Assembly: GCA_037443365.1 (NCBI GenBank)
Contig: JBBIOM010000004.1
Span: forward strand, 32,001-96,000
Direction: 5' to 3'
Source: Armatimonadota bacterium
Lineage (GTDB): Bacteria; Sysuimicrobiota; Sysuimicrobiia; Sysuimicrobiales; Humicultoraceae
DNA length: 64,000 nucleotides
In this document: one piece after another, positions 1 to 64,000 of the stretch
Position numbering within the stretch: the first letter of the stretch is position 1
How the letters are laid out: the number at the start of each line of letters is the position of its first letter
The notes under the pieces: model-generated
The model's input: the letters and a program-made list of their open reading frames with translations, nothing else
Told to the model about the DNA's origin: nothing
Database searches by the model: none
Position numbers and translations under genes: made by a program

Positions 1-18
1 GCCGCCCCCGCTTCACAG

Positions 19-1545
19 ATGTCCGCCGTAATCGAGCTCACGCAGATCACCAAGCGCTTCCCCGGCGTGCTGGCCAACGACCGCATCTCGCTGGCCGTAT
101 CTCCCGGCGAGATCCACGCTCTCGTGGGTGAAAACGGCGCGGGCAAATCCACCCTCATGAAGATACTCTACGGGCTCTATGAGCCCGACGAGGGATGGAT
201 AGCGATCCGTGGGAACCGTGTGACCCTCGACAGCCCCAGCCGCGCCATCACCGTCGGAATCGGGATGGTGCACCAGCACTTCATGCTCATCCCGCGCTTC
301 ACCGTGGCCGAGAACGTGATTCTGGGATCCGAGCCGGCCCGGGCCGGCCGGTTGTCCATGAGTGAGGCGCGCAGGCGGATCCGTGCTCTCGCCGACCAGT
401 ACGGCCTGGCCGTTGATCCGGACGCGGAGGTCGGCGCCCTGTCGGTGGGAGAGCAGCAGCGCGTGGAGATCATAAAGGTGCTCTACCGGGGCGCCGAGGT
501 GCTAATCCTGGATGAGCCCACCGCGGTGTTGACGCCCCAAGAGGTCGACGACCTCTTCGCCAACCTTCGGCGCCTGCGCGCCGAGGGCAAGACGATCCTG
601 TTCATCAGCCACATCCTGGAGGAGGTTCTGGACATCGCGGATCGCATCTCCGTGCTGCGGCGTGGTCGCGTCGTCGGAACGCTCGAGGCGGCGCGCGCGA
701 CCAAGGCGCAGATCGCCGAGATGATGGTGGGGCGTCCGGTACTGATGGAACTCGATGTGCCCCCGGCCAGACCCGGGCCTGTGCGGCTCGAGGCAGCAGA
801 CCTTGTGGTGCCAGGGTCCCGAGGCAGGATGGCGGTGCGCGGCCTGTCGTTCCAGGTCAGGGAGGGTGAGATCCTGGGCATCGCCGGGATAGAGGGGAAC
901 GGGCAGAGCGAGCTGGTTGAGGCGCTCGTGGGATTGCGGGCCCCGTCGGGGGGACGGCTGCGGATCATGGGCGAGGACATGACTCAGGCAGGGCCGCGCT
1001 CGATCAGGATGATAGGCGTGGCCCACATACCCGAGGACAGGCACCGACGCGGCCTGGTCCTGCCCATGGAGGTGTGGGAGAACCTGATCCTGGGACACCA
1101 CTTCCGGCCGGAGTTCGGGGAAGGGATGCTGCTGGATCGCGGCGCGATCGAGGGCTTCGCACGCGAGCGCGTGGATCGGTTCGATGTGCGCACACCCTCG
1201 CTTCGAACCCTGGCGCTGGCACTCTCAGGGGGCAACCAGCAGAAGGTGATCGTGGCGCGCGAGTTCGGTTTCGCACCGTCTGTGCTGATCGCCGCCCAGC
1301 CCACGCGGGGCCTCGACATAGGCGCCACCGAGTTCGTGCGGCGCCAGATCCTCGCGGCCCGTGAGGCCGGGATGGCCGTGGTCCTGGTCTCGGCGATGCT
1401 GGAGGAGGTGCTCTCGCTGGCCGACCGCGTGGCGGTCATGCACGCGGGGGAGATCGTGGCCGAGTTCGCCCGGGGCGCGGCGACACCGCGCGAGATCGGC
1501 CTCTACATGACCGGCGCCCGGCGCACCCAGGAAGTGCCCGCGTGA
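19..1545 (+). CDS. ABC transporter ATP-binding protein, two-NBD CUT2 type (nucleoside/sugar, YufO/NupO-like)
   Basis: Walker A GENGAGKST, LSVGEQQ/LSGGNQQ signatures, ILDEPT; second NBD degenerate (GIEGNGQSE, AAQPTRGLD). Confidence 0.9.
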   Translation: MSAVIELTQITKRFPGVLANDRISLAVSPGEIHALVGENGAGKSTLMKILYGLYEPDEGWIAIRGNRVTLDSPSRAITVGIGMVHQHFMLIPRFTVAENVILGSEPARAGRLSMSEARRRIRALADQYGLAVDPDAEVGALSVGEQQRVEIIKVLYRGAEVLILDEPTAVLTPQEVDDLFANLRRLRAEGKTILFISHILEEVLDIADRISVLRRGRVVGTLEAARATKAQIAEMMVGRPVLMELDVPPARPGPVRLEAADLVVPGSRGRMAVRGLSFQVREGEILGIAGIEGNGQSELVEALVGLRAPSGGRLRIMGEDMTQAGPRSIRMIGVAHIPEDRHRRGLVLPMEVWENLILGHHFRPEFGEGMLLDRGAIEGFARERVDRFDVRTPSLRTLALALSGGNQQKVIVAREFGFAPSVLIAAQPTRGLDIGATEFVRRQILAAREAGMAVVLVSAMLEEVLSLADRVAVMHAGEIVAEFARGAATPREIGLYMTGARRTQEVPA

Positions 1546-2684
1546 GCGCGCAGGTTCGCCTGGGACTGCTGCAGGCCGCCGCCCCACTGCTGGCGATCGC
1601 GTTTGGCGCGCTGGTCGCCTCGGGGATAATCCTGGCGATCGGCGAAGACCCGCTCGAAGTCTATGCCCTGATGCTGCGATTCAACCTGACCCGGTCTGAC
1701 AGCGTGGCCGCGATCCTCTTCAAGGCGACCGCGCTGACATTCGCGGGCCTGGCCGTGGCCCTCGCGTTTCGCGCCAACCTGTGGAACATCGGGGTGGAGG
1801 GGCAGTACGCGGTGGGAGCGTTCGCGGCGGCGCTGGTGGCGTTTGGGGTTAACGGGCTGCCCGCCTTCATCCATCTTCCCCTGGCGATCCTGGCCGGCGT
1901 GGCGGGAGGGGCGATCTGGGCGCTGCTTCCAATCGTGCTGAAGCTCAGGCGCGGCGCGCACGAGGTCATCACCACGATCATGATGAACCACATTGCCGCG
2001 GCGCTGGTGCTGTACCTGCTCGCCGACGTCTTCCGCGACCCGACGCAGGCGGGCACGCCGCGCGTGCGCACCCCCCTGTTCCTTGACAGCGCCCGGATAC
2101 CTCCGCTGCGGCCGTTGCTACAGCAGTTCGGGATAGGAATTCCTGAGCACTCGGCGCTCAACTGGTTCCTGGTGCTGGCGGTGGTGCTGTGCCTGGCCGC
2201 GGCATATCTGCTTGCGCGCACCCGCTTCGGGTACGAGGTCCGCGCCGTGGCGCTCAACCCGCACGCGGCCGAGGCCGCCGGGGTACGCATCGCGCGCACC
2301 CAGTTCCTGATGTTCCTGGCAAGCGGCGCAACGGCCGGGCTTGTGGGGCTCTCCGACATACTCGGGTTCTTCGGGTACTTCGACATCGACTTCCCGAAGG
2401 GGCTTGGCTTTCTGGGGATCTCCGTGGCACTGCTGGCCAGAAACAACCCGATGGGAGTCGTCCCTGCGGCGCTGCTGCTGGGCTTCCTCGACCGCGGCGC
2501 GCAGGGAGTCCAGGTGTTCGCGGGGGTCCCGCGCGAGGTAATCACGATCCTGCAGGCCGTGATCATCCTGGCGATTGTAGTGGGGTACGAGTTGGTGACG
2601 CGTTACGTCCGCGCGCAGCGCAAGCGCGAGGCGGAGCGTGCGGTGGCCGCGCCGTCCGACGCGGTCATGCAGGAGGGGGGATAG
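1542..2684 (+). CDS. ABC transporter permease (nucleoside-type, YufP/NupP-like)
   Basis: Multi-TM protein with NIGVEGQ and EVITTIMMN motifs; GTGA overlap with the ATPase gene. Confidence 0.85.
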   Translation: MSAQVRLGLLQAAAPLLAIAFGALVASGIILAIGEDPLEVYALMLRFNLTRSDSVAAILFKATALTFAGLAVALAFRANLWNIGVEGQYAVGAFAAALVAFGVNGLPAFIHLPLAILAGVAGGAIWALLPIVLKLRRGAHEVITTIMMNHIAAALVLYLLADVFRDPTQAGTPRVRTPLFLDSARIPPLRPLLQQFGIGIPEHSALNWFLVLAVVLCLAAAYLLARTRFGYEVRAVALNPHAAEAAGVRIARTQFLMFLASGATAGLVGLSDILGFFGYFDIDFPKGLGFLGISVALLARNNPMGVVPAALLLGFLDRGAQGVQVFAGVPREVITILQAVIILAIVVGYELVTRYVRAQRKREAERAVAAPSDAVMQEGG

Positions 2685-2687
2685 GCC

Positions 2688-3668
2688 GTGGAGCTGGTGG
2701 CAGCCCTCTTCAACATGGCGCTGCTGGCGTCCGCGGTCCGGCTGACAGTGCCCATACTGCTCACCGCGATGGGCGCCGTCTACTCTGAGCGCGGCGGCGT
2801 CGTGAACATCGGTCTGGAAGGCATCATGATAATGGGCACGTTCGTAGGTGCCTCGGTAACCCACGTGGTCGCGGTGTCCATCCCGGCGGCCGGGGCAGAG
2901 GCCGGCGCGGCGCAGGCGCTCGCCCCGCTGGCGGGCATGCTGGCGGCAATGGCCGCCGGCGTGGCGTTCTCGCTGATACACGCCGTTGTCGCCGTGACGT
3001 TCAGGGTGGACCAGATCATAAGCGGCGTGGTGCTGAACATGCTCGCGGTCGGGCTGGCGCGGTTCCTGAACATCCTGATCTTCGGCGTGGCCACGCAGTC
3101 GCCCGGCATCAGCGGGTTTGAGCCCGTCAGCGTACCCTTGCTGCGCGAGGTGCCGGCCCTGGCGCCGCTTGCCACCGGCATCTCGCCGGTAATCCCGCTG
3201 GCGCTGGTACTGCTGGTGCTGGGCCAGTGGGTGCTGCTGCGGACCGTCTTTGGGCTGCGCCTGCGATCCGTGGGCGAACACCCTCTGGCCGCGGACACCC
3301 TCGGGATCAACGTGGCGGTGATGCGATACGCGGGGGTGCTGATCAGCGGCGCCCTGGCCGGGCTGGCGGGCGGGTACCTCTCCATCGAACAGGGCCGGGG
3401 CTACCTGGAGGGGATGACCCAGGGGCGTGGCTTCATCGCCCTGGCCGCCATGATCTTCGGCAACTGGTGGCCGCTTGGGGCGCTGGGCGCCTCCGCGCTC
3501 TTCGGGTACTTCGACGCGCTCAGTCTGCGTGTGGTGCACACGGGGGTGCCCTACCAGTTCATCACGGTGCTGCCGCACATCGCCACCATCCTGGTGCTCG
3601 CCGGCTTCATGCGGCGGGCCGTGCCGCCGGCCGCGGACGGAATCCCGTACACCAAGGAAGAGGCGTAG
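2688..3668 (+). CDS. ABC transporter permease (YufQ/NupQ-like)
   Basis: SERGGVVNIGLEG and GRGFIALAAMIFG motifs; multi-TM. Confidence 0.85.
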   Translation: MELVAALFNMALLASAVRLTVPILLTAMGAVYSERGGVVNIGLEGIMIMGTFVGASVTHVVAVSIPAAGAEAGAAQALAPLAGMLAAMAAGVAFSLIHAVVAVTFRVDQIISGVVLNMLAVGLARFLNILIFGVATQSPGISGFEPVSVPLLREVPALAPLATGISPVIPLALVLLVLGQWVLLRTVFGLRLRSVGEHPLAADTLGINVAVMRYAGVLISGALAGLAGGYLSIEQGRGYLEGMTQGRGFIALAAMIFGNWWPLGALGASALFGYFDALSLRVVHTGVPYQFITVLPHIATILVLAGFMRRAVPPAADGIPYTKEEA

Positions 3669-3672
3669 GGGC

Positions 3673-4509
3673 GTGATCCGCATCCGCGCGTACGGCCCCG
3701 TGACCCAGATACGCATGGCCCGGGCCGTGGCCGGGCGGCCGCTCTACTGGACTTGCGCCTACCATGTGGACGGTCTGCTGATCGATACGGGTTGCCGGCG
3801 CACCGCCGGTGAACTGGTCGCCGCCCTCGCCGGATACGAGGTGACGCAGGTTGTCAACACGCACCACCACGAGGATCACGTCGGGGGGAACGCCGCGGTA
3901 GAAGCGCGCTTCGGCATCCGGGCGCGGATTCACCCGCTCGGGACCGAGCGGCTTCGCTACCCTGGGACAGAACTGCCGCTCTATCGGTGGTTTGTGTGGG
4001 GAAGGCCGACCCCGTACGATCCCGCGCCCCTGGGCGAGCGTGTCGCAACCGGGCGGTACGCCTTCCGCGTCATTCATGCGCCCGGTCACAGCGACGACCA
4101 GGTGGTGCTGTTCGAGGAGCGCACGGGCTGGCTGTTTGGCGCCGACGCCTACCTTGGTCAGCGGGTCATGTACCTGCGGCGGGACGAGCGGCTGCATGAG
4201 AGCCTCGAATCGCTGCGCAGGATCGCCGCGCTTCCGATAAGCAGGCTGTTCTGCGGCCTGGGCGCGGTCTGTGACGACGGTCCGGCGGCTCTGCGCGGCA
4301 AGATCGCCTTCTGGGAGGAGATCTGCCAGCGCGCAGGAGAACTGCACGCCGCCGGCAGATCGGCGGGAGAGATTCGCCGCGCCCTTCTGGGGGCTGAGGG
4401 ATTCCTGAACTGGGTCAGCGCCGGGGACTTCGCCAAGCAGCATCTGGTGAACCAGGCGCTCCTGCAGGACTGCGGGGCTTGCCCCGGGGGCAGGGACGCG
4501 CGGGCCTGA
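3673..4509 (+). CDS. Metallo-beta-lactamase fold hydrolase
   Basis: LIDTG, THHHEDH (HxHxDH), PGHS and LFGAD motifs; start moved to GTG 3673, just after the permease stop. Confidence 0.8.
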   Translation: MIRIRAYGPVTQIRMARAVAGRPLYWTCAYHVDGLLIDTGCRRTAGELVAALAGYEVTQVVNTHHHEDHVGGNAAVEARFGIRARIHPLGTERLRYPGTELPLYRWFVWGRPTPYDPAPLGERVATGRYAFRVIHAPGHSDDQVVLFEERTGWLFGADAYLGQRVMYLRRDERLHESLESLRRIAALPISRLFCGLGAVCDDGPAALRGKIAFWEEICQRAGELHAAGRSAGEIRRALLGAEGFLNWVSAGDFAKQHLVNQALLQDCGACPGGRDARA

Positions 4510-4529
4510 GCGGGAACAACACGGGTGTC

Positions 4530-5348
4530 GTGAGAACGCCGACACCGCCGCAGGACCGATCCAGGGCCGCCAGCATCGGCGCCACGCTCCGATCGGCGCG
4601 CGGGGCGCGCGGTATCTCACTGGACGAGCTGCATGCGCGCACGAAGATCAGCGTCGCCCACCTCGCGGCGCTCGAGGAAGGTCGCCTCGACGCGCTACCT
4701 CCGTTGGCGTTCTCGAGGGGCTTCCTTCGCACGGTGGCCCGTGAGCTGGGCGTAGATCCCGAGCCGCTGGTCAGAGACCTTGTCGCGATCATGCCGGCGG
4801 CGGATGCGGAGCCCGCGGAGGCCATGCAGCGCCTGGGGTCGCCCATCGTCCAGGGTACAGCGGCCTCGCCCCTCAGGCGGCGGATCACCTTCCTGGCAAT
4901 CCTGGTAATCCTTGTCCTGACCTCGGCGGTGGCTCTGCTCACGCGCCAGATCTGGGAGTTCGCGCAGCCCGTGCCTGCCAAGGGCCCTCCCTCGGCGACG
5001 GCGACGCCCGAGGCTGCGGTGCCATCGCCGGCTCCACTCCCATCCCAGGTTCCTGCCCCGCGCGAGGAACGGGTGCCACCGGGCGCGCCGCGCACGCGAG
5101 AGGATGTGACGATCGAGGTGCGTGCCTCGGGCCGATCGTGGCTGCTGGTTCGGACCGGGGAAAACCGCCTGTTCGAGGGGTTCATCAGCGCCGGGCAGGT
5201 GATGCGGTGGGTAAGCCCGGCCCAGATAACGCTGCGCGCGGGCAACGCCGGTGCCTTGACCGTGATCGCGAACGGCAACGCGCTAGGGGTCTACGGACGC
5301 CTGGGCGAGGTCGTGGAGCGCACTTTTCGACCAGGCGCAGCGCCTTGA
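4530..5348 (+). CDS. rodZ: RodZ-like protein (HTH, TM, DUF4115-like C-terminus)
   Basis: N-terminal HTH (IGATLRSARGARGISL...LAALEEG), one TM helix, Pro-rich linker, C-terminal RAGNAGAL motif; lies before cinA; start approximate. Confidence 0.75.
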   Translation: MRTPTPPQDRSRAASIGATLRSARGARGISLDELHARTKISVAHLAALEEGRLDALPPLAFSRGFLRTVARELGVDPEPLVRDLVAIMPAADAEPAEAMQRLGSPIVQGTAASPLRRRITFLAILVILVLTSAVALLTRQIWEFAQPVPAKGPPSATATPEAAVPSPAPLPSQVPAPREERVPPGAPRTREDVTIEVRASGRSWLLVRTGENRLFEGFISAGQVMRWVSPAQITLRAGNAGALTVIANGNALGVYGRLGEVVERTFRPGAAP

Positions 5349-5367
5349 GGGGTTCCTGCTGCAAACC

Positions 5368-6606
5368 ATGCGCGCCGAACTGATATCTGTCGGCACCGAA
5401 TTGCTCCTCGGGCAGATCACCGACACAAACGCGGCCTACCTGGCCAGGCTGCTGGCCGCGTGGGGTGTGGATGTGCTCGCGAAGCAGACAGTGGGCGACA
5501 ACCTCAACCGTGTCCGGGAGGCGGTGGAACTCGCGCTGTCGCGCTCGGACCTGGTGATCACGACCGGAGGCCTGGGGCCGACCGAAGACGACTTGACGGG
5601 TGAGGCAGTGGCTCTCGCCGCGGGCCTGCCGCTGGTCCACCACCAGGAGACAGCCGATCGCATCGTCGAGTTCTTCGCCCGGCGGGGCCGGAGGGCCGTG
5701 GACTCGGTCTTCCGGCAGGCCAGAATCCCGTCAGGGGCTCGCGTCGTCCCGAACCGAAGGGGCACGGCGCCCGGGCTCGTTGTCCCGATTGGGCGCCAGG
5801 TGGTCTTCATGTTCCCGGGCGTGCCCGCGGAGATGGAGCAACTGGTCGCTGACGGGCTGGTGCCCTGGCTAACCGAGCACGCCGGAGACCAGGTCATACG
5901 GTCGCGCGTGCTGCGCGTCGTCGGCATGGGTGAGTCGCTGGTCGAGGAACGCGTTCGCGACCTCATCCACGGCGACAACCCGACCGTAGCGCCGCTCGCC
6001 AAGCTGGGTGAGGTTCAACTTCGAATCACGGCCAAGGGACGGCCCGCGGCCGTCGAGGAGATGATAGACCGGGTCGAGGCGTGTCTGCGTGAACGGCTGG
6101 GGGACGCGGTTGTGGGCGCGGACGACGAGACGCTCCCGGGGGCGGCGGCCCGTCTCTTGATCGCGAGCGGGCTCACGCTGGCGGTGGCCGAATCATGCAC
6201 CGCGGGCCTCCTGACCGCGCGCCTGACCGAGACCCCGGGCAGCTCGGCGTTCCTGCTAGCGGGATTCGTCGCCTACAGCAACGAGGCCAAGGTGCGGGAT
6301 CTCGGCGTGCCGCCCGACACGATTGTGGCACACGGCGCGGTCAGCGCCGAGGTTGCCAGGGCGATGGCCCAGGGTGCGCGAGCCCGGACAGGCGCCAGCA
6401 TCGGCGTGGCGATCACCGGAGTTGCCGGCCCTGATGGAGGCACGCCTGCCAAGCCCGTTGGACTGGTGCACCTCGCGCTGGCCACGGAGACCTGCACGCG
6501 CAGCGAGGAGTGGCGGTTCAGCGGCGAGGCCGGGAGGGCCGGGGTGCGCCACCTGGCCGCGCAGGCAGCGCTCAACTTGCTAAGGCTTCACCTGCTTGGG
6601 CGATGA
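5368..6606 (+). CDS. cinA: Competence/damage-inducible protein CinA (MoCF-like domain plus PncC domain)
   Basis: ISVGTELLLGQITDTN, GGLGPTEDD, AVAESCTAG and TGVAGP motifs. Confidence 0.93.
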   Translation: MRAELISVGTELLLGQITDTNAAYLARLLAAWGVDVLAKQTVGDNLNRVREAVELALSRSDLVITTGGLGPTEDDLTGEAVALAAGLPLVHHQETADRIVEFFARRGRRAVDSVFRQARIPSGARVVPNRRGTAPGLVVPIGRQVVFMFPGVPAEMEQLVADGLVPWLTEHAGDQVIRSRVLRVVGMGESLVEERVRDLIHGDNPTVAPLAKLGEVQLRITAKGRPAAVEEMIDRVEACLRERLGDAVVGADDETLPGAAARLLIASGLTLAVAESCTAGLLTARLTETPGSSAFLLAGFVAYSNEAKVRDLGVPPDTIVAHGAVSAEVARAMAQGARARTGASIGVAITGVAGPDGGTPAKPVGLVHLALATETCTRSEEWRFSGEAGRAGVRHLAAQAALNLLRLHLLGR

Positions 6607-7193
6607 CACTTCACCGCACCTTCATCGCGGTCGAGCTTAGCGCCGAGGCCCGGCGCCTGGCGGCGGGGGCCCAGGAGCGGCTGCGCGCTGCCGGGGCCGC
6701 GCTGCGGTGGGTGCGTCCAGAGCTCCTGCACTACACCCTGTGCTTCCTGGGCGAGATACCGGCTGCGCAGGTGGCCCGTGCGGTTGTCGCGACGCGCGCG
6801 GCCGCAGTCGGCGTGGCCCCGTTCTCGGTGACGATCGGGGGCCTGGGCGCGTTTCCCAGCCTGGCCAGACCGCAGGTCGTTTGGCTCGGGTGCACGGAGG
6901 GGGCCATGGCCCTGGAGAACCTGGCTGGCCGGGTAAGGGCCGCGTTGAGCAGGGACCGAATCCCCATGGACTCCAGGCCGTTCCGGCCTCACCTGACACT
7001 GGGCCGCGCGAAGGACGACCGCCAGTGGGGGGACATCGTACGGGCGATCGGCGCGCACCGCGACATCGCCATCGGCCTCGAGTGGATCAGGACGGTCACG
7101 GTGATGGAGAGCCGCCTGACACCCCAGGGTCCGGTCTACACGCCACGGGAGCAGGTTCATCTGGGCCACGGATTGAATTCCAGGGAGGGCTAG
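6603..7193 (+). CDS. thpR: RNA 2',3'-cyclic phosphodiesterase (2H family)
   Basis: Two HxT motifs (LHYTL, PHLTLGR); N-terminal [12 protein letters not shown] overlap with cinA. Confidence 0.88.
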
Positions 7194-7238
7194 GCACCAA
7201 ATCTGGTACATCGGCACGCCCTGATTGTCTTTGCAGGA

Positions 7239-7267
7239 TTGACAAGCGAACATTTGTTTGGTATTCT
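7239..7267 (+). promoter_or_regulatory. recA sigma70/SigA promoter with a LexA (SOS) box in the spacer
   Basis: TTGACA (7239-7244), 17-bp spacer, TATTCT (7262-7267); CGAACATTTGTTTG at 7247-7260 matches the Gram-positive CGAAC-N4-GTTYG box. Confidence 0.85.
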
Positions 7268-7297
7268 CAAGGCGTCGCGGTCGGGAGGTCGCACGAG

Positions 7298-8398
7298 ATG
7301 ACTGAGCGTCAGCGGGCATTGGACCTGGCCCTCTCCCAGATTGAGAAGCAGTTTGGCAAGGGCTCCATCATGAAGTTGGGCGAGGCCGGCGCGAGACTCC
7401 AGGTCGAGGTCATTCCAACCGGGGCGCTCAGTTTGGACCTGGCCCTGGGCGTCGGCGGGGTTCCAAGGGGGCGCGTGGTCGAGATCTACGGCCCCGAGGC
7501 ATCGGGCAAGACCACGCTCGGCTACCACATCATCGCGGAGGCGCAGCGTGAGGGGGGCGTGGCCGCGTTCATAGACGCCGAGCACGCGCTCGATCCGTCC
7601 TACGCCAAGGCGGTGGGGGTGGACGTGGACAACCTGATCCTCTCGCAGCCCGACAGCGGGGAGCAGGCCCTGGAGATAGCCGAGACCCTCGTGCGCAGCG
7701 GCGCCGTGGACGTCGTGGTCGTGGACTCGGTGGCGGCGCTGGTGCCGCGTGCCGAGCTCGAGGGCGAGATGGGCGACGCGCACGTGGGACTGCAGGCGCG
7801 CCTCATGTCACAGGCCCTGCGCAAGCTGGTCGGCACGATCAGCCGGTCGCGCACGATAGTCGTCTTCATCAACCAGATCCGCGAGAAGATCGGCGTCATG
7901 TTCGGCAACCCGGAGACAACGACGGGCGGCAGGGCGCTCAAGTTCTACTCGTCGGTCCGCATGGAAATCCGCAAGATCGAGAACATCAAGAGCGGGGACG
8001 AGGTCCGGGGGATGCGGGCGCGTGTCAAGGTCGTCAAGAACAAGGTCGCGCCTCCGTTTCGCGATGCGGAGGTGGACATCTACTACGGTCACGGGATCTC
8101 GCGCAGCGCCAGCATTTTGGATGTGGCCACGGCGGTAGGGTTGGTGCAGCGCACCGGGGCCTGGTTCACATACGGCGACCTGCGCCTGGGGCAGGGGCGC
8201 GACAACGCGCGCGAGTTCCTTGACAGCAACGCCGAGGTGGCCAACGAGATAGACCGCCGCGTACGCGAGGCGCGCGGGCTGGTTCGCGGGGGCGAGGCGA
8301 CCGCGGCTCCGACAGCCGACCCTGAGGCCCGTCGAGTGCAGGCCGCGGCGCGCCCCGCTCCACCAGCGCGTCCTGCCACCGCGAAGCCCCGGGGGTAG
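7298..8398 (+). CDS. recA: Recombinase RecA
   Basis: [37 protein letters not shown] and GGRALKFY motifs; GGAGG RBS before ATG 7298. Confidence 0.98.
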
Positions 8399-8416
8399 GC
8401 GACGGAGTCCGGGCCC

Positions 8417-9091
8417 GTGGATGAGGCCGCGAGCCCGCGCGTATCGCGCGTGCGCACGTGCGCACGCGACGCAGGCATCCGGCAGGTGGAGATCCAGGGT
8501 CTGGGACGGATCCGCATAGACGCCCGAACCGCTGACGCGCTCGGCCTGGTCGAGGGCCGAGTCCTCGCACCAGACGAGGTCACGCGTCTTGTCGAGAGTT
8601 CAGGGCGCCTGAGGGCACGGGAGGTGGCCCTGGGCCTGCTGCGTCGCAGGCTGCGCAGCAGGGCCGAGCTGGAGATCGCGCTGCGGCGCCGCGGTGTGGC
8701 GCGCAAGGAGGCGCTGGCCGTCATCGGAGATCTGGCGCGATCGGGGTGGATAGATGATGCCCGGTTTGCGCGCGCCTGGATCGCCGACCGCATGGCCCTG
8801 CGCCCGGGCGGCGCGCGCAGGCTGAAGGCGGAACTACTGGCGCGCGGCGTGGCGCAGGCGGTGATCGCCGAGGCGCTCGCGGACCGGTTGTCGCCTGAGC
8901 AGGAGGAGGCCCTGGCCACCCGCCAGGCTCAGGAACGTCAGCGACGCCTCCGGGGGCTGCCCCCGCACGTGGCGCAGAGGCGCCTTGCGGCGTGGTTGGG
9001 GCGCCGCGGCTACTCGCCCGGCACCATAGCCAGCGCCCTGCGAAAGGCGGGACGCCCGGACGCGGGCGACCCTGATAGCGATACCCCATGA
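8417..9091 (+). CDS. recX: Regulatory protein RecX
   Basis: Follows recA; RSRAEL, IDDARFA, ELLARGV and LGRRGYS repeat motifs. Confidence 0.85.
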   Translation: MDEAASPRVSRVRTCARDAGIRQVEIQGLGRIRIDARTADALGLVEGRVLAPDEVTRLVESSGRLRAREVALGLLRRRLRSRAELEIALRRRGVARKEALAVIGDLARSGWIDDARFARAWIADRMALRPGGARRLKAELLARGVAQAVIAEALADRLSPEQEEALATRQAQERQRRLRGLPPHVAQRRLAAWLGRRGYSPGTIASALRKAGRPDAGDPDSDTP

Positions 9092-12060
9092 CGATCTCGC
9101 TCTCTGATCCCGCCGGGACACTCGAGGACCTCACGCCCGGCCAGGCCGCCGCGGTAACGCACGGCGACGGCCCGCTGCTCATCGTCGCCGGCGCCGGCAC
9201 CGGGAAGACGACCGTGATCACGCGCCGCATCGCGTGGCTGATCTCCACCCGGCGCGCGCGCCCCAGCGAGATCCTCGCGCTCACCTTCACCGACAAGGCG
9301 GCCGCCGAGATGGAGACGCGCGTGGACCAGCTCGTGCCCTACGGGTACGTCGACGCCTGGATCAGCACGTTCCACGCCTTCGGCGACAGGGTGCTGCGCG
9401 ATCAGGCAATCGAGGCCGGGCTGGCCCCGGACTTCCGTGTTCTGTCGCGCCCGGAGCAGTTCGTGTTCTTCCGCGATCGCCTCTTCCAGATGCCGCTCGA
9501 GAGGTACAGGCCGCTGGGCGATCCCACGCGCTACATCGACGCCCTGCTCACCTTGATCGCGCGCGCGAAGGACGAGGACATCTCTCCCGAGGCGTACGAG
9601 GCCTGGGCGGAGCGCCTGGCCCTGGAGGGACAGGCCGGTGAGACCGAAACGGCTCCCGGAGAGGACGCCGGGGCGCACCGTGAACTGGCCCGGGTCTACG
9701 CGGCCTACCAGCGCCTTCTGCTGGAGGCGGGTCGGGTCGATTTCGGCGACCTGATCTCGATCCCGCTCCGGCTGTTCCGCGACCGCCCCGATATCCGCAG
9801 GCAGTATCAGGAGCGGTTTCGCTACATCCTGGTGGACGAGTTCCAGGACACGAATCACGCCCAGTTCGAGCTCGTGAAGATCATGGCCGCCGGACACCGC
9901 AACATCACGGTGGTGGGAGATGACGACCAGGCGATCTACAAGTTTCGCGGGGCGGCGATAAGCAACATCCTGGGGTTTGCGGCCGCGTATCCCGACGCCA
10001 CACAGGTGGTGCTCACCGAGAACTTCCGCTCGCCCCAAACGGTCCTCGACGCCGCCTATCGCCTGATAAGGCACAACGATCCCGACCGGCTGGAGGCGCG
10101 CAACCAGCTCGACAAGCGCCTCGCCGCCCGCACCCCGGACCGGACTCCTGTCCGGCACATCCACTACGACACCCTCTCAAGCGAGGCCGAAGGCGTGGCG
10201 GAGATGATCGCCGACCACATCCGATCAGGCGGGCGCGCGCGGGACTGCGCCATCCTGGTGCGGGCCAACCGTGACGCCGACCCGTTCATGCGCGCGTTGA
10301 ACCTTCGCGGGATCCCCTGGTGGTTCTCGGGAACGCGCGGGCTCTACGACCGGGAGGAAGTGAGGGTGGCGCTGGCGTTCCTGCGCGTCCTGGCCGATCC
10401 CGCCGACAACCTGAGCCTGTACTACCTGGGCACGTCAGGCCTCTACGAGATCGACGGCGCCGACATGGCGCTGGCGCTCAACCAGGCAGGCCGCCGCAAC
10501 AGATCGCTGGAGCACACCCTCCGCAACCCGCGCTCCGCGCAGGGGCTGGGTGCCGAGATCTCTCCCGAGAGCAGGGCTTCCGTTGCCCGCATGCTCGAGG
10601 ATCTGGACGAGATGCGCGCGCTGATGCGTCACCACGCCACGGGGCGCGTGCTCTACGAGTACCTGGTCACCCGCACGGGTTACATCCGCCGGCTGGCCAC
10701 CTCGGGGCTGCCCGGCGACGAGGTGAAGGTGGCGAACCTGGCCCGCCTCTTCGACATCGTGGCGCGCCACGGCGAGGTCGCCGTGTACGATCGTGTACCC
10801 GAGTTTGTGCGCCGCATGGAGGACCTGATCGCCGCCGGGGACGACCCCCCATCGCCGGAGCCCGACCCGGATTTCGACGGCGTGCAGGTCCTGACCGTGC
10901 ACAAGGCCAAGGGCCTGGAGTTCCAGATGGTGTTCCTGGTCAACTGCGTGGCCGATCGGTTCCCATCGCGCGGCCGCTCCGAGCCGCTGCGGATTCCCGA
11001 CGACCTGGTGCGCGACAAAGAGGTGCTGCCCTCGGGCGACAGCCACCTGCAGGAGGAGCGGCGGCTGTTCTACGTCGGCATGACGCGCGCGAAGCAGCGC
11101 CTCGTGCTGACAAGCGGACGGGACTACGGAAACGTGCGCCCGCGCAAGATCAGCCGGTTCGTGCTGGAGGCCCTGGACGAACCGGCGGTTGAGGTGGCGG
11201 TGCTCGGGGTCTCGGCGGTCGAGTCGATAGCACGGCACGCCCCTCCAGCGGATGCGCCCGTGGTGCTGCCTGGCATCCTGCCGCCCGAGGCGACCGTGAA
11301 TCTCTCGTTCCGGCAAGTGGACGACTACCAGATCTGTCCGCTCAAGTACAAGTACACGCACGTGCTGCGCGTGCCGCTGCTGCGCGACCACCGTGTTGTG
11401 TACGGCGCGGCCGTGCATGCCGGGGCCATGGAGTACAACCGGCGCCGCGCGCGTGGACAGCCGATCGAACCCGAGCACCTGATACAGGCGTTCGAGCGCG
11501 CCTGGACCAGCGAGGGGTTCATCAGCCGCGAGCACGAGGACCAGCGAATGGCCGAGGGGCGCCAGGTCCTGCGAACATTCCTGGAGTTCCAGCGGGCCTC
11601 TGGCACGGTGCCGACGATGGTCGAGAGCAGGTTCGCGGTCCAGATCGGCAGCACGCGTGTAATTGGGCGGTGGGACCGCGTGGATCTGCATCGCCCCGAC
11701 AGGGCGGGCGCGGACGATGAAGCGGTTATCATCGACTTCAAGACGGCCGACGTGCGGGCTCAGAAGGACGCCGACCGCAGGGCCAAGGAGAGTCTCCAGC
11801 TCGACATCTACGCCCTTGCCTTCCATAGCCACTACGGCCGCATGCCCAATCGGCTGGAGCTGCATTTCCTGGGGCCCAGGCAGGTTCTGGTGGGGACCGC
11901 CACACCTACCCAAGCAAGGCTGGATGCCGCGTCTGGGGCAATCGAGGCCGCGGCCGCGGGCATCCGCAGCCGGGAGTTCACCGCGACCCCCGACTACTAC
12001 CGGGCCTGCCGGTACTGCGCCTTCGCTTCGATTTGCCCCTACACCGCGGGGGAGGACTAG
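9088..12060 (+). CDS. UvrD/PcrA-family SF1 helicase fused to a C-terminal RecB-type PD-(D/E)XK nuclease with a 4-Cys Fe-S motif
   Basis: Helicase motifs AGAGTGKT, LVDEFQD, VGDDDQAIY, TVHKAKGLEF, EERRLFYVGMTRA; nuclease motifs GRWDRVD, IIDFKT, QLDIY; Cys750 plus C974-x2-C977-x5-C983. Confidence 0.88.
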   Translation: MTISLSDPAGTLEDLTPGQAAAVTHGDGPLLIVAGAGTGKTTVITRRIAWLISTRRARPSEILALTFTDKAAAEMETRVDQLVPYGYVDAWISTFHAFGDRVLRDQAIEAGLAPDFRVLSRPEQFVFFRDRLFQMPLERYRPLGDPTRYIDALLTLIARAKDEDISPEAYEAWAERLALEGQAGETETAPGEDAGAHRELARVYAAYQRLLLEAGRVDFGDLISIPLRLFRDRPDIRRQYQERFRYILVDEFQDTNHAQFELVKIMAAGHRNITVVGDDDQAIYKFRGAAISNILGFAAAYPDATQVVLTENFRSPQTVLDAAYRLIRHNDPDRLEARNQLDKRLAARTPDRTPVRHIHYDTLSSEAEGVAEMIADHIRSGGRARDCAILVRANRDADPFMRALNLRGIPWWFSGTRGLYDREEVRVALAFLRVLADPADNLSLYYLGTSGLYEIDGADMALALNQAGRRNRSLEHTLRNPRSAQGLGAEISPESRASVARMLEDLDEMRALMRHHATGRVLYEYLVTRTGYIRRLATSGLPGDEVKVANLARLFDIVARHGEVAVYDRVPEFVRRMEDLIAAGDDPPSPEPDPDFDGVQVLTVHKAKGLEFQMVFLVNCVADRFPSRGRSEPLRIPDDLVRDKEVLPSGDSHLQEERRLFYVGMTRAKQRLVLTSGRDYGNVRPRKISRFVLEALDEPAVEVAVLGVSAVESIARHAPPADAPVVLPGILPPEATVNLSFRQVDDYQICPLKYKYTHVLRVPLLRDHRVVYGAAVHAGAMEYNRRRARGQPIEPEHLIQAFERAWTSEGFISREHEDQRMAEGRQVLRTFLEFQRASGTVPTMVESRFAVQIGSTRVIGRWDRVDLHRPDRAGADDEAVIIDFKTADVRAQKDADRRAKESLQLDIYALAFHSHYGRMPNRLELHFLGPRQVLVGTATPTQARLDAASGAIEAAAAGIRSREFTATPDYYRACRYCAFASICPYTAGED

Positions 12061-12092
12061 CACACCCTACTGCGGGCGGAAGGGAGGCGGGC

Positions 12093-13148
12093 GTGAGCAC
12101 CCTGGATGTGGTCATGTTGGCGGCCGCGGCCGCGGCCGGCGCCGGCCTGGCCGTCCTGGCCCTGCGGCGGCGCGAGGGGCCTGACGCCGGGCTGCTGATG
12201 CTACAACAGCAGCTCGACGCGCTGCGCGGGCAGATGTCGCAACGCCTTGACGAGGTAGGCCGCAACGTCGCCGAACGCCTGGACGCGAACCTGCAGATGG
12301 TGGGCCAGCGGTTCACGGAGACCGCGGGTCTGGTGACAACGGTGCACGAACGGTTGAAGGGAGTGGAGGAGGCCGCCGGCCGGATCTACGATCTTGGCCG
12401 TGACCTGGCCTCCCTGCAGGAGATCCTGCGGCCGCCCAAGCTGCGCGGCGGCGTGGGCGAACTGCTCCTTGAGAACCTCCTGCGCGACCGCCTGCCGGAG
12501 TCCATCTTCGAGATGCAGCACCGCTTCCCCAACGGCATGGTGGTGGATGCGGTGATCCGCCTGGGGGATAGGCTGGTGCCCGTGGATTCGAAGTTTCCCC
12601 TGGAGGGCTTCCAGGCGATGCTGCGGTCCGCATCCGACGAGGAACGCGCAAGGACCAGGCGGGAGTTCGATCGCCAGGTCCAGGCGCACGTCAGGACCAT
12701 AGCCGAGAAGTACATCCTGCCCGAGGAGGGCACGTACGACTTCGCGCTGATGTACGTGCCCGCGGAGAACGTGTACTACGAGGCCGTCGTGCGAGGGGAC
12801 GAGGCAGGAGGCCTCTACCAGTACTGCATGGAGCGCCGCGTGATCCCGGTCTCGCCCACCACCTTCTACGCGTACCTTGTGGCGCTGGTCTACGGCCTCA
12901 AGGGGCTCCAGGTGGAGCGCCAGGCTGGCCAGATCCGCGAAGGGCTGGCGCATCTGGCGGCGGACATCGGGCTGGTCAGGGAGCCCATGGCCAGGCTGGG
13001 CGAGCAGATTCGGCGGGCCCAGAACAACTACGAGGTCGCGCGCCGGGCGCTGGACCGCTTCGGAGACCGGCTGCAGAGCCTGGGCGGCGTTCCCATTCCC
13101 GAGGGGCCCGAGGAGGCGCTGCCGCAGGCGTCGCAGCCCGATTCTTGA
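12093..13148 (+). CDS. rmuC: DNA recombination protein RmuC
   Basis: N-terminal TM and coiled coil; RGGVGE, VDSKFP, DFALMYVPAE and SPTT motifs; GGGAGG RBS before GTG 12093. Confidence 0.88.
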   Translation: MSTLDVVMLAAAAAAGAGLAVLALRRREGPDAGLLMLQQQLDALRGQMSQRLDEVGRNVAERLDANLQMVGQRFTETAGLVTTVHERLKGVEEAAGRIYDLGRDLASLQEILRPPKLRGGVGELLLENLLRDRLPESIFEMQHRFPNGMVVDAVIRLGDRLVPVDSKFPLEGFQAMLRSASDEERARTRREFDRQVQAHVRTIAEKYILPEEGTYDFALMYVPAENVYYEAVVRGDEAGGLYQYCMERRVIPVSPTTFYAYLVALVYGLKGLQVERQAGQIREGLAHLAADIGLVREPMARLGEQIRRAQNNYEVARRALDRFGDRLQSLGGVPIPEGPEEALPQASQPDS

Positions 13149-13174
13149 CACTGTTTTCGGTCCGTCGGTACAAT
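13145..13174 (+). promoter_or_regulatory. sigma70/SigA promoter for rny
   Basis: TTGACA (13145-13150), 18-bp spacer, TACAAT (13169-13174). Confidence 0.7.
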
Positions 13175-13246
13175 CGAGTGAAAGGGCAGCAAGTATCCTT
13201 CCAAACCGGAGGGTGATGCCGCAACAACCCAGCACAACCGAGGGAG

Positions 13247-14797
13247 GTGACCACCATCGAAGCCATGGGCCCGTACGTAGTCACCGTGGTCGCGGCCCTG
13301 ATCGCGCTCCTCCTCGGGTACCTCCTGCGCAGAACCATCGCCGAGGCGCGGATAGAATCGGCCGAAGTGGCCGCACGACAGATCCTTGAGGAAGCAAGGA
13401 AGGAGGCAGAAGCCCGGCAGCGGGAAGCCGTCGTTGAAGCCAAGGACGAGGCGTTCCGCCTCAAGCGTGAAGCGGAGAAAGAGATCCGTGAACTGCGCGC
13501 GGATCTCCTGCGGCAAGAGCGGCGTTTGGCACAGCGAGAGGAGAACCTCGAGCGCAAGATCGAAGGCTTTGAGAAGCGCGAGCACCATCAGGCGGAAGAG
13601 GAACAACGCATCGCCCAACTGCGCGAGGAAGCCGCACGGCACAAGCACGCGCAGCAGGCTGAACTCGAGCGGATCGCGGGCCTGACCTCGGAGGAGGCCC
13701 GCGCCCAGGTCCTGTCGGCCGTCGAGGTCAGCACGCGGAACGAAGCCGTACAACTCATTCGTCGCATTGAGAGCGAGGCCCGGGACGAGGGCGACCGCCG
13801 AGCCCGCGAGATCCTGGCACTGGCCATCCAGCGGTGCGCGGCCGAGCACACGGCCGAGGTCACCGTTTCGGTCGTACCCCTTCCCAACGAGGACATGAAG
13901 GGCCGCATCATCGGCCGCGAGGGCCGGAACATCCGAACCCTGGAGAGCCTCACCGGCGTGGATCTGATCGTTGACGACACGCCGGAGGCCGTCACGGTCT
14001 CCTCGTTTGATCCCGTCCGTCGCGAAGTGGCCAGGCTGGCGCTGGAGAAGCTGATGGCGGACGGCCGAATCCACCCCGGCAGGATTGAGGAGGTGGTCGA
14101 GAAGGCACGCGCCGAGGTCGAGGAGCGTGTGCGCTCAGACGGCGAGCAGGCCGCGTTCGAGGCCAACGTCCACGGTCTGCACCCGGAGGAGGTGCAGGTC
14201 CTGGGGAGGCTCAAGTACCGTCACTCCTATGGCCAGAACCTGCTCCGCCACTCCATTGAGGTGTCGCTGCTGTCAGGGTTGCTCTCCACGCACTTGGGCG
14301 CCGATACGGCGCTGGCCCGGCGGGCCGGGCTGCTGCACGACATCGGCAAGGCCCTCACGCACGAGGCGGAGGGGACCCATGTCACGCTAGGGGCCGACCT
14401 GTGCAGACGCTACCACGAGCCTCCCGAGGTGATGAACGCGATCGCCTATCATCACGGCGAGGAGGAGCCCGCGTGCCTGGAGGCGGTGATCGTGGCCGCC
14501 GCCGATGCGATCTCGGCCAGCCGGCCCGGCGCCCGCAGGGAGACCGTCGAGCTGTACATCAAGCGCCTGCAGGCGCTCGAGGAGCTGGCCACATCGTTCG
14601 ACGGCGTGGAGAAGGCCTACGCGATCCAGGCCGGGCGCGAGATACGGGTCATCGTCAGGCCGACCGAGGTGGATGACGCCGGCGCGACGATCCTCGCCCG
14701 CGACCTGGCACGCAAGATCGAGGAGCAGCTGAAGTACCCCGGGCAGATCAAGGTAACGGTCCTCCGCGAGACCCGGGTTGTGGAGTACGCGCGGTGA
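13247..14797 (+). CDS. rny: Ribonuclease Y
   Basis: N-terminal TM, coiled coil, KH domain ([13 protein letters not shown]), HD domain (GLLHDIGK), [12 protein letters not shown]. Confidence 0.97.
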
Positions 14798-14801
14798 GCG
14801 A

Positions 14802-15599
14802 GTGAACATCCTGTTTGTGGGAGATGTCACAGGGAAGCCGGGCAGGCGCCTCCTCGCTGAGCGCCTGCCCGCTCTCCGGCGGTCGCGCGATCTCGACGTC
14901 GTGATCGCCAACGCCGAGAACGCCGCAGGGGGGAGGGGCCTGACCGCGCATGTGGCCGAGGAGATGTTCGCCGCCGGGGTGGATGTGATCACGTCCGGCA
15001 ATCACATCTGGAACAACCGGGAGGCATACGATCTCCTCGACGCCGACCCACGCATCCTGCGTCCGGCCAACTATCCGCCCGGGGTGCCCGGGCGGGGAGC
15101 GGCGGTGCTGGCGACCGCGGGCGGCGCCACGATCGGCGTGATCAACCTGCAGGGACGCGTGTTCATGGCTGAGCTGGACGATCCGTTCCGCCTGGCGCGG
15201 AGCCTTGCGAATGAGCTGCGGGCCAAGGTGCCCGCGGTGGTTGTGGACTTCCATGGAGAGGCCACGTCAGAGAAGGTCGCCATGGGATGGCACCTGGACG
15301 GCTTTGTGAGCGCGGTCATCGGCACGCACACGCACGTGCAGACGGCCGACGAGCGCGTTCTGCCCGAGGGCACCGCCTACATCACCGATGTGGGCATGAC
15401 AGGACCGCGCGACGGCATCATCGGCATGGCCCGCTCGGCGGTGCTGGAACGCTTCATGACGCAGCTCCCGGCGCGTTTCGAGGTGGCCGCAGGTCCGGTA
15501 ATGCTGAACGCGGTGCTGGTGACCGTCGCCGCCGACGGCCGGGCCACCGCGATCGAGCGCATCCAGGAAGTCGCAGGGGACGGGCCGCGTGCGGATTGA
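14802..15599 (+). CDS. ymdB: YmdB-family metallophosphoesterase
   Basis: GDVTG, NAEN, TSGNH, DFHGEATSEK, GTHTHV and TDVGMTG motifs; follows rny. Confidence 0.92.
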   Translation: MNILFVGDVTGKPGRRLLAERLPALRRSRDLDVVIANAENAAGGRGLTAHVAEEMFAAGVDVITSGNHIWNNREAYDLLDADPRILRPANYPPGVPGRGAAVLATAGGATIGVINLQGRVFMAELDDPFRLARSLANELRAKVPAVVVDFHGEATSEKVAMGWHLDGFVSAVIGTHTHVQTADERVLPEGTAYITDVGMTGPRDGIIGMARSAVLERFMTQLPARFEVAAGPVMLNAVLVTVAADGRATAIERIQEVAGDGPRAD

Positions 15600-16452
15600 C
15601 CTTCACACCCACACCGTGGCCTCGGACGGCCTCTTGGATCCCGGAGCACTGGTCGCCGAGGCCCGGTCGCGCGGCGTGGGGATACTCGCGGTCTGCGACC
15701 ACGACTCGACCGCCGGGGTGGACGACGCCGTTGCCGCCGGCAGGAAGCTCGGCGTGGAGGTCTGGCCCGCGCTGGAGCTATCCTGCGACGTCGACGATGG
15801 AGAGGTCCACCTGCTGGGGTACTTCGTGGATCATCGCCAGAACTGGTTGCAGGCGCTCCTGGGGCGGCTGCGGGAGGGCCGCTCGGACCGCGCCGCGCGC
15901 ATGGTCGGCAGGCTGGCGGCGCTGGGAGCGCCGGTTGCGCATGAGCGCGTGGCGACCCTGGCGGCAGGGGGCGCGATCGGCAGACTGCACGTGGCCCGGG
16001 CGCTCGTCGAGGCCGGGCACGTACGCGACGTCAACGAGGCGTTCGACCGATTCATCGGACGAGGGCGGCCCGCCTACGCCGAGCGGCTCAAGCTTTCCCC
16101 TGAGCAGGCCGTCGCCCTGATCCGCGCGGCCGGCGGCCTGGCCGTGCTGGCGCATCCTGGCGTGGCGAATGGTGGCGCGCGAATCCCTGCGTTGGTCGAG
16201 GCCGGCCTGGACGGGCTTGAGGTCTACTACCCGGACCACAGCCCGTCCCAGGTAGAGGAGTACAGGGCGCTCGTTGCGAGGATGGGGCTTCTGGCCACTG
16301 GCGGCACCGACTTCCACGGCGGCGCCGCCTCCACCCACATGCCGGTGGGCGGTCAGTACGTGCCCGAATCGGTAGTCGCCCCGATCCGCGAGGCCGCGGC
16401 GCACCGGAAGGCCGCTTCCGAACCGCCGGCGATCGAGATACTGCCAGGGTGA
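15589..16452 (+). CDS. PHP-domain phosphoesterase (TrpH/YciV-like)
   Basis: DLHTHTVASDG, CDHDS, HLLGY, LAHP and TGGTDFHG motifs. Confidence 0.88.
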   Translation: MRIDLHTHTVASDGLLDPGALVAEARSRGVGILAVCDHDSTAGVDDAVAAGRKLGVEVWPALELSCDVDDGEVHLLGYFVDHRQNWLQALLGRLREGRSDRAARMVGRLAALGAPVAHERVATLAAGGAIGRLHVARALVEAGHVRDVNEAFDRFIGRGRPAYAERLKLSPEQAVALIRAAGGLAVLAHPGVANGGARIPALVEAGLDGLEVYYPDHSPSQVEEYRALVARMGLLATGGTDFHGGAASTHMPVGGQYVPESVVAPIREAAAHRKAASEPPAIEILPG

Positions 16453-16493
16453 TCCTGCACGACCGATTCAGAGGAGACGAGAGGAGCACATGA

Positions 16494-16709
16494 ATGCGTT
16501 GCCCCAAGTGCGGTGCCGACAATCCCCAGGGGCGCACCCTGTGTGTGCGCTGCAGTACCCGTTTGCGTCCCCTGCCCGGAGGAGGCCCCTCCCCGGCGGA
16601 CCCAGGTGAGGCCCTGATGCCGCGCCTGCGCGCCGACCTGGCGCGCCTTGCCTTGGTCACGGCCGTCGTGGTGGCCGTAGCCATGGTCATGGGCACGCTT
16701 CTGCGCTGA
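16494..16709 (+). CDS. Small zinc-ribbon protein with a C-terminal TM helix
   Basis: CPKC...CVRC; hydrophobic C-terminus; GAGGAG RBS. Confidence 0.65.
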   Translation: MRCPKCGADNPQGRTLCVRCSTRLRPLPGGGPSPADPGEALMPRLRADLARLALVTAVVVAVAMVMGTLLR

Positions 16710-16715
16710 TCCGAC

Positions 16716-18113
16716 ATGCCCGAGGAGGGTCCGCCCCTGCGCCTCCTGCCCTCAGTGGACCGAGTGGTGGAGGAGTTGCGCCGGCGGGGTCTGCTCGATG
16801 CGTTCTCACGCAGGGCGGCCACGCTGGCGGTCCAGCATGCGGTGGACGAGGCGCGCCGCGCGCTACGTGAGGGAGGAGGCGGCGTGGAGCACGAAGCCAT
16901 CGCGGATCGCGCCGCGGCAGTGCTGCGGCGGCAGTTCGGCGGCGGTCCCAGGCGCGTCATCAACGCGAGCGGCATCATACTGCACACAAACCTCGGACGC
17001 GCTCCCCTCTCCGTGGCGGCGCAGGCGGCGCTGGGTGAAGTCTCGTCCGGCTACTGCGCCCTGGAGATCGACCTGGAGAGCGGGGAGCGCGGCAGCCGCG
17101 CCGCGCACGTCGAGCCGCTGCTGACCGCCCTGACCGGGGCCGAGGCCGGCTTCGCGGTGAACAACGCCGCAGCCGCGGTCGTGCTTGCCCTGGCGGCCCT
17201 GGCCACCGGACGCGAGGTGCTGGTCGGGCGCGGCGAGCTCGTTGAGATCGGAGGCGGATTCCGGCTGCCCGACGTCATGCGCGCAAGCGGCGCCCGCCTC
17301 GTGGAGGTGGGAACGACCAACCGTACGTACCTGTCGGACTACGCGAGGGCACTGGGCGAACAGACGGGCATGTTGCTGAAGGTGCATCGGAGCAACTTCT
17401 CCCAGAGCGGGTTCGTGCAGGATGTCGCGCTGTCCGAGCTTGTGGAGCTCGGGCGGAGCCGCGACGTTCCGGTCGTGCATGATCTGGGCAGCGGCTGCCT
17501 TGTTGACACGGTGCGCGTGGGACTCCCGGCAGAGCCGATGGTGCAGGCCTCGGTAGCGCAGGGCGCGGATCTGGTGATCTTCAGCGGCGACAAACTGCTG
17601 GGCGGGCCGCAGGCCGGCGTGATCGTGGGGAGGCGCGCCACGACGGACCGCTGCCGGTCCCATCCGATGGCCAGGGCCGCGCGCCTGGACAAGTTGAACC
17701 TGGCAGCGCTTGTGGCCACCCTGCGCGCCCATCTCGACCAGGACCGGGCGTGGAAGGAGATCCCGATCCTGGCGATGCTGGCGCGCGCCCCCGGGGCGCG
17801 CCGCGCTCTGGCGCGGCGCCTGGCCAGAGGGGTACTGGGGGCCGTGGGAGGGGCGGCCTCGGTGGATGTCGTGCCCACGCACGGAGAGGTGGGAGGAGGT
17901 GCGCTTCCCGGCGCCTCGATTCCGTCCTGGGCCGTCAGGATCTCCCCTGTATCTGCGCGGCCCGAGGATTGGGCCGCACGCCTCCGGACGGGATCCGTGC
18001 CGGTGCTCGGTTTCATGCGGGAAGGCGCACTGCATCTGGACGTCCTGGCGCTGCTGCCCGGGGAGGAGCGGCGGATCCCGGCGCTGCTTCGGGCCGCCGC
18101 TTTCCCCGACTGA
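16716..18113 (+). CDS. selA: L-seryl-tRNA(Sec) selenium transferase
   Basis: [40 protein letters not shown], and the PLP-lysine motif [13 protein letters not shown]. Confidence 0.96.
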
Positions 18114-20032
18114 TGCATCCGGTCACAATCGGCACCGCAGGGCACATAGACCACGGCAAGAGCGCGCTGGTGCGGGCGCTGACCGGCACCGACCCCGACC
18201 GCCTGGCCGAGGAGCAACGGCGCGGAATGACCCTTGATCTGGGCTTCGCGCACCTGGACCTGCCTGGGGGCCGGCGCGTGGGCATAGTGGATGTGCCAGG
18301 ACACGAAGCGCTCGTGCACAACATGCTGGCCGGGGCCGGAGGCATAGATCTGGTCATGCTCGTGGTGGCCGCCGACGAAGGCGCGATGCCACAGACACGG
18401 GAGCATGTGGACATCCTGCGCTTCCTCTGCCCCTGGGGCGGTGTGGTGGTCATCAGCAAGATGGACCTTGGGCCTGACCCGGAATGGCTGGCCGCGGTCG
18501 AGGAGGACCTTTCCGGGCTTGTGGCTGGGACGGCCCTGGAGGGCGCGCCGCTCGTGCACGTCTCGGCCAGGACCGGCGACGGGCTGGCAGAGCTGGTGCG
18601 CGTGCTCGCACGCCTGGTGGAGCAGGTACCGGAGAGATCGGCCGACGGTCCGGCACGCATGCCCGTGGATCGCTCCTTCACGATGCAGGGATTTGGCACC
18701 GTGGTAACCGGCACGGTATGGAACGGGCGCATCCTGCAAGGGGACACCCTGGTGCTGCTGCCATCGGGCCGGCAGGCAAGGGTGCGTGGCATCCAGGTCC
18801 ACGGCGTGGCTGTACCTGAGGCGACGGCGGGCAGCCGGGCCGCGGTCAATCTGGCCGGAGTCGAGAAGAGCGAGGCCAGGCGGGGCGACGTCCTGGCCAC
18901 GCCCGGCGCTTTCCGCGTCACCGACCGGCTGGACGTCCGCCTGAGACTCCTTCCTCACGCGCCCGCGCTGCGGCACGCCGCGCGGCTGCACGTCCACATC
19001 GGCGCCGGCGAGACCATCGGACGCGCGGTGCTGGCCGGACGCGGCGCGCTGGCCCCCGGCGAGGAGGGACTGGCCCAGATCCGCCTGGAGGCCCAGGTGG
19101 TCGCCGTGCATGGCGATCGGTTCGTGGTGCGGCGCTACTCGCCCACGAGCACCGTCGGGGGCGGGACCGTCCTGAACCCCGCGCCGTCGCGGCGACGCCG
19201 CGGTACACCTGCCGCGGCCGAGATGGACGCAGGCGAGAAGGGAGGCGCCGGGGCGCTCGTCGTGGCCGCGGTTACAGCGCGGGGACGCGCCGGAATGGCT
19301 CCCTCTGAGGTCGCGGCCGAATCTGGCGTGACCGAGCCCGTCGCCCGGGCCGCGCTTGCGAAGGCGGTTGAGGAGGGCGCCGTCCAGGACGTGGGCGCCC
19401 GCGTCTACGCGACGTCGGCGGTGCTCGAAACGCGCCGCGCCATAGAGGAAGCCCTGGGAGCATACCACAGGGCCGAGCCGTGGCGCCGCGGCATGCCGCG
19501 CGAGGAGCTCAAGAGGCGGGTACAGGCCGGGCCCCGCGACCCTCTGCTGGAGGCGGTGCTGGCACAGCTCTTGGGCGCGGGGGGCCTGGTGGAGACCCGA
19601 GGCTTGCTGGCGCTGGCAGGGCACACACCGAGGGTGGGGGAGGGCGAAAGGGCGCTGCGCGAGGCCCTCCTGGCGTTGCTGGAGCGGGCGGGTATCCAAC
19701 CCCTCCCGGGCGGGGAAATCGAGCGCCTGGGGCCTCCCAGTGCCCTGAACAGGGCGTTCCAGGCGCTGATCGACGAGGCCCTGGCCGTGCAGATAGCGCC
19801 CGACCTGCGGATCGCCGCGCGCGCGGCGGAGCAGGCCCGGCAGGCCGTGCTCGAGATGCTCCAACAGGGTACGCCAGTGAGTGTGGCGTCGCTACGTGAC
19901 CGGCTTCAGACCAACAGGAAGTACGCGCTGGCCCTGCTGGAGTACCTGGATTCGGCGCGGGTTACGCGCCGCGTGGGCGACCGGCGGATCCCCGGCCCCC
20001 TGGCCGAGCAGCCGCTCTGGCCGCCTGGCTAG
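18113..20032 (+). CDS. selB: Selenocysteine-specific elongation factor
   Basis: [18 protein letters not shown]-terminal winged-helix motif [24 protein letters not shown] overlap with selA. Confidence 0.96.
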
Positions 20033-21198
20033 TCGCTGACGCGCACATCGGTAATGCGGGTCGTGGCCGACCAGGTGGCGAACTCCTGGCAGATGCCGGG
20101 CGACAGTTCCACCGTGGCGCGGGCCGAGCCCCCCGCGGGAATCGCTCCGACCTTGGCCACACCGGACCGGCTGTCCTGCACGAATCGGGGAGCCGGCAGC
20201 ACCAGGCGACAGCCGCCCTCTATCTGAACAGCAACCGTGGCGCCTGCCACGGCAACAGGGCTGCGGTTCGTGACCACGACCACGAACCCCGCGGCAGCGC
20301 CCAGCCACTGCACTTGAGCCTCGAGCTGCTTGCCGACTATCTGCGCGAACTGCGCCATCCCCTTGATCTCACCGGCGTGCTCGGCCAGGGCACCGGTGAT
20401 CTGCCCGATCGGCCGGATGACGACGGTGTAGCGACGGACGACCTCGCCCACCTGCAGGCGAACCTCGAAGCCCGATGTCCTCCCGCGCGGCACGGGATTG
20501 GGGTAGACGGGAGCCGTTCCCTCTGCCACACGGCGCCCGGCTTCGCCAAACGCCCGCACCTCAGCGTAGACGGACATCGCCGGGCCCTGGTTCTCCACTG
20601 TGCCTGCGACGATCAGCGTGGCATCCTCTACGCGCGCGGACGATGCCCGGATACTCCACGCGGCAGGCTGCGCCGTGGGCGCAGCGGTGGGCGCCCCTGG
20701 CTGTGGGCGGGGCGCTGGCACTTCGACGCGCAGGCCTGTCTCTGCCCTGAAGACCTCCACCGTCTCGGCCTTCTCACGACGCACCAGGAAGGCCACACCG
20801 GCGAAGGGGTAGGAGAGAAGGTCTCCGTCCGGGGTCGCCGTGACGACGCTCGCGGACGCGCCCGCATAAGCGCTCCGAACCGCGGCGAGGGTGGAGCCAG
20901 GTCCGATGCCGCGCGCCGTGCGGCACGCCGGCGTGCGCGTGCTGATGCGCTCGACGAACCCGTAGTCGGTCACCATCTGTGCCCAGGGCTCGCGCAGGGC
21001 GTAGACCACGCGCGTTCCCGACTCCACCGCGCGCAGGGGCGTGCCCGTGGTGGCAATGGCCGCGGCCACACCCATCCCGAGCCGCACCCCGGCGATGCCG
21101 GCACCTTCCGCGATCACGCACTCGGCCGGACCTCCAGCGGACCAGCGACCCGGCGCCGCCAGCACCAGCGCGACTGCAAGAACCCACGCTCTGCGCAT
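20029..21198 (-). CDS. Hypothetical exported multidomain protein (central FxLYD-like beta domain)
   Basis: Signal-peptide-like MRRAWVLAVALVLAA; Pro-rich linker; IVAGTVENQG...FEV segment resembles FxLYD domains; start approximate. Confidence 0.55.
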   Translation of the reverse strand: MRRAWVLAVALVLAAPGRWSAGGPAECVIAEGAGIAGVRLGMGVAAAIATTGTPLRAVESGTRVVYALREPWAQMVTDYGFVERISTRTPACRTARGIGPGSTLAAVRSAYAGASASVVTATPDGDLLSYPFAGVAFLVRREKAETVEVFRAETGLRVEVPAPRPQPGAPTAAPTAQPAAWSIRASSARVEDATLIVAGTVENQGPAMSVYAEVRAFGEAGRRVAEGTAPVYPNPVPRGRTSGFEVRLQVGEVVRRYTVVIRPIGQITGALAEHAGEIKGMAQFAQIVGKQLEAQVQWLGAAAGFVVVVTNRSPVAVAGATVAVQIEGGCRLVLPAPRFVQDSRSGVAKVGAIPAGGSARATVELSPGICQEFATWSATTRITDVRVSD

Positions 21199-21288
21199 CC
21201 GCACGGCAATCACCACCTGGATACTACGACGCAACGCCCAAAGTCCCTCCACCGGCCGTGATGCTGCGTGATCGAGAACCCGGCCTTC

Positions 21289-21317
21289 TTGCCGATCGCG
21301 CAGGGCGCGCTTACAAT
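21289..21317 (+). promoter_or_regulatory. Probable promoter of selC
   Basis: TTGCCG (21289-21294), 17-bp spacer, TACAAT (21312-21317), 24 bp upstream of the tRNA. Confidence 0.65.
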
Positions 21318-21341
21318 CTAGCTGCGGCCCGAAGGCCGCGC

Positions 21342-21436
21342 GGAGGGCATTGTTCGCTGGTGCGGGCCCCGGTCTTCAAAACCGGTCGCTGGGCTTGACG
21401 GTCCAGGCTGGGTTCGATTCCCAGGGCCCTCCGCCA
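21342..21436 (+). tRNA. selC: tRNA-Sec (anticodon UCA)
   Basis: 95 nt; 6-bp D stem with 4-nt TGGT loop; anticodon loop CT-TCA-AA (TCA 21376-21378); long variable arm; CTGGG-TTCGATT-CCCAG T arm; G73-CCA end. Confidence 0.96.
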
Positions 21437-21486
21437 GCCCCTGCTGTGGAGGGCATAGCAGCCGCCTGACCCGAGGAGCCCCGAAC

Positions 21487-21846
21487 ATGATCTCTCATTC
21501 ACGCGCAGCAGGGGGCCTGATCCTGCTTCTCATCGTCACGATATCCGCCGCGACCGGTGCCGTCATCACGAGGGCGGTGGATCAGGCCAGGGGCGTGCGG
21601 GTCTCCATGGGGTATGATGGCAGCGAAGTGCTCCTCTGGAACTCCACGGCCCAGACCTGGAGAATCTGCTCGGTGGTCCTGGACAACCGCTACGGCCTGG
21701 AGACCGCAAGCATCCCGGTGCGCACCCTGCTGATGCTTCCCAAGCGCCTGTTCGGAGCACCCGATGATTGGGAGCCGCGGCGGGCGGTCGTACGGTGTGA
21801 GGAACCCAGGAGCGGTTCCTGGGAGAGCCGGGTCAGCCCTTACTAG
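21487..21846 (+). CDS. Hypothetical membrane-anchored or exported protein
   Basis: GAGGAG RBS, N-terminal hydrophobic helix, two Cys. Confidence 0.5.
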   Translation: MISHSRAAGGLILLLIVTISAATGAVITRAVDQARGVRVSMGYDGSEVLLWNSTAQTWRICSVVLDNRYGLETASIPVRTLLMLPKRLFGAPDDWEPRRAVVRCEEPRSGSWESRVSPY

Positions 21847-21902
21847 CGCCGATACGGCGCCCGACCGATGGCCTGCTTCCATGCTGGCCGATAGGGTGAA
21901 GC

Positions 21903-23003
21903 GTGATGGGACCCGCAGACGCCGGCCGCCAGCAGCCCGGCCCGCCCCTGGCGCAGCCTGCGGCGACGCACGCCCGCAGAAACCCGATCCGGCGCCTGGC
22001 CCGGGCGCCGCTGCTGCTCAAGATCCTGGTGGCCAACGCCGGCATCGTGGTGCTGGGCGCCGTGGCCGGGACAGCGATCTCGCTCCGCCACGGTGCCGTC
22101 CATCCCGGCGCCCCGCACTACGACCTTATGATCCTCTTTGGGACAGCCGGCGTGGCGGTGAGCGTGGCCGTCAACTTCCTGGTGCTGCGGGCCGTGTTGA
22201 GGCCACTGGATCACCTGCAGCGGGCCGTGGACGCGGTGGCCGAGGGGGAGCGCGGCGTGCGCGTGGCACGCTACGGCCTCTCCGATGACCGCCTCGACCA
22301 CCTGGCCGACACCTTTGACCGCATGATCGCGGCGCTGGAGGAGCAGGCCGAGCGGCTGCGGCTGTTGCCCGGGCAGATCCTCCGGGCGCAGGAGGAGGAG
22401 CGGCGCCGGGTGGCGCGCGAACTGCACGACGAGGCCGCCCAGTCGCTCACATCGCTGCTGGTGCGCCTGCGGCTGCTGGAGCAGGCCCAGGCGCCGGAGG
22501 CGGCGCAGCAGCGGGTCGCCGAGCTGCGCCGGCTCACAGCGCGGGCCCTCGACGACGTGCGGCGGATCGCCCTGGAGATGCGGCCCTCGGTTCTCGACGA
22601 CCTGGGGCTGGCTGATGCGCTCCACGCGCACGTCGACGGCCTCAACGCGTCTGGCAGTACGCGGATCAGCCTGCTGACCGAGGGCCTCGGCGTCCGCCTG
22701 GAACCCGGGGTGGAGTTGGCCCTCTACCGGGTGGCCCAGGAGGCACTGACCAACGCCAGGCGGCACGCCCGGGCGTCGGCGGCACGGGTGCGGATCCACC
22801 GGGAGGGGTCCGACGTCGTCCTGGAGGTGGAGGATGACGGCGCCGGCTTCGACCCGCATCAGGCCTCCTCCAGAGGGAGCGGGCTAGGCCTGGCCGGCAT
22901 GCGCGAGCGCATGGGTCTGATTGGCGGGACGCTGACGATCAGGTCAGCCCCAGGGCAGGGGACCACGGTGGTGGCGCGGGTCAGCCTGAGGGAGCGGAGG
23001 TAG
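21903..23003 (+). CDS. Sensor histidine kinase (2 TM, HAMP, HisKA_3/NarX-type, HATPase)
   Basis: EERRRVARELHDE H-box, QEALTNARRH N-box, EDDGAGF and GLGLAGMRER G-boxes. Confidence 0.92.
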   Translation: MMGPADAGRQQPGPPLAQPAATHARRNPIRRLARAPLLLKILVANAGIVVLGAVAGTAISLRHGAVHPGAPHYDLMILFGTAGVAVSVAVNFLVLRAVLRPLDHLQRAVDAVAEGERGVRVARYGLSDDRLDHLADTFDRMIAALEEQAERLRLLPGQILRAQEEERRRVARELHDEAAQSLTSLLVRLRLLEQAQAPEAAQQRVAELRRLTARALDDVRRIALEMRPSVLDDLGLADALHAHVDGLNASGSTRISLLTEGLGVRLEPGVELALYRVAQEALTNARRHARASAARVRIHREGSDVVLEVEDDGAGFDPHQASSRGSGLGLAGMRERMGLIGGTLTIRSAPGQGTTVVARVSLRERR

Positions 23004-23008
23004 CCGGG

Positions 23009-23671
23009 ATGTCGGGGCCCATCCGCGTTCTGCTTGCCGATGACCACCCTGTTCTCCGTACCGGGCTGCGCACGTTGCTGGAGCAGGAACCCGACATGGC
23101 CGTTGTGGGTGAGGCCTCCGACGGGCACGAGGCGGTCGCTCTGGCGCAGCGGCTGCGCCCCGACGTGATCGTAATGGACATTAGCATGCCCGGGCTGGAC
23201 GGCCTTGAGGCCACGCGCCGGATACGCGCCCTCGGCCTGTCCTCCCCCGTCTTGATCCTGACGGTGCACGCCCAGGAGCGGTACCTGTTTCCGGTGCTCA
23301 AGGCCGGAGCCGCGGGCTACCTGAACAAGACCGCGGCGGACATGGAACTCGTGGCCGCGGCGCGCACCGTAGCCGGCGGTGGGGCGTTCCTGCACCCGGG
23401 CGCCACGCGCATGCTGCTCGAGGACTTCGTGACCCGCGTGCACACGGGCGCGGAGAAGGACAGCTTCGACCGGCTCAGCGAGCGAGAGCGCGAGGTCCTG
23501 AGGATGGTGGCCTCGGGTTACACTTCACGCGAGATCGCCGACCATCTCAGCCTGAGCCCAAAGAGCGTGGAGACGTATCGCGCCCGCATCATGGAGAAAC
23601 TGGAGCTGTCGACCCGCGCCGAGCTAGTGCGCTACGCCCTGCGGCGCGGCCTGCTGACAGGAGACGTGTAG
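23009..23671 (+). CDS. NarL/LuxR-family response regulator (NreC-like)
   Basis: LADDH, MDISMP, YLNK receiver motifs; LSEREREVL...SPKSVETYR HTH. Confidence 0.93.
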   Translation: MSGPIRVLLADDHPVLRTGLRTLLEQEPDMAVVGEASDGHEAVALAQRLRPDVIVMDISMPGLDGLEATRRIRALGLSSPVLILTVHAQERYLFPVLKAGAAGYLNKTAADMELVAAARTVAGGGAFLHPGATRMLLEDFVTRVHTGAEKDSFDRLSEREREVLRMVASGYTSREIADHLSLSPKSVETYRARIMEKLELSTRAELVRYALRRGLLTGDV

Positions 23672-23707
23672 CTCAGCCGGTCGGGTAGCATTCCTGCCCG
23701 GGCATCC

Positions 23708-23749
23708 GTAGGGAAAACTTCCGCCAAGAAAATCCGACTTTTCCTGATT
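23708..23749 (+). promoter_or_regulatory. Candidate response-regulator binding sites upstream of the psr operon
   Basis: AT-rich island in GC-rich DNA: GTAGGGAAAACTTCC and AATCCGACTTTTCCTGATT (AATC...GATT ends). Confidence 0.35.
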
Positions 23750-23785
23750 TCGCACCGCCTCTGCGCCGGTCACCATAGGGGCCGG

Positions 23786-24247
23786 GTGATGGATCCGATG
23801 GCCTTCTTCCTGCTTGTGGCCGAGTGCGACGCCGATTTCCGCGAGACGCTGCGGGAGATGACCGGCGCAGTGCGAGCCGCCCTTCCGATTGATCTTGAGG
23901 TCCAGGAAGCCACTTCGGCGAGTGAGACTCGCGTCACGCTCCAGGAACGGCGTCCCGATGCGCTGCTCCTGGACTGGAATGTGACGGCCGAGGGGACCGT
24001 GCCCTTCGTTCAAGAACTCCAGGGCCTCGCCCCCGGCATACGCATCATGGTGATGCTGCCCGAGGCGGCCGGGGAGTACCGGAGGGCCGTCTGGGCGGCA
24101 GGCGCCTGCGCGGGCATGCCGCGCGACCGCCTTGACGCCGAGTGCCTGGCCACGGCCATCTGCATCATGCAGCGCGCCAAGATGCGCGAGACGGCGCTGC
24201 GCTCCCGCGTGAGGGAACTCTGCCCGGCTACGGCCGAAGTGCTGTGA
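23786..24247 (+). CDS. Stand-alone atypical receiver-domain protein
   Basis: PDALLLDW with the phospho-Asp position kept; other receiver residues degenerate; 5 Cys; TGATG overlap with psrA. Confidence 0.65.
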   Translation: MMDPMAFFLLVAECDADFRETLREMTGAVRAALPIDLEVQEATSASETRVTLQERRPDALLLDWNVTAEGTVPFVQELQGLAPGIRIMVMLPEAAGEYRRAVWAAGACAGMPRDRLDAECLATAICIMQRAKMRETALRSRVRELCPATAEVL

Positions 24248-26535
24248 TGAGGGTCTCCCGCAGGGAGTTCATGGTACTCGGCACCGGTGCCGCGGGTGCG
24301 CTGGCGGCGGCCTCTGCGCCCAGCCTGCTGCGCCGGTTCTTGCCGCCTCGCCGACGCTTCTGGTACCAGAACGCCACGACCGCCATCCCGACCGTGTGCG
24401 AGATGTGCCTGTGGCGGTGCGGCGCCATCGCACACGTTGCCGACGGCCGCGTGTGGAAGATTGACGGGCATCCCGACAACCCCAAGTCCAATGGTCGGCT
24501 GTGTGCGAGGGGCTTGGGAGGCCTGGGCGAGCTCTACGATCCCGACCGGCTCAAGAAGCCCCTGATCCGCACCGGGAAGCGGGGCGAGGGGACGTTTCGA
24601 GAGGCGTCCTGGGACGAGGCGCTCGACCTGTCGGCCAAGGCGCTGCTGGAGATCAAGGAGCAGTACGGTCCCGAGGCCGTCGCCTTCTTCGGGCACTATG
24701 CCGGGGACAAATGGTTCGTGGACTACCTGGCGCCAGCCTGGGGGTCTCCCAACGCCGGCAAACCCTCCGTAGCCCTGTGCACCACGCCCCGAGAGGTCGC
24801 GAGCAACCTGACCTTCGGCAGGCCGATTGGTGGCCACGAGCCGGTGGACTGGGACGATGTCCGCTACCTCGTGCTTTTCGGCACCCATATCGGCGAGAAC
24901 GCCCACAACACCATGATGCAGCAGTTCGCCGCAGCCCGGGCCCGGGGCGCCAAGGTCGCTGTCGTGGATCCTCGCTTCTCCACGGTGGCCTCTAAGGCCG
25001 ACCGGTACCTGCCGATCAAGCCCGGCACCGACACCGCGCTGCTGCTTGCCTGGATGCACTGGCTCATCGCCCGCGGCCACTACGACGCTGATTACATAGC
25101 GCGGTACGCCGAGGGCTTCGACAAACTTGCCGAGCACGTGAAGCCCTTCACGCCGGAGTGGGCCGCGAAGATCACCGATCTACCGGTCGAGCAGGTCGTG
25201 GAGGTCGCGAAGGACCTCTGCCGCTATCGGCCGCAGGCGGTCCTGGTGCCCGGCCGGCACGTGGTGTGGTACGGCAACGACACCCAGCGGATGCGGGCGC
25301 TGTACCTGGTCAACATCCTGCTGGGCAACTACGGCCGGCGCGGCGGGTTCTACATCGCGGAGTCGCCGTACATCGAGGACTACCCGCTGCCGCCGTTTCC
25401 TATCGGATCCGAAGCGGGCGGCTGAGCAGGTCCTGCGCCCTCCGGTCCGGAGGGCCCCTCAGATCGGAAGCCGCGCGCCGACGGGCAGGGAGCGCGGTTC
25501 CTGCGGGGCGGCGTCGCCATCCAGGAACTGGTCGAGCCCATGGTCTCGGGCCAGCCGTACCCGATCAAGGGCCTGGTGAGCTACGCCGTCAACCTGTTCC
25601 ACACCCTTCCGAATCCGGCACGCACACGCGAGGCCCTGGAGCGGCTCGACTTCCACCTGGCCATAGACATCCTGCCGCAGGAGCACACGCGCTGGGCCGA
25701 CGTCGTGCTCCCCGAGTGCACCTATCTCGAGCGCTACGACGACCTCATCACCGTGGCCCACAAGCGGCCCTTCATCGCGCTGCGGCAGCCTGTCGTTCAG
25801 CCCATGCACGACACCAAGCCGGGCTGGTGGATCGCCCGCGAACTGGGGCTCCGCCTGGGGCTGGAGCAGTACTTCCCCTGGAAGACGATCGAGGAGTACC
25901 TGGAGCAGCGCCTCAACTCGGTGGGCCTCACGCTGGAGGAGATGAAGCAGAAGGGCGTCAGCATCCAGAAGGGCCGGCCGTACCTGGAGGACTGGGAGGG
26001 GAGAGGGACGCCCTTCAAGATGACCGGGGGCAAGATCGTGATCTACTGCGAAGAACTCGCGAAGGCTGGGCACGATCCGCTGCCCCGCTACGAGCCGACC
26101 CCCGAGCCCCCAGAAGGGTACTTCCGGCTCATCTATGGCCGCGCGCCCGTCCACACTTTCGCGCGCACGCAGAACAACCCGGTGCTCGCCCGGCTGATGG
26201 CCGATAACGAGGTCTGGATCAATCGCGAGGCGGCCGCCGATCTCGGCCTCGCCGACGGTGATCGCGTCATGCTGGTCAACCAGGATGGCGCCAGGAGCGG
26301 GCCGGTCAGGGTGCGGGCCACCTCGCGCATCCGCAGGGACTGCGTCTACATGGTGCACGGTTTCGGCCACAACGCCCCTGGGATGCGCCGGGCCCACGGT
26401 CGAGGGGCCAGCGATACGGCACTGCAAACCCGTTATGCCATCGACCCGATCAGCGGTGGAGCCGGGTTGCGAGTCAACTTCGTCCGGCTGGAGCGGGGCA
26501 GCCGCACATCGCACCGCGCGGCCGGGAGGGCGTAG
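24247..26535 (+). CDS. psrA: Polysulfide/thiosulfate reductase catalytic subunit (Mo/W-bisPGD, PsrA/PhsA family); predicted selenoprotein with Sec at codon 393 (UGA 25423-25425)
   Basis: Tat signal SRREFM; FS0 motif CEMCLWRC...LCARG; Mo-ligand motif SVALCTTPRE; ORFs 24142..25425 and 25540..26535 are in one frame with only one TGA between them; 762 aa when read through; SECIS-like hairpin downstream; selABC nearby. Confidence 0.9.
25422..25462 (+). promoter_or_regulatory. Bacterial SECIS-like element of psrA
   Basis: Upper stem GCCCTCC (25437-25443)/GGAGGGC (25449-25455) with a GGTCC loop, starting 11 nt after the UGA; lower pairing CTGAG (25422-25426)/CTCAG (25458-25462). Confidence 0.82.
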
Positions 26536-26538
26536 GCG

Positions 26539-27111
26539 ATGGCGCGCTTTGGGATGGCGGTGGACCTCGATCGGTGCGTCGGTTGTCAGGCCTGCGCGGT
26601 AGCCTGCGCTGTGGAGAACGAGGTTCCCGAGGGCTTCGCGCGCCGGAGGGTAGGCGAGGTGGTCGCCGGTTGGGACCTCGACGACCTGCGTCTCCAGTTC
26701 CTGCACATGCAGTGCTACCACTGCGCCAACCCCCCCTGCATCCTGGTCTGCCCCACCGGCGCGACCTACATCAACCGCGACGGCCTCTGCCTTGTGGACT
26801 ACAACATCTGCATCGGCTGCCGGGCATGCGTCTCCGCCTGTCCCTACGGGATGCGCTACCCGCATCCGCGCGGCTTCGTGGACAAGTGCTCCATGTGTGA
26901 CCACCGGATCCACAGCGACCGTCATCCGGCCTGCGTCGAAGCGTGCCCCGCAGGAGCACTGGTCTTCGGTGACCTCGACGACCCGAACAGCGCCATCAGC
27001 CAGGCCGCCGCCGCGGCAAGCCGCGTCGAGGCAGACCGCCCAGAGACCGGCGCCCGGCCCAAGTTCCTCTTCCTCAACGCCCGGGTCAGTCCGCAGGAGG
27101 TGCGTCGGTGA
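26539..27111 (+). CDS. psrB: 4x[4Fe-4S] electron-transfer subunit (PsrB/NrfC family)
   Basis: CVGCQACAVAC, CYHCANPPCILVCP, CIGCRACVSACP, KCSMC...PACVEACP. Confidence 0.92.
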   Translation: MARFGMAVDLDRCVGCQACAVACAVENEVPEGFARRRVGEVVAGWDLDDLRLQFLHMQCYHCANPPCILVCPTGATYINRDGLCLVDYNICIGCRACVSACPYGMRYPHPRGFVDKCSMCDHRIHSDRHPACVEACPAGALVFGDLDDPNSAISQAAAAASRVEADRPETGARPKFLFLNARVSPQEVRR

Positions 27112-28034
27112 TCGAACTTCGCGACTCGGTCCTCAACACAACACTCCATCTGTGGGGCTGGGAGGTGGCGGTCTACCTGTTCCTGGGCGGCCTGGCAGCC
27201 GGGCTGCTGATCTTCGCCTCATCGGCGCACCTGGCCGGCCGTCGGCGGGAGTACTACCCAGCGGTCCGCGCGGCGACGCTGTGGACCCCGCCGATCATCC
27301 TGGTCGGCTTGGTCTCCCTCTGGCTCGACCTGGGCAGCAAGTGGAACCCGTTCTGGTTGTACCTGACCTTCCGGCCGTTGAGCCCGATGTCGTGGGGCGC
27401 CTGGATCCTGATCGCGGTGCTGCTCACCTCCTCGCTGGCCTCGGTCCCGGCGATCGCCGCACGAGGGGCATGGCCATGGCATCGGTCGAGAACAGCCCTA
27501 GACCGCCTCGCGCGATGGGTGGGGCCGCGCGTGCGCACGCTCTCTTGGTGGAATCTTGGCATGGGCGTGGCCCTGGGGGTCTATACCGGCGTCCTCCTCG
27601 GGACCATGGTCGCGCGCCCGGCGCTCAACAGCCCGCTGCTCGGCCCGCTGTTTCTGGTCTCCGGAGCATCTACCGCCGGGGCCCTGATCGTGATCCTCAT
27701 CCCCGGCGGGCCGTGGGGTCGCCTGCTGACCCGTGCCGAGGTGGCAGTGAAACTGATCAAGTTCTCGATGCTCGGGCTGTATCTGGTTGGCCTGGCGACC
27801 TCCACCGCCTATGCACAGGCCGCCGCCGCCACGCTGGTAGCCGGTGCCTGGGCCTGGGTATTCTGGCCGGTCGTCGTGGTGGCAGGCGTGCTGGCGCCTC
27901 TGGGGATCGCGCTGGCTGAGATCGTCACACACCGTGTCAGCCGCGCCCTGGCACTGCTATCCAGTTCGATGGTCCTGGCAGGCGGGCTGGCTCTCAGGAT
28001 CGTGCTGGTGTACGCCGGACAGCGCGGATTCTGA
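27108..28034 (+). CDS. psrC: NrfD/PsrC-family membrane anchor (quinone-interacting)
   Basis: WGWEVAVYLFLGGLAAG, SPMSWGAWIL and YTGVLL motifs; about 8 TM. Confidence 0.9.
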   Translation: MIELRDSVLNTTLHLWGWEVAVYLFLGGLAAGLLIFASSAHLAGRRREYYPAVRAATLWTPPIILVGLVSLWLDLGSKWNPFWLYLTFRPLSPMSWGAWILIAVLLTSSLASVPAIAARGAWPWHRSRTALDRLARWVGPRVRTLSWWNLGMGVALGVYTGVLLGTMVARPALNSPLLGPLFLVSGASTAGALIVILIPGGPWGRLLTRAEVAVKLIKFSMLGLYLVGLATSTAYAQAAAATLVAGAWAWVFWPVVVVAGVLAPLGIALAEIVTHRVSRALALLSSSMVLAGGLALRIVLVYAGQRGF

Positions 28035-28137
28035 ACCGCGAAGGGAGGGAGACAGACTACTACCCGCATCCAGTTCGTCACGTGAAGGCCGCTCGTGAAC
28101 GAGCCCGACAACAACCATGCTTCAGGGAGGGAGTTTG

Positions 28138-28587
28138 ATGAAGAGAGCACACCTGGTCATTCTCGGCCTGGCCATCGCCATGGTCGTGGCAGCGCCGGCC
28201 GTCAGCAGGGAGTGGATCGAGCGGCCGTTCGTGACAGCCGCCGAGCGGATGCTGGCGACAATGCCGGCCGACTTCTTCCAGATGGATCCGACGGCTGTCC
28301 AGCGGCTGATGGAGACCGCTCAGCCGCTGATCCTCGACGTGCGTGAGAAAGCGGAGTGGGACGCCGAGCGCATCGCCGGCTCGGTGCACGTGCCGATCCG
28401 CGAGTTGGCCAAGTTCATTGACAGGCTGCCCGACAGCAGGGGTGCACCGATCGTGGCCGTGTGCAAGATCGGCTACCGCGGCGGGATCGCCATGACGATG
28501 CTGCGCATGTGGGGGTACACCAACGTGCGCGCGATGCGCGGCGGGCTCGACGCCTGGAAGGCCGCCGGGCTGCCCGTGACCAAGTAG
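28138..28587 (+). CDS. Exported rhodanese-domain sulfurtransferase
   Basis: Signal peptide (MKRAHLVILGLAIAMVVAAPA); LDVRE, VCKIGYR active loop, GGLDAW. Confidence 0.85.
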   Translation: MKRAHLVILGLAIAMVVAAPAVSREWIERPFVTAAERMLATMPADFFQMDPTAVQRLMETAQPLILDVREKAEWDAERIAGSVHVPIRELAKFIDRLPDSRGAPIVAVCKIGYRGGIAMTMLRMWGYTNVRAMRGGLDAWKAAGLPVTK

Positions 28588-28620
28588 CACCGGGCCCGGG
28601 ACATAGGATCGTCCAACACC

Positions 28621-28657
28621 GCGGTCCCGGGAGGGTTCCTCCCGGGACCGCCCCTTT
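28621..28657. terminator. Perfect 14-bp hairpin closing the psr operon, between convergent genes
   Basis: GCGGTCCCGGGAGG-GTT-CCTCCCGGGACCGC (28621-28651); only a short T run follows. Confidence 0.7.
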
Positions 28658-28672
28658 GCGCGACAATCCGTG

Positions 28673-29125
28673 CTAGATCCTGATGTCAACGATCGCCGAG
28701 ACGCCCACTCCCTGCACGCGCCGCAGCGACTCCCATGGCTTGAGGTTGTCCACGGGCACCAGCGCCTTGATGCGGAACGCCGCCTGGAAGTCCGCCTCAA
28801 GCATGGCCACGGCCTGCACGCGGTCAACCGCGGTCTTGGGCCCGGCGACCTGGGCGGCCCCCACGTACGCGCCCCCGGGCGAGGACGTGCCGATTGCGAT
28901 GCTCAGGATGGGCACGACCTTCGTTTGCTCGCGCACCGCCACGCCGCGGTTCTGCAGGAGGTCGTTGATGAACGAGTTGATCTGGGGAGCGAACGTGCGC
29001 ACGGCGTACCCGATGCCCAGCGTCTTGATGATGCCGAATATGTCCTGCCCGCTGACACCGACGGCCGTCACCCCGACAAGTGCCGCCACCGCAAGAATCA
29101 CCGTCCCGGCGCGTGCCATTCGCAT
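28673..29125 (-). CDS. Hypothetical exported protein
   Basis: AGGAGG RBS, signal-peptide-like N-terminus, protein-like composition (TKVVPILSI, YVGAAQVAGP, GVGVSAIVDIRI). Confidence 0.7.
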   Translation of the reverse strand: MRMARAGTVILAVAALVGVTAVGVSGQDIFGIIKTLGIGYAVRTFAPQINSFINDLLQNRGVAVREQTKVVPILSIAIGTSSPGGAYVGAAQVAGPKTAVDRVQAVAMLEADFQAAFRIKALVPVDNLKPWESLRRVQGVGVSAIVDIRI

Positions 29126-29256
29126 TGTTCGCCTCCTGACGCCCGAGGTGCGCGGGTTTGTTGTGGTTCTCTACCGGTGTTACGCAGCGCGGCCGCGGCA
29201 TGTTCCCGAGGCCGTGCGGATCAACAGCAAGCACCCTGCTGTGGTAGCATGATGGG

Positions 29257-31917
29257 GTGACCCGCGATTCCTCGCTCACACCGATGATGCGCCAGTATCA
29301 GGAGCTGAAGGCCCGCCATCCGGGCGCGCTTCTCATGTTCCGGCTGGGCGACTTCTACGAACTGTTCTTTGACGACGCGCGGGTGGCGGCGCGTGAGCTC
29401 GAGATCGTGCTGACCTCGCGCGAGGTGGGCAAGGGGCGGCGCGTGCCGATGTGCGGGGTTCCCCACCACGCGTTGACCGGCCACCTGGCGCGGCTAGTGG
29501 AACGCGGGTACAGGGTGGCCATCTGCGACCAGGTCGAGGACCCGCGCAAGGCCCGTGGGCTGGTTCGACGGGAAGTGACGCGCGTCGTGACGCCCGGCAC
29601 CGTCATGGACGCCGCGCTGCTTCCGGCGCGCGAGCATCGCTATCTGGCTTCGTTGGGGGGCGGCGATGGCGCCTGGGGGCTGGCCGCGGTGGATCTCTCT
29701 ACCGGCGACTTCCTGGCGACGGAGATTCGGGGCCCGGACGCGGACCGCCGCCTAGCCGACGAGTTAGCCCGGCTGGATCCGCGCGAGATCCTGGTCCCCG
29801 CCGGCGCTGTCCCGTCCGGCGGGGAAGGTGGGGCGGAGCAGATCGCCTCGGGCCGGTGGACGCAGTACGACGCCTGGCGCTTCGATCCCGGGGTGGCGCG
29901 TCGGGCCCTGCGCGAGCACTTCGGCGTTGCCACGCTGGATGGCTTCGGCTGCGAGGGGCTGGCCCTGGCCACGTCCGCGGCCGGCGCGCTGGTCGGGTAC
30001 CTCCGGGGGACGCAGCAGGGTCCGCTTGCGCACCTGCGCGGTCTTCGCGTGTACTCCAGCGAGTCGGTCCTCGACGTGGACGAGATAACGCGCCGGAACC
30101 TCGAGCTCCTGCGCGGGCGCGGCGACGGCGGCACCCGCCACACCCTGATCGGCGCGCTGGACGAAACCGCGACCGCCATGGGCGGGCGGCTGCTCAGGGA
30201 GTGGCTGCTGCGCCCGCTCGTTGAGCCGGAAGGCATCGCGTCCAGGCACGCCGCCGTGGGCGCCGCGCTTGGGGAGCGCGGACGCAGGGAGACCGTGCGC
30301 AAGACGCTGCGCGCGATGCCTGACATCGCGCGCCTGGTGGGCAGGATCGGCCACGGGTCGGCAGGGCCCCGCGACCTATGCGCCCTGCGCGAAGGGCTCA
30401 ATCTGCTCCCGGCGCTGCGCGCGGAGGTGGAACGCCTGCCCGACGCGCGCTTTGCCCGCCTGGCAGGGGCGATGGACCCGCACGCCGATGTCGCTGATCA
30501 CATCGCCAGGGCCCTCGTGGACGATCCCCCAGCCGGGTTGCGCGACGGCGGGTTGATCCGGGAGGGGTACGATCCGGCGCTCGATCGGCTCCGCGAGGCC
30601 GCCTCGGGCGGCAAGGCCTGGATAGCCGGCCTGGAGGCCTCCGAGCGCGAGCGCACCGGCATTCGCTCTCTGCGCGTGGGCTTTAACAAGGTCTTCGGGT
30701 ACTACATCGAGGTCTCCAACGCCAACCGTCACCTGGTGCCGGAGGAGTACATTCGCAAGCAGACGCTGACCGGCGCCGAGCGCTACATCACGCCCGAGAT
30801 GAAGGAGCGCGAGGCCGCCATCCTGGGAGCCGAGGAACGCATCGCCGCGCTCGAGCTCGAGCTGTTCGCCGCGCTGCGCGGGTCGGTGGCCGGCCGCGCC
30901 CACTCCCTGCTGGAGGCGGCCGCGGCGCTGGCCGAGGCCGATGTGCTGCTGGCGCTGGCCGAGGGCGCAGAGAGGTGGGGCTACGTCAGGCCGGAGATCA
31001 CGGCCGAGCCGGTGCTCGATATCCGTGAGGGAAGACACCCGGTCCTGGAGCGCCTGCTGGAAGGCGAGCGGTTCGTGCCCAACAGCCTGAGCCTGGACGT
31101 GCGCGACCGAGGGCTGCTGATCGTCACGGGCCCCAACATGGCGGGCAAGAGCACGCTGCTGCGTCAAGCGGCGCTCATCACGATCATGGCGCAGATGGGC
31201 TCGTTCGTCCCGGCCGCCTGGGCGCGCATCGGTGTAACCGACCGGATCTTTACGCGGGTGGGCGCCACGGACGAAATCGCCTCGGGCCGGAGCACCTTCC
31301 TGGTGGAGATGCAGGAAGTGTCGCGCATACTGCACGGCGCCACCGGGCGCAGCCTGATACTCCTGGACGAGGTCGGGCGCGGAACGAGCACCTACGACGG
31401 CATGAGCCTGGCCTGGGCCGTGGTCGAGTACCTTCACGACCGCATCGGCGCGCGCACGCTGTTCGCCACGCACTTCCACGAGCTCACGGAGCTGGCGGAG
31501 ATGCTGCCCCGCGTGCACAACATCGCCATGCAGGTGCAGGAGCAGGGGGAGCGGATAGTGTTCCTCCACACGGTGGCCGAGGGGCGGGCCGACCGGTCGT
31601 ACGGCATTCACGTCGCGCGACTGGCCGGAATCCCAGACGAGGTCATCGCGCAGGCGCGCCGCATCCTGGCGCAGCTCGAGGCGGCCGCGGCCCGACCCGG
31701 CGAGGCCGATGCCCCGCCCACGCCCTCGCGGGCGCGGCGGTCCAGGCAGTTGCCGCTGGCCCTCGAGCTCGCCTCCCCCCTCGAGGAGGAACTCCTGGAC
31801 CTGGCCGTCGAGACCATGACCCCGCTGGAGGCGCTGCGGGTTTTGGCTGACCTGCGCGAGCGAGCGCGCGTGCGGCGCTCCGGATCCTCGGACCGCCGCG
31901 AACGGCGCCTGCAATGA
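29257..31917 (+). CDS. mutS: DNA mismatch repair protein MutS
   Basis: TPMMRQY, FRLGDFYELF, GPNMAGKST, STFLVEM, LDEVGRGTST and SYGIHVA motifs. Confidence 0.98.
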   Translation: MTRDSSLTPMMRQYQELKARHPGALLMFRLGDFYELFFDDARVAARELEIVLTSREVGKGRRVPMCGVPHHALTGHLARLVERGYRVAICDQVEDPRKARGLVRREVTRVVTPGTVMDAALLPAREHRYLASLGGGDGAWGLAAVDLSTGDFLATEIRGPDADRRLADELARLDPREILVPAGAVPSGGEGGAEQIASGRWTQYDAWRFDPGVARRALREHFGVATLDGFGCEGLALATSAAGALVGYLRGTQQGPLAHLRGLRVYSSESVLDVDEITRRNLELLRGRGDGGTRHTLIGALDETATAMGGRLLREWLLRPLVEPEGIASRHAAVGAALGERGRRETVRKTLRAMPDIARLVGRIGHGSAGPRDLCALREGLNLLPALRAEVERLPDARFARLAGAMDPHADVADHIARALVDDPPAGLRDGGLIREGYDPALDRLREAASGGKAWIAGLEASERERTGIRSLRVGFNKVFGYYIEVSNANRHLVPEEYIRKQTLTGAERYITPEMKEREAAILGAEERIAALELELFAALRGSVAGRAHSLLEAAAALAEADVLLALAEGAERWGYVRPEITAEPVLDIREGRHPVLERLLEGERFVPNSLSLDVRDRGLLIVTGPNMAGKSTLLRQAALITIMAQMGSFVPAAWARIGVTDRIFTRVGATDEIASGRSTFLVEMQEVSRILHGATGRSLILLDEVGRGTSTYDGMSLAWAVVEYLHDRIGARTLFATHFHELTELAEMLPRVHNIAMQVQEQGERIVFLHTVAEGRADRSYGIHVARLAGIPDEVIAQARRILAQLEAAAARPGEADAPPTPSRARRSRQLPLALELASPLEEELLDLAVETMTPLEALRVLADLRERARVRRSGSSDRRERRLQ

Positions 31918-33605
31918 GCCGGATTCGTGTGCTGGAGAGATCGGTCGCCGAGCGGATCGCAGCGGGTGAGGTGATTGAGCGGCCGGCCTCGGTCGTCAAG
32001 GAACTGGTGGAGAACAGCCTGGATGCGCGGGCCGGCACGATCACGGTGGAGATCGAGGGCGCGGGCCTCCGTCTGATCCGCGTGACAGACGACGGTGAGG
32101 GGATCCCTTCCGACCAGGCGGGCCTTGCGTTCGAGCGATTCGCCACCAGCAAGATCACAGGCGTTGAGGATCTGGAGCGCGTAACGAGCCACGGTTTCAG
32201 GGGCGAGGCCCTCCCCAGCATCGCGGCGGTCTCACGCGTGACGCTGACGACCCGCACGCATGACGCTCCCAGCGCGGTGCGCGTAACGATCGCCGGGGGC
32301 GAACTCCTCGCAGCCGGCGCGCAGGGCGCGCCGGTCGGCACAGCGGTCGAGGTGGTCTCGCTGTTCTACAACACCCCGGCCCGCATGAAGTTCCTGCGCT
32401 CTCCCGCGCGCGAGGGGGCGCTTGTCGCCGAGGCACTGCAGCACGCGGGGATGGCGCACCCGGAGGTGTCGTTCCGGCTCGTGGCGGACGGCCGCGAGGC
32501 CGCGTGGTGGCCGCGCGCGGAGGCCGCCGAACGCGTGGCAGAACTGATGGCAGCCGGCAGCCTCGAGGAGTTGATCCTGGCCCGGGGCACCGTGCCCGGG
32601 GGCGCCTTCCGCGCGTGGCTGGCTCGCCCTGAGCGGGGTCGGCCCAACCGGGCCGGCCAGCACCTGTTCGTCAACCGGCGTCCTGTAAGCAGCGCCATGC
32701 TGCGGAAGGCCGTGGAAGTGGGCTACGCGCAGCTGATGCCTGTCGGCCGGTTCCCGGCCTTTGCGCTCTTCTTGGAGATGGATCCCGCGGCGTTGGACGT
32801 CAACGTTCACCCCCGCAAGATGGAGGTGAGGTTCAGGGACGAGCCTCGCCTGTTCGGCGCCGTGGCGCATGGCATCCGGGAAGCGCTGCTCGCCAGCCCG
32901 CTGATTCGAAGCGCGCCTCTGCCAGCCCCGTCAGGGCCGCCCGTTGGCGTCGAGGTCCGCGCGCTGCTGCCAGAGGCATGGGAGGCCGCGGCGCGCGAGA
33001 CCGCCGCGACCTACGCTCCAGGCACATACCGGCGCCTGCCCGCGCTGCACCCGATCGGGCAGCTGCTGGGCACCTACATACTGGCCGAGGGAGAGGCCGG
33101 CCTCTACCTGATTGACCAGCACGCCGCGCACGAACGCGTCCTCTACGAGCGCCTCATCGCAGCCCGCCGCGCCGGCACCGTCGCAAGCCAGGGTCTGGTG
33201 GTGCCGCTGACCGTGGAGCTCGCTCCAGCGCAGATGGCACTGCTGGCCGGTTACACCGAGCGTCTCGCCGAGATGGGATTCCAGGTCGAGCCGTTCGGCG
33301 CCAGGACCGCGATCCTTCGGGCGGCACCCGCAGGGCTCCCGGGCGAGGGAGGCACGCACCTCCTGCTGCGCGCGCTCTCAGGCCTCGAGGACGCCAGGGA
33401 GGGGGAGGACCCCTCGGAGAGGATAGCCATCGCCGCGGCCTGCCACAGCGCGATCCGCGCCGGCGACCGCCTGTCTCCGGTGGCGATTTCGACGTTGCTC
33501 GCCGACCTCTGCGCGGCCGAGGATCCCTACACGTGCTTCCACGGCCGCCCCACGATCATCGCGCTGCCCCGCGAGCAGATCGAAAGATGGTTCCTGCGGG
33601 GGTAG
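31914..33605 (+). CDS. mutL: DNA mismatch repair endonuclease MutL
   Basis: IAAGEVIERPASVVKELVENS, GFRGEAL, endonuclease motifs DQHAAHERVLYE, ACH and CFHGRP. Confidence 0.97.
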   Translation: MSRIRVLERSVAERIAAGEVIERPASVVKELVENSLDARAGTITVEIEGAGLRLIRVTDDGEGIPSDQAGLAFERFATSKITGVEDLERVTSHGFRGEALPSIAAVSRVTLTTRTHDAPSAVRVTIAGGELLAAGAQGAPVGTAVEVVSLFYNTPARMKFLRSPAREGALVAEALQHAGMAHPEVSFRLVADGREAAWWPRAEAAERVAELMAAGSLEELILARGTVPGGAFRAWLARPERGRPNRAGQHLFVNRRPVSSAMLRKAVEVGYAQLMPVGRFPAFALFLEMDPAALDVNVHPRKMEVRFRDEPRLFGAVAHGIREALLASPLIRSAPLPAPSGPPVGVEVRALLPEAWEAAARETAATYAPGTYRRLPALHPIGQLLGTYILAEGEAGLYLIDQHAAHERVLYERLIAARRAGTVASQGLVVPLTVELAPAQMALLAGYTERLAEMGFQVEPFGARTAILRAAPAGLPGEGGTHLLLRALSGLEDAREGEDPSERIAIAAACHSAIRAGDRLSPVAISTLLADLCAAEDPYTCFHGRPTIIALPREQIERWFLRG

Positions 33606-34552
33606 ACGCCCTCGATCGCCTTGCCGTGCTGTGCGGCCCCACCGCGGTGGGCAAGACCGCGGTGAGCGTCGCGCTGGCCGAGCGCCTGGATGCCGAGGTG
33701 ATCGCGGCCGATTCCCGCACCGTCTACCGGGGGGCCGACATCGGCACGGCCAAGCCGACCCCGGATGATCGCCGGCGTGTACGGCACCACCTGCTCGACG
33801 TCGTGGATCCGAAGGAGGCGTTCACCCTGGCCGACTACCAGCGCCTGGCTTACCAGGCGCTGGTCGAGATCCGCGGGCGAGGACGCCTGCCACTCCTGGT
33901 CGGGGGGGCAGGGCTCTACATCCGCGCGGTTGTGGACGGGTTCTCCCTCCCGCCGGTACCTCCGGACCACGCACTGCGCGCGGGGCTGGAGGCCGACGAA
34001 CGAGTGCACGGTCCCGGGCACCTGCACGCGCGCCTCGCCGCCCTTGATCCGGTCGCGGCCTCCCGCCTTCACCCGCGCAACCTGCGCCGCATCATCCGCG
34101 CGCTCGAGGTCGTGCTGCGCACCGGCCGCCCGATCTCGGAACAGCAGCGGCAGGACGGGGTTCGCCCCGGCGCCCTCTCGATGGTGGGGCTCACGATGGA
34201 GCGTGGTGTGCTCTATCGCAGGATCGACGCGCGCGTCGAGGCGCAGATGGCTTGCGGGCTGGAGGAGGAGACCCGGCGCCTCTTGGAGCAGGGAGTACCC
34301 CTGACCTCTTCGCTCATGCGGTCGCTCGGGTACCGCGAGATGGCCGCCCGTCTCGCGGGCGCCTGCGACACCGCACATGCCGTCCGGCTCCTGAAGCGCA
34401 ACACCCGCCGCTACGCCAAGCGGCAGCTCACCTGGTTTGGGCGCGACGCAAGGATCCAGTGGGTGGATTCAACAGGTCTTCCGCCCTGGCACTTGGCCGA
34501 GCGCGTGCATGGTATCATGATCTCAACACTTCGTGCAGGCAGGGAGGCGTGA
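33587..34552 (+). CDS. miaA: tRNA dimethylallyltransferase
   Basis: GPTAVGKT, DSRTVYRGADIGTAKP, VGGAGLY and YAKRQLTW motifs. Confidence 0.95.
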   Translation: MVPAGVDALDRLAVLCGPTAVGKTAVSVALAERLDAEVIAADSRTVYRGADIGTAKPTPDDRRRVRHHLLDVVDPKEAFTLADYQRLAYQALVEIRGRGRLPLLVGGAGLYIRAVVDGFSLPPVPPDHALRAGLEADERVHGPGHLHARLAALDPVAASRLHPRNLRRIIRALEVVLRTGRPISEQQRQDGVRPGALSMVGLTMERGVLYRRIDARVEAQMACGLEEETRRLLEQGVPLTSSLMRSLGYREMAARLAGACDTAHAVRLLKRNTRRYAKRQLTWFGRDARIQWVDSTGLPPWHLAERVHGIMISTLRAGREA

Positions 34553-35709
34553 TGCGGTCAGCGCGAGTCCAGCGAATCGGCGCTTACATGTTCGCCGACC
34601 TCGATCGCAGGCAGGCGGAGTTGCAGGCCAGGGGGGTGGACGTCATCAATCTCGGCGTGGGCGATCCCGATCTGCCCACCCCGTCCCACATAGTCCGCGC
34701 GCTCGAGGAAGGCGCGCGGGATCCGGTCACCCACCGATACCCGCCGTACCGCGGAGCGGCGCAGTTGCTGCGCGCGGCGGCCGACTGGATGGGTGCGCGG
34801 TTCGGGGTGAAGGTGGATCCCGAGCGCGAGGTCCTGGTGCTCATCGGCTCGAAGGAGGGCCTGGCGCACCTGCCCTGGGCGGTGATGAACCCCGGGGAGG
34901 TCGCACTGGTACCTGACCCGGGGTACCCGATCTACCGCTCCTCGGTGATCCTGGCCGAGGGGGAGCCGGTAGCGGTGCCGCTGGAGGCCGGCCAGGGGTT
35001 CCTGCCCGACTTCGGGCGCATCCCCGGGCACGTCCTGGCACGCGCGCGGCTGCTCTTCCTCAACTATCCCAACAACCCCACGGGCGCAACCGCAGACCTA
35101 GAGTTCTTCGCGCGCGCAGTCGAGTTCGCGCGGGCCCACAGGCTGCTCGTCGTGCACGACAACTCCTACTGCGAGATCGCCTACGACGGCTACAGGCCCC
35201 CGAGCATCCTGCAGGTGGACGGTGCACGCGAAGTGGCGGTAGAGATGTACTCGCTGTCCAAGTCGTTCAACATGACCGGGTGGCGTGTTGGGTTCGCGGT
35301 CGGGAACTCCGAGGCGGTGGACTCCCTGGGCATGCTCAAGACCAACGTGGACTCCGGGGTCTTCCAAGCCGTGCAGCATGCCGCGGTGGCTGCGCTCAAC
35401 GGACCGCAGGACGTGATCGAGCCCACGCTCGCGACCTATCGCGCGCGCAGGGATCGGCTCGTCGCGGCCCTGCGCGCGGTCGGGTGGTCGCCGCCAGTGC
35501 CCAGGGCGACGCTGTACGTCTGGATGCCGACCCCAGGCGGCGTCCCGTCCGCGGACTTCGCCGCCGAGGTCCTGGAGCGTACCGGCGTGGTGATCACCCC
35601 CGGAAGCGGATACGGCGCTTGCGGCGAGGGGTATGTGCGCCTCTCGCTCACCACCCCGGACAAACGGCTGGATGAGGCGCTTGGGCGCATTCGGAAGGCC
35701 TATGGATAG
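34552..35709 (+). CDS. dapL: LL-diaminopimelate aminotransferase-like class I/II aminotransferase
   Basis: LGVGDPDLPTP, LIGSKEG, NYPNNPTGA, SLSKSFNMTGWRVG and KTNVDSG motifs. Confidence 0.8.
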   Translation: MRSARVQRIGAYMFADLDRRQAELQARGVDVINLGVGDPDLPTPSHIVRALEEGARDPVTHRYPPYRGAAQLLRAAADWMGARFGVKVDPEREVLVLIGSKEGLAHLPWAVMNPGEVALVPDPGYPIYRSSVILAEGEPVAVPLEAGQGFLPDFGRIPGHVLARARLLFLNYPNNPTGATADLEFFARAVEFARAHRLLVVHDNSYCEIAYDGYRPPSILQVDGAREVAVEMYSLSKSFNMTGWRVGFAVGNSEAVDSLGMLKTNVDSGVFQAVQHAAVAALNGPQDVIEPTLATYRARRDRLVAALRAVGWSPPVPRATLYVWMPTPGGVPSADFAAEVLERTGVVITPGSGYGACGEGYVRLSLTTPDKRLDEALGRIRKAYG

Positions 35710-35787
35710 GCCGCAGCAGGTGAGGGGGTCGGGATAATCGCCGGCATCTGGGGACTGCCTCGCAGCGCGTCGCCGACCCACCGCCGG

Positions 35788-37563
35788 ATGCTGGAGGCAC
35801 TCACAAGGCGCAGAGCACCGGTGAACCGCCTGGCCGGCGCAGATGTCGTCGAGATCCTCGCGCACCTGGCCCACGCGATGCGCCGCGAGGTGGGCGTGCT
35901 CCTGGACCGCAACGGCGCGGTGGCGCACGGGATCGTAAGCCGGCGCTGGCAGCCCCTCGCCGAGGAGATGGCCCGGCAGGCAGGGGAGCGCCGGGCCTTG
36001 CTGCGGTACGTTGAGGCGCACCCTCACTCCGACGGCCGGCCCGACGAGGGCGACGCCCAGGCCCTGGAGCGTCTCGGGCTGGATCTGGTGGTCACGGTGG
36101 GAACCAGCCGCGGCCGCCCGACCGGCTTCTGGCTCCTCGAGCACGCCCGCGCCGGAACTGCCCAGGGCCGCGCCGCGACGAGCGTGGGCGGTCCATACGC
36201 GCTCGACTTGCTCGACGAGATGGAGCTGGGGCCGCTCGTACGCGCGGCCGACGCCGCCCGACGGCGGTCCGGCGCGCGCCCGACGACCGCCGCGCGTCCG
36301 GAGCGCGCGGTCCTGATCGCCCTCGACCGTTCAGGCGACGCGGCCGCCTCGCTGCAAGAGCTGCGCAGCCTGGCCATCACGGCCGGCGCAGACCCGGTCG
36401 CTGCAGTGATCCAACACCGCGCGCGCCCCAGCCCGGGGCGCTATCTGGGAAAGGGCAAGGTGAACGAGGTCCTGCGCGCCACCGAGGCGCAGAGCGCCGA
36501 TCTCGTGGTGGCCGACGACGAGCTCACCCCCGTGCAGCAGCGCACGCTGGAGGACGATCTCGGGGTGAAGGTGCTGGACCGCACCGCGCTCGTGCTCGAC
36601 ATATTCGCGCGCCGCGCCCGCAGCCGCGAGGGACGGCTGCAGGTCGAGCTCGCGCAGCTCAGTTATCTGCTGCCGCGCCTGACCGGCCGCGGGGTGCTTC
36701 TCTCGCGGCTGGGAGGCGGAATCGGCACGCGCGGCCCAGGCGAGACGAAGCTGGAGGTGGATCGCCGGCGCATCCGCGCGCGGATCACCGAGCTGACGCG
36801 CGAGATCGAGGACATTCGGCAGCACCGCCAGCGGCAGCGCGGGCCGCGACGCGACGCCGCCCTGCCCCAGGTGGCGATCGTGGGCTACACGAACGCCGGC
36901 AAGTCCACGCTCCTCAACGCGCTCACCGGAGCCGGGGCATTCGTGGAGGACAAGCTCTTCGCCACGCTGGACCCGATGGTGCGGCGCCGGGTGCTGCCCG
37001 ACGGACGGCCGATTGTCCTGGCCGACACGGTAGGCTTCATCCGGCGGTTGCCCACCCAGCTGGTCGCGGCGTTTCGCGCCACGCTGGAGGAGGTGGTGCA
37101 GGCCGACCTGCTGTTGCACGTGGCCGATGCCAGCCATCCTGACTGGCCGGCTCAGGTGCGGGTGGTGGAGGAGGTCCTGGCCTCGCTGGGAGCCGGAGGT
37201 CTTCCCGCGATCCTCGTCCTGAACAAGACCGACCTGCTGCCCCCAGAAGAGGTCCGCTCGCTGATCGCCGCGCACCCACACGCGGTGTGCGTCTCAGCGG
37301 CGCAGGGCCGCGGACTGCCCGAACTGCTCCTGGCAGTCGAACGGTACCTACCCGAGCCGTGGGTGAGGGTGCGCCTGCGCGTGCCCTACCCCAACGCGCG
37401 GCTCGCGGCGCAGATACACGCCCAGGGGAGGGTGCTCCAAGAGAGTTACGGGGAGGAGGGGGTCCTGATCGAGGCCGAGGTCCCTGGACCGCTCGCGGTG
37501 CAACTGCGCACGCTGCGGAACCCTAGGCGGAGTGCGCGAGCGCGCCGGAGGGCGTCAGACTAG
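35788..37563 (+). CDS. hflX: GTPase HflX, long form (true start may be a non-canonical codon at 35734)
   Basis: GIGTRGPGETKLE, GYTNAGKST, LFATLD, DTVGFI and NKTD motifs; N-terminal extension of about 170 aa. Confidence 0.92.
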   Translation: MLEALTRRRAPVNRLAGADVVEILAHLAHAMRREVGVLLDRNGAVAHGIVSRRWQPLAEEMARQAGERRALLRYVEAHPHSDGRPDEGDAQALERLGLDLVVTVGTSRGRPTGFWLLEHARAGTAQGRAATSVGGPYALDLLDEMELGPLVRAADAARRRSGARPTTAARPERAVLIALDRSGDAAASLQELRSLAITAGADPVAAVIQHRARPSPGRYLGKGKVNEVLRATEAQSADLVVADDELTPVQQRTLEDDLGVKVLDRTALVLDIFARRARSREGRLQVELAQLSYLLPRLTGRGVLLSRLGGGIGTRGPGETKLEVDRRRIRARITELTREIEDIRQHRQRQRGPRRDAALPQVAIVGYTNAGKSTLLNALTGAGAFVEDKLFATLDPMVRRRVLPDGRPIVLADTVGFIRRLPTQLVAAFRATLEEVVQADLLLHVADASHPDWPAQVRVVEEVLASLGAGGLPAILVLNKTDLLPPEEVRSLIAAHPHAVCVSAAQGRGLPELLLAVERYLPEPWVRVRLRVPYPNARLAAQIHAQGRVLQESYGEEGVLIEAEVPGPLAVQLRTLRNPRRSARARRRASD

Positions 37564-38172
37564 GCGCCTGAGCAAGGCGATCGCCTTGCCCTCAATGATG
37601 ACGCCATCGGCGTAGGTCGGGGCCATGGCCGCGTTGGCCGGCTGCAGCCGGATCCGGCTGCCCTCGCGGAAGAACTGCTTCACCGTCGCCTCATCCCCCA
37701 GTCGCGCCACAACGACGTCGCCGTTTGCGGCGGTGGGCTGGCGCCGCACGACCAGGAGGTCGCCTTCGAAGATGCCGGCCTCGATCATGCTGTCCCCGCG
37801 CACGCGCAGCAGGAAGGCCTCATCCCCGCCCGTCCACGCGGCAGGGACCGGCACGTAGTCCTCGATGTTCTGATCCGCGAGAATCGGCTCGCCTGCGGCC
37901 ACGCGCCCCACCAGCGGCAGGGCGACCCCTGACTGAGGCCTGCCTGAGCCGGCGACGCCGCGGCGCAGTTCCAGGGCGCGCGGCTTGCTGGGATCGCGAC
38001 GTATGTATCCCTTGCGCTCGAGCGCGGCCAGGTGACTGTGGACGGTCGAGCTGCTCGTCAGTCCCATGGCCAGCCCGATCTCGCGCACCGAGGGCGGATA
38101 CCCGCGCGACTCCACGAACCGCACAACGAACGCGAGGATCTCCTGCTGTCGCTTCGTGAGCCCGGACGCCAT
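37555..38172 (-). CDS. lexA: SOS repressor LexA
   Basis: GYPPSVREIG HTH, VAAG cleavage site, GDSM and TVK catalytic motifs. Confidence 0.97.
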   Translation of the reverse strand: MASGLTKRQQEILAFVVRFVESRGYPPSVREIGLAMGLTSSSTVHSHLAALERKGYIRRDPSKPRALELRRGVAGSGRPQSGVALPLVGRVAAGEPILADQNIEDYVPVPAAWTGGDEAFLLRVRGDSMIEAGIFEGDLLVVRRQPTAANGDVVVARLGDEATVKQFFREGSRIRLQPANAAMAPTYADGVIIEGKAIALLRRLV

Positions 38173-38201
38173 GGCCGCCTCCTGGAGAGATCCTGGCTAT
38201 G

Positions 38202-38240
38202 ATGATAGCAGACCCGGGCCCGCATGCAAACACGCGTTCG
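38202..38240 (-). promoter_or_regulatory. lexA promoter with an autoregulatory SOS box
   Basis: Minus strand TTGCAT (38224-38229), 16-bp spacer, TATCAT (38202-38207) with TGn extension; CGAACGCGTGTTTG at 38227-38240 overlaps the -35. Confidence 0.8.
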
Positions 38241-38271
38241 GTGCTTGTGGGCCCAGGGGCGACCCCGGATT

Positions 38272-38299
38272 ACTTCGCATAATGTCTCTTATGTTAAGT
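38272..38299 (+). other. dif-like XerC/XerD chromosome dimer resolution site
   Basis: ACTTCGCATAA-TGTCTC-TTATGTTAAGT has 11-6-11 architecture close to E. coli GGTGCGCATAA-TGTATA-TTATGTTAAAT; intergenic; sits at the coding-strand switch. Confidence 0.9.
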
Positions 38300-38397
38300 T
38301 ACGAGGAGAACGGGCGGCCGGGGCAACGGGCACGCGAAACTGCGTCCCTCCACTCCCGCGGTGATCGGCCCGCGCCGTCCTGCTAGCACCCGATCTG

Positions 38398-39189
38398 CTA
38401 GCGCCCGACGAAGCGGGGCGGGCGCTTCTCGAGGAAGGCGGCCAGGCCCTCGGCGTGGTCGGCGGTCTCTCCGGCCATCCCCTGCAGCAGGGCCTCGTTC
38501 GCCAGCGACTCCTCCAGCGAGGCGCTCTGGCTCACGTTGAGCGCGCGTTTGGCCAGGCCCAGCGCGCGCGTGGGTCCCTCGGCCAGGCGCGAAGCCAGGG
38601 CAAAGGCCGATGCCGCCAGGTCCTCGTGCGGAACCACGCGCGTCACCAGTCCCAGCCGGAGGGCCCGGGCGGCATCAATCGCCTCGCCCTCCAAGGCGGC
38701 CTCCAGGGCCCAGGCCATCCCTATCAGGCGCGGCAGGAGAAAAGTCGCTCCCCCATCCGGGATCAGGCCGATTCGCGCGAAGCCCAGCACGAAGGATGCG
38801 CGGTCCGAGGCGACGCGCAGATCGGCGGCCATGGCCAGACTGAAGCCCGCACCGGCCGCGACGCCGTTGACCGCAGCCACCACCGGCTTTTCGAGCATGC
38901 GCAGCCCGGCGATGATCGGGTTGAGGCGCGTGCGCACAATCGCGCCGTAGGAGACACCGGCGGCCGCCGAGCGGTCGCGCAGGTCCTGACCGGAGCAGAA
39001 CCCCTTCCCGGCGCCGGTCAGAACGAGGCAGCGCACCTCCGGGGAGCGCTGCGCCAGGTCCACGACCTCGACTAGCTCGGCCGCCATCTGCTCGTTGAGC
39101 GCGTTGAGCCGGTCGGGCCTGTCAAGCGTCACGGTCAGGACGCCGGCTTCGTGTGCCGTGATTAGCGTGCCGTGGGTGGGAAGCCGCAC
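38398..39189 (-). CDS. Enoyl-CoA hydratase/isomerase (PaaG-like)
   Basis: FCSGQDL, NGVAAGAG, IGLIPDGG and FLEKRPP motifs; GAGGGA RBS before GTG 39189. Confidence 0.85.
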   Translation of the reverse strand: MRLPTHGTLITAHEAGVLTVTLDRPDRLNALNEQMAAELVEVVDLAQRSPEVRCLVLTGAGKGFCSGQDLRDRSAAAGVSYGAIVRTRLNPIIAGLRMLEKPVVAAVNGVAAGAGFSLAMAADLRVASDRASFVLGFARIGLIPDGGATFLLPRLIGMAWALEAALEGEAIDAARALRLGLVTRVVPHEDLAASAFALASRLAEGPTRALGLAKRALNVSQSASLEESLANEALLQGMAGETADHAEGLAAFLEKRPPRFVGR

Positions 39190-39223
39190 GTGAGTCCCTC
39201 GTGTGGTGCGCGGCCAGGCCCTG

Positions 39224-39997
39224 TCAGCGGCCCTTCCAGGCCGGCTTGCGCTTCTCCAGGAAGGCCTGGATGCCCTCGGTCTTATCCTCTGTGGCGAACA
39301 GCAGGTAGAACACCTTGCGCTCGTAGTCGAGCCCGTCCTCGATCGTGGTGTCGAAGGCCTTGAGAATCGCATCCTTGGCCAGCGCCACGGCCACGGCGGG
39401 CTTCGACGCGATCTGGGCGGCCAGGGCCTTGGCCTCGTCCAGTACTGCCTCGTCGGGCACCACCCTTGTCACGAGGCCCATGGCGTGCGCCTCGGCCGCG
39501 GAGAACGCGCGACCGGTCAGTATCAGTTCCATCGCCCGCGCCTTTCCCGCGGCGCGCGTGAGGCGCTGTGTGCCGCCCGCGCCGGGAATGATCCCTATGT
39601 TGATCTCGGGCTGCCCGAACCGGGTCCCCTCACCCGCGATGATCATGTCGCAGGCCATGGCCAGCTCGCAGCCGCCGCCCAGGGCAAATCCCCGCACCGC
39701 GGCGATGATCGGCTTAGAGAACTTGCGCACGCGCTCCCACTGCGTGAACCTGTACCCGGTGAGCATCTCCACCGGGGTGGCCGATGCGAACTCGTTCACG
39801 TCGGCGCCCGCGGCAAACGCGCGCTCGCCTCCTGCCAGCACCACGCACCTGACCGCGTCGTCGCACTCAAGAACGTCCAGCGCGCTTGCCAGCTCGTCCA
39901 TGGTCGCCCTGTCGAGGGCGTTGAGCACCTTGGGGCGGTTCAGCGTGATCACCGCCACGCCTTCGCTTGAGTCCACTAGGATGTTGCTGTAGGCCAT
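39224..39997 (-). CDS. Enoyl-CoA hydratase (PaaF-like)
   Basis: FAAGAD, ALGGGCELAMACD and GQPEINIGIIPGAGGTQRL motifs. Confidence 0.9.
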   Translation of the reverse strand: MAYSNILVDSSEGVAVITLNRPKVLNALDRATMDELASALDVLECDDAVRCVVLAGGERAFAAGADVNEFASATPVEMLTGYRFTQWERVRKFSKPIIAAVRGFALGGGCELAMACDMIIAGEGTRFGQPEINIGIIPGAGGTQRLTRAAGKARAMELILTGRAFSAAEAHAMGLVTRVVPDEAVLDEAKALAAQIASKPAVAVALAKDAILKAFDTTIEDGLDYERKVFYLLFATEDKTEGIQAFLEKRKPAWKGR

Positions 39998-40026
39998 GGT
40001 TTCGCCTCCTGAATCGGGGGACGTTG

Positions 40027-40653
40027 CTACCGGATGATGACCGCCGCGTACCCGGCGGCGCGGAGCCTTTCGGCCAGTTGCTCGGCAAGGACCCGATCGC
40101 GAAACGCGCCCACCCTCACCTTGAACAGGCCTTCCTCCGGCACGATGTAGGGACTGAATCCCGACATGCGCAACGCCCCGGCGAGCGTCTCCGCGTTGTC
40201 GCGGTGGGCAAACGCTCCTGCCTGCACCCTGTACAGAACGGCGGCCGCAGGCGTGGCCGGCGTCTCCGGCCCGGGCGCGGGCGTCCTATCAACGGGCGGC
40301 GGCGTCCGGTCCGCGTGCGGCTGGGTTTCCTCAGCGCGCGGCGTGGCGGCTGGAGGTGCCGGCTCCGGCGGGCGGAGCGTGGGTGCAGGCGGACTCGGCT
40401 CTGGGAGGCGAGGTGTCGCTACGCCGGGCTGCGGCGGCGGCACGGTGGGTGGAGGCGGCAGCGGCGGAGCAGCAGGAGCCCGAGGCGCTCCCCCGGGCAG
40501 CGGCGCCGGAGGCGGCGCCGGGACAACCCTCTCCGCCCCAGGAGCCCTGGGCCGTCCGCCGATGTACCTCTCGCCCACGAAGTATCCGACGACGAGTGAG
40601 CCGACGAAGAGGACGACGATTATCAAGCCTACCAGCAGCGAATTCGCTCGCAC
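40027..40653 (-). CDS. SPOR-domain membrane protein with a Pro-rich linker
   Basis: N-terminal TM; C-terminal YRVQAGAF...FKVRVGAF SPOR repeats. Confidence 0.82.
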   Translation of the reverse strand: MRANSLLVGLIIVVLFVGSLVVGYFVGERYIGGRPRAPGAERVVPAPPPAPLPGGAPRAPAAPPLPPPPTVPPPQPGVATPRLPEPSPPAPTLRPPEPAPPAATPRAEETQPHADRTPPPVDRTPAPGPETPATPAAAVLYRVQAGAFAHRDNAETLAGALRMSGFSPYIVPEEGLFKVRVGAFRDRVLAEQLAERLRAAGYAAVIIR

Positions 40654-40698
40654 AGTCGGGCACTTCGGCGGGAGCCGGCGAACTCCTCCGGCGCAGGC

Positions 40699-43362
40699 TC
40701 AAGACGGCGCCCGCCCCAGGTCCCTGGCGTACCCTTCGAGGGCCTGCCGGCGCTCGAGCAGCTCGCGTTCGCGCCGGTGCTCCTCCTCCACCACATCGGG
40801 AGGCGCCTTGGCCAGAAACGCGGCATCGCCTAGCCTGCGCCTGATTCGCTCCAGGTCCGCCGTCACCCGGGCGAGGTCTGATCGCAGGCGCTCGCGCGCC
40901 TTTCCCCGTGCGGCCTCCGCCACGGTCAGCCTGATGCCGATCCCGCGCGCCACCGTGCCCACGGCACCCGAGGCGAGGTCCCCTCCTCCCTCCCCCACGA
41001 TTGATACGCCTGGGGCCCGCATGAGCGCGCAGAGGTACTCGTGGTGCGCCTCCAGGAGGCTCCGTGCCTTCTCGTCGGCCTGCAGCACCGGGGCGCCGGC
41101 GGCGGCCGGCGAGAGGCCCAGGTCGGCGCGCAGCGAGCGCACCGCCCGCACTACTGCCACAAGGGTCTCGACCTGTGCCTCTGCCACCTGGTCTTGCTCG
41201 ATGCCGCTGGCATCGGGCCACGCCGACGCGACGATGCTTCGGCCCTCGTGGGGAAGCGACTGCCAGATCTCCTCCGTGATGTGCGGCATGATGGGATGGA
41301 GCAGCCGCATCGTCCCCTCCAGCACGGTCCACAGCGTCTGCTGTATCGCCTGACGGCGAGAGGGCGTCAGGTCTTCCCGGTAGAGGTCCACCTTGGCAAA
41401 CTCCAGATACCAGTCGCAGTACTCGGACCAGATGAACTCGTACAGCCGCCGCGCCGCCTTGTCGAAGTCGTAGGCCTCGAGCATCGCCGTGACCTCGCCG
41501 GCGAGTCGGCCGTAGCGGCCGAGGATCCACCTGTCGAAGGTCCCCGGCGCGCCCTCGATGGCGCCAGCGGACGGCCCGAACCCGTCCAGGTGCATCCGCA
41601 CGAACCGCGCGGCGTTCCAGATCTTGTTGTTGAAGTTCCGGATGTCCTCGAGCATCTTCTCGCCGAAGCGCAGGTCCTGCTGCCCCTGCGAGCAGCGCAG
41701 GATGAGCGCGCAGCGCAGCGCATCGGCGCCGTACCCCTGTTCCACGTAGTCCAGGGGATCCAGCCCTGTGCCCAGCGACTTGCTCATCCGCCGGCCCTCC
41801 AGGTTCTGCACCATGGGGTTGATGTAGACGTCGGAGAACGGGACGTCGCCCATGAACTCGAGCCCGAACATGATCATCCGGGCCACCCAGAGGAAGATGA
41901 TGTCCCGCCCGGTCGCGAGCACGCTGGTCGGATAGAAGTAGGCGAGGTCCGGGGTCTTGCCCGGCCAGCCGAGCGTCGCAAACGGCCACAGCGCGGACGA
42001 GAACCAGGTGTCCAGAATCTGCTCCTCCTGGCGCAGATCCCCCCCGCCGCACTCGGGGCACCGATCGGGAGGGGTGCGCGAGGCGATCTGGTGGCCGGCC
42101 GCGCAGTGGTACACGGGAATGCGGTGCCCCCACCAGAGCCGCCGGCTGATGTTCCAGTCGTGGATGCCCTCCATCCAGTCCAGATAGACCCGGGCCCACC
42201 GCTGTGGGTGAAAGCGCACCCGTCCCTGGCGCACCGCCTCGATCGCCGGCGCGGCAAGCTCGTTCATGCGGCAGAACCACTGGTCGGTGATGTACGGCTC
42301 GAGCACGGTTCCGCAGCGCCCGCACGTTCCCACGCTGGTGGTGTAGGGCTCCTGACGCTCCAGCAGCGCCGTCGCCGCGAGGTCGCGCGCCACCGCCTCC
42401 CGGGCTGCGAACCGGTCCATGCCTGCGTAAACGCCCGTCTCAGCGGTCATCCGGCCGGCCTCGTCGAGGACCACAAGCACCGGCAGGCCGTGCTGCGCGC
42501 CGATCTCGTTGTCGAGCGGATCGTGACCAGGGGTGATCTTCAGCGCGCCGGTGCCGAACCCCGGATCCACCCGGGCGTCGGCGATCACCGGCACGCGACG
42601 GTTGACGATCGGCACCAGCACCTCCCCCCCCACCCGGCCGCGGTAGCGCGCGTCGTCGGGGTGCACGGCCACGGCCACATCCGCGAGGATCGTTTCGGGG
42701 CGCTGCGTGGCGATGGTGATCCCCGCCGTGCCGTCGGCGCCTGGATACCGCACGTACCACAGGGAGCTCGTCACAGACTGGTAGTTCACCTCGAGGTCGG
42801 ACACGCTCGTGAGGTCCTTCGGGCACCAGTTGATCATGCGCTTGCCGTAGTAGATGTATCCCTTGTCGTAGAGGCGCAGGAAGCACTCGATCACGGCGTT
42901 GTAGTAGTTCGGGTCCATGGTGAAGGTCACGCGGTCCCAGTCGCAGCCTGACCCCATGCGACGGATCTGGGAGTAGATCAGCTCCCCGTATTTCTCTTTC
43001 CATTGCCAGGCGAACTCGAGAAAGCGCTCACGCCCGAGGTCAAAGCGGGTCTTCCCCTGCTTCGCCAGCTCCCGCTCGATGACCACGTGCGTGCCGATGC
43101 TGGCGTGATCGGTGCCAGGCAGCCACATCGCGTTGTACCCCTGCATGCGGCGCCACCGGGTGAGCAGGTCCTGCACGGCGTGGTTGAGGGCGTGCCCCAT
43201 GTGCAGGGTTCCCGTGATGTTGGGCAGGGGCATCATGATAGTGAAAGGCGTTCGGGCAAGGTCTACCGGGGCGTGGAAGCAGCCCTCATCCAGCCACCCC
43301 TGGTATCGCCGCGGCTCCACATCCATGGGATCATACGGGACTGCCCGCGCTTCATTCGCCAT
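40699..43362 (-). CDS. valS: Valyl-tRNA synthetase
   Basis: PNITGTLHMGH, GTGALKITPGHD, DWNISRRLWWGH, LDTWFSS and RMSKS motifs; GGAGG RBS. Confidence 0.97.
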   Translation of the reverse strand: MANEARAVPYDPMDVEPRRYQGWLDEGCFHAPVDLARTPFTIMMPLPNITGTLHMGHALNHAVQDLLTRWRRMQGYNAMWLPGTDHASIGTHVVIERELAKQGKTRFDLGRERFLEFAWQWKEKYGELIYSQIRRMGSGCDWDRVTFTMDPNYYNAVIECFLRLYDKGYIYYGKRMINWCPKDLTSVSDLEVNYQSVTSSLWYVRYPGADGTAGITIATQRPETILADVAVAVHPDDARYRGRVGGEVLVPIVNRRVPVIADARVDPGFGTGALKITPGHDPLDNEIGAQHGLPVLVVLDEAGRMTAETGVYAGMDRFAAREAVARDLAATALLERQEPYTTSVGTCGRCGTVLEPYITDQWFCRMNELAAPAIEAVRQGRVRFHPQRWARVYLDWMEGIHDWNISRRLWWGHRIPVYHCAAGHQIASRTPPDRCPECGGGDLRQEEQILDTWFSSALWPFATLGWPGKTPDLAYFYPTSVLATGRDIIFLWVARMIMFGLEFMGDVPFSDVYINPMVQNLEGRRMSKSLGTGLDPLDYVEQGYGADALRCALILRCSQGQQDLRFGEKMLEDIRNFNNKIWNAARFVRMHLDGFGPSAGAIEGAPGTFDRWILGRYGRLAGEVTAMLEAYDFDKAARRLYEFIWSEYCDWYLEFAKVDLYREDLTPSRRQAIQQTLWTVLEGTMRLLHPIMPHITEEIWQSLPHEGRSIVASAWPDASGIEQDQVAEAQVETLVAVVRAVRSLRADLGLSPAAAGAPVLQADEKARSLLEAHHEYLCALMRAPGVSIVGEGGGDLASGAVGTVARGIGIRLTVAEAARGKARERLRSDLARVTADLERIRRRLGDAAFLAKAPPDVVEEEHRRERELLERRQALEGYARDLGRAPS

Positions 43363-43375
43363 CTGCACCCCTCCG

Positions 43376-43617
43376 AGAAACAACGACGCCGCTCGCCAAG
43401 GGCGAAGCGGCGCTCCGCGGTACCACCTTGATCGCCGGGGGACCGGCTCTCGCTCCCGCGCTATCGGGCGGGCCCGGCGATCCTTGCGCCGCCGTTGCGG
43501 CGGTTCAGACCGCGGCTTGGGGGCGACCTTCCGCCGGCCCGACCCCGGGAGGCCTCGCACCCAGTGGGCCTCCCTCTCTCCTGGCGCTGCCGGCGTACTC
43601 CTCCCCTTCTTCGCGCG
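43376..43617 (-). ncRNA. T-box riboswitch (Val specifier GUC) upstream of valS
   Basis: T-box AAGGTGGTACCGCG (43416-43429, minus); AGTA and GAGA motifs in stem I; GAAG-GTC specifier (GTC 43525-43527); terminator hairpin 43387-43412 with a U-rich tail; extended -10 TGnTAGTAT near 43627-43635. Confidence 0.9.
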
Positions 43618-43652
43618 AACGTTCTAATACTACCACCGGACCCGCGACCGGT

Positions 43653-46100
<2,448 letters not shown>

Positions 46101-46186
46101 GCCTTCCTCCTCGAATGCAGCCTAACCATGAAACGAACGTTGGCAGGCATCTGTTCCCACGCCGCGGTGGATCCCGCCCGCGGGGC

Positions 46187-47440
46187 CTAGGACGCTGGCT
46201 TCTCCACGGCCTGCGCTGCCACGTCGCCGGCGGTGAGCAACAGCGGCCCCTTCCTGTACAGCACCGCCTCCTCGGTCACGAGACAGCGCCGGACGTCCCC
46301 CCTGGACGGGATCTCGAACATTATGTCAAGCATCGTCTCCTCTATCACCGTGCGCAGTCCCCTGGCGCCGGTATGCCGCGTCATCGTCTCGCGGGCTATG
46401 GCGCGCAGCGCCTCGTCGGTAAACTCCAGGTCAACACCGTCCATCTCGAAGATGCGCTGGTACTGGCGCACGAGCGAGTTCTTGGGCTCGACCAGCACGG
46501 CCACCAGGTCGGACTCATCGAGGGGATCCAGGGGCACGATCACGGGCAGCCGTCCGATGAACTCGGGAATCAACCCGTACCGCAGCAGGTCCTGGGGCAT
46601 GATCTGCCTGAGGAGCTCGGCCAGGTGCTGCTTGCTGCGCGGCTCGACCTGGGCCCCGAACCCCATGCTGGTCTGCCGGACGCGCGATTCGATAATGCGC
46701 TCGAGGCTCTCGAAGGCGCCGCCGCAGATGAAGAGGACGTTGCTTGTGTCGATCTGGAGGAACTCCTGGTGCGGGTGCTTCCTCCCCCCCTGGGGTGGGA
46801 CGTTGGCTGTAGTGCCCTCGAGGATCTTGAGCAGGGCCTGCTGCACGCCCTCGCCGGACACATCGCGCGTGATCGAGGGGTTCTCGCTCTTGCGCGCGAT
46901 CTTGTCCACCTCGTCTATGTAGATGATCCCTCGCTCGGCCTTCCTGATGTCCCCGTCAGCAGCCTGGATCAGGCGAAGCAGGATGTTCTCAACATCCTCT
47001 CCGACGTACCCGGCCTCGGTCAGCGACGTCGCGTCGGCAATGGCAAACGGGACGTCGAGAATCCTGGCCAGGGTCTGCGCCAGCAGCGTCTTGCCGCAAC
47101 CCGTGGGCCCTATCAGGAGGATGTTGGACTTCGCCAGCTCCACCTCGCAGGGGCGGCGGTTGCCCACGCGCTTGTAGTGGTTGTAGACCGCTACCGAGAG
47201 CGCCTTCTTGGCGCGGTCCTGCCCGACGACGTACTGGTTCAGGGCCTGGTGGATCTCGCGGGGCTTGGGGGTTGGGCGGGCGGTCGGCCGCCGTTCCTCG
47301 CCGGCCAGTTCCTCCTCGACGATCTCGTTGCACAGCTCGATGCACTCGTCGCAGATGCAGACCCCGGGTCCGGCCACGAGCCTGCGCACCTGGTCCTGGG
47401 TCTTCGCGCAGAAGGAGCAAACCATCCTGGACGAACTCAT
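46187..47440 (-). CDS. clpX: Clp protease ATP-binding subunit ClpX
   Basis: CSFC...CDEC zinc finger, GPTGCGKT and [14 protein letters not shown] motifs. Confidence 0.97.
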
Positions 47441-48042
47441 CAGCGCTTGTCCTTCGCCCGTTCGCGCGGAAGGATGACGTCGTCAATGATACCGTACTCC
47501 CTGGCGTCCTCGGCGCTCATCCAGAAGTTACGGTCGGTGTCTCGCTCGATCCGCTCCAGCGGCTGGCCTGTGTGGTGCGAGAGGATCTCGTTCATCAACG
47601 AGCGCATCTTCAGGAACTCCCTGGCCTGGATGTCTATGTCCGAGGTCGTGCCCTGGGCTCCCCCCCACGGCTGATGGATCATGATGCGCGAGTACGGCAG
47701 CGAAGATCGCTTGCCCTTGGTGCCGCCCGCCAGGACGACGGCTCCGCCGCTGGCGGCCAGCCCGACGCAGATCGTGGCGATGTCGGGCCGGACGTACTGC
47801 ATCGTGTCGTATATCGCCAGGGAGGCGATCAGGTCGCCGCCCGGGCTGTTGACGTAGAGCATGATGTCCTTGTCGGGGTCCTCCCCCTCCAGGTAGAGGA
47901 GCTGGGCGATCACCAGGTTGGCCACGTCGTCGTCAATGCCGCCGCCCAGGAAGATGATGCGCTCCTTGAGCAGGCGTGAGTATATGTCGTAGGCGCGTTC
48001 TCCACGCGGCGTCTGCTCGACAACCATCGGGATCAGGGTCAT
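47440..48042 (-). CDS. clpP: Clp protease proteolytic subunit
   Basis: [30 protein letters not shown] and DTDRN motifs. Confidence 0.97.
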
Positions 48043-49304
48043 GCGGTCTCCCGTCCTTCCTCGGCCCTGGCGCGCTCGATCAGGGTGGCCACCGTCTTGC
48101 GGCGACGCAGCATCGCGATCATGGTCTCGCGCCGCCCCTCGGAAGCCAGCCACTCCCTGACCCGCCCGAGGTCCCAGCCCAACTCGTGCGCGACCTTCTC
48201 CTCCTCGACCGCTATCTCCTCTTGCGTGGGCTCAGCGCCCTCGCGTCGCGCGATCTCGTCCAGCACGTGCCGCAGACGCAGCCGGCCCTCGGCTCGCGGG
48301 CGCAGCTCCTCGCGCAGACCGGCCATGTCCTTCTCCGCGGTCTGCAGGTAGCGGTCCAAGGAGTACCCCCGCCTCTGCAGCGATTCCCGGAGATCGGCGA
48401 CCAGATGCTCGATCTCGCGTTCCACAAAGCTGGTCGGCAGCTCGACAGAGGCGCCCTCCACCACCCTTGTCAGGACCTGCTCTTCGTAGGCCGCGCGGGC
48501 CTGGGCCTCTGCCTCGGCCTGAAGACGGCTGCGAATGCGGTCGCGCAGCTCCTCGACCGTGGCAGCATCGCCCACGGACCGCGCGAAGGCCTCGTCGAGA
48601 GCCGGGAGCTCCCGCCGCTTGACGTCGGCAACCGTGGCCACGAGACGCCCTGTCTCGCCGACGATCGCCGAGCGCTCATCTCCGGCGGCAGCGCCAACCA
48701 GCGCCTCCTCCACTTCAGCGGGGAAGACGCCGGCGCCCAGTTCGACCAGCACCTCGCGGCCGGCCTGGAACCGATCAGTTCCCTCCACGACCGTCGGCCG
48801 GATCAGGACGAAGTCGCCGGCCGCGGCCCGGGCACCGGGGGCGGATACCAGGCGTCCGCGTCGTCGGCGCAACTCCTCTATGGCCGCGTCAACCTGCCCC
48901 TCGGCCAGGACCGGCGGATCGAAGGGAACCCGCACCTGCGCGTAGGCGCCCGGGTCTGCCTCCGGGTATATGTCCACGCTGACCACGAAGCGCAGGGGTT
49001 CCTCTTCTTCGAGCCGTGGGGCCGAGATCTCTGGCCTGGAAACAGGCACCACCCCTACCTCCGCAACCGCCCTGGGATAGGCGGACTCAACAAGGATCGC
49101 AATCGCCTCCTCGTAGAGCTCGTCGCGGCCCACGTACCGCTCCAGCATCGCGCGCGGGGTCTTGCCCTTGCGGAAGCCAGGTACCTTTACGCGCCCGGCC
49201 AAGCGCGCCGTCGCCGCGCGCACCGCCGCGGTGACCTCCTCGGCCGGAATCTCGACATCGAGCACGGCGCGGCTAGGCGGCTCGCGCCTCCAATCCACCT
49301 TCAT
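48039..49304 (-). CDS. tig: Trigger factor
   Basis: VPGFRKGK ribosome-binding motif; upstream of clpP-clpX; AGGAGG RBS. Confidence 0.93.
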
Positions 49305-49337
49305 CACAGACCTCCTGGCCGGTGCACGGGGTTCGAT

Positions 49338-49424
49338 TGGTGCGGGCGGAGGGACTCGAACCCCCACCGGCTTGCGCCGACCAGATCCTAAGTCTGGCGC
49401 CTATGCCAGTTCGGCTACGCCCGC
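49338..49424 (-). tRNA. tRNA-Leu (anticodon UAG)
   Basis: Cloverleaf; CCAGA-CT-TAG-GA-TCTGG anticodon arm, long variable arm, encoded CCA. Confidence 0.95.
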
Positions 49425-49449
49425 GGAGGAATCATGCCTTCTTCGACCG

Positions 49450-49525
<76 letters not shown>

Positions 49526-49597
49526 ACGATCGTACCCGATCTATTATACCGGAGCCGTCCGCCCTGTCCAGGCCACGCGAGCACGCCGCGCGTACGA

Positions 49598-50731
49598 TCA
49601 CGGGCAGTGCAGCCGCGTCAACTGCGGGTGGCGCTCGGTGATCAACTTGCGGTAGATGTCGTTGACCTCACCGTAGCGGCGCTGCGCCAGGTCGTCGTCG
49701 TAGATCGTCTTGATCGGGCGCTCGAAGAATGACCGCATGCCGCAAAAGGTCGCGGCCGCCTCGGCCGGGGAGCCCGGCGGGCCCTCCATCCTGAACCTGG
49801 GCAGGATCGGGAACAACCCGTGCCCTACGAGGCCACGCTGCCCATCGTCCGACAGCAGGTACTGCAGGAATGCCCTGGCGGCGCGCGGGGAACGCGCGCC
49901 GGCGATCACGGCCGTGGGCGCCGGGGAGATCCACGCGTACGGAGGGCTCGCAAAACGCAGATCGTACCCGGCCAGCACCTCCTGAAACGCCATGTAGCTC
50001 AGCACGCCGAAGCCCACCGCGAACTCCCCCCGCGCCACGAAGGTGGGTACGTCTCGGCTGCGCGTGACGAAGAGGCCGGTGTTGGCCCCCACGCGTTGAG
50101 CCCACTCCCAGCCCCTCTGCCAGCCACGCAGCTGGAGAATCACCTCCAGCGACGCGTGGTGCGAGCCCGAGCGGTCAGGGGTGGTCTGGACGATCTGCCC
50201 CTTCAGGCGGCAGTCCGTCAGGTCGTCCCACCCTGCCGGAGGGTCGGCGCCGATGCGGCGCATGAGCCGTGGGTGGTGGACGATGCCGGCCGCGGTCAGG
50301 GCCGTGCCCACCCAGACGCCGCCCTCGTGCCGCAGCGGTATCGCACGGGGTTCACCGATGCGCGCCGGGATCTCCCGGACCACGCCGTCGGGCATCTCGT
50401 GCGGTAAGAGCAGGCGGCGGTCGGCCAGGTCGTCGAGCAGTTCGGCCTCGCCCGCCCACAGCAGGTCGGCTTCGGGGCGGCCCTTCCACTCGATTATGCG
50501 CGCGTAGGCCGCAGGCGATCCCGAGGAGACGATGATCGGCCGCAGCGGATTCCCGAACCGTCGCCGCGCGTGCTCGGCGAAGCGCTCCGCCGTGGCATCG
50601 GCCACCTCGCGCGGTATGGGCGTAATGATGACCAGGCGGTCTTCTATCAGGGCTTGCCCGGCGCCCGGTCCGGGGGCGAGGGCAACGAGCACGGCGATTG
50701 CTACGGACAGGCTGAGCGCACGTCGCGACAT
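49598..50731 (-). CDS. Orphan ABC transporter substrate-binding protein (iron/polyamine/thiamine-like cluster)
   Basis: Signal peptide; PEADLLWAG, PDRSGS, VARGEFAVG and ARAFLQYLLSDDGQ motifs; no adjacent permease of its family. Confidence 0.75.
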   Translation of the reverse strand: MSRRALSLSVAIAVLVALAPGPGAGQALIEDRLVIITPIPREVADATAERFAEHARRRFGNPLRPIIVSSGSPAAYARIIEWKGRPEADLLWAGEAELLDDLADRRLLLPHEMPDGVVREIPARIGEPRAIPLRHEGGVWVGTALTAAGIVHHPRLMRRIGADPPAGWDDLTDCRLKGQIVQTTPDRSGSHHASLEVILQLRGWQRGWEWAQRVGANTGLFVTRSRDVPTFVARGEFAVGFGVLSYMAFQEVLAGYDLRFASPPYAWISPAPTAVIAGARSPRAARAFLQYLLSDDGQRGLVGHGLFPILPRFRMEGPPGSPAEAAATFCGMRSFFERPIKTIYDDDLAQRRYGEVNDIYRKLITERHPQLTRLHCP

Positions 50732-50753
50732 CGTCCTTGCTCCTTTGCGGCGC

Positions 50754-50784
50754 AAAGCAAGAGACGCCCGACTGTGGGCGTCCC
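50754..50784 (-). terminator. Terminator-like hairpin in the leader of the binding-protein gene
   Basis: Minus strand GGGACGCCC-ACAGTC-GGGCGTCTC (9 bp, one GU) followed by TTGCTTT. Confidence 0.55.
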
Positions 50785-50822
50785 TGGGGCCTGCCGAACG
50801 CGCCAGACTACCGCGGCCACCA

Positions 50823-50865
50823 CCTCATACGGGCTGTACCGTCGACCCCGGAATTCCACCGGGCC
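50823..50865 (-). ncRNA. 3'-half FMN-riboswitch-like RNA element (P5-P6 only)
   Basis: GGCCCGGTGGAATTCCGGGGTCGACGGTACAGCCCGTATGAGG aligns without gaps to the RFN 3' half as I recall it (GA-P5 with UGRAAUU loop-RCCGAC-RGU-ANAG-YCYG-GAUG), with compensatory stem changes; no 5' half found. Confidence 0.6.
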
Positions 50866-50871
50866 ACGCCC

Positions 50872-50900
50872 AGCATACGACCTCCCGGGGCGCCTGGCAA
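50872..50900 (-). promoter_or_regulatory. sigma70/SigA promoter directly upstream of the half-RFN element
   Basis: TTGCCA (50895-50900), 17-bp spacer, TATGCT (50872-50877) on minus; predicted +1 near 50865. Confidence 0.7.
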
Positions 50901-50922
50901 CCACCTGGCAGCGGCGCTCGCC

Positions 50923-51780
50923 CTACTTATCGGACTCCACCAGGCCCTTCACGAACCAGCGTTGCATGATGACGACCACCGCGACCGGCGGCAGCATCGC
51001 CATCACCGCCGTGGCCATGATGAGGTTCCAGTCGTTCTGCGCGTCCCCCACGCCTATCATCTTGGTAATGCCGATAACAATGGTGTTCATCTCCTTGCTG
51101 GTCGTGATCAGCAGCGGCCAGAGGTACTGGTTCCAACCGTAGATGAACAGGATGACGAAGAGCGCGGCGATGGTAGTGGTGGACAACGGCATCAGGATGC
51201 TCCAGAAGAACCGCATAGGGCCCGCGCCATCCATCTTCGCCGCGTCCACCAGCTCGTCGGGAACGGTCAAGAAGAACTGCCGGAAGATGAGCGTGGCGGT
51301 TGCTGAAGCGACAAGGGGCACGATCAACCCCTGGTACGTGTTGAGCATGCCGAGGTTGGAAATCACGGCGTAGGTGGGGATGATGCGCACTTCGACCGGC
51401 AGCATCAGCGTGATGAAGATCATCCAGAAGAAGAACATGCGGAGCGGAAAGGCGAAGAACGCAACGGCGAACGCCGAGATGATCGAGATGGTGATCTTAC
51501 CGGTCGCGATCACAAGCCCCATGATCAGGCTGTTCAGCAGCATGCGCCGGACCGGCGCCGCGCCCTTGACCCGTGTCCCCTCGCCCGAAGTCCACGCCTG
51601 GCTGTAGTTCTCGATCGCATGCGGTCCGGGCCGGAGCGGCATCTCGCCGCGCGCGATGGTCCCCACGTCGTACGTCGAGCCCATGAGCGCGACGAAGACG
51701 GGAAACACGAAGATCGCAACCCCCAGGAGCAGGATCAGGTGCGCCTGCCAGCCCCTGCCGAAGCGCGACGCCCGAACCAT
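50923..51780 (-). CDS. ugpE: sn-glycerol-3-phosphate ABC permease
   Basis: TLMLPVEVRIIPT, ASATAT, DAAKMDGAG and FIYGWNQYLWPL motifs. Confidence 0.9.
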   Translation of the reverse strand: MVRASRFGRGWQAHLILLLGVAIFVFPVFVALMGSTYDVGTIARGEMPLRPGPHAIENYSQAWTSGEGTRVKGAAPVRRMLLNSLIMGLVIATGKITISIISAFAVAFFAFPLRMFFFWMIFITLMLPVEVRIIPTYAVISNLGMLNTYQGLIVPLVASATATLIFRQFFLTVPDELVDAAKMDGAGPMRFFWSILMPLSTTTIAALFVILFIYGWNQYLWPLLITTSKEMNTIVIGITKMIGVGDAQNDWNLIMATAVMAMLPPVAVVVIMQRWFVKGLVESDK

Positions 51781-52661
51781 CAGTAGTGCACCCTCCGTTC
51801 GATGTATCGGAACTGCATGGCGGTCAGGGTGATTACAACCAGCAAGAGGATCACCGACTGCGCCGAGGAGCCACCGAGATCGAGGTTGACGACGCCGTCC
51901 ACGTAGACCTTGTAGATCAAGGTCTCGGTGGCCTTGGCGGGACCGCCACGCGTGAGCGAGTGGATCACGCCGAATGTGTCAAAGAAGGCGAATATCACGT
52001 TGACGACGATCAGGAAGAACGTCGTCGGGGAGAGCAGCGGGAAGATGACCTTCCAGAACCGCTGCCGGGGCGTAGCCCCGTCCACCGAGGCGGCCTCGAG
52101 CACTGACCGTGGAATTGATTGCAGTCCCGCCAGGAAGAAGATGAAGTTGTAGCTGACCTGCTTCCATGCGGCCGCCAGGATGACCAGCAACAGCGCATGG
52201 GTGCCGTTGAGCGTGTAGTCCCAGTGGATGCCAACCTGGTTGAGCGTCCGCCCCAGGATGCCGATCGTCGGGTGGAAGATGAACAACCACAGCGACGCGG
52301 CCACGGCGGGGGCCACCGCGTAAGGCCAAATCAGGAGGGTCTTGTAGACGCCGGCGCCGCGGATGGGTTTGTCGGCGGTCACTGCCAGTAGCAACCCCGA
52401 GCCCATCGCCAGCAGGATCACCGCCCCCGAGAACAAGATAGTGTTCCCCACGGCCTGCAGGTAGGCGTCGTCGCTGAGAACGTACGCGAAGTTCTCGAAC
52501 CACACAAACGCCGTGCGCGTGCCAAACGGGTTCTGCCGCAGCAGCGACTGGGCGACGGCCTGACCGGCTGGCCAGAAGAAGAACACGATGGTAATCGCCA
52601 GCTGGGGCGCCAGGAGGACGTAGGGCAGGACCTTGTTGTTGAAGATCGAGCGCTTGGTCAT
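51780..52661 (-). CDS. ugpA: sn-glycerol-3-phosphate ABC permease
   Basis: [29 protein letters not shown] and PLLSPTTFF motifs. Confidence 0.9.
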
Positions 52662-52675
52662 CGCATGCTTACAGG

Positions 52676-52720
52676 CTCAGACCCGGCCTCACCGCGCGAC
52701 ACGGGGAGTCCGGGTCTGAG
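52676..52720. terminator. Intercistronic hairpin between ugpB and ugpA (mRNA-stabilising or attenuating)
   Basis: CTCAGACCCGG (52676-52686) pairs with CCGGGTCTGAG (52710-52720). Confidence 0.55.
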
Positions 52721-52745
52721 TCCATGGTCTGGTTGCGCGCCTCAC

Positions 52746-54125
52746 CTACGGGGCGTTGGCCCGCTCAAAACGTCGCAGGACCTCGTTGCTGCGGCGGGTC
52801 GCGGCGTCCATCGCCTGCTTCGCCGTCTGCGTCCCCTGAAACGCCTTCTCCCACTCCTCGTAGAAGATCACCCGGATCTCAGGCATGTTCCCCAACCGCA
52901 GCCCCATGGTGTTCCGAGTAGGCCGCGACCTGGTCAGCTGCTTGAACGGGATGTCCGCGCCGGGGTTCGCCTGCCAGTACCCCAGTGCCTGGACGAGCGT
53001 CATGCCCGGGAAGGTGATCGGCACGAACCCGGTCTCCATGTGCCACTTGGCAACGATCTCGGGCTGGCTGATGAACTTGAAGAACTCTGCCACGGCCTTG
53101 TACTCGTCGGCGGTCCGCCGCGGGCTGGTCATGGCCCAGAACGACGCGCCGCCGATGATCGAGTTCTTGGGCGCACCCTTCACGTCGTCGTAATAGGGGA
53201 GGTAGGTCACACCCCACGAGAACTTCGCCTCGCGGATCACCCGTGCGCGCAGCCCGGACGAGCCATGGATGATGGCGCACTCGCCCGAGGGGAACAGCGC
53301 GTCGCCTGCGGAGTCGCGGCCGCCGTACTTAAACGTTCCCTCGCGGTGCATGTCCATCAGGGTCTGAAGGTGCCGGACGTGGAGCGGGCTATTAGTCTGC
53401 ATCGCGGTGTCCATGCCCTCGAACCCGTTCATCTTCGTCGCCAGCGGCACATCGTGGATGGCGCTGAAGTTCTCGAGGTTCGTCCACGTTGGCCACGCCA
53501 TGGTGAACCCGCAGGGAGCGGCGTTGGTCTGCCTGATGCGCGTCGCGGCGGCCCGCAGCTCGGCCCAGGTCTGCGGCGGCTTCTCCGGATCCAGGCCCGC
53601 CCGCCGGAAGGCGTCCTTGTTGTAGAACGTGATCGGGGTCGAGCTGTTGAACGGCATCGAGATCATCTTGCCGTCCGATGAGCTGTAGTAGCCCCGCACC
53701 GCCGGCAGGTAGATGCTCGGGTCGAAGGAAACACCGGCCTCCTTGAACAGCTGGTGGACCGGCTTGATGGCGCCCTGGGCAGCCATCATCGTGGCCGTCC
53801 CTACCTCGAACATCTGAACGATGTGGGGCGCGTTCCCCGCGCGGAACGCGGCGATAGCCGCCTGCATCGTCTCGGGGTACGCCCCCTTGAAGGCCGGGTT
53901 CACGCGGTACTTCGTCTGCGAGTTGTTGAAGTCAAAGGCGATGCCCTCGAGGATGTCCCCCAGCGGCCGTGTGAGGCCGTACCAGAAGTCCACTGTGACG
54001 CGCCCTCCGGGCACTTGCGCGACCAACGTCGGGGAGAAACCCGCCCCGGCCGGGAGCGATCCGGCAAACGTCCCGCCGCTGACCAGCGCGAGGACGAGGA
54101 TGATTCCCATCAGCACTCTATTCAT
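52746..54125 (-). CDS. ugpB: sn-glycerol-3-phosphate-binding protein
   Basis: AAFRAGNAPHIVQMFEVGTATMM, SMPFNSSTP and IIGGAS motifs; signal peptide; AGGAGG RBS. Confidence 0.9.
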   Translation of the reverse strand: MNRVLMGIILVLALVSGGTFAGSLPAGAGFSPTLVAQVPGGRVTVDFWYGLTRPLGDILEGIAFDFNNSQTKYRVNPAFKGAYPETMQAAIAAFRAGNAPHIVQMFEVGTATMMAAQGAIKPVHQLFKEAGVSFDPSIYLPAVRGYYSSSDGKMISMPFNSSTPITFYNKDAFRRAGLDPEKPPQTWAELRAAATRIRQTNAAPCGFTMAWPTWTNLENFSAIHDVPLATKMNGFEGMDTAMQTNSPLHVRHLQTLMDMHREGTFKYGGRDSAGDALFPSGECAIIHGSSGLRARVIREAKFSWGVTYLPYYDDVKGAPKNSIIGGASFWAMTSPRRTADEYKAVAEFFKFISQPEIVAKWHMETGFVPITFPGMTLVQALGYWQANPGADIPFKQLTRSRPTRNTMGLRLGNMPEIRVIFYEEWEKAFQGTQTAKQAMDAATRRSNEVLRRFERANAP

Positions 54126-54192
54126 TACCCGTCGCCTCCTGTGATAGTTGTAGGTGCCTTGTTCGCCCGGCGACCGCATCTTACCTTCAGGC

Positions 54193-55215
54193 TCAGGTGC
54201 GCAGCTCGGGCGTCTTGTGCCGCTTCAGGATCTCGATCGTCTCGGAAATTGGCAGCGCCGGCATCACATGCCCGTGGCGGCCCGTCGTGGTCTCGGCTGC
54301 GAACAGCGCGTCCAGGATCGCCTCCTCGGATGCCTCCACCGCCGCGCGGAAGAGCAGGTTCAAGGCGTCGCGCCCCTGGGGCTCCTGGCGCGGGCTGGTC
54401 GAAAACGCCACTGCCAGGTCGCCGCTGGTATGTCCGCTGATGGCGCCGGTGCGGGCCATGCCCATGAAGCACCGCCAGGCGATCCGGCGCAAATCCAGCG
54501 CCGAGAGCGGGGCGTCGGTGGCGACGACAAAGACACACGAGCCGCGCTCGGACGGCTGGGCCACGGCGGTCAGCTCGCGTCCCACGGCCACCCCGTTCAC
54601 TATCAGGTCGCCGGGGAACCCGAAGTTGGGCACCGCAAGGACGCCGAGGATGAAGCCGGGCCCGGCCAGCACGCGCGAGGCGCTCCCAACCCCAGACTTG
54701 AAGCCCTGGCATCGCATTCCAACGCCGGCGCCCACGCAGCCCACCTCGACCGCTCCGTCCCTGGCCGCGGCAATCGCTGCCAGCACGTGGCCCTCTCCCA
54801 CGGCGCGCGCAGGGGCGTCGCTCAGGTAGCCGTCGAAGCACTCGAGCACAACCGGGTTGACCGTCTCCTTGGTACCTATCTGTGGGTCTTGCCCAATCAT
54901 GTAGGTGATCAGCGCGTCGGCCACGCGTGGCACGTTCAGGGTGCTCGTGAGCAGAATCGGCGTCTCGATCGTGCCCAGCTCATCAACCTGCATGAGGCCG
55001 ACCGACTTGCCGTAGCCGTTGAGCACGGCTGCGGATGCGGTCACCTTCGTGCCGTAGAGGTCCCCCGCGCGCGGCACCACGGCCGTGACACCCGTCCGAA
55101 GGTTGCCGGTTCGCAGCGAGGCGTGTCCCACGCGCACCCCGGGGACGTCGGTAATGCCCGAGTTCGGCCCAGGGGGCAGGACGCCAATGTTGATGAACTG
55201 CCTGACGCGCGGCAT
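54193..55215 (-). CDS. dmpA: DmpA-like aminopeptidase (peptidase S58/P1)
   Basis: GPNSGITDVPGVRVGH, TGVTAV, NGYGKSVG, PVVLECFDG and GSCVFVVATDAP motifs. Confidence 0.85.
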   Translation of the reverse strand: MPRVRQFINIGVLPPGPNSGITDVPGVRVGHASLRTGNLRTGVTAVVPRAGDLYGTKVTASAAVLNGYGKSVGLMQVDELGTIETPILLTSTLNVPRVADALITYMIGQDPQIGTKETVNPVVLECFDGYLSDAPARAVGEGHVLAAIAAARDGAVEVGCVGAGVGMRCQGFKSGVGSASRVLAGPGFILGVLAVPNFGFPGDLIVNGVAVGRELTAVAQPSERGSCVFVVATDAPLSALDLRRIAWRCFMGMARTGAISGHTSGDLAVAFSTSPRQEPQGRDALNLLFRAAVEASEEAILDALFAAETTTGRHGHVMPALPISETIEILKRHKTPELRT

Positions 55216-55234
55216 CAGGACGCCGCGGCTCCTG

Positions 55235-56227
55235 TCACGCCCTCCACCCCTGCAGCGCGCGCACGTAGTTCCCTCTCTCGAATGCCCCGGGGTCTGGGCA
55301 GCGGGCCAGGCTCATGCTTCCGCGCATCTGGCGAATCGACTCGTACTCGTGCGCCTCCATCCAGGACTCGGCCTCTGTGCGCACGGTGCGGAGGTGCTGC
55401 GGACCGCGCGCCAAGAGGGCCGAGACCATCTGCACCGCGTCCGCCCCGGCCATTATGGCCTTGATGGCGTCGGTGGCGGTGTGGACCCCTCCGCTGGCGG
55501 CCAGCGACGCCCGGGTGTTTCCGAACAGAACCGCAAGCCACCGCAGGCGCAGCAGCAGCTCGGAGCTCGTGGACAGCTCCAGGCGCGGAACCGCCTCCAA
55601 CTGCTCCACGTCGATGTCAGGCTGATAGAAGCGATTGAAGAGAACCAGCCCATCGGCGCCGGCCGCCGTCAGATCGTCTGCCAGGTTTGCCACGGATGAG
55701 TAGAACGGAGACAACTTCACCGCCAACGGCACAGTGGCAACCTGCTTCACCGAGCGCACTATGTTCAGGACGTGTTGCTCGACGGCGCCCCCGGTCTCCC
55801 GCGGATCGGTGGCGACGAAGTAGACATTGAGCTCGATGGCATCCGCGCCCGCCTGCTGGATGTGGCGCGCGTATTCGATCCATCCCCCAAGGGTGGACGC
55901 GTTCAGCGAGGCGATGACAGGAACGCCAACCGCGGCCTTGACGCGGGCCACCTGCTCCAGGTACTGCTCGGGGCCGAGCGCGTACTCGCCGGGACGTGGG
56001 AAGTAGGAGAGCGCCTCGGCGAAGGATTCGGCGTGCGCCTCGATGTGGTGGGTCGCCGTGAACCGCTCCTGGTCTATCTGCTCCTCGAACAGGGAGTGCA
56101 TGACGATCGCGGCCGCGCCCGCATCCTCGAGGCGCCTTACCGCGTCCAGATCGTGCGCCAAGGGTGAGGCGCCGGGCATGAACGGATGCGGGAGATCTAG
56201 CCCCAGGTAGGTTGTGGAGAGATCCAC
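55235..56227 (-). CDS. Dihydroorotate dehydrogenase-like flavoprotein (nifJ-associated)
   Basis: DLSTTYLGL, SLFEEQI, PVIASLN, VKLSP, LFNRFYQPD and SGGVH motifs. Confidence 0.85.
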   Translation of the reverse strand: MDLSTTYLGLDLPHPFMPGASPLAHDLDAVRRLEDAGAAAIVMHSLFEEQIDQERFTATHHIEAHAESFAEALSYFPRPGEYALGPEQYLEQVARVKAAVGVPVIASLNASTLGGWIEYARHIQQAGADAIELNVYFVATDPRETGGAVEQHVLNIVRSVKQVATVPLAVKLSPFYSSVANLADDLTAAGADGLVLFNRFYQPDIDVEQLEAVPRLELSTSSELLLRLRWLAVLFGNTRASLAASGGVHTATDAIKAIMAGADAVQMVSALLARGPQHLRTVRTEAESWMEAHEYESIRQMRGSMSLARCPDPGAFERGNYVRALQGWRA

Positions 56228-56261
56228 TACGCCACCCCCATTCGCGCTCTCGCCAGACCTC

Positions 56262-59200
56262 CTACTCCTCGCCGGCCGCGGTGACGATCGCCTCCTCGGC
56301 AAGCGCCGGCCTGGCCATGAGCTCGTAGAGCCTGTAGCGCGCCTTCACATCGCCGCGGGCCGCCTCGAGCAGCTCGCGCGCCCTGACAGGATCGATGCCC
56401 TCAACCATGCGGAACCGCGTCTCGTTGTAGAGGAACTTCGCCAGGTCGCCCTTGGGAGGGCCCGAATCCAGCTGGAGCGGGCTCTTGCCCTCGCCCAGGC
56501 GCCGCGGGTCATACCTGATCAGCGGCCAGTAGCCGGTCTCCACGGCGAGCTTCTGCTGCTCCAATCCCATGGCCAGGTCGTATCCATGGGCAATGCACGG
56601 GCTATAGGCGATGATCAGGGAGGTTCCGGGATATGACTCCGCCTCGAGGAAGGCGGTGACCGTCTGGGTGTCCTTGGCGCCGAAGGCCACCCGCGCCACG
56701 TAGACGCTGCCGTAGGTCATCGCCATCATGGCCAGGTCCTTCTTCGCGATGGGCTTGCCGGCCGAGGCGAACTTGGCGACGGCGCCTCGCGGTGTAGCCT
56801 TGGACTGCTGGCCGCCGGTGTTGGAGTAGACCTCGGTGTCCAGCACCAGGATGTTCACGTCGCGGCCCATGGACAGGACGTGATCGAGTCCTCCGTAACC
56901 GATATCGTAGGCCCACCCGTCCCCGCCCATCACCCAGACGCTCTTGCGCACGAGGTAGTCGGCGACGGCCTCCAGTCGGCGCGCGTCCGGCGTGCGCAGG
57001 CCCGACAGCTTCTCGCGCAGCAGGCTCACCCGCTCGCGCTGGGCGGCGATCCCGGCCTCGCTCGACTGGTCGGCCCCAAGGATCGCGTCGGCAAGGACCG
57101 AGCCGATCTGCGGCGCGAGCGCCAGCACCAGGGCTTCGGCCTGTCCGGCGAGCGAGTCTATTGCCAGGCGAAACCCGAATCCGAACTCGGCGTTGTCCTC
57201 GAACAGCGAGTTGGACCAGGTGGGGCCGCGCCCGCTGGGGTTCGTGGTGTAGGGCGTCGTCGGAAGGTTGCCGCCGTAGATGGATGAGCACCCGGTCGCG
57301 TTGGCGATCAGCAGGCGATCGCCGAATAGCTGGGAGAGCAACTTGACGTAGGGGGTCTCACCGCAACCCGCGCAGGCGCCCGAGTACTCGAACAGAGGGG
57401 CCAGGAACTGCGACCCCTTGACGTCCAGCTTGAGCTGGCCCCGATCAGGATCCGGCAGCGACAGGAAGAACTTCCAGTTCTCGCGCTCGGGCTCCCTGAG
57501 CGGGATCTGGGGAGCCATGTTGATCGCCTTGCGCTTGGGGTTGGTCTTGTCCTTGACAGGGCATGCCATGACGCACACGCTGCACCCGGTGCAGTCCTCG
57601 GGCGCAACCTGCAGGGTGTACTTGGATCCCTTGACCTCCTGGCTGCGGAAGCCGGTGGACTTGAAGGTAGGCGGCGCGTCCTTCAGGAGATCAGGATCGT
57701 AGTACTTCGCGCGTATGGTCGCGTGCGGGCACACGATGACGCACTTGTTGCACTGGATGCAGATGTCGGCCTCCCACACGGGGATCTCCAGGGCGATGTT
57801 CCGCTTCTCCCACTGGGTAGTCCCGATCGGCCAGGTGCCGTCCACGGGAAAGGCGCTGACAGGCAGCAGGTCGCCGTTGTTGGCGGTGAGCGTCCCGATC
57901 ACGTTCCGCACGAACTCAGGGGCCTCGGGAGAGATCACCGGGGGCAGCGACTTCGTGGCGGTCACCCTCTCGGGCACCTTCACCTGGTGGAGGTTGGCAA
58001 GCGTCTCATCCACCGCCTGCCAGTTCCGGCGGACCACATCGTCGCCCTTCCTTCCGTAGGTCTTGACGATGGACTCCTTGATCTTCTCGATCGCCTCGTC
58101 GCGCGGCAGCACTCCCGAGATGGCGAAGAAGCAGGTCTGCATGATCGCGTTTATGCGCCCGCCCATGCCGGTACTGCGTGCAACCTCAACGGCATCGATG
58201 GTGTAGAATGCAAGCTTCTTCTGGATGATCTGTTCCTGCACCTCGCGCGCCAGGTGATCCCAAACCTCCTCGGGCCCGTACGGCGCGTTGAGAAGGAAGG
58301 TCGCGCCGGGAACGGCATACCTCAGAACATCGTACTTCTCCATCAGGACGAACTGATGACACGCCACGAAGTTCGCGTTCTTAACCAGGTACGCGGACTG
58401 AATCGGCCTGGGACCGAACCGCAGGTGCGAGATGGTGACCGCGCCCGACTTCTTTGAATCGTACACGAAGTATCCCTGGGCGAAGTTGGGCGTCTCCTCG
58501 CCGATTATCTTGATCGAGTTCTTGTTTGCGCCCACCGTGCCATCGGCGCCCAGGCCGAAGAAGATCCCCCTTGAGACGTCGTCCGGCTCGATGTCCAGGT
58601 CGCGGTCAAAGGGCAACGACAGGCCGGTCACGTCGTCCGTGATTCCGACGGTGAAGCGTGGCTTCGGCGCTGCCGCCGCCAACTCGGCGAACACCGCGAC
58701 GACCATCGCAGGGGTGAACTCCTTGCTGGCCAGGCCGTACCTACCGCCGATCACCAAGGGGGATGCGGCGAATCGGGCGAGGCCCTGCACACAGGCTTCG
58801 CGAAGGGCCGCCACGACGTCCATGTAGAGCGGTTCCCCGGGAGCCCCGGGCTCCTTGGTCCGGTCGAGCACCGCGATGGCCCGCACCGACGCAGGCAGGG
58901 CTTCCACGAACGCCCTGACCGAGAACGGCCGGTACAGGCGGACCTTCAGCACGCCGACCTTCTCCCCGCGCGCGAGCAGCCAGTTCACGGTCTCGTGGGC
59001 CGTTTCGGCCCCGGATCCCATGAGCACGATCACCCGCTCGGCCTCGGGATGGCCGACGTAGTCGAAAAGGTGGTAGCGCCGGCCCACAAGGTCCCCGAAC
59101 TGATCCATGGTCGCCTGCACCACCTCAGGACATGCCTCGTAGAAGCGGTTGCAGGCCTCCCGTCCCTGGAAGAAGGCGTCGGGGTTTTGGGCCGTTCCCC

Positions 59201-59858
59201 GCAGCACGGGGCGGTCCGGCGTCATGGCCCGGCGTCGGTGGGCCTCGACCAGGTCGGCAGGCAGCAGCGCGCGCAGGTCGTCGTCACCCAGCTGCTCGAT
59301 CTTGGCCACCTCATGCGAGGTGCGGAAGCCGTCGAAGAAGTGCAGGAAGGGCACGCGGGCGCGCAGCGTCGCCGCCTGGGAGATGAGCGCGAAATCGTGG
59401 GCTTCCTGCACCGAGTTCGACGCCAGCAGCGCGAAGCCGGTCTGACGGCAGGCCATCACGTCCGAGTGGTCGCCGAAGATCGAGAGCGCGTGCGTCGCCA
59501 GCGTCCTCGCGGAGACGTGAATCGCAAGGGGAGTCAGCTCGCCGGCGATCTTGTACATGTTCGGGATCATGAGCAGCAGACCCTGGGAGGCGGTGAACGT
59601 GGTCGTCAGGGCTCCCGCCTGCAGGGAGCCGTGCACAGCACCGGCAGCCCCTCCCTCGGACTGCATCTCGACGACCTGGGGTACCGTGCCCCAGATGTTC
59701 GGATTGCCCAGGGCCGCCCACTCGTCCGCAAACTCGCCCATCGGTGAAGACGGCGTGATCGGGTAGATGGCTATGACCTCGTTGACACGATACGCGGCCG
59801 AGGCGGTCGCCTCGTTCCCGTCAACGGTTACTGTCTGGCGCTGTGTGCTAGCGGCCAT
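56262..59858 (-). CDS. nifJ: Pyruvate:ferredoxin (flavodoxin) oxidoreductase, single chain
   Basis: YPITPSS, EMQSEGGAAG, two CxxCxxxC/CxxCxxC ferredoxin motifs, GACAGCGE and GGDGWAYDIG motifs. Confidence 0.97.
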   Translation of the reverse strand: MAASTQRQTVTVDGNEATASAAYRVNEVIAIYPITPSSPMGEFADEWAALGNPNIWGTVPQVVEMQSEGGAAGAVHGSLQAGALTTTFTASQGLLLMIPNMYKIAGELTPLAIHVSARTLATHALSIFGDHSDVMACRQTGFALLASNSVQEAHDFALISQAATLRARVPFLHFFDGFRTSHEVAKIEQLGDDDLRALLPADLVEAHRRRAMTPDRPVLRGTAQNPDAFFQGREACNRFYEACPEVVQATMDQFGDLVGRRYHLFDYVGHPEAERVIVLMGSGAETAHETVNWLLARGEKVGVLKVRLYRPFSVRAFVEALPASVRAIAVLDRTKEPGAPGEPLYMDVVAALREACVQGLARFAASPLVIGGRYGLASKEFTPAMVVAVFAELAAAAPKPRFTVGITDDVTGLSLPFDRDLDIEPDDVSRGIFFGLGADGTVGANKNSIKIIGEETPNFAQGYFVYDSKKSGAVTISHLRFGPRPIQSAYLVKNANFVACHQFVLMEKYDVLRYAVPGATFLLNAPYGPEEVWDHLAREVQEQIIQKKLAFYTIDAVEVARSTGMGGRINAIMQTCFFAISGVLPRDEAIEKIKESIVKTYGRKGDDVVRRNWQAVDETLANLHQVKVPERVTATKSLPPVISPEAPEFVRNVIGTLTANNGDLLPVSAFPVDGTWPIGTTQWEKRNIALEIPVWEADICIQCNKCVIVCPHATIRAKYYDPDLLKDAPPTFKSTGFRSQEVKGSKYTLQVAPEDCTGCSVCVMACPVKDKTNPKRKAINMAPQIPLREPERENWKFFLSLPDPDRGQLKLDVKGSQFLAPLFEYSGACAGCGETPYVKLLSQLFGDRLLIANATGCSSIYGGNLPTTPYTTNPSGRGPTWSNSLFEDNAEFGFGFRLAIDSLAGQAEALVLALAPQIGSVLADAILGADQSSEAGIAAQRERVSLLREKLSGLRTPDARRLEAVADYLVRKSVWVMGGDGWAYDIGYGGLDHVLSMGRDVNILVLDTEVYSNTGGQQSKATPRGAVAKFASAGKPIAKKDLAMMAMTYGSVYVARVAFGAKDTQTVTAFLEAESYPGTSLIIAYSPCIAHGYDLAMGLEQQKLAVETGYWPLIRYDPRRLGEGKSPLQLDSGPPKGDLAKFLYNETRFRMVEGIDPVRARELLEAARGDVKARYRLYELMARPALAEEAIVTAAGEE

Positions 59859-60043
59859 GCAAGACCCTCCTCGCCTTCCAGGCGACCCCTTCACCCGGCT
59901 CGTTGCGGGCGGCTGACGGACGGCTCTGGGGCGACTACCCGGTGGGACCGTCCCGACATCCAGGCTAGTAGGAGAAGACCGGTATCGGTATCCGCCCGGC
60001 ACCCGATATGATACGCAACCGAAAGCAGCGTCGTGACAGCCCC

Positions 60044-60119
60044 TGGAGCGCCCGGAGGGATTCGAACCCCCGACTTGCTGGTCCGAAGCCAGCCGCTCTG
60101 TCCCCTGAGCTACGGGCGC
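60044..60119 (-). tRNA. tRNA-Arg (anticodon UCG)
   Basis: 76-nt cloverleaf; GCTGG-CT-TCG-GA-CCAGC anticodon arm; A after GG in the D loop; encoded CCA. Confidence 0.92.
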
Positions 60120-60181
60120 GTCCCGCAGCGAGTATAGCACAGGACCGGGCCCATGCAGATAGTGAGAAGAACCGATAGATG

Positions 60182-60727
60182 CTACCGCTCCAGGGCCGCC
60201 TCCACTGCTCGGAACCACTCCTCGGGCGCGGTCACGACACCGGGGAACTTGCGCACAACGCGGCCCGCGGCGTCTATGAAGAAGGTCTCGGGGACGCCCG
60301 TGAGGCCGTATGCCCTGTAGACCGTGTTGTCCTTGTCACGGACGACAGGATAGGTCGTCCCGGTCTCCTCGAGGAAGCGCAGGGCCGAGGGCGCGAGATC
60401 CTGCACATTGACGCCCACGACCACCACTCCCCGCTCCCTGTAGCGGCGCCACGTGGACTCCAGGGCAGGCGCCTCATCGCGGCACGGCGCGCACCAGGAC
60501 GACCAGAAGTTCAGCACGACAACACGCCCGCGCAGGGCCCCCAGATCAAGCGCCCCTGAAGTGTCCAGGCGCGGTAGCGCGAACGTGGGCGCCGCAGGCC
60601 TCTCCCCCCTGGTCAGGGCAACGGTCAACGAAGCCGGCCGGTTGCTTCGCAGGGTTGCGAACGCGAGCAGCGCAAGGAAGACCGCGAGGCTGCCCAGCAC
60701 GACCGCCTGGCGCCGTCGAGCGCCCAT
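60182..60727 (-). CDS. TlpA/ResA-family membrane-anchored thiol-disulfide oxidoreductase
   Basis: N-terminal TM; NFWSSWCAPCRDE and GVPETFFID motifs. Confidence 0.9.
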   Translation of the reverse strand: MGARRRQAVVLGSLAVFLALLAFATLRSNRPASLTVALTRGERPAAPTFALPRLDTSGALDLGALRGRVVVLNFWSSWCAPCRDEAPALESTWRRYRERGVVVVGVNVQDLAPSALRFLEETGTTYPVVRDKDNTVYRAYGLTGVPETFFIDAAGRVVRKFPGVVTAPEEWFRAVEAALER

Positions 60728-60743
60728 CGGCTCAGGTCCGAGC

Positions 60744-60950
60744 CTACTCCACGGGATACCCGGCGGCCCGCAGCGCCTCGCGGATGCGCGCCTCGTCCAG
60801 CGCCGTCGGATTGAACTCCACCAGGACCTTCTTGGTCAGGGCGCTCGCCTCGACACTCGCGATGCCGGGCAGCCCTGACAGAGCGCTGGTCACGGCCCGC
60901 ACACACCCGTCACAATGGATCTTGGGCACATTGAAGGACTTCGTGTTCAT
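60744..60950 (-). CDS. copZ: Copper chaperone (HMA domain)
   Basis: IHCDGC motif, C-terminal AGY; ATGA overlap with copA. Confidence 0.85.
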
Positions 60951-63412
60951 CGGCTCGCGAAACCTCCTGTCGGGATGGTGCCTGCGGGCCTGTATCCCCG
61001 GAGCCGCAGGCTGTTGCCGACGACCGTCACCGAGCTGAATGCCATGGCCAGCGCAGCCAGGGCCGGGTTCAGCATCACGCCCAGAACAGGATACAGCACC
61101 CCGGCGGCCACCGGAATCAGGGCGACGTTGTAGGCGAATGCCCAGAACAGGTTCTGGCGTATGGTTCGCATCGTCCTGCGGCTAAGCGCAATCGCCGAGA
61201 GGACACCGCGCAGGTCGTCCCCGATCAGCACGATGCCGGCCGACTCGATGGCGACGTCGGTCCCGGCCCCAATCGCGATGCCCAGGTCCGCGCGCGCCAG
61301 GGCCGGCGCGTCGTTGATGCCGTCGCCCACCATGGCCACGACATGCCCTTCCCGCTGCATGGCGCCGACCTGGGCAGCCTTCTCGTCCGGCCTGACCTCG
61401 GCCAGAACGCGGTCTACCCCTACCTGCGACGCGATCGCCTCGGCGGTGCGCCGGTTGTCCCCGGTGAGCATCACCACCTGGAGCCCCATGCCGCGGAGCG
61501 CTGCCACGACTTCCCTGCTGGCCGGCTTCAGGGTATCGGCCACGCCGATGACGCCGGCCGCCTGCCCGTTCACGGCCACATGCATCGGCGTCCTACCTTC
61601 CTCCGCCAGGCCGGCCGCGCGCGCGTCCAGGACCGCCGGCGAGATCCCGTGGCGCAAGAGCAGCACGGCGTTGCCCACAAGGACCCGCTGCCCGTCCACG
61701 GTCGCCACTATGCCCTCGCCAGGGATGGCCTCAAACGCGGCGGGCTCGCCGAGGTCTATCCCGTCAGCGCGCGCACGGGCGACGATTGCCTCGCCGACGG
61801 GATGCTCGCTCCCGCGCTCGGCCGTTCCGGCCAGACGGAGCAGCGTGCCCGCATCGAACCCTTGGCCCGGGAGGATGTCGGTCACGGCGGGCGTCCCGCG
61901 CGTGAGCGTGCCCGTCTTGTCGAGCACGACGGCGGTGATGCGGTGTGCGGTCTCCAGGGCCTCGCCGCCCCGAATGAGGATCCCGGCCTCGGCTCCCCTC
62001 CCGGTTCCCACCATGATCGCCGTAGGGGTGGCCAGCCCCAGCGCGCACGGGCATGCAATGATGAGCACAGCCACGAAGCCGACGAGCGCATAGGTCAGCG
62101 CGGGTTGCGGGCCGAACCTCAGCCATGCAGCCGCGGTGATCAACGCGATCACGATCACGACGGGCACGAAGTAGGCGGCCACACGATCGGCGAGGCGCTG
62201 AATGGGCGCCTTGCTGCCCTGGGCCTCCTCGACCAGCCGGATGATCTGCGCCAGGGCGGTATCGCGCCCCACCTTCGTGGCGCGGAACCGGAACGTTCCG
62301 GTGCGGTTGAGCGTCGCGCCTATGACCGCGCCGCCAGCGGCCTTCTCCGCGGGCATGGACTCCCCGGTTATCATGGATTCGTCCACCGTGGAGAACCCGT
62401 CGAGCACGACCCCGTCCGCGGGGATCTTCTCCCCCGGGCGCACGACCACGACGTCGCCCGCCTGCACGTCCTCAACCGGGACGTCGGTCTCGGATCCGTC
62501 CCGCACCACGCGGGCGGTCCGAGGCTGCAATCGCATCAGACGGCGGATGGCGTCACCCGTGCGGCCTCTGGCGCGGGATTCCAGATAGCGTCCGAGCAGA
62601 ACGAAGACGATGATTATCGAGGAGGTCTCGAAGTAGACGGACGGCGCGATGGCCCCACCCGCGAACCACCCCGGGAAGAAGGTGGCGGCGACGCTGTACA
62701 GGTACGCCGCCGAGGTGCCCACCGCGATGAGCGTGTTCATGTCGGCCGTTCCGTGCCTGGCCGCGGCCCACATCCCCCGGTAGAATCGCCAGCCGGCCCA
62801 GATCTGCACCGGGGTCGCCAGGACGAACTGCACCACCCAGTTGTGAAGCAACGCGGGCGCCGGGACGCGCACTCCCATGTGGGGCAGACTGCCCCAGAGA
62901 ATGGGGAGGCTCAAGGCCGTCGCGCCGATCAGGCGCGTGAGCAGAGCGCCCTGCTCACGCGCCCGGCGCTCGGCCTCGCGGTCGACGCCCCTCTCCTCGG
63001 GGGTCAGCGGCTCGTAGCCCGCGCTGCGCACCGCGCGCTCCAGATCGCCGGACGCGGCGACGCCGGGGATGAACTCGACCGTCGCCTGCTCGTGCGCCAG
63101 GTTCACCGAGGCAGCCAACACACCGTCCACCGCGAGCAAGGCGTCCTCGACGCGGCCGACGCAGGAGGCGCAGGACATCCCGGCAATGGGAATGACGGCT
63201 CGCTGGCTCGGAACCTCGTAGCCGACCCTGCGCACGGCCGCGGCCAGGTCGCCCACGGTCACCTGGCCTGGATCGAAGGAAACCGAGGCGCGCTCCGAGG
63301 CAAGGTTGACCTGCGCCGCGACCACCCCGGGAGTCCGGCGCAGGGCCCCCTCGACCCTGGCGACGCAGGAGGCGCAGGACATCCCCTCCACAGGCAGCGC
63401 GAGCCGCTTCAT
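60947..63412 (-). CDS. copA: Cu(I)-transporting P1B-type ATPase
   Basis: Two GMSCASC HMA domains; TGES, CPC, DKTGT, SEHP, GDGIND and YN...MAFSS motifs. Confidence 0.95.
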
Positions 63413-63419
63413 CTCAACG

Positions 63420-63761
63420 TCAGTGTCTGCGCGCGCGCCCAGCGCCGGCCGGCCGGACCCGGCTTGACGTCTTGAAGACCTCAAGCAGCTCCGCAATGGT
63501 GCGCTCGCGCACGCGCGCGTTACTCGAGCGTATCGCGGTCGTTGCACAGTGCTCCAGGTGGTCCTCGAGCAGCATGGAGTTCACCTTGTCCAGGGCACGT
63601 TGTACGGCCTGAACCTGCCGTATCACGTCGATGCAGTAGGCGTCTTCCACCACCATGCGTTCTATCCCGCCCACGTGCCCGGCGATGCTGCGAAGACGCA
63701 CCAGTATCTTCCGGCGCTTGCCGGCCGATCCGTGCTTCACCGCTGGCACAACGGTCTCCAC
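63420..63761 (-). CDS. csoR: CsoR-family copper-sensing repressor
   Basis: [17 protein letters not shown] and HLEHC (Cys-His-Cys ligand set); GAGGAG RBS. Confidence 0.9.
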
Positions 63762-63784
63762 GGGGTGCTCCTCCTCGCCTAATG

Positions 63785-63847
63785 TACCCCTCCCCCCATG
63801 GGGGAGGGGTTCTCATTCAGAGTAGTCCACCCGTGTGGCAATGTCAA
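63785..63847 (-). promoter_or_regulatory. csoR-copA promoter and probable CsoR operator
   Basis: TTGACA (63842-63847), 17-bp spacer, TACTCT (63819-63824) on minus; C/G-tract inverted repeat ACCCCTCCCCC-CAT-GGGGGAGGGGT (63786-63810) just downstream of the predicted +1. Confidence 0.82.
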
Positions 63848-64000
63848 CGGGCGCGCGCTCTGCACCGGCCTCCCTGCGGATGGCTGCACCGCGCGGGTCA
63901 CCTCTGCCCGTGGTGACAAGGGCCTGCCTTTGCGAGAGAATGAAGAACGACACCGCCAGCAGACACCGGGAGCGTGGAGGACCATGGGCCAGAACACCCC

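Follow-up and report, generated by a model that had tools for sequence, protein, structure and literature searches.

A candidate selenocysteine outside the molybdenum-ligand position in a Thermus-type PsrA

Results

Genes and features of the locus

The window, that is, the whole stretch of 64,000 nucleotides that was analysed, carries psrA together with genes for its predicted partners, a two-component system and the selenocysteine (Sec) machinery. These features are the following:

16716..18113, + strand: selA, selenocysteine synthase (SelA profile, 3.4e-132)
about 18113..20032, + strand: selB, Sec-specific elongation factor (its ATG overlaps the selA stop; inferred start)
21342..21436, + strand: selC, tRNA-Sec, anticodon tca
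21903..23003, + strand: HisKA_3 histidine kinase of a two-component system directly upstream
23009..23671, + strand: LuxR-type response regulator of the same two-component system
24247..26535, + strand: psrA, predicted catalytic Mo-bisPGD subunit, 762 aa with putative Sec393 (PDB match to 2vpw_A, E = 0, TM 0.90/0.94)
24778..24780, + strand: TGC for Cys178, the Mo ligand (Cys173 of PsrA), invariant in 108 sequences
25423..25425, + strand: in-frame UGA, codon 393, putatively read as selenocysteine and aligned to Cys388 of Thermus PsrA
25437..25455, + strand: candidate SECIS hairpin, 8-bp stem 25437-25444/25448-25455 with loop GUC (or 7 bp with loop GGUCC), based on fdhA likeness and covariation
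26539..27111, + strand: psrB, four-cluster ferredoxin subunit (Fer4_11 and related families)
27108..28034, + strand: psrC, NrfD-type membrane quinol-binding subunit (NrfD, 6.7e-34)
28117..28587, + strand: rhodanese of a single domain, its N-terminus like a signal peptide and its loop CKIGYR, a candidate Sud-like sulfur carrier

The initial annotation had read positions 24247-26535 as one frame with a lone TGA at 25423-25425 (codon 393) and a product of 762 aa, and this is borne out. The psrA frame contains a single in-frame TGA, 369 codons are open beyond it, and the read-through product runs ...PPFPIGSEAGG-U-AGPAPSGPEGPSDRKPRADG... Its N-terminus bears a twin-arginine signal (SRREFM), and its Pfam domains are Molybdop_Fe4S4, Molybdopterin (residues 101-534) and Molydop_binding. 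The domain set and the Cys ligand to Mo are those of the PsrA/PhsA lineage of the MopB family, and so is the operon, in which the twin-arginine protein is partnered by PsrB (four FeS clusters) and PsrC (NrfD). The PhsA equivalog NCBIfam NF012032 is the best model, yet the score stays below its cut-off (520.6 vs 694 bits). By homology to 2VPW, psrA is predicted to encode the catalytic subunit of a Thermus-type quinol:polysulfide/thiosulfate reductase.

The U-H-x-P motif of the FdhA/FwdB type, with Sec at the metal-ligand position, is absent from the product: the ligand column holds Cys178, and the putative Sec is at 393. The suggestion that Sec lies outside the Mo-ligand position therefore stands, as the equivalent of Cys173 of 2VPW is retained. 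Across 108 sequences, C54, C58, C86 and C178 are invariant and C51 is near-invariant; beyond the FeS and Mo ligands and residue 393, no invariant Cys was found in this set. His145 and Arg332, reported as active-site residues in the structure paper on PsrA, correspond here to H150, which is near-invariant, and R337, which is invariant.

Sec machinery and the reality of the TGA codon

The genome encodes selA, selB, selC and selD, as expected for a host of selenoproteins. selA, selB and tRNA-Sec are located 3-8 kb upstream of psrA, where the initial annotation had placed them. selD, whose absence had been named as a point against the claim, is present elsewhere in the genome (G000:C21:18065-18988; 379.7 bits vs a cut-off of 125) and itself holds an in-frame TGA (Sec). 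TGA is the stop codon of selA, psrB, psrC, mutS and ymdB; thus, the genetic code is standard.

Four contigs from four runs (three studies) bridge the site and show no difference at 25423-25425. TGC or TGG, which the initial annotation had named as a refuting outcome, is not seen there. It is scarcely conceivable that a fault of sequencing or assembly produced the codon, or that it is decoded without selenium, as Trp, Cys or Gly: we see no sequence evidence in favour of either, and both are opposed by the identity of the codon across these runs, by the use of TGA as an ordinary stop in the neighbouring genes, and by the presence of a complete Sec machinery and of a SECIS like that of fdhA.

Conservation and spread of the Sec/Cys column

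Column 393 is Cys in 120/120 full-length database homologues. When 80 metagenome loci were aligned by motif anchor, the codon at this column was TGC in 44, TGT in 16 and TGA in 20 (60 TGY); a contig scan with a single psrA protein yielded 5 loci only, because its patterns were too specific. The column is thus Cys or TGA in homologues, a check that the initial annotation had set. G392 and C393 are invariant in the 108 sequences. Within a small phylum (Ca. Sysuimicrobiota relatives), the orthologue occurs in seven genomes, five of which, including this one, have TGA and two TGT. The proposal of a candidate selenoprotein gains from this, as four further genomes of the phylum and 20/80 metagenome loci have TGA at the column. 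An in-frame UGA with an intact frame and a Sec/Cys homologue pair, both marks of a bacterial selenoprotein, are found.

The Cys homologue of Thermus, named in the initial annotation, is confirmed by alignment, which gives AAGGCSGP at the U393 column, and in the tree the Thermus clade contains Cys forms only (23/23 rows). Two Sec-rich clades stand well apart on the tree, on which Sec and Cys have been exchanged at least 5-6 times. Considering that selA is also present in Cys-form genomes, the choice between Sec and Cys does not follow the loss of the machinery.

Could the TGA simply be a true stop, leaving a split gene or pseudogene with only a 392-aa fragment and perhaps a separate C-terminal product? 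We regard this as very improbable. Gene callers do end 107/114 short database proteins exactly before column 393, and an ATG at 25540 opens a same-frame ORF of 331 aa. However, TGA is retained in five genomes of the phylum and in 20/80 metagenome loci, and in 24/25 Sec-form loci no stop interrupts the frame for at least 340 codons past the TGA; in the 25th, 248 codons are open, and the match stops no more than 2 bases from the end of its DNA. Moreover, the 38 residues that separate the TGA from the ATG at 25540 hold the invariant D412, F418 and E427, a split would cut the Molybdopterin domain, and a covarying hairpin follows the TGA. The 107 short proteins are miscalled truncations, just as the initial annotation had anticipated of pipelines; at least 107 of the 114 are 390-405-aa fragments named 'molybdopterin-dependent oxidoreductase'. 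Because of such miscalls, psrA is missed when the metabolism of Chloroflexota, Myxococcota and Sysuimicrobiota-like genomes is reconstructed.

A SECIS-like hairpin downstream of the UGA

The loop of a bacterial SECIS usually lies 16-37 nt from the UGA. The psrA hairpin (GCCCUCCG GUC CGGAGGGC), which is separated from the UGA by 11 nt, has a G/U-containing apical loop at this distance. A hairpin of SECIS geometry with a GGU-containing loop had been claimed at this very spacing, and it was found there, with 7 bp or, if the loop is GUC, 8 bp. The SECIS of the host genome's own fdhA (CARV-U-HAPS) has the same 11-nt spacer, the same stem length and CCGGUCYGG at the same offset. In seven orthologues, 98.2% of cells are paired with 2 compensatory pairs; two different hairpins each show 2 compensatory pairs and about 98% of cells paired, against 29-69% in slid controls.

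Three results weigh against this. The 61-nt stretch folds no better than shuffles (z = 0.49), the 60-nt MFE is alike in Sec and Cys forms (-24.6 vs -24.5), and an Rfam search of 301 nt around the site returned only chance-level miRNA/lncRNA matches. What argues for the hairpin is that its place is conserved, that its stem covaries and that it resembles the fdhA SECIS, not the folding of the whole stretch. The hairpin also codes for the conserved peptide SGPE and is kept in a Cys form of the same genus (G002); thus, its conservation may be partly due to coding.

The loop around residue 393

Within the PsrA/PhsA family, the Gly-Gly-Cys/Sec-x-Gly-Pro loop is an insertion that only the Thermus-type clade has; it is absent in 116/117 representatives of 50%-identity clusters. 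The initial annotation had taken residue 393 for a second redox-active site on a flexible segment, possibly a swinging arm that brings sulfane sulfur or selenium to the Mo centre. AlphaFold confidence is low around 391-410 (block means 58 and 70), which speaks for flexibility; isolated DSSP bridges at residues 392 and 395 of the model and the coverage of the crystal chain 2vpw_A, with coordinates for 734/765 residues, speak against it. By our estimate, the 31 coordinate-less residues are about the expected length of a Tat signal peptide; if so, the loop is probably ordered in 2VPW, which makes a freely swinging arm less likely. Our literature search found no structural detail on Cys173 of PsrA or on this loop.

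Discussion

We show here, at the level of sequence, a Sec/Cys pair, a SECIS and the machinery for Sec, and that the selenium form is spread across the clade. It is quite likely on this basis that the psrA UGA is decoded as Sec at a non-ligand site of a Thermus-type PsrABC reductase. We propose the following course of events. SelB, directed by the hairpin 11 nt downstream, would decode the UGA at codon 393 as Sec, which would replace an invariant non-ligand cysteine (Cys388 of T. thermophilus PsrA), with Cys178 still binding Mo. Cys/Sec393 would then attack polysulfide, or accept sulfur from the putatively periplasmic rhodanese whose gene follows psrC; a Se-S(n) or persulfide intermediate would form, and reduction would follow at the Mo centre. 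Selenium would be the better nucleophile and leaving group.

The lone Cys/Sec may plausibly be the catalytic nucleophile that handles sulfane sulfur, a view that we hold with some reserve. It is favoured because there is no other invariant non-ligand Cys, because the loop is clade-specific, because a rhodanese gene follows psrC and because, in the accessible parts of PMC13510729, Sec is essential for polysulfide reduction in the unrelated MccSep. More tentatively, Thermus-type PsrA might use a two-site mechanism, in which an obligatory chalcogenol in the clade-specific loop passes covalently held sulfur to Mo. This chalcogenol, in a proposal just as tentative, would be Cys388 or, in roughly one environmental copy out of four, Sec, with an S-S(n) or Se-S(n) intermediate.

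Alternatively, Sec/Cys393 could be real and yet be no sulfur-relay nucleophile, acting instead as a redox switch or protective residue, or tuning the Mo site from a structural or second-sphere position; in one variant, a selenosulfide would form with the Mo-ligand Cys178 or with substrate-derived sulfur. We consider this rather unlikely. Disulfide redox switches occur in DMSO-reductase-family formate dehydrogenases, and the PDB matches include a W-formate dehydrogenase with selenocysteine, the C872A mutant of which is among the Foldseek matches. The probable order of the loop in the crystal and the bridges at residues 392 and 395 of the model would also suit a switch or structural residue. However, the metal ligands are the only conserved Cys that could serve as a partner, and Sec mostly replaces catalytic redox Cys, as stated in the accessible parts of a review (PMC13188914). 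The neighbouring rhodanese, moreover, fits sulfur transfer.

That a non-ligand Sec form is so widespread suggests that a functional residue of PsrA has gone unrecognised. The structure of PsrA has reportedly been known since 2008 (Jormakka), and to our knowledge its chemistry has never been resolved since. The present case would add one more example of selenium recruited specifically for sulfane-sulfur chemistry. If the two-site mechanism is true, PsrA would be the first enzyme of the DMSO-reductase family in which a catalytic selenocysteine is not the metal ligand, and the molybdoenzyme counterpart of the Sec-plus-metal chemistry of MccSep, which has itself just been described (PMC13510729, accessible parts). 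The literature searched holds no report of a Sec-containing PsrA, and supplementary tables, which were outside the search, could list one; none appears in the accessible parts of PMC13188914, PMC7331816, PMC10100899, PMC2500031, PMC2628731, PMC9012183 and PMC11604079. For selenoenzymes of the DMSO-reductase superfamily, Sec is always the Mo/W ligand in the literature searched.

Comparison with known systems

The closest known system is PsrABC of Thermus thermophilus (PDB 2VPW/2VPX/2VPY/2VPZ), with the same fold and domain order (TM 0.90/0.94) and about 62-70% identity to the psrA product, the phmmer alignment extending over residues 4-753. The two share the Mo-ligand Cys, the GGC loop and the psrB and psrC partners, whereas residue 388/393 is Cys in Thermus PsrA and putatively Sec here.

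The Sec formate dehydrogenases (FdhF/FdnG/FdhA) and FwdB belong to the same MopB superfamily and have the UGA and a coding-region SECIS in common with psrA. In these enzymes, Sec is the Mo/W ligand within the motif U-H-x-P (PMC13188914, Table 1, accessible parts). In psrA, by contrast, the ligand is Cys, and the putative Sec follows 215 residues later, within a loop absent from those enzymes.

MccSep of Geobacter sulfurreducens is a multihaem cytochrome c selenoprotein, a polysulfide reductase with an essential Sec. According to the accessible parts of PMC13510729, it resembles the predicted psrA product in periplasmic polysulfide reduction, in a non-ligand Sec after Gly and in Cys ligation of the metal; the fold is unrelated and the cofactor is haem instead of Mo-bisPGD, and the resemblance would be a functional analogy only.

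Wolinella succinogenes PsrA, which works with Sud, and Salmonella PhsA are of the same PsrA/PhsA lineage as psrA. Sud is a rhodanese-type carrier (PMC2628731, accessible parts), and a candidate carrier of this type is likewise encoded near psrA here.

Results

The interrupted gene and its surroundings

The gene psrA (24247-26535, + strand) is one reading frame whose sole interruption is the TGA at 25423-25425, codon 393; with this codon read as selenocysteine (Sec, U), the product has 762 residues and includes the peptide PPFPIGSEAGG-U-AGPAPSGPEGPSDRKPRADG. Pfam assigns it the domain trio of a catalytic subunit of the MopB/DMSO-reductase family, and a phmmer search of PDB sequences matches it to Thermus thermophilus PsrA (crystal chain 2vpw_A) over residues 4-753 with E = 0. 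The AlphaFold model (mean pLDDT 90, pTM 0.90) superposes on 2vpw_A with TM 0.90/0.94 and an rmsd of 2.4 Å. In the phmmer alignment, the Mo ligand Cys173 of Thermus PsrA corresponds to Cys178, and U393 falls on Cys388, there within AAGGCSGP; the initial annotation had named this Cys homologue (AAGGCSG) correctly, and its placing of Sec outside the metal-ligand position is borne out.

Features of the window and, with the prefix G000, of its genome
16716-18113, + strand: selA (Pfam), upstream of psrA
18113 (ATG) to 20032, + strand: selB, start overlapping the selA stop, upstream of psrA
21342-21436, + strand: tRNA-Sec, upstream of psrA
26539-27111, + strand: psrB, four-cluster ferredoxin (Pfam)
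27108-28034, + strand: psrC, NrfD-type membrane subunit (Pfam)
28117-28587, + strand: single-domain rhodanese directly after psrC, 156 aa, signal-peptide-like N-terminus, CKIGYR loop
G000:C2:62906-64507, - strand: fdhA (locus L003), canonical ligand Sec (CARV-U-HAPS), SECIS spacing and GGUCY loop in common with the psrA hairpin
G000:C21:18065-18988, - strand: selD (locus L017), itself a selenoprotein gene with its own TGA at a CAG-U-ASKLSP site

The predicted product belongs to a PsrABC-type complex, periplasmic by its Tat signal SRREFM, with Mo ligated by Cys and Sec taking the place of a lone, invariant Cys. A two-component pair (HisKA_3 histidine kinase, LuxR-type response regulator) adjoins psrA on the upstream side. 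The stop of a 153-aa ORF (23786-24247, +) overlaps the psrA start (TGATG); its receiver-domain match is weak (20 bits against a Pfam cut-off of 30.2), and it is possibly no real gene. The genome encodes a further MopB-family oxidoreductase without internal stop, 28% identical to PsrA (L002, G000:C2:29088-31034, -).

The gene selD, whose absence the initial annotation had named as a refutation, is present in the genome (379.7 bits, cut-off 125); a 7-bp hairpin starts 13 nt after its UGA. The stop codon of selA shares nucleotides with the probable start of selB at 18111-18115 (TGATG), which suggests translational coupling. TGA also terminates selA, psrB, psrC, mutS and ymdB. Codon 25423-25425 is bridged by four contigs from four runs and three studies (two hot-spring) with zero differences there, the two hot-spring contigs being equal in size and of uncertain independence from each other. 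The TGC or TGG contemplated earlier does not appear in these contigs, and the TGA is not an assembly error.

Sec and Cys at column 393

Column 393 is Cys in 120/120 full-length homologues (55-87% identical over residues 300-500). Across an alignment of 108 sequences, G392 and C393 are invariant, the remaining invariant Cys being the FeS ligands C54, C58 and C86 and the Mo ligand C178. Our phylum sample comprised 94 genomes, all of one order, seven of them with a psrA orthologue; the codon is TGA in G000 (the genome of the window), G014, G022, G029 and G013, and TGT in G002 and G041. We also made an unbiased scan of metagenome contigs with patterns from conserved motifs elsewhere in PsrA; the 80 best loci have TGC (44), TGT (16) or TGA (20) and no other, the Sec/Cys alternation that the initial annotation proposed to look for. 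Beyond the TGA, 24 of the 25 Sec-form loci have an open frame of no fewer than 340 codons; in the last, 248 codons are open, and the match breaks off no more than 2 bases from the end of the available DNA.

A search with the N-terminal 392 residues listed 114 proteins beyond those already found, 107 of which terminate precisely at column 392 with ...GG (85 GAGG, 10 EAGG, others). Many of these short proteins come from long contigs. The Sec form is thus both common and systematically called as a truncated gene, as had been foreseen for annotation pipelines. NCBIfam holds no selenoprotein model for this protein; its best model, PhsA, scores 520.6, below the cut-off of 694.

In a FastTree phylogeny of 87 loci with the loop columns removed (support being FastTree local values only), two Sec-rich clades, one with the window (11 rows: 7 Sec, 4 Cys) and one of 19 rows (18 Sec, 1 Cys), are separated by Cys-only clades, the Thermus-like included, and at least 5-6 Sec/Cys changes are required. 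We compared the loop in 117 representatives of 50%-identity clusters (at least 640 aa, chosen among the top 150 out of 1.84 billion proteins): 116 show a gap at this point, most keeping the Mo-ligand Cys, and one (55% identical) has the GG-C loop, which is present too in Thermus PsrA. A Bacteroidales homologue (46% identical) also lacks it. On this comparison the GG-C/U loop is clade-specific.

SECIS hairpins

After the UGA, psrA has an 11-nt spacer and GCCCUCC-GGUCC-GGAGGGC, and fdhA an 11-nt spacer and GGUGGCC-GGUCU-GGCCGCC, so that the two share spacer and stem layout, with CCGGUCYGG at an identical offset. The apical loop of E. coli fdhF likewise has GGUC as its core. Over the seven orthologues that have this hairpin, 98.2% of cells in this hairpin pair, against 29-57% in slid controls, and both sides change in 2 of 8 pairs. 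The 18 Sec forms of the other clade have a second hairpin type (17-nt spacer, 6-bp stem, 6-nt loop such as AGGUCU or CGGGUU), with 98.0% pairing, two compensatory pairs and slid controls at 38-69%.

On the weaker side, the psrA hairpin also codes for a conserved SGPE peptide and persists in the Cys form G002, the 61-nt stretch folds no better than shuffles, no Rfam match surrounds the TGA, and MFE over 60 nt fails to tell Sec from Cys forms; longest stem alone does so (mean 6.96 against 5.39 bp). Overall, we regard psrA as a true candidate selenoprotein version of Thermus-type PsrA, both conserved and widespread, with Sec as a non-ligand; that the UGA is decoded as Sec we consider very probable.

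In the TGT form of the same genus (G002, locus L005, around 2518-2877), an intact 8-bp hairpin, GGCCUCCG GUC CGGAGGCC, follows the Cys codon and looks like a fossil SECIS from a recent Sec-to-Cys change; G041 (L021), the remaining Cys form of the phylum, has lost the hairpin. Among the 18 metagenome Sec forms that make up the second Sec clade (loci L041-L100), the stem-loop fixes the peptide EEAGLPP, and Cys-form sisters have E-E-S-x-E-L-P, one residue more; the protein sequence of this loop appears constrained by RNA structure.

Discussion

An invariant Cys that has no conserved partner and alternates with Sec marks, we infer, a residue with a redox or nucleophilic part in catalysis. Considering the substrate class (polysulfide/thiosulfate) and the adjacent exported rhodanese, a candidate Sud-like carrier of polysulfide sulfur, a sulfane-sulfur relay is the most economical reading, and we propose it tentatively, at somewhat less than even confidence. 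Residue 393 would accept a sulfur chain from substrate or carrier, forming Se-S(n), and reduction of the latter at the Mo(IV) centre would follow. The AlphaFold model is of low confidence over residues 391-410, but 2vpw_A has coordinates for 734/765 residues, so the loop is probably ordered; instead of the swinging arm suggested in the initial annotation, the site may be fixed in place.

Our literature search found no report that connects selenocysteine or selenoproteins to PsrA or to a polysulfide reductase; supplementary tables, outside the search, might list one. The word 'polysulfide' is absent from a 2026 review of prokaryotic selenoproteomes (PMC13188914), and the parts of its Table 1 examined hold no PsrA-type or PF00384 entry. 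In the portions of PMC7331816, PMC10100899 and PMC13188914 drawn on here, selenoenzymes of this superfamily are described solely with Sec as the metal ligand. The unrelated multihaem cytochrome c selenoprotein polysulfide reductase MccSep, as described in the sections of PMC13510729 used here, has a non-ligand Sec, beside a Cys-ligated haem, that is essential for polysulfide reduction, and by analogy it may serve as a functional precedent for a non-ligand Sec in this reaction.

Follow-up and report, generated by a model that had tools for sequence, protein, structure and literature searches.

Ninety-nine nucleotides missing from a probable FMN riboswitch remnant upstream of a solute-binding protein gene in an Armatimonadota bacterium

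The window analyzed here is the whole stretch of 64,000 nucleotides shown above, taken from contig JBBIOM010000004.1 of assembly GCA_037443365.1, and all coordinates below refer to it. Its minus strand carries ugpB (52746-54179), ugpA (51780-52661) and the ABC permease gene ugpE (50923-51780), of which the first and the last match the NCBIfam UgpB and UgpE equivalogs. A spacer of 191 nt (50922-50732) leads from the stop codon of the permease gene to the ATG start codon (50731-50729) of a gene at 49598-50731, which encodes a solute-binding protein (SBP). Read along the minus strand, the locus opens with a promoter-like site and the P5-P6 half of an FMN aptamer; a strong hairpin and a Shine-Dalgarno site follow, and then the SBP gene.

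The SBP gene is intact and codes for a secreted ABC-type protein of 377 aa belonging to the AfuA/FbpA-like group. The protein matches Pfam SBP_bac_11 and SBP_bac_6, as well as SBP_bac_8 and SBP_bac_1, whereas its sole match in NCBIfam is a weak one to phnS2; its closest solved relatives are AfuA (4r72) and a PLP-binding protein (6wce). Judging from the orthologous loci described below, it is the gene predicted to be under FMN riboswitch control in relatives. It shares 89-91% identity with the proteins of its genus mates, which share 95-97% among themselves. Relaxed selection on the gene was considered and dropped, as its distance to outgroups (0.746) equals that of the genus mates (0.737-0.757), with no sign of acceleration, and the whole genome is only about 79-83% identical to those of the two closest relatives, G002 and G005. 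A paralog of 56-61% identity occurs in many genomes of the group; in the genome under study, it is located next to a gene for an ABC ATPase and lacks any FMN riboswitch match.

The promoter-like site (50872-50900, minus strand) is composed of a -35 hexamer TTGCCA (50900-50895), a 17-nt spacer and a -10 hexamer TATGCT (50877-50872). It had been pointed out by an earlier reading made from the sequence alone, and is the only such site retrieved by a consensus scan of 50600-51100, with 9 of 12 matches where shuffled sequences yield an expected 0.1 sites. The scan called the equivalent site in one relative too, and the pattern TTGCNN-N17-TATNNT is present in all 14 full-length orthologous loci, 24-33 nt upstream of J1/2. 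With hexamers spaced within the 16-18 nt of sigma-70-type promoters and a conserved position, 50872-50900 is the predicted native promoter of a riboswitch-SBP unit. Transcription would start near 50865, a placement deduced solely from the position of the -10 hexamer.

Five nucleotides past the -10 hexamer begins the minus-strand sequence GGCCCGG-UGGAAUU-CCGGG-GUCGA-CGG-UACAGC-CCG-UAUGAGG, which the sequence-only reading had recognized as the P5-P6 half of the FMN aptamer. Comparison with the RFN element model (RF00050) by cmscan under permissive settings agrees with this assignment, returning a match at 50815-50916 that scores 26.6 bits (E-values of 4e-4 for a 451-nt stretch and 4.9e-4 for the whole genome). 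P5, J5/6, P6 and J6/1 were aligned at high posterior probability. The portion of the model located 5' of P5 was bridged by large deletions and fell on promoter sequence; the P1-P4 half, already reported missing in the sequence-only reading, is therefore absent from the element. Based on this alignment and on the same columns in full-length orthologs, the retained 3' half of the aptamer covers 50812-50870 on the minus strand. It includes J4/5, P5 (50863-50859 paired with 50851-50847 around the loop 50858-50852), J5/6 (GUCGA, between P5 and P6), P6 (50841-50839 paired with 50832-50830 around the loop 50838-50833), J6/1 on the 3' side of P6, and, left without its partner, the 3' strand of P1 (about 50821-50812).

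Whether such an element belongs to RF00050 depends on the property considered. Its score lies far below the gathering threshold of the family (66.2 bits), and no Rfam family reached its own gathering score in a scan of the locus. The six-helix junction in which P1 closes P2-P6 is reduced to P5, P6 and the 3' strand of P1, with the 5' strand of P1, P2, P3 and P4 all missing, and the full set of ligand contacts (G10, G11, G32, A48, G62, G84, A85 and A99 in 3F2Q numbering) is not present. Conversely, the conserved core of the 3' half, J5/6 CCGAC and J6/1 GGAUG, is there in the form of the variants UCGAC and GUAUG, and descent from family members is evident, given that an RF00050 element occupies the orthologous position in all 15 gene-bearing relatives. 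The element is thus best described as a broken copy of an FMN riboswitch, not as a working member of the family.

These relatives were found by searching 61 related genomes with RF00050 and 34 genomes of the family with the SBP sequence. The 15 SBP orthologs (69-89% identity) are distributed over four genera, and each is immediately preceded, at about 100-250 nt and on the same strand, by an RF00050 match. Fourteen of the elements are full length and score 59.6-71.6 bits over the whole model, seven of them at 66.9-71.6 bits and seven at 59.6-65.8 bits; the fifteenth (43.5 bits, in G024) is cut by a contig end, hence the denominator of 14 used for assessable loci. P1 to P6 are visible in the cmscan alignments of six orthologs, which feature short P3 and P4 stems and a hairpin of 21-23 nt inserted in L2. 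RNAalifold applied to the 14 full-length leaders recovers the six stems, with compensatory double changes in P1 (columns 24/172 in two sequences and 30/166 in one) and in P4 (columns 94/117 in eight). In three genus mates (G004, G006 and G007), the riboswitch and the SBP gene are present and ugpE does not lie directly upstream. Since the orthologous loci reveal descent from a full-length FMN riboswitch, the P5-P6 match in the window reflects homology and not chance similarity.

The orthologs also put into perspective the core changes to which the sequence-only reading had drawn attention, namely GA to GG, CCGAC to UCGAC, and GGAUG to GUAUG. These changes are real, but they are by no means special to the half element: among the 14 full-length SBP-linked orthologs, GG and GUAUG are found in all 14 and UCGAC in 10, the remaining 4 having CCGAC. 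The same genome (2.2 Mb in 69 contigs) keeps a canonical FMN riboswitch upstream of ribD (99.2 bits). Hence, the core variants distinguish an SBP-linked subtype of FMN riboswitch from the ribD copy of the same genome, not a half from a whole.

Alignment with G002 and G005 accounts for the missing half. Compared with both, the window lacks exactly 99 nt, which correspond to the 5' leader, the 5' strand of P1, J1/2, P2, P3 and P4. The window is collinear with these two genomes over a stretch that runs from the stop codon of the permease gene, across the promoter, to TATGCTGG; a base-for-base match to the relatives resumes from GCGTGGCCC, and collinearity with G002 and G005 from GCGTGGCCCGG. The distance between the -10 hexamer and P5 drops accordingly from 101 nt in G002 and G005 to 2 nt in the window. 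The alignments place the deletion junction at GGGCGTG (50865-50871, minus strand), and the BLAST pieces against two relatives overlap there. In the relatives, the ends of the deleted segment are marked by an imperfect direct repeat of 7 nt, with GGTCGTG at the left end and GGGCGTG at the right end, identical at six of seven positions. A 99-nt deletion between imperfect repeats therefore fused the native promoter almost directly to J4/5, P5 and P6, which are followed by the 3' strand of P1, now orphaned, and by the former expression platform.

As the genome is an assembly of 69 contigs, and related full-length strains occur in sequencing runs of the same study, a metagenome assembler might have created the deletion, or joined two strains, such that the truncated form would exist in no cell; the coincidence of the junction with a shift in similarity to relatives is in keeping with such an accident. 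To weigh this, the Logan contigs of four public runs were compared with 50300-51400. In run X1, which holds 97% of the sampled words, a separate assembly yields a single contig (1942 nt, evenly covered at depth 27) that crosses the junction without a gap and with one difference. As it probably stems from the sample that also yielded the genome, this contig checks the assembly and not the population. In run X4, which belongs to another study, a contig of 4431 nt contains 92 additional letters plus the 7 shared at 50865-50871, i.e., the 99-nt form, and the contigs of runs X2 and X3 leave the window sequence at 50864 and 50871. The deleted form is backed by real junction-spanning words, and the full-length form belongs to related strains. 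Moreover, the join is non-homologous (GG and a 6-of-7 repeat), and a k-mer assembler could produce it only from genuine reads across the junction; a chimera arising within the conserved P5-P6 stretch would yield a full-length element with no deletion; and similarity falls back to background beyond the ugp block within the same long contig. An assembly artefact is thus very unlikely.

The deletion was observed in this genome alone, the only one found for its species. Searches of JGI metagenome contigs gave no match to a 23-nt word spanning the junction, nor to a 28-nt word from the 3' strand of P1 that is particular to this genome, two results that bear on neither the fixation nor the rarity of the deletion.

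What remains of the aptamer is well preserved. The 14 full-length orthologs all agree at 47 of its 58 positions, and the window keeps 45 of these. One departure is at 50833, the final base of L6; the other is at 50815, a position of P1 that forms an A-U pair in all 14 orthologs and whose partner A was lost with the deleted piece. In the platform, one of 16 positions invariant in the 14 orthologs differs (50761, a T to C change in the U-rich tail). Small as these numbers are, changes at invariant positions would look like a recent loss of constraint.

The sequence-only reading had favored a more radical interpretation, in which P5-P6 is a functional minimal half-aptamer whose RNA dimerizes or pairs in trans, thereby rebuilding a pocket for a flavin or for a new ligand and regulating the SBP gene. 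P5, P6 and J5/6 are almost unchanged, the promoter, the hairpin and the Shine-Dalgarno site are still in place, and the SBP gene is intact, all of which such a sensor would require. Yet a recent deletion from a strongly constrained parent accounts for this preservation, and both changes in the aptamer hit positions that are invariant in all orthologs, L6 included. That reading had itself named three outcomes that would speak against it, a transcription start elsewhere among them, and the other two are what we found. First, the orthologous loci carry a full-length RFN element (14 of 15, with the truncated contig as the exception). Second, the half motif stands alone: of the elements matched by RF00050 in 94 genomes of the group, with some weak matches lost to filters, that of the window is the only one of about 100 nt restricted to a 3' half. 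The other low scores belong to longer elements in two genomes (35.3 and 34.8 bits) and in G032 (19.9 bits), to a match at a contig end (20.5 bits), and to a different weak FMN-like element of G008 without P4-P5 (23.1 bits). In the genome that contains the window, no separate P1-P4 half was detected at E ≤ 10 besides the complete ribD riboswitch. A third RF00050 match of this genome (13.3 bits, E = 1.95) was considered as a complementary half; it disappeared when its locus was rescanned and was treated as noise.

Ligand recognition provides a further argument. Atilho et al. (2019; PMC6298564, available text) describe a flavin that is sandwiched between A48 and A85 and pairs with A99, and a ribityl-phosphate held by G10, G11, G32, G62 and G84. 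The order of the numbering, together with J1/2, J2/3 and J3/4 of the orthologs, suggests that contacts 10, 11, 32 and 48 belong to the deleted part, 5' of J4/5; of the eight nucleotides in contact with FMN, the four located 5' of the breakpoint would thus have been lost. In the full-length orthologs, the aligned J4/5 position is still a G, J5/6 still has GA and J6/1 an A, which we infer to correspond to G62, G84, A85 and A99. Because half of the six-helix junction and four of the eight FMN contacts are gone, and P1 cannot form, the remnant is most likely blind to FMN and the SBP gene no longer responsive to flavins, a conclusion to which we attach high confidence. A functional half-aptamer is scarcely credible in this light. 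The same holds for the narrower notion that the P5-P6 RNA still works as a sensor in this one strain, for example through loop-paired copies rebuilding a pseudo-symmetric flavin pocket or by acting in trans with the complete ribD riboswitch RNA, to which we give almost no chance. If it were true, the deletion would have created a minimal FMN-derived aptamer. A literature search retrieved no natural half-FMN class, bearing in mind that supplementary lists may hold atypical FMN matches, and a search on riboswitches in Armatimonadetes retrieved no paper at all. By far the most probable explanation is the one that the sequence-only reading had kept as its alternative, a decayed riboswitch: the full-length orthologs and the 99-nt deletion indicate that the element is very probably the remnant of an ordinary full-length FMN riboswitch that controlled the secreted SBP, and of which the front half was deleted.

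The deletion junction coincides with another discontinuity. The window is syntenic with G002 or G005 over tens of kilobases at about 79-83% identity, but a block comprising ugpB, ugpA, ugpE and the promoter (50865-54300, minus strand) is much closer to the two same-genus genomes, with 93-97% identity in 500-nt windows inside the block vs. 75-88% outside. One end of the block is the deletion junction, and its left edge is approximate (54000-55000). At the junction, identity shifts from 94.8% upstream to 81-82% downstream; likewise, the X4 contig shows 8 differences in 536 nt of ugpE vs. 65 in 349 nt of the SBP gene. The edge near the junction can be placed only between 50871 and about 50823 because P5-P6 is identical in all relatives. 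Between G002 and G005 as well, ugpBAE is somewhat better conserved (about 96% vs. about 90%).

Two origins of the deletion can be envisioned. In the first, the ugp block would have been recently exchanged between lineages by recombination, and the right end of the incoming block would have been joined illegitimately inside the riboswitch leader, thereby generating the 99-nt deletion. The link between the two events is circumstantial, and we regard this scenario as probable without being compelling. In the second, the deletion is a simple local event caused by replication slippage between GGTCGTG and GGGCGTG, unrelated to the ugp exchange, and the two boundaries coincide by chance or because a homologous crossover took place within the conserved P5-P6 sequence. 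Slippage typically involves short direct repeats such as those at the two ends of the deletion, and the edge of high identity is no more exact than 50871 to about 50823, the aptamer being identical in relatives; against this stands the observation that the end of the deletion and the break in identity fall within 50 nt of each other in a window of 64 kb. Slippage is a possible, if less convincing, origin, and the interpretation of the element as a remnant would be unchanged by it.

Downstream of the aptamer remnant, the original expression platform is still recognizable. It consists of a terminator-like hairpin, AGGGACGCCC-ACAGUC-GGGCGUCUCU followed by UGCUUUG (50760-50785, minus strand), with a GC-rich stem of 10 bp that forms at an ensemble probability of about 1 and is conserved in all 14 orthologs. 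A simple terminator scan, whose rule asks for 5 T in 8, calls no terminator in the window, where the tail UGCUUUG includes the T to C change at 50761, nor in two relatives. A second hairpin (50736-50761, minus strand) pairs the U-rich tail with the Shine-Dalgarno region (AAGGAG, 50745-50740). Both structures had been proposed from the sequence and both appear in the predicted minimum-free-energy fold. The Shine-Dalgarno hairpin has a weaker, similar counterpart in relatives, and its sequence is unconserved beyond the U-rich strand. Possible read-through from ugpE and the weakened U-tail are features that would favor an SBP gene that is always expressed.

Folding calculations give few clues to the switching mechanism. 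The whole 201-nt intergenic stretch folds no more stably than shuffled sequences (z = -0.81). The probability of the terminator hairpin is about 1 in the truncated leader and in eight full-length leaders alike, by both minimum-free-energy and ensemble predictions; therefore, equilibrium folding cannot tell the on state from the off state. When folding was extended up to the 5' arm of the hairpin, the pairing partners differed between relatives. By RNAduplex, the best partner of the terminator arm is P4-3'/P5 in 10 of 15 leaders, including that of the window, and J1/2 or P2-P3 in the other 5, these being pairings of G-runs with C-runs that were computed without a shuffle control. Given partners that vary between relatives and duplexes without such a control, we refrained from naming an antiterminator.

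How the SBP gene now behaves is a matter of analogy. Lesions that block the ligand-dependent folding of an OFF-type FMN riboswitch, such as the ribO/RFN mutations of the Bacillus subtilis rib leader, derepress the downstream genes. Those are laboratory point mutations affecting a biosynthesis operon of a Firmicute, while the lesion described here is a natural deletion of 99 nt upstream of a binding-protein gene. Because aptamer-destroying lesions in OFF-type riboswitches normally derepress, SBP expression would now be always on, sustained by the conserved promoter and by transcripts reading through from ugpE, which is a somewhat likely outcome. The opposite outcome, a permanent attenuation of the SBP gene by the still intact terminator-like hairpin, is a substantial possibility that falls short of probable. 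It is unlikely, though more plausible than a half-aptamer sensor, that the deletion represents an adaptive rewiring by which a flavin-uptake binding protein of a new type became constitutive.

The remnant of the window differs from the cases of altered or decayed riboswitches with which it can be compared. The variant FMN riboswitches with altered specificity are, in the available text of Atilho et al. (2019; PMC6298564), full-length aptamers in which guanosines contacting the ribityl-phosphate are changed, typically to adenosines. Like these variants, which are often linked to transporters, the element of the window departs from the FMN consensus in junction nucleotides; unlike them, it is truncated, and its junction changes were inherited from full-length orthologs. 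The nearest case of decay that we found described is that of the ghost aptamers of singleton glycine riboswitches, in which part of a riboswitch decays and a recognizable remnant stays. As presented in the available portion of PMC6944388, ghost aptamers occur widely, are conserved and continue to act as a scaffold for a complete ligand-binding aptamer, in contrast to the remnant described here, which has no complete aptamer to support and is confined to one genome.

The candidate for a new riboswitch class thus does not stand: the element is a broken copy of a well-known one, present in a single genome. Instead, the locus offers a clean natural example of riboswitch loss through one deletion at a microhomology, probably at the end of a recombined block, which left promoter and platform behind. 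The remnant amounts to a natural aptamer knock-out in front of a flavin-controlled gene. It also illustrates that weak, apparently global Rfam matches beside promoters can be deletion products.

The intact loci are of interest in their own right, as they place a lone AfuA-like binding protein under the control of a full-length FMN riboswitch in several genera of Armatimonadota. RibY and RfuA are binding proteins of riboflavin ABC systems under FMN riboswitches, and in some Deinococci, a monocistronic ribY without a permease gene lies behind an FMN riboswitch (PMC4418817, available text). The lone SBP gene of the relatives, equally devoid of a permease gene behind its FMN riboswitch, resembles this arrangement. 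RibY, however, belongs to COG0715, and the SBP of the window matches SBP_bac_11/6/8/1 and has AfuA and a PLP-binding protein as its nearest solved relatives; as far as the available text of that 2015 survey goes, proteins of the AfuA-like type are absent from its riboflavin transporter families (PMC4418817). The AfuA-like SBP could be a new flavin- or FMN-binding protein.

In four Armatimonadota genera (loci L044-L058), a lone gene encoding an AfuA/FbpA-like solute-binding protein (SBP) lies behind a full-length FMN riboswitch and is under the predicted control of that riboswitch. The window carries the corresponding gene at 49598-50731 on the minus strand, with orthologs in the same loci. Downstream of the SBP gene, tRNA genes are found in most cases and a permease gene in none, the window and its orthologs in L044-L058 being considered together. 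In the window, two tRNA genes directly follow it (49341-49525, minus strand), and the SBP-tRNA gene order is the same in the five relatives scanned. Elsewhere in the window, a tRNA-Sec gene scoring 70.9 bits is located at 21342-21432 on the plus strand.

The closest solved relatives of the SBP are 4r72, a binder of sugar phosphates, and 6wce, a pyridoxal phosphate binder according to its entry title. FMN or riboflavin may be the ligand of the AfuA/FbpA-like SBP. In the available portions of a 2015 survey of riboflavin transporters (PMC4418817), this SBP type is absent from the binding-protein types.

The FMN riboswitches linked to the SBP form a conserved subtype, as revealed by comparison of the alignment of 14 full-length SBP-linked leaders with the ribD riboswitch of the window's own genome (L001:1501-1649). 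They score 59.6-71.6 bits, around or slightly under the Rfam cut-off, and exhibit GG in place of GA in J4/5, GUAUGA in place of GGAUGG in J6/1 (14/14), and an inserted hairpin in L2. In contrast, the ribD riboswitch is canonical.

Full-length orthologous leaders (L047:2629-2870 on the minus strand, L045, L044 and others) also contain, upstream of P1, the hairpin GAAGGCU-CGC-AGCCUUC, which duplicates the sequence of the P1 3' strand and would sequester the P1 5' strand. Variants occur in two related genomes, GAAGAC/GUCUUC in G031 and GAAAG/CUUUC in G033, and these changes look compensatory. RNAalifold also pairs GAAGG, with covariation, to the U-tract that follows the terminator hairpin (columns 15-19 with 227-231), and this may constitute an additional layer of the switch. 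The entire hairpin segment is deleted in the window.

The ugpB-ugpA-ugpE block, delimited by identity to relatives, extends from 50865 to about 54300 in the window. It shares about 95% identity with two same-genus genomes, and its ugpE part 98.5% with a contig from another study, while its flanks share 75-88%. This glycerol-3-phosphate uptake cassette thus looks like one recently passed between species by gene flow.

A weak RF00050 match (23.1 bits) was found in another genus of the family, on the minus strand at L039:3421-3555 (G008:C3:40720-40854). Its J1/2, P2 and J5/6 are good and P4-P5 is absent, as would fit either another FMN element in decay or one that has diverged.
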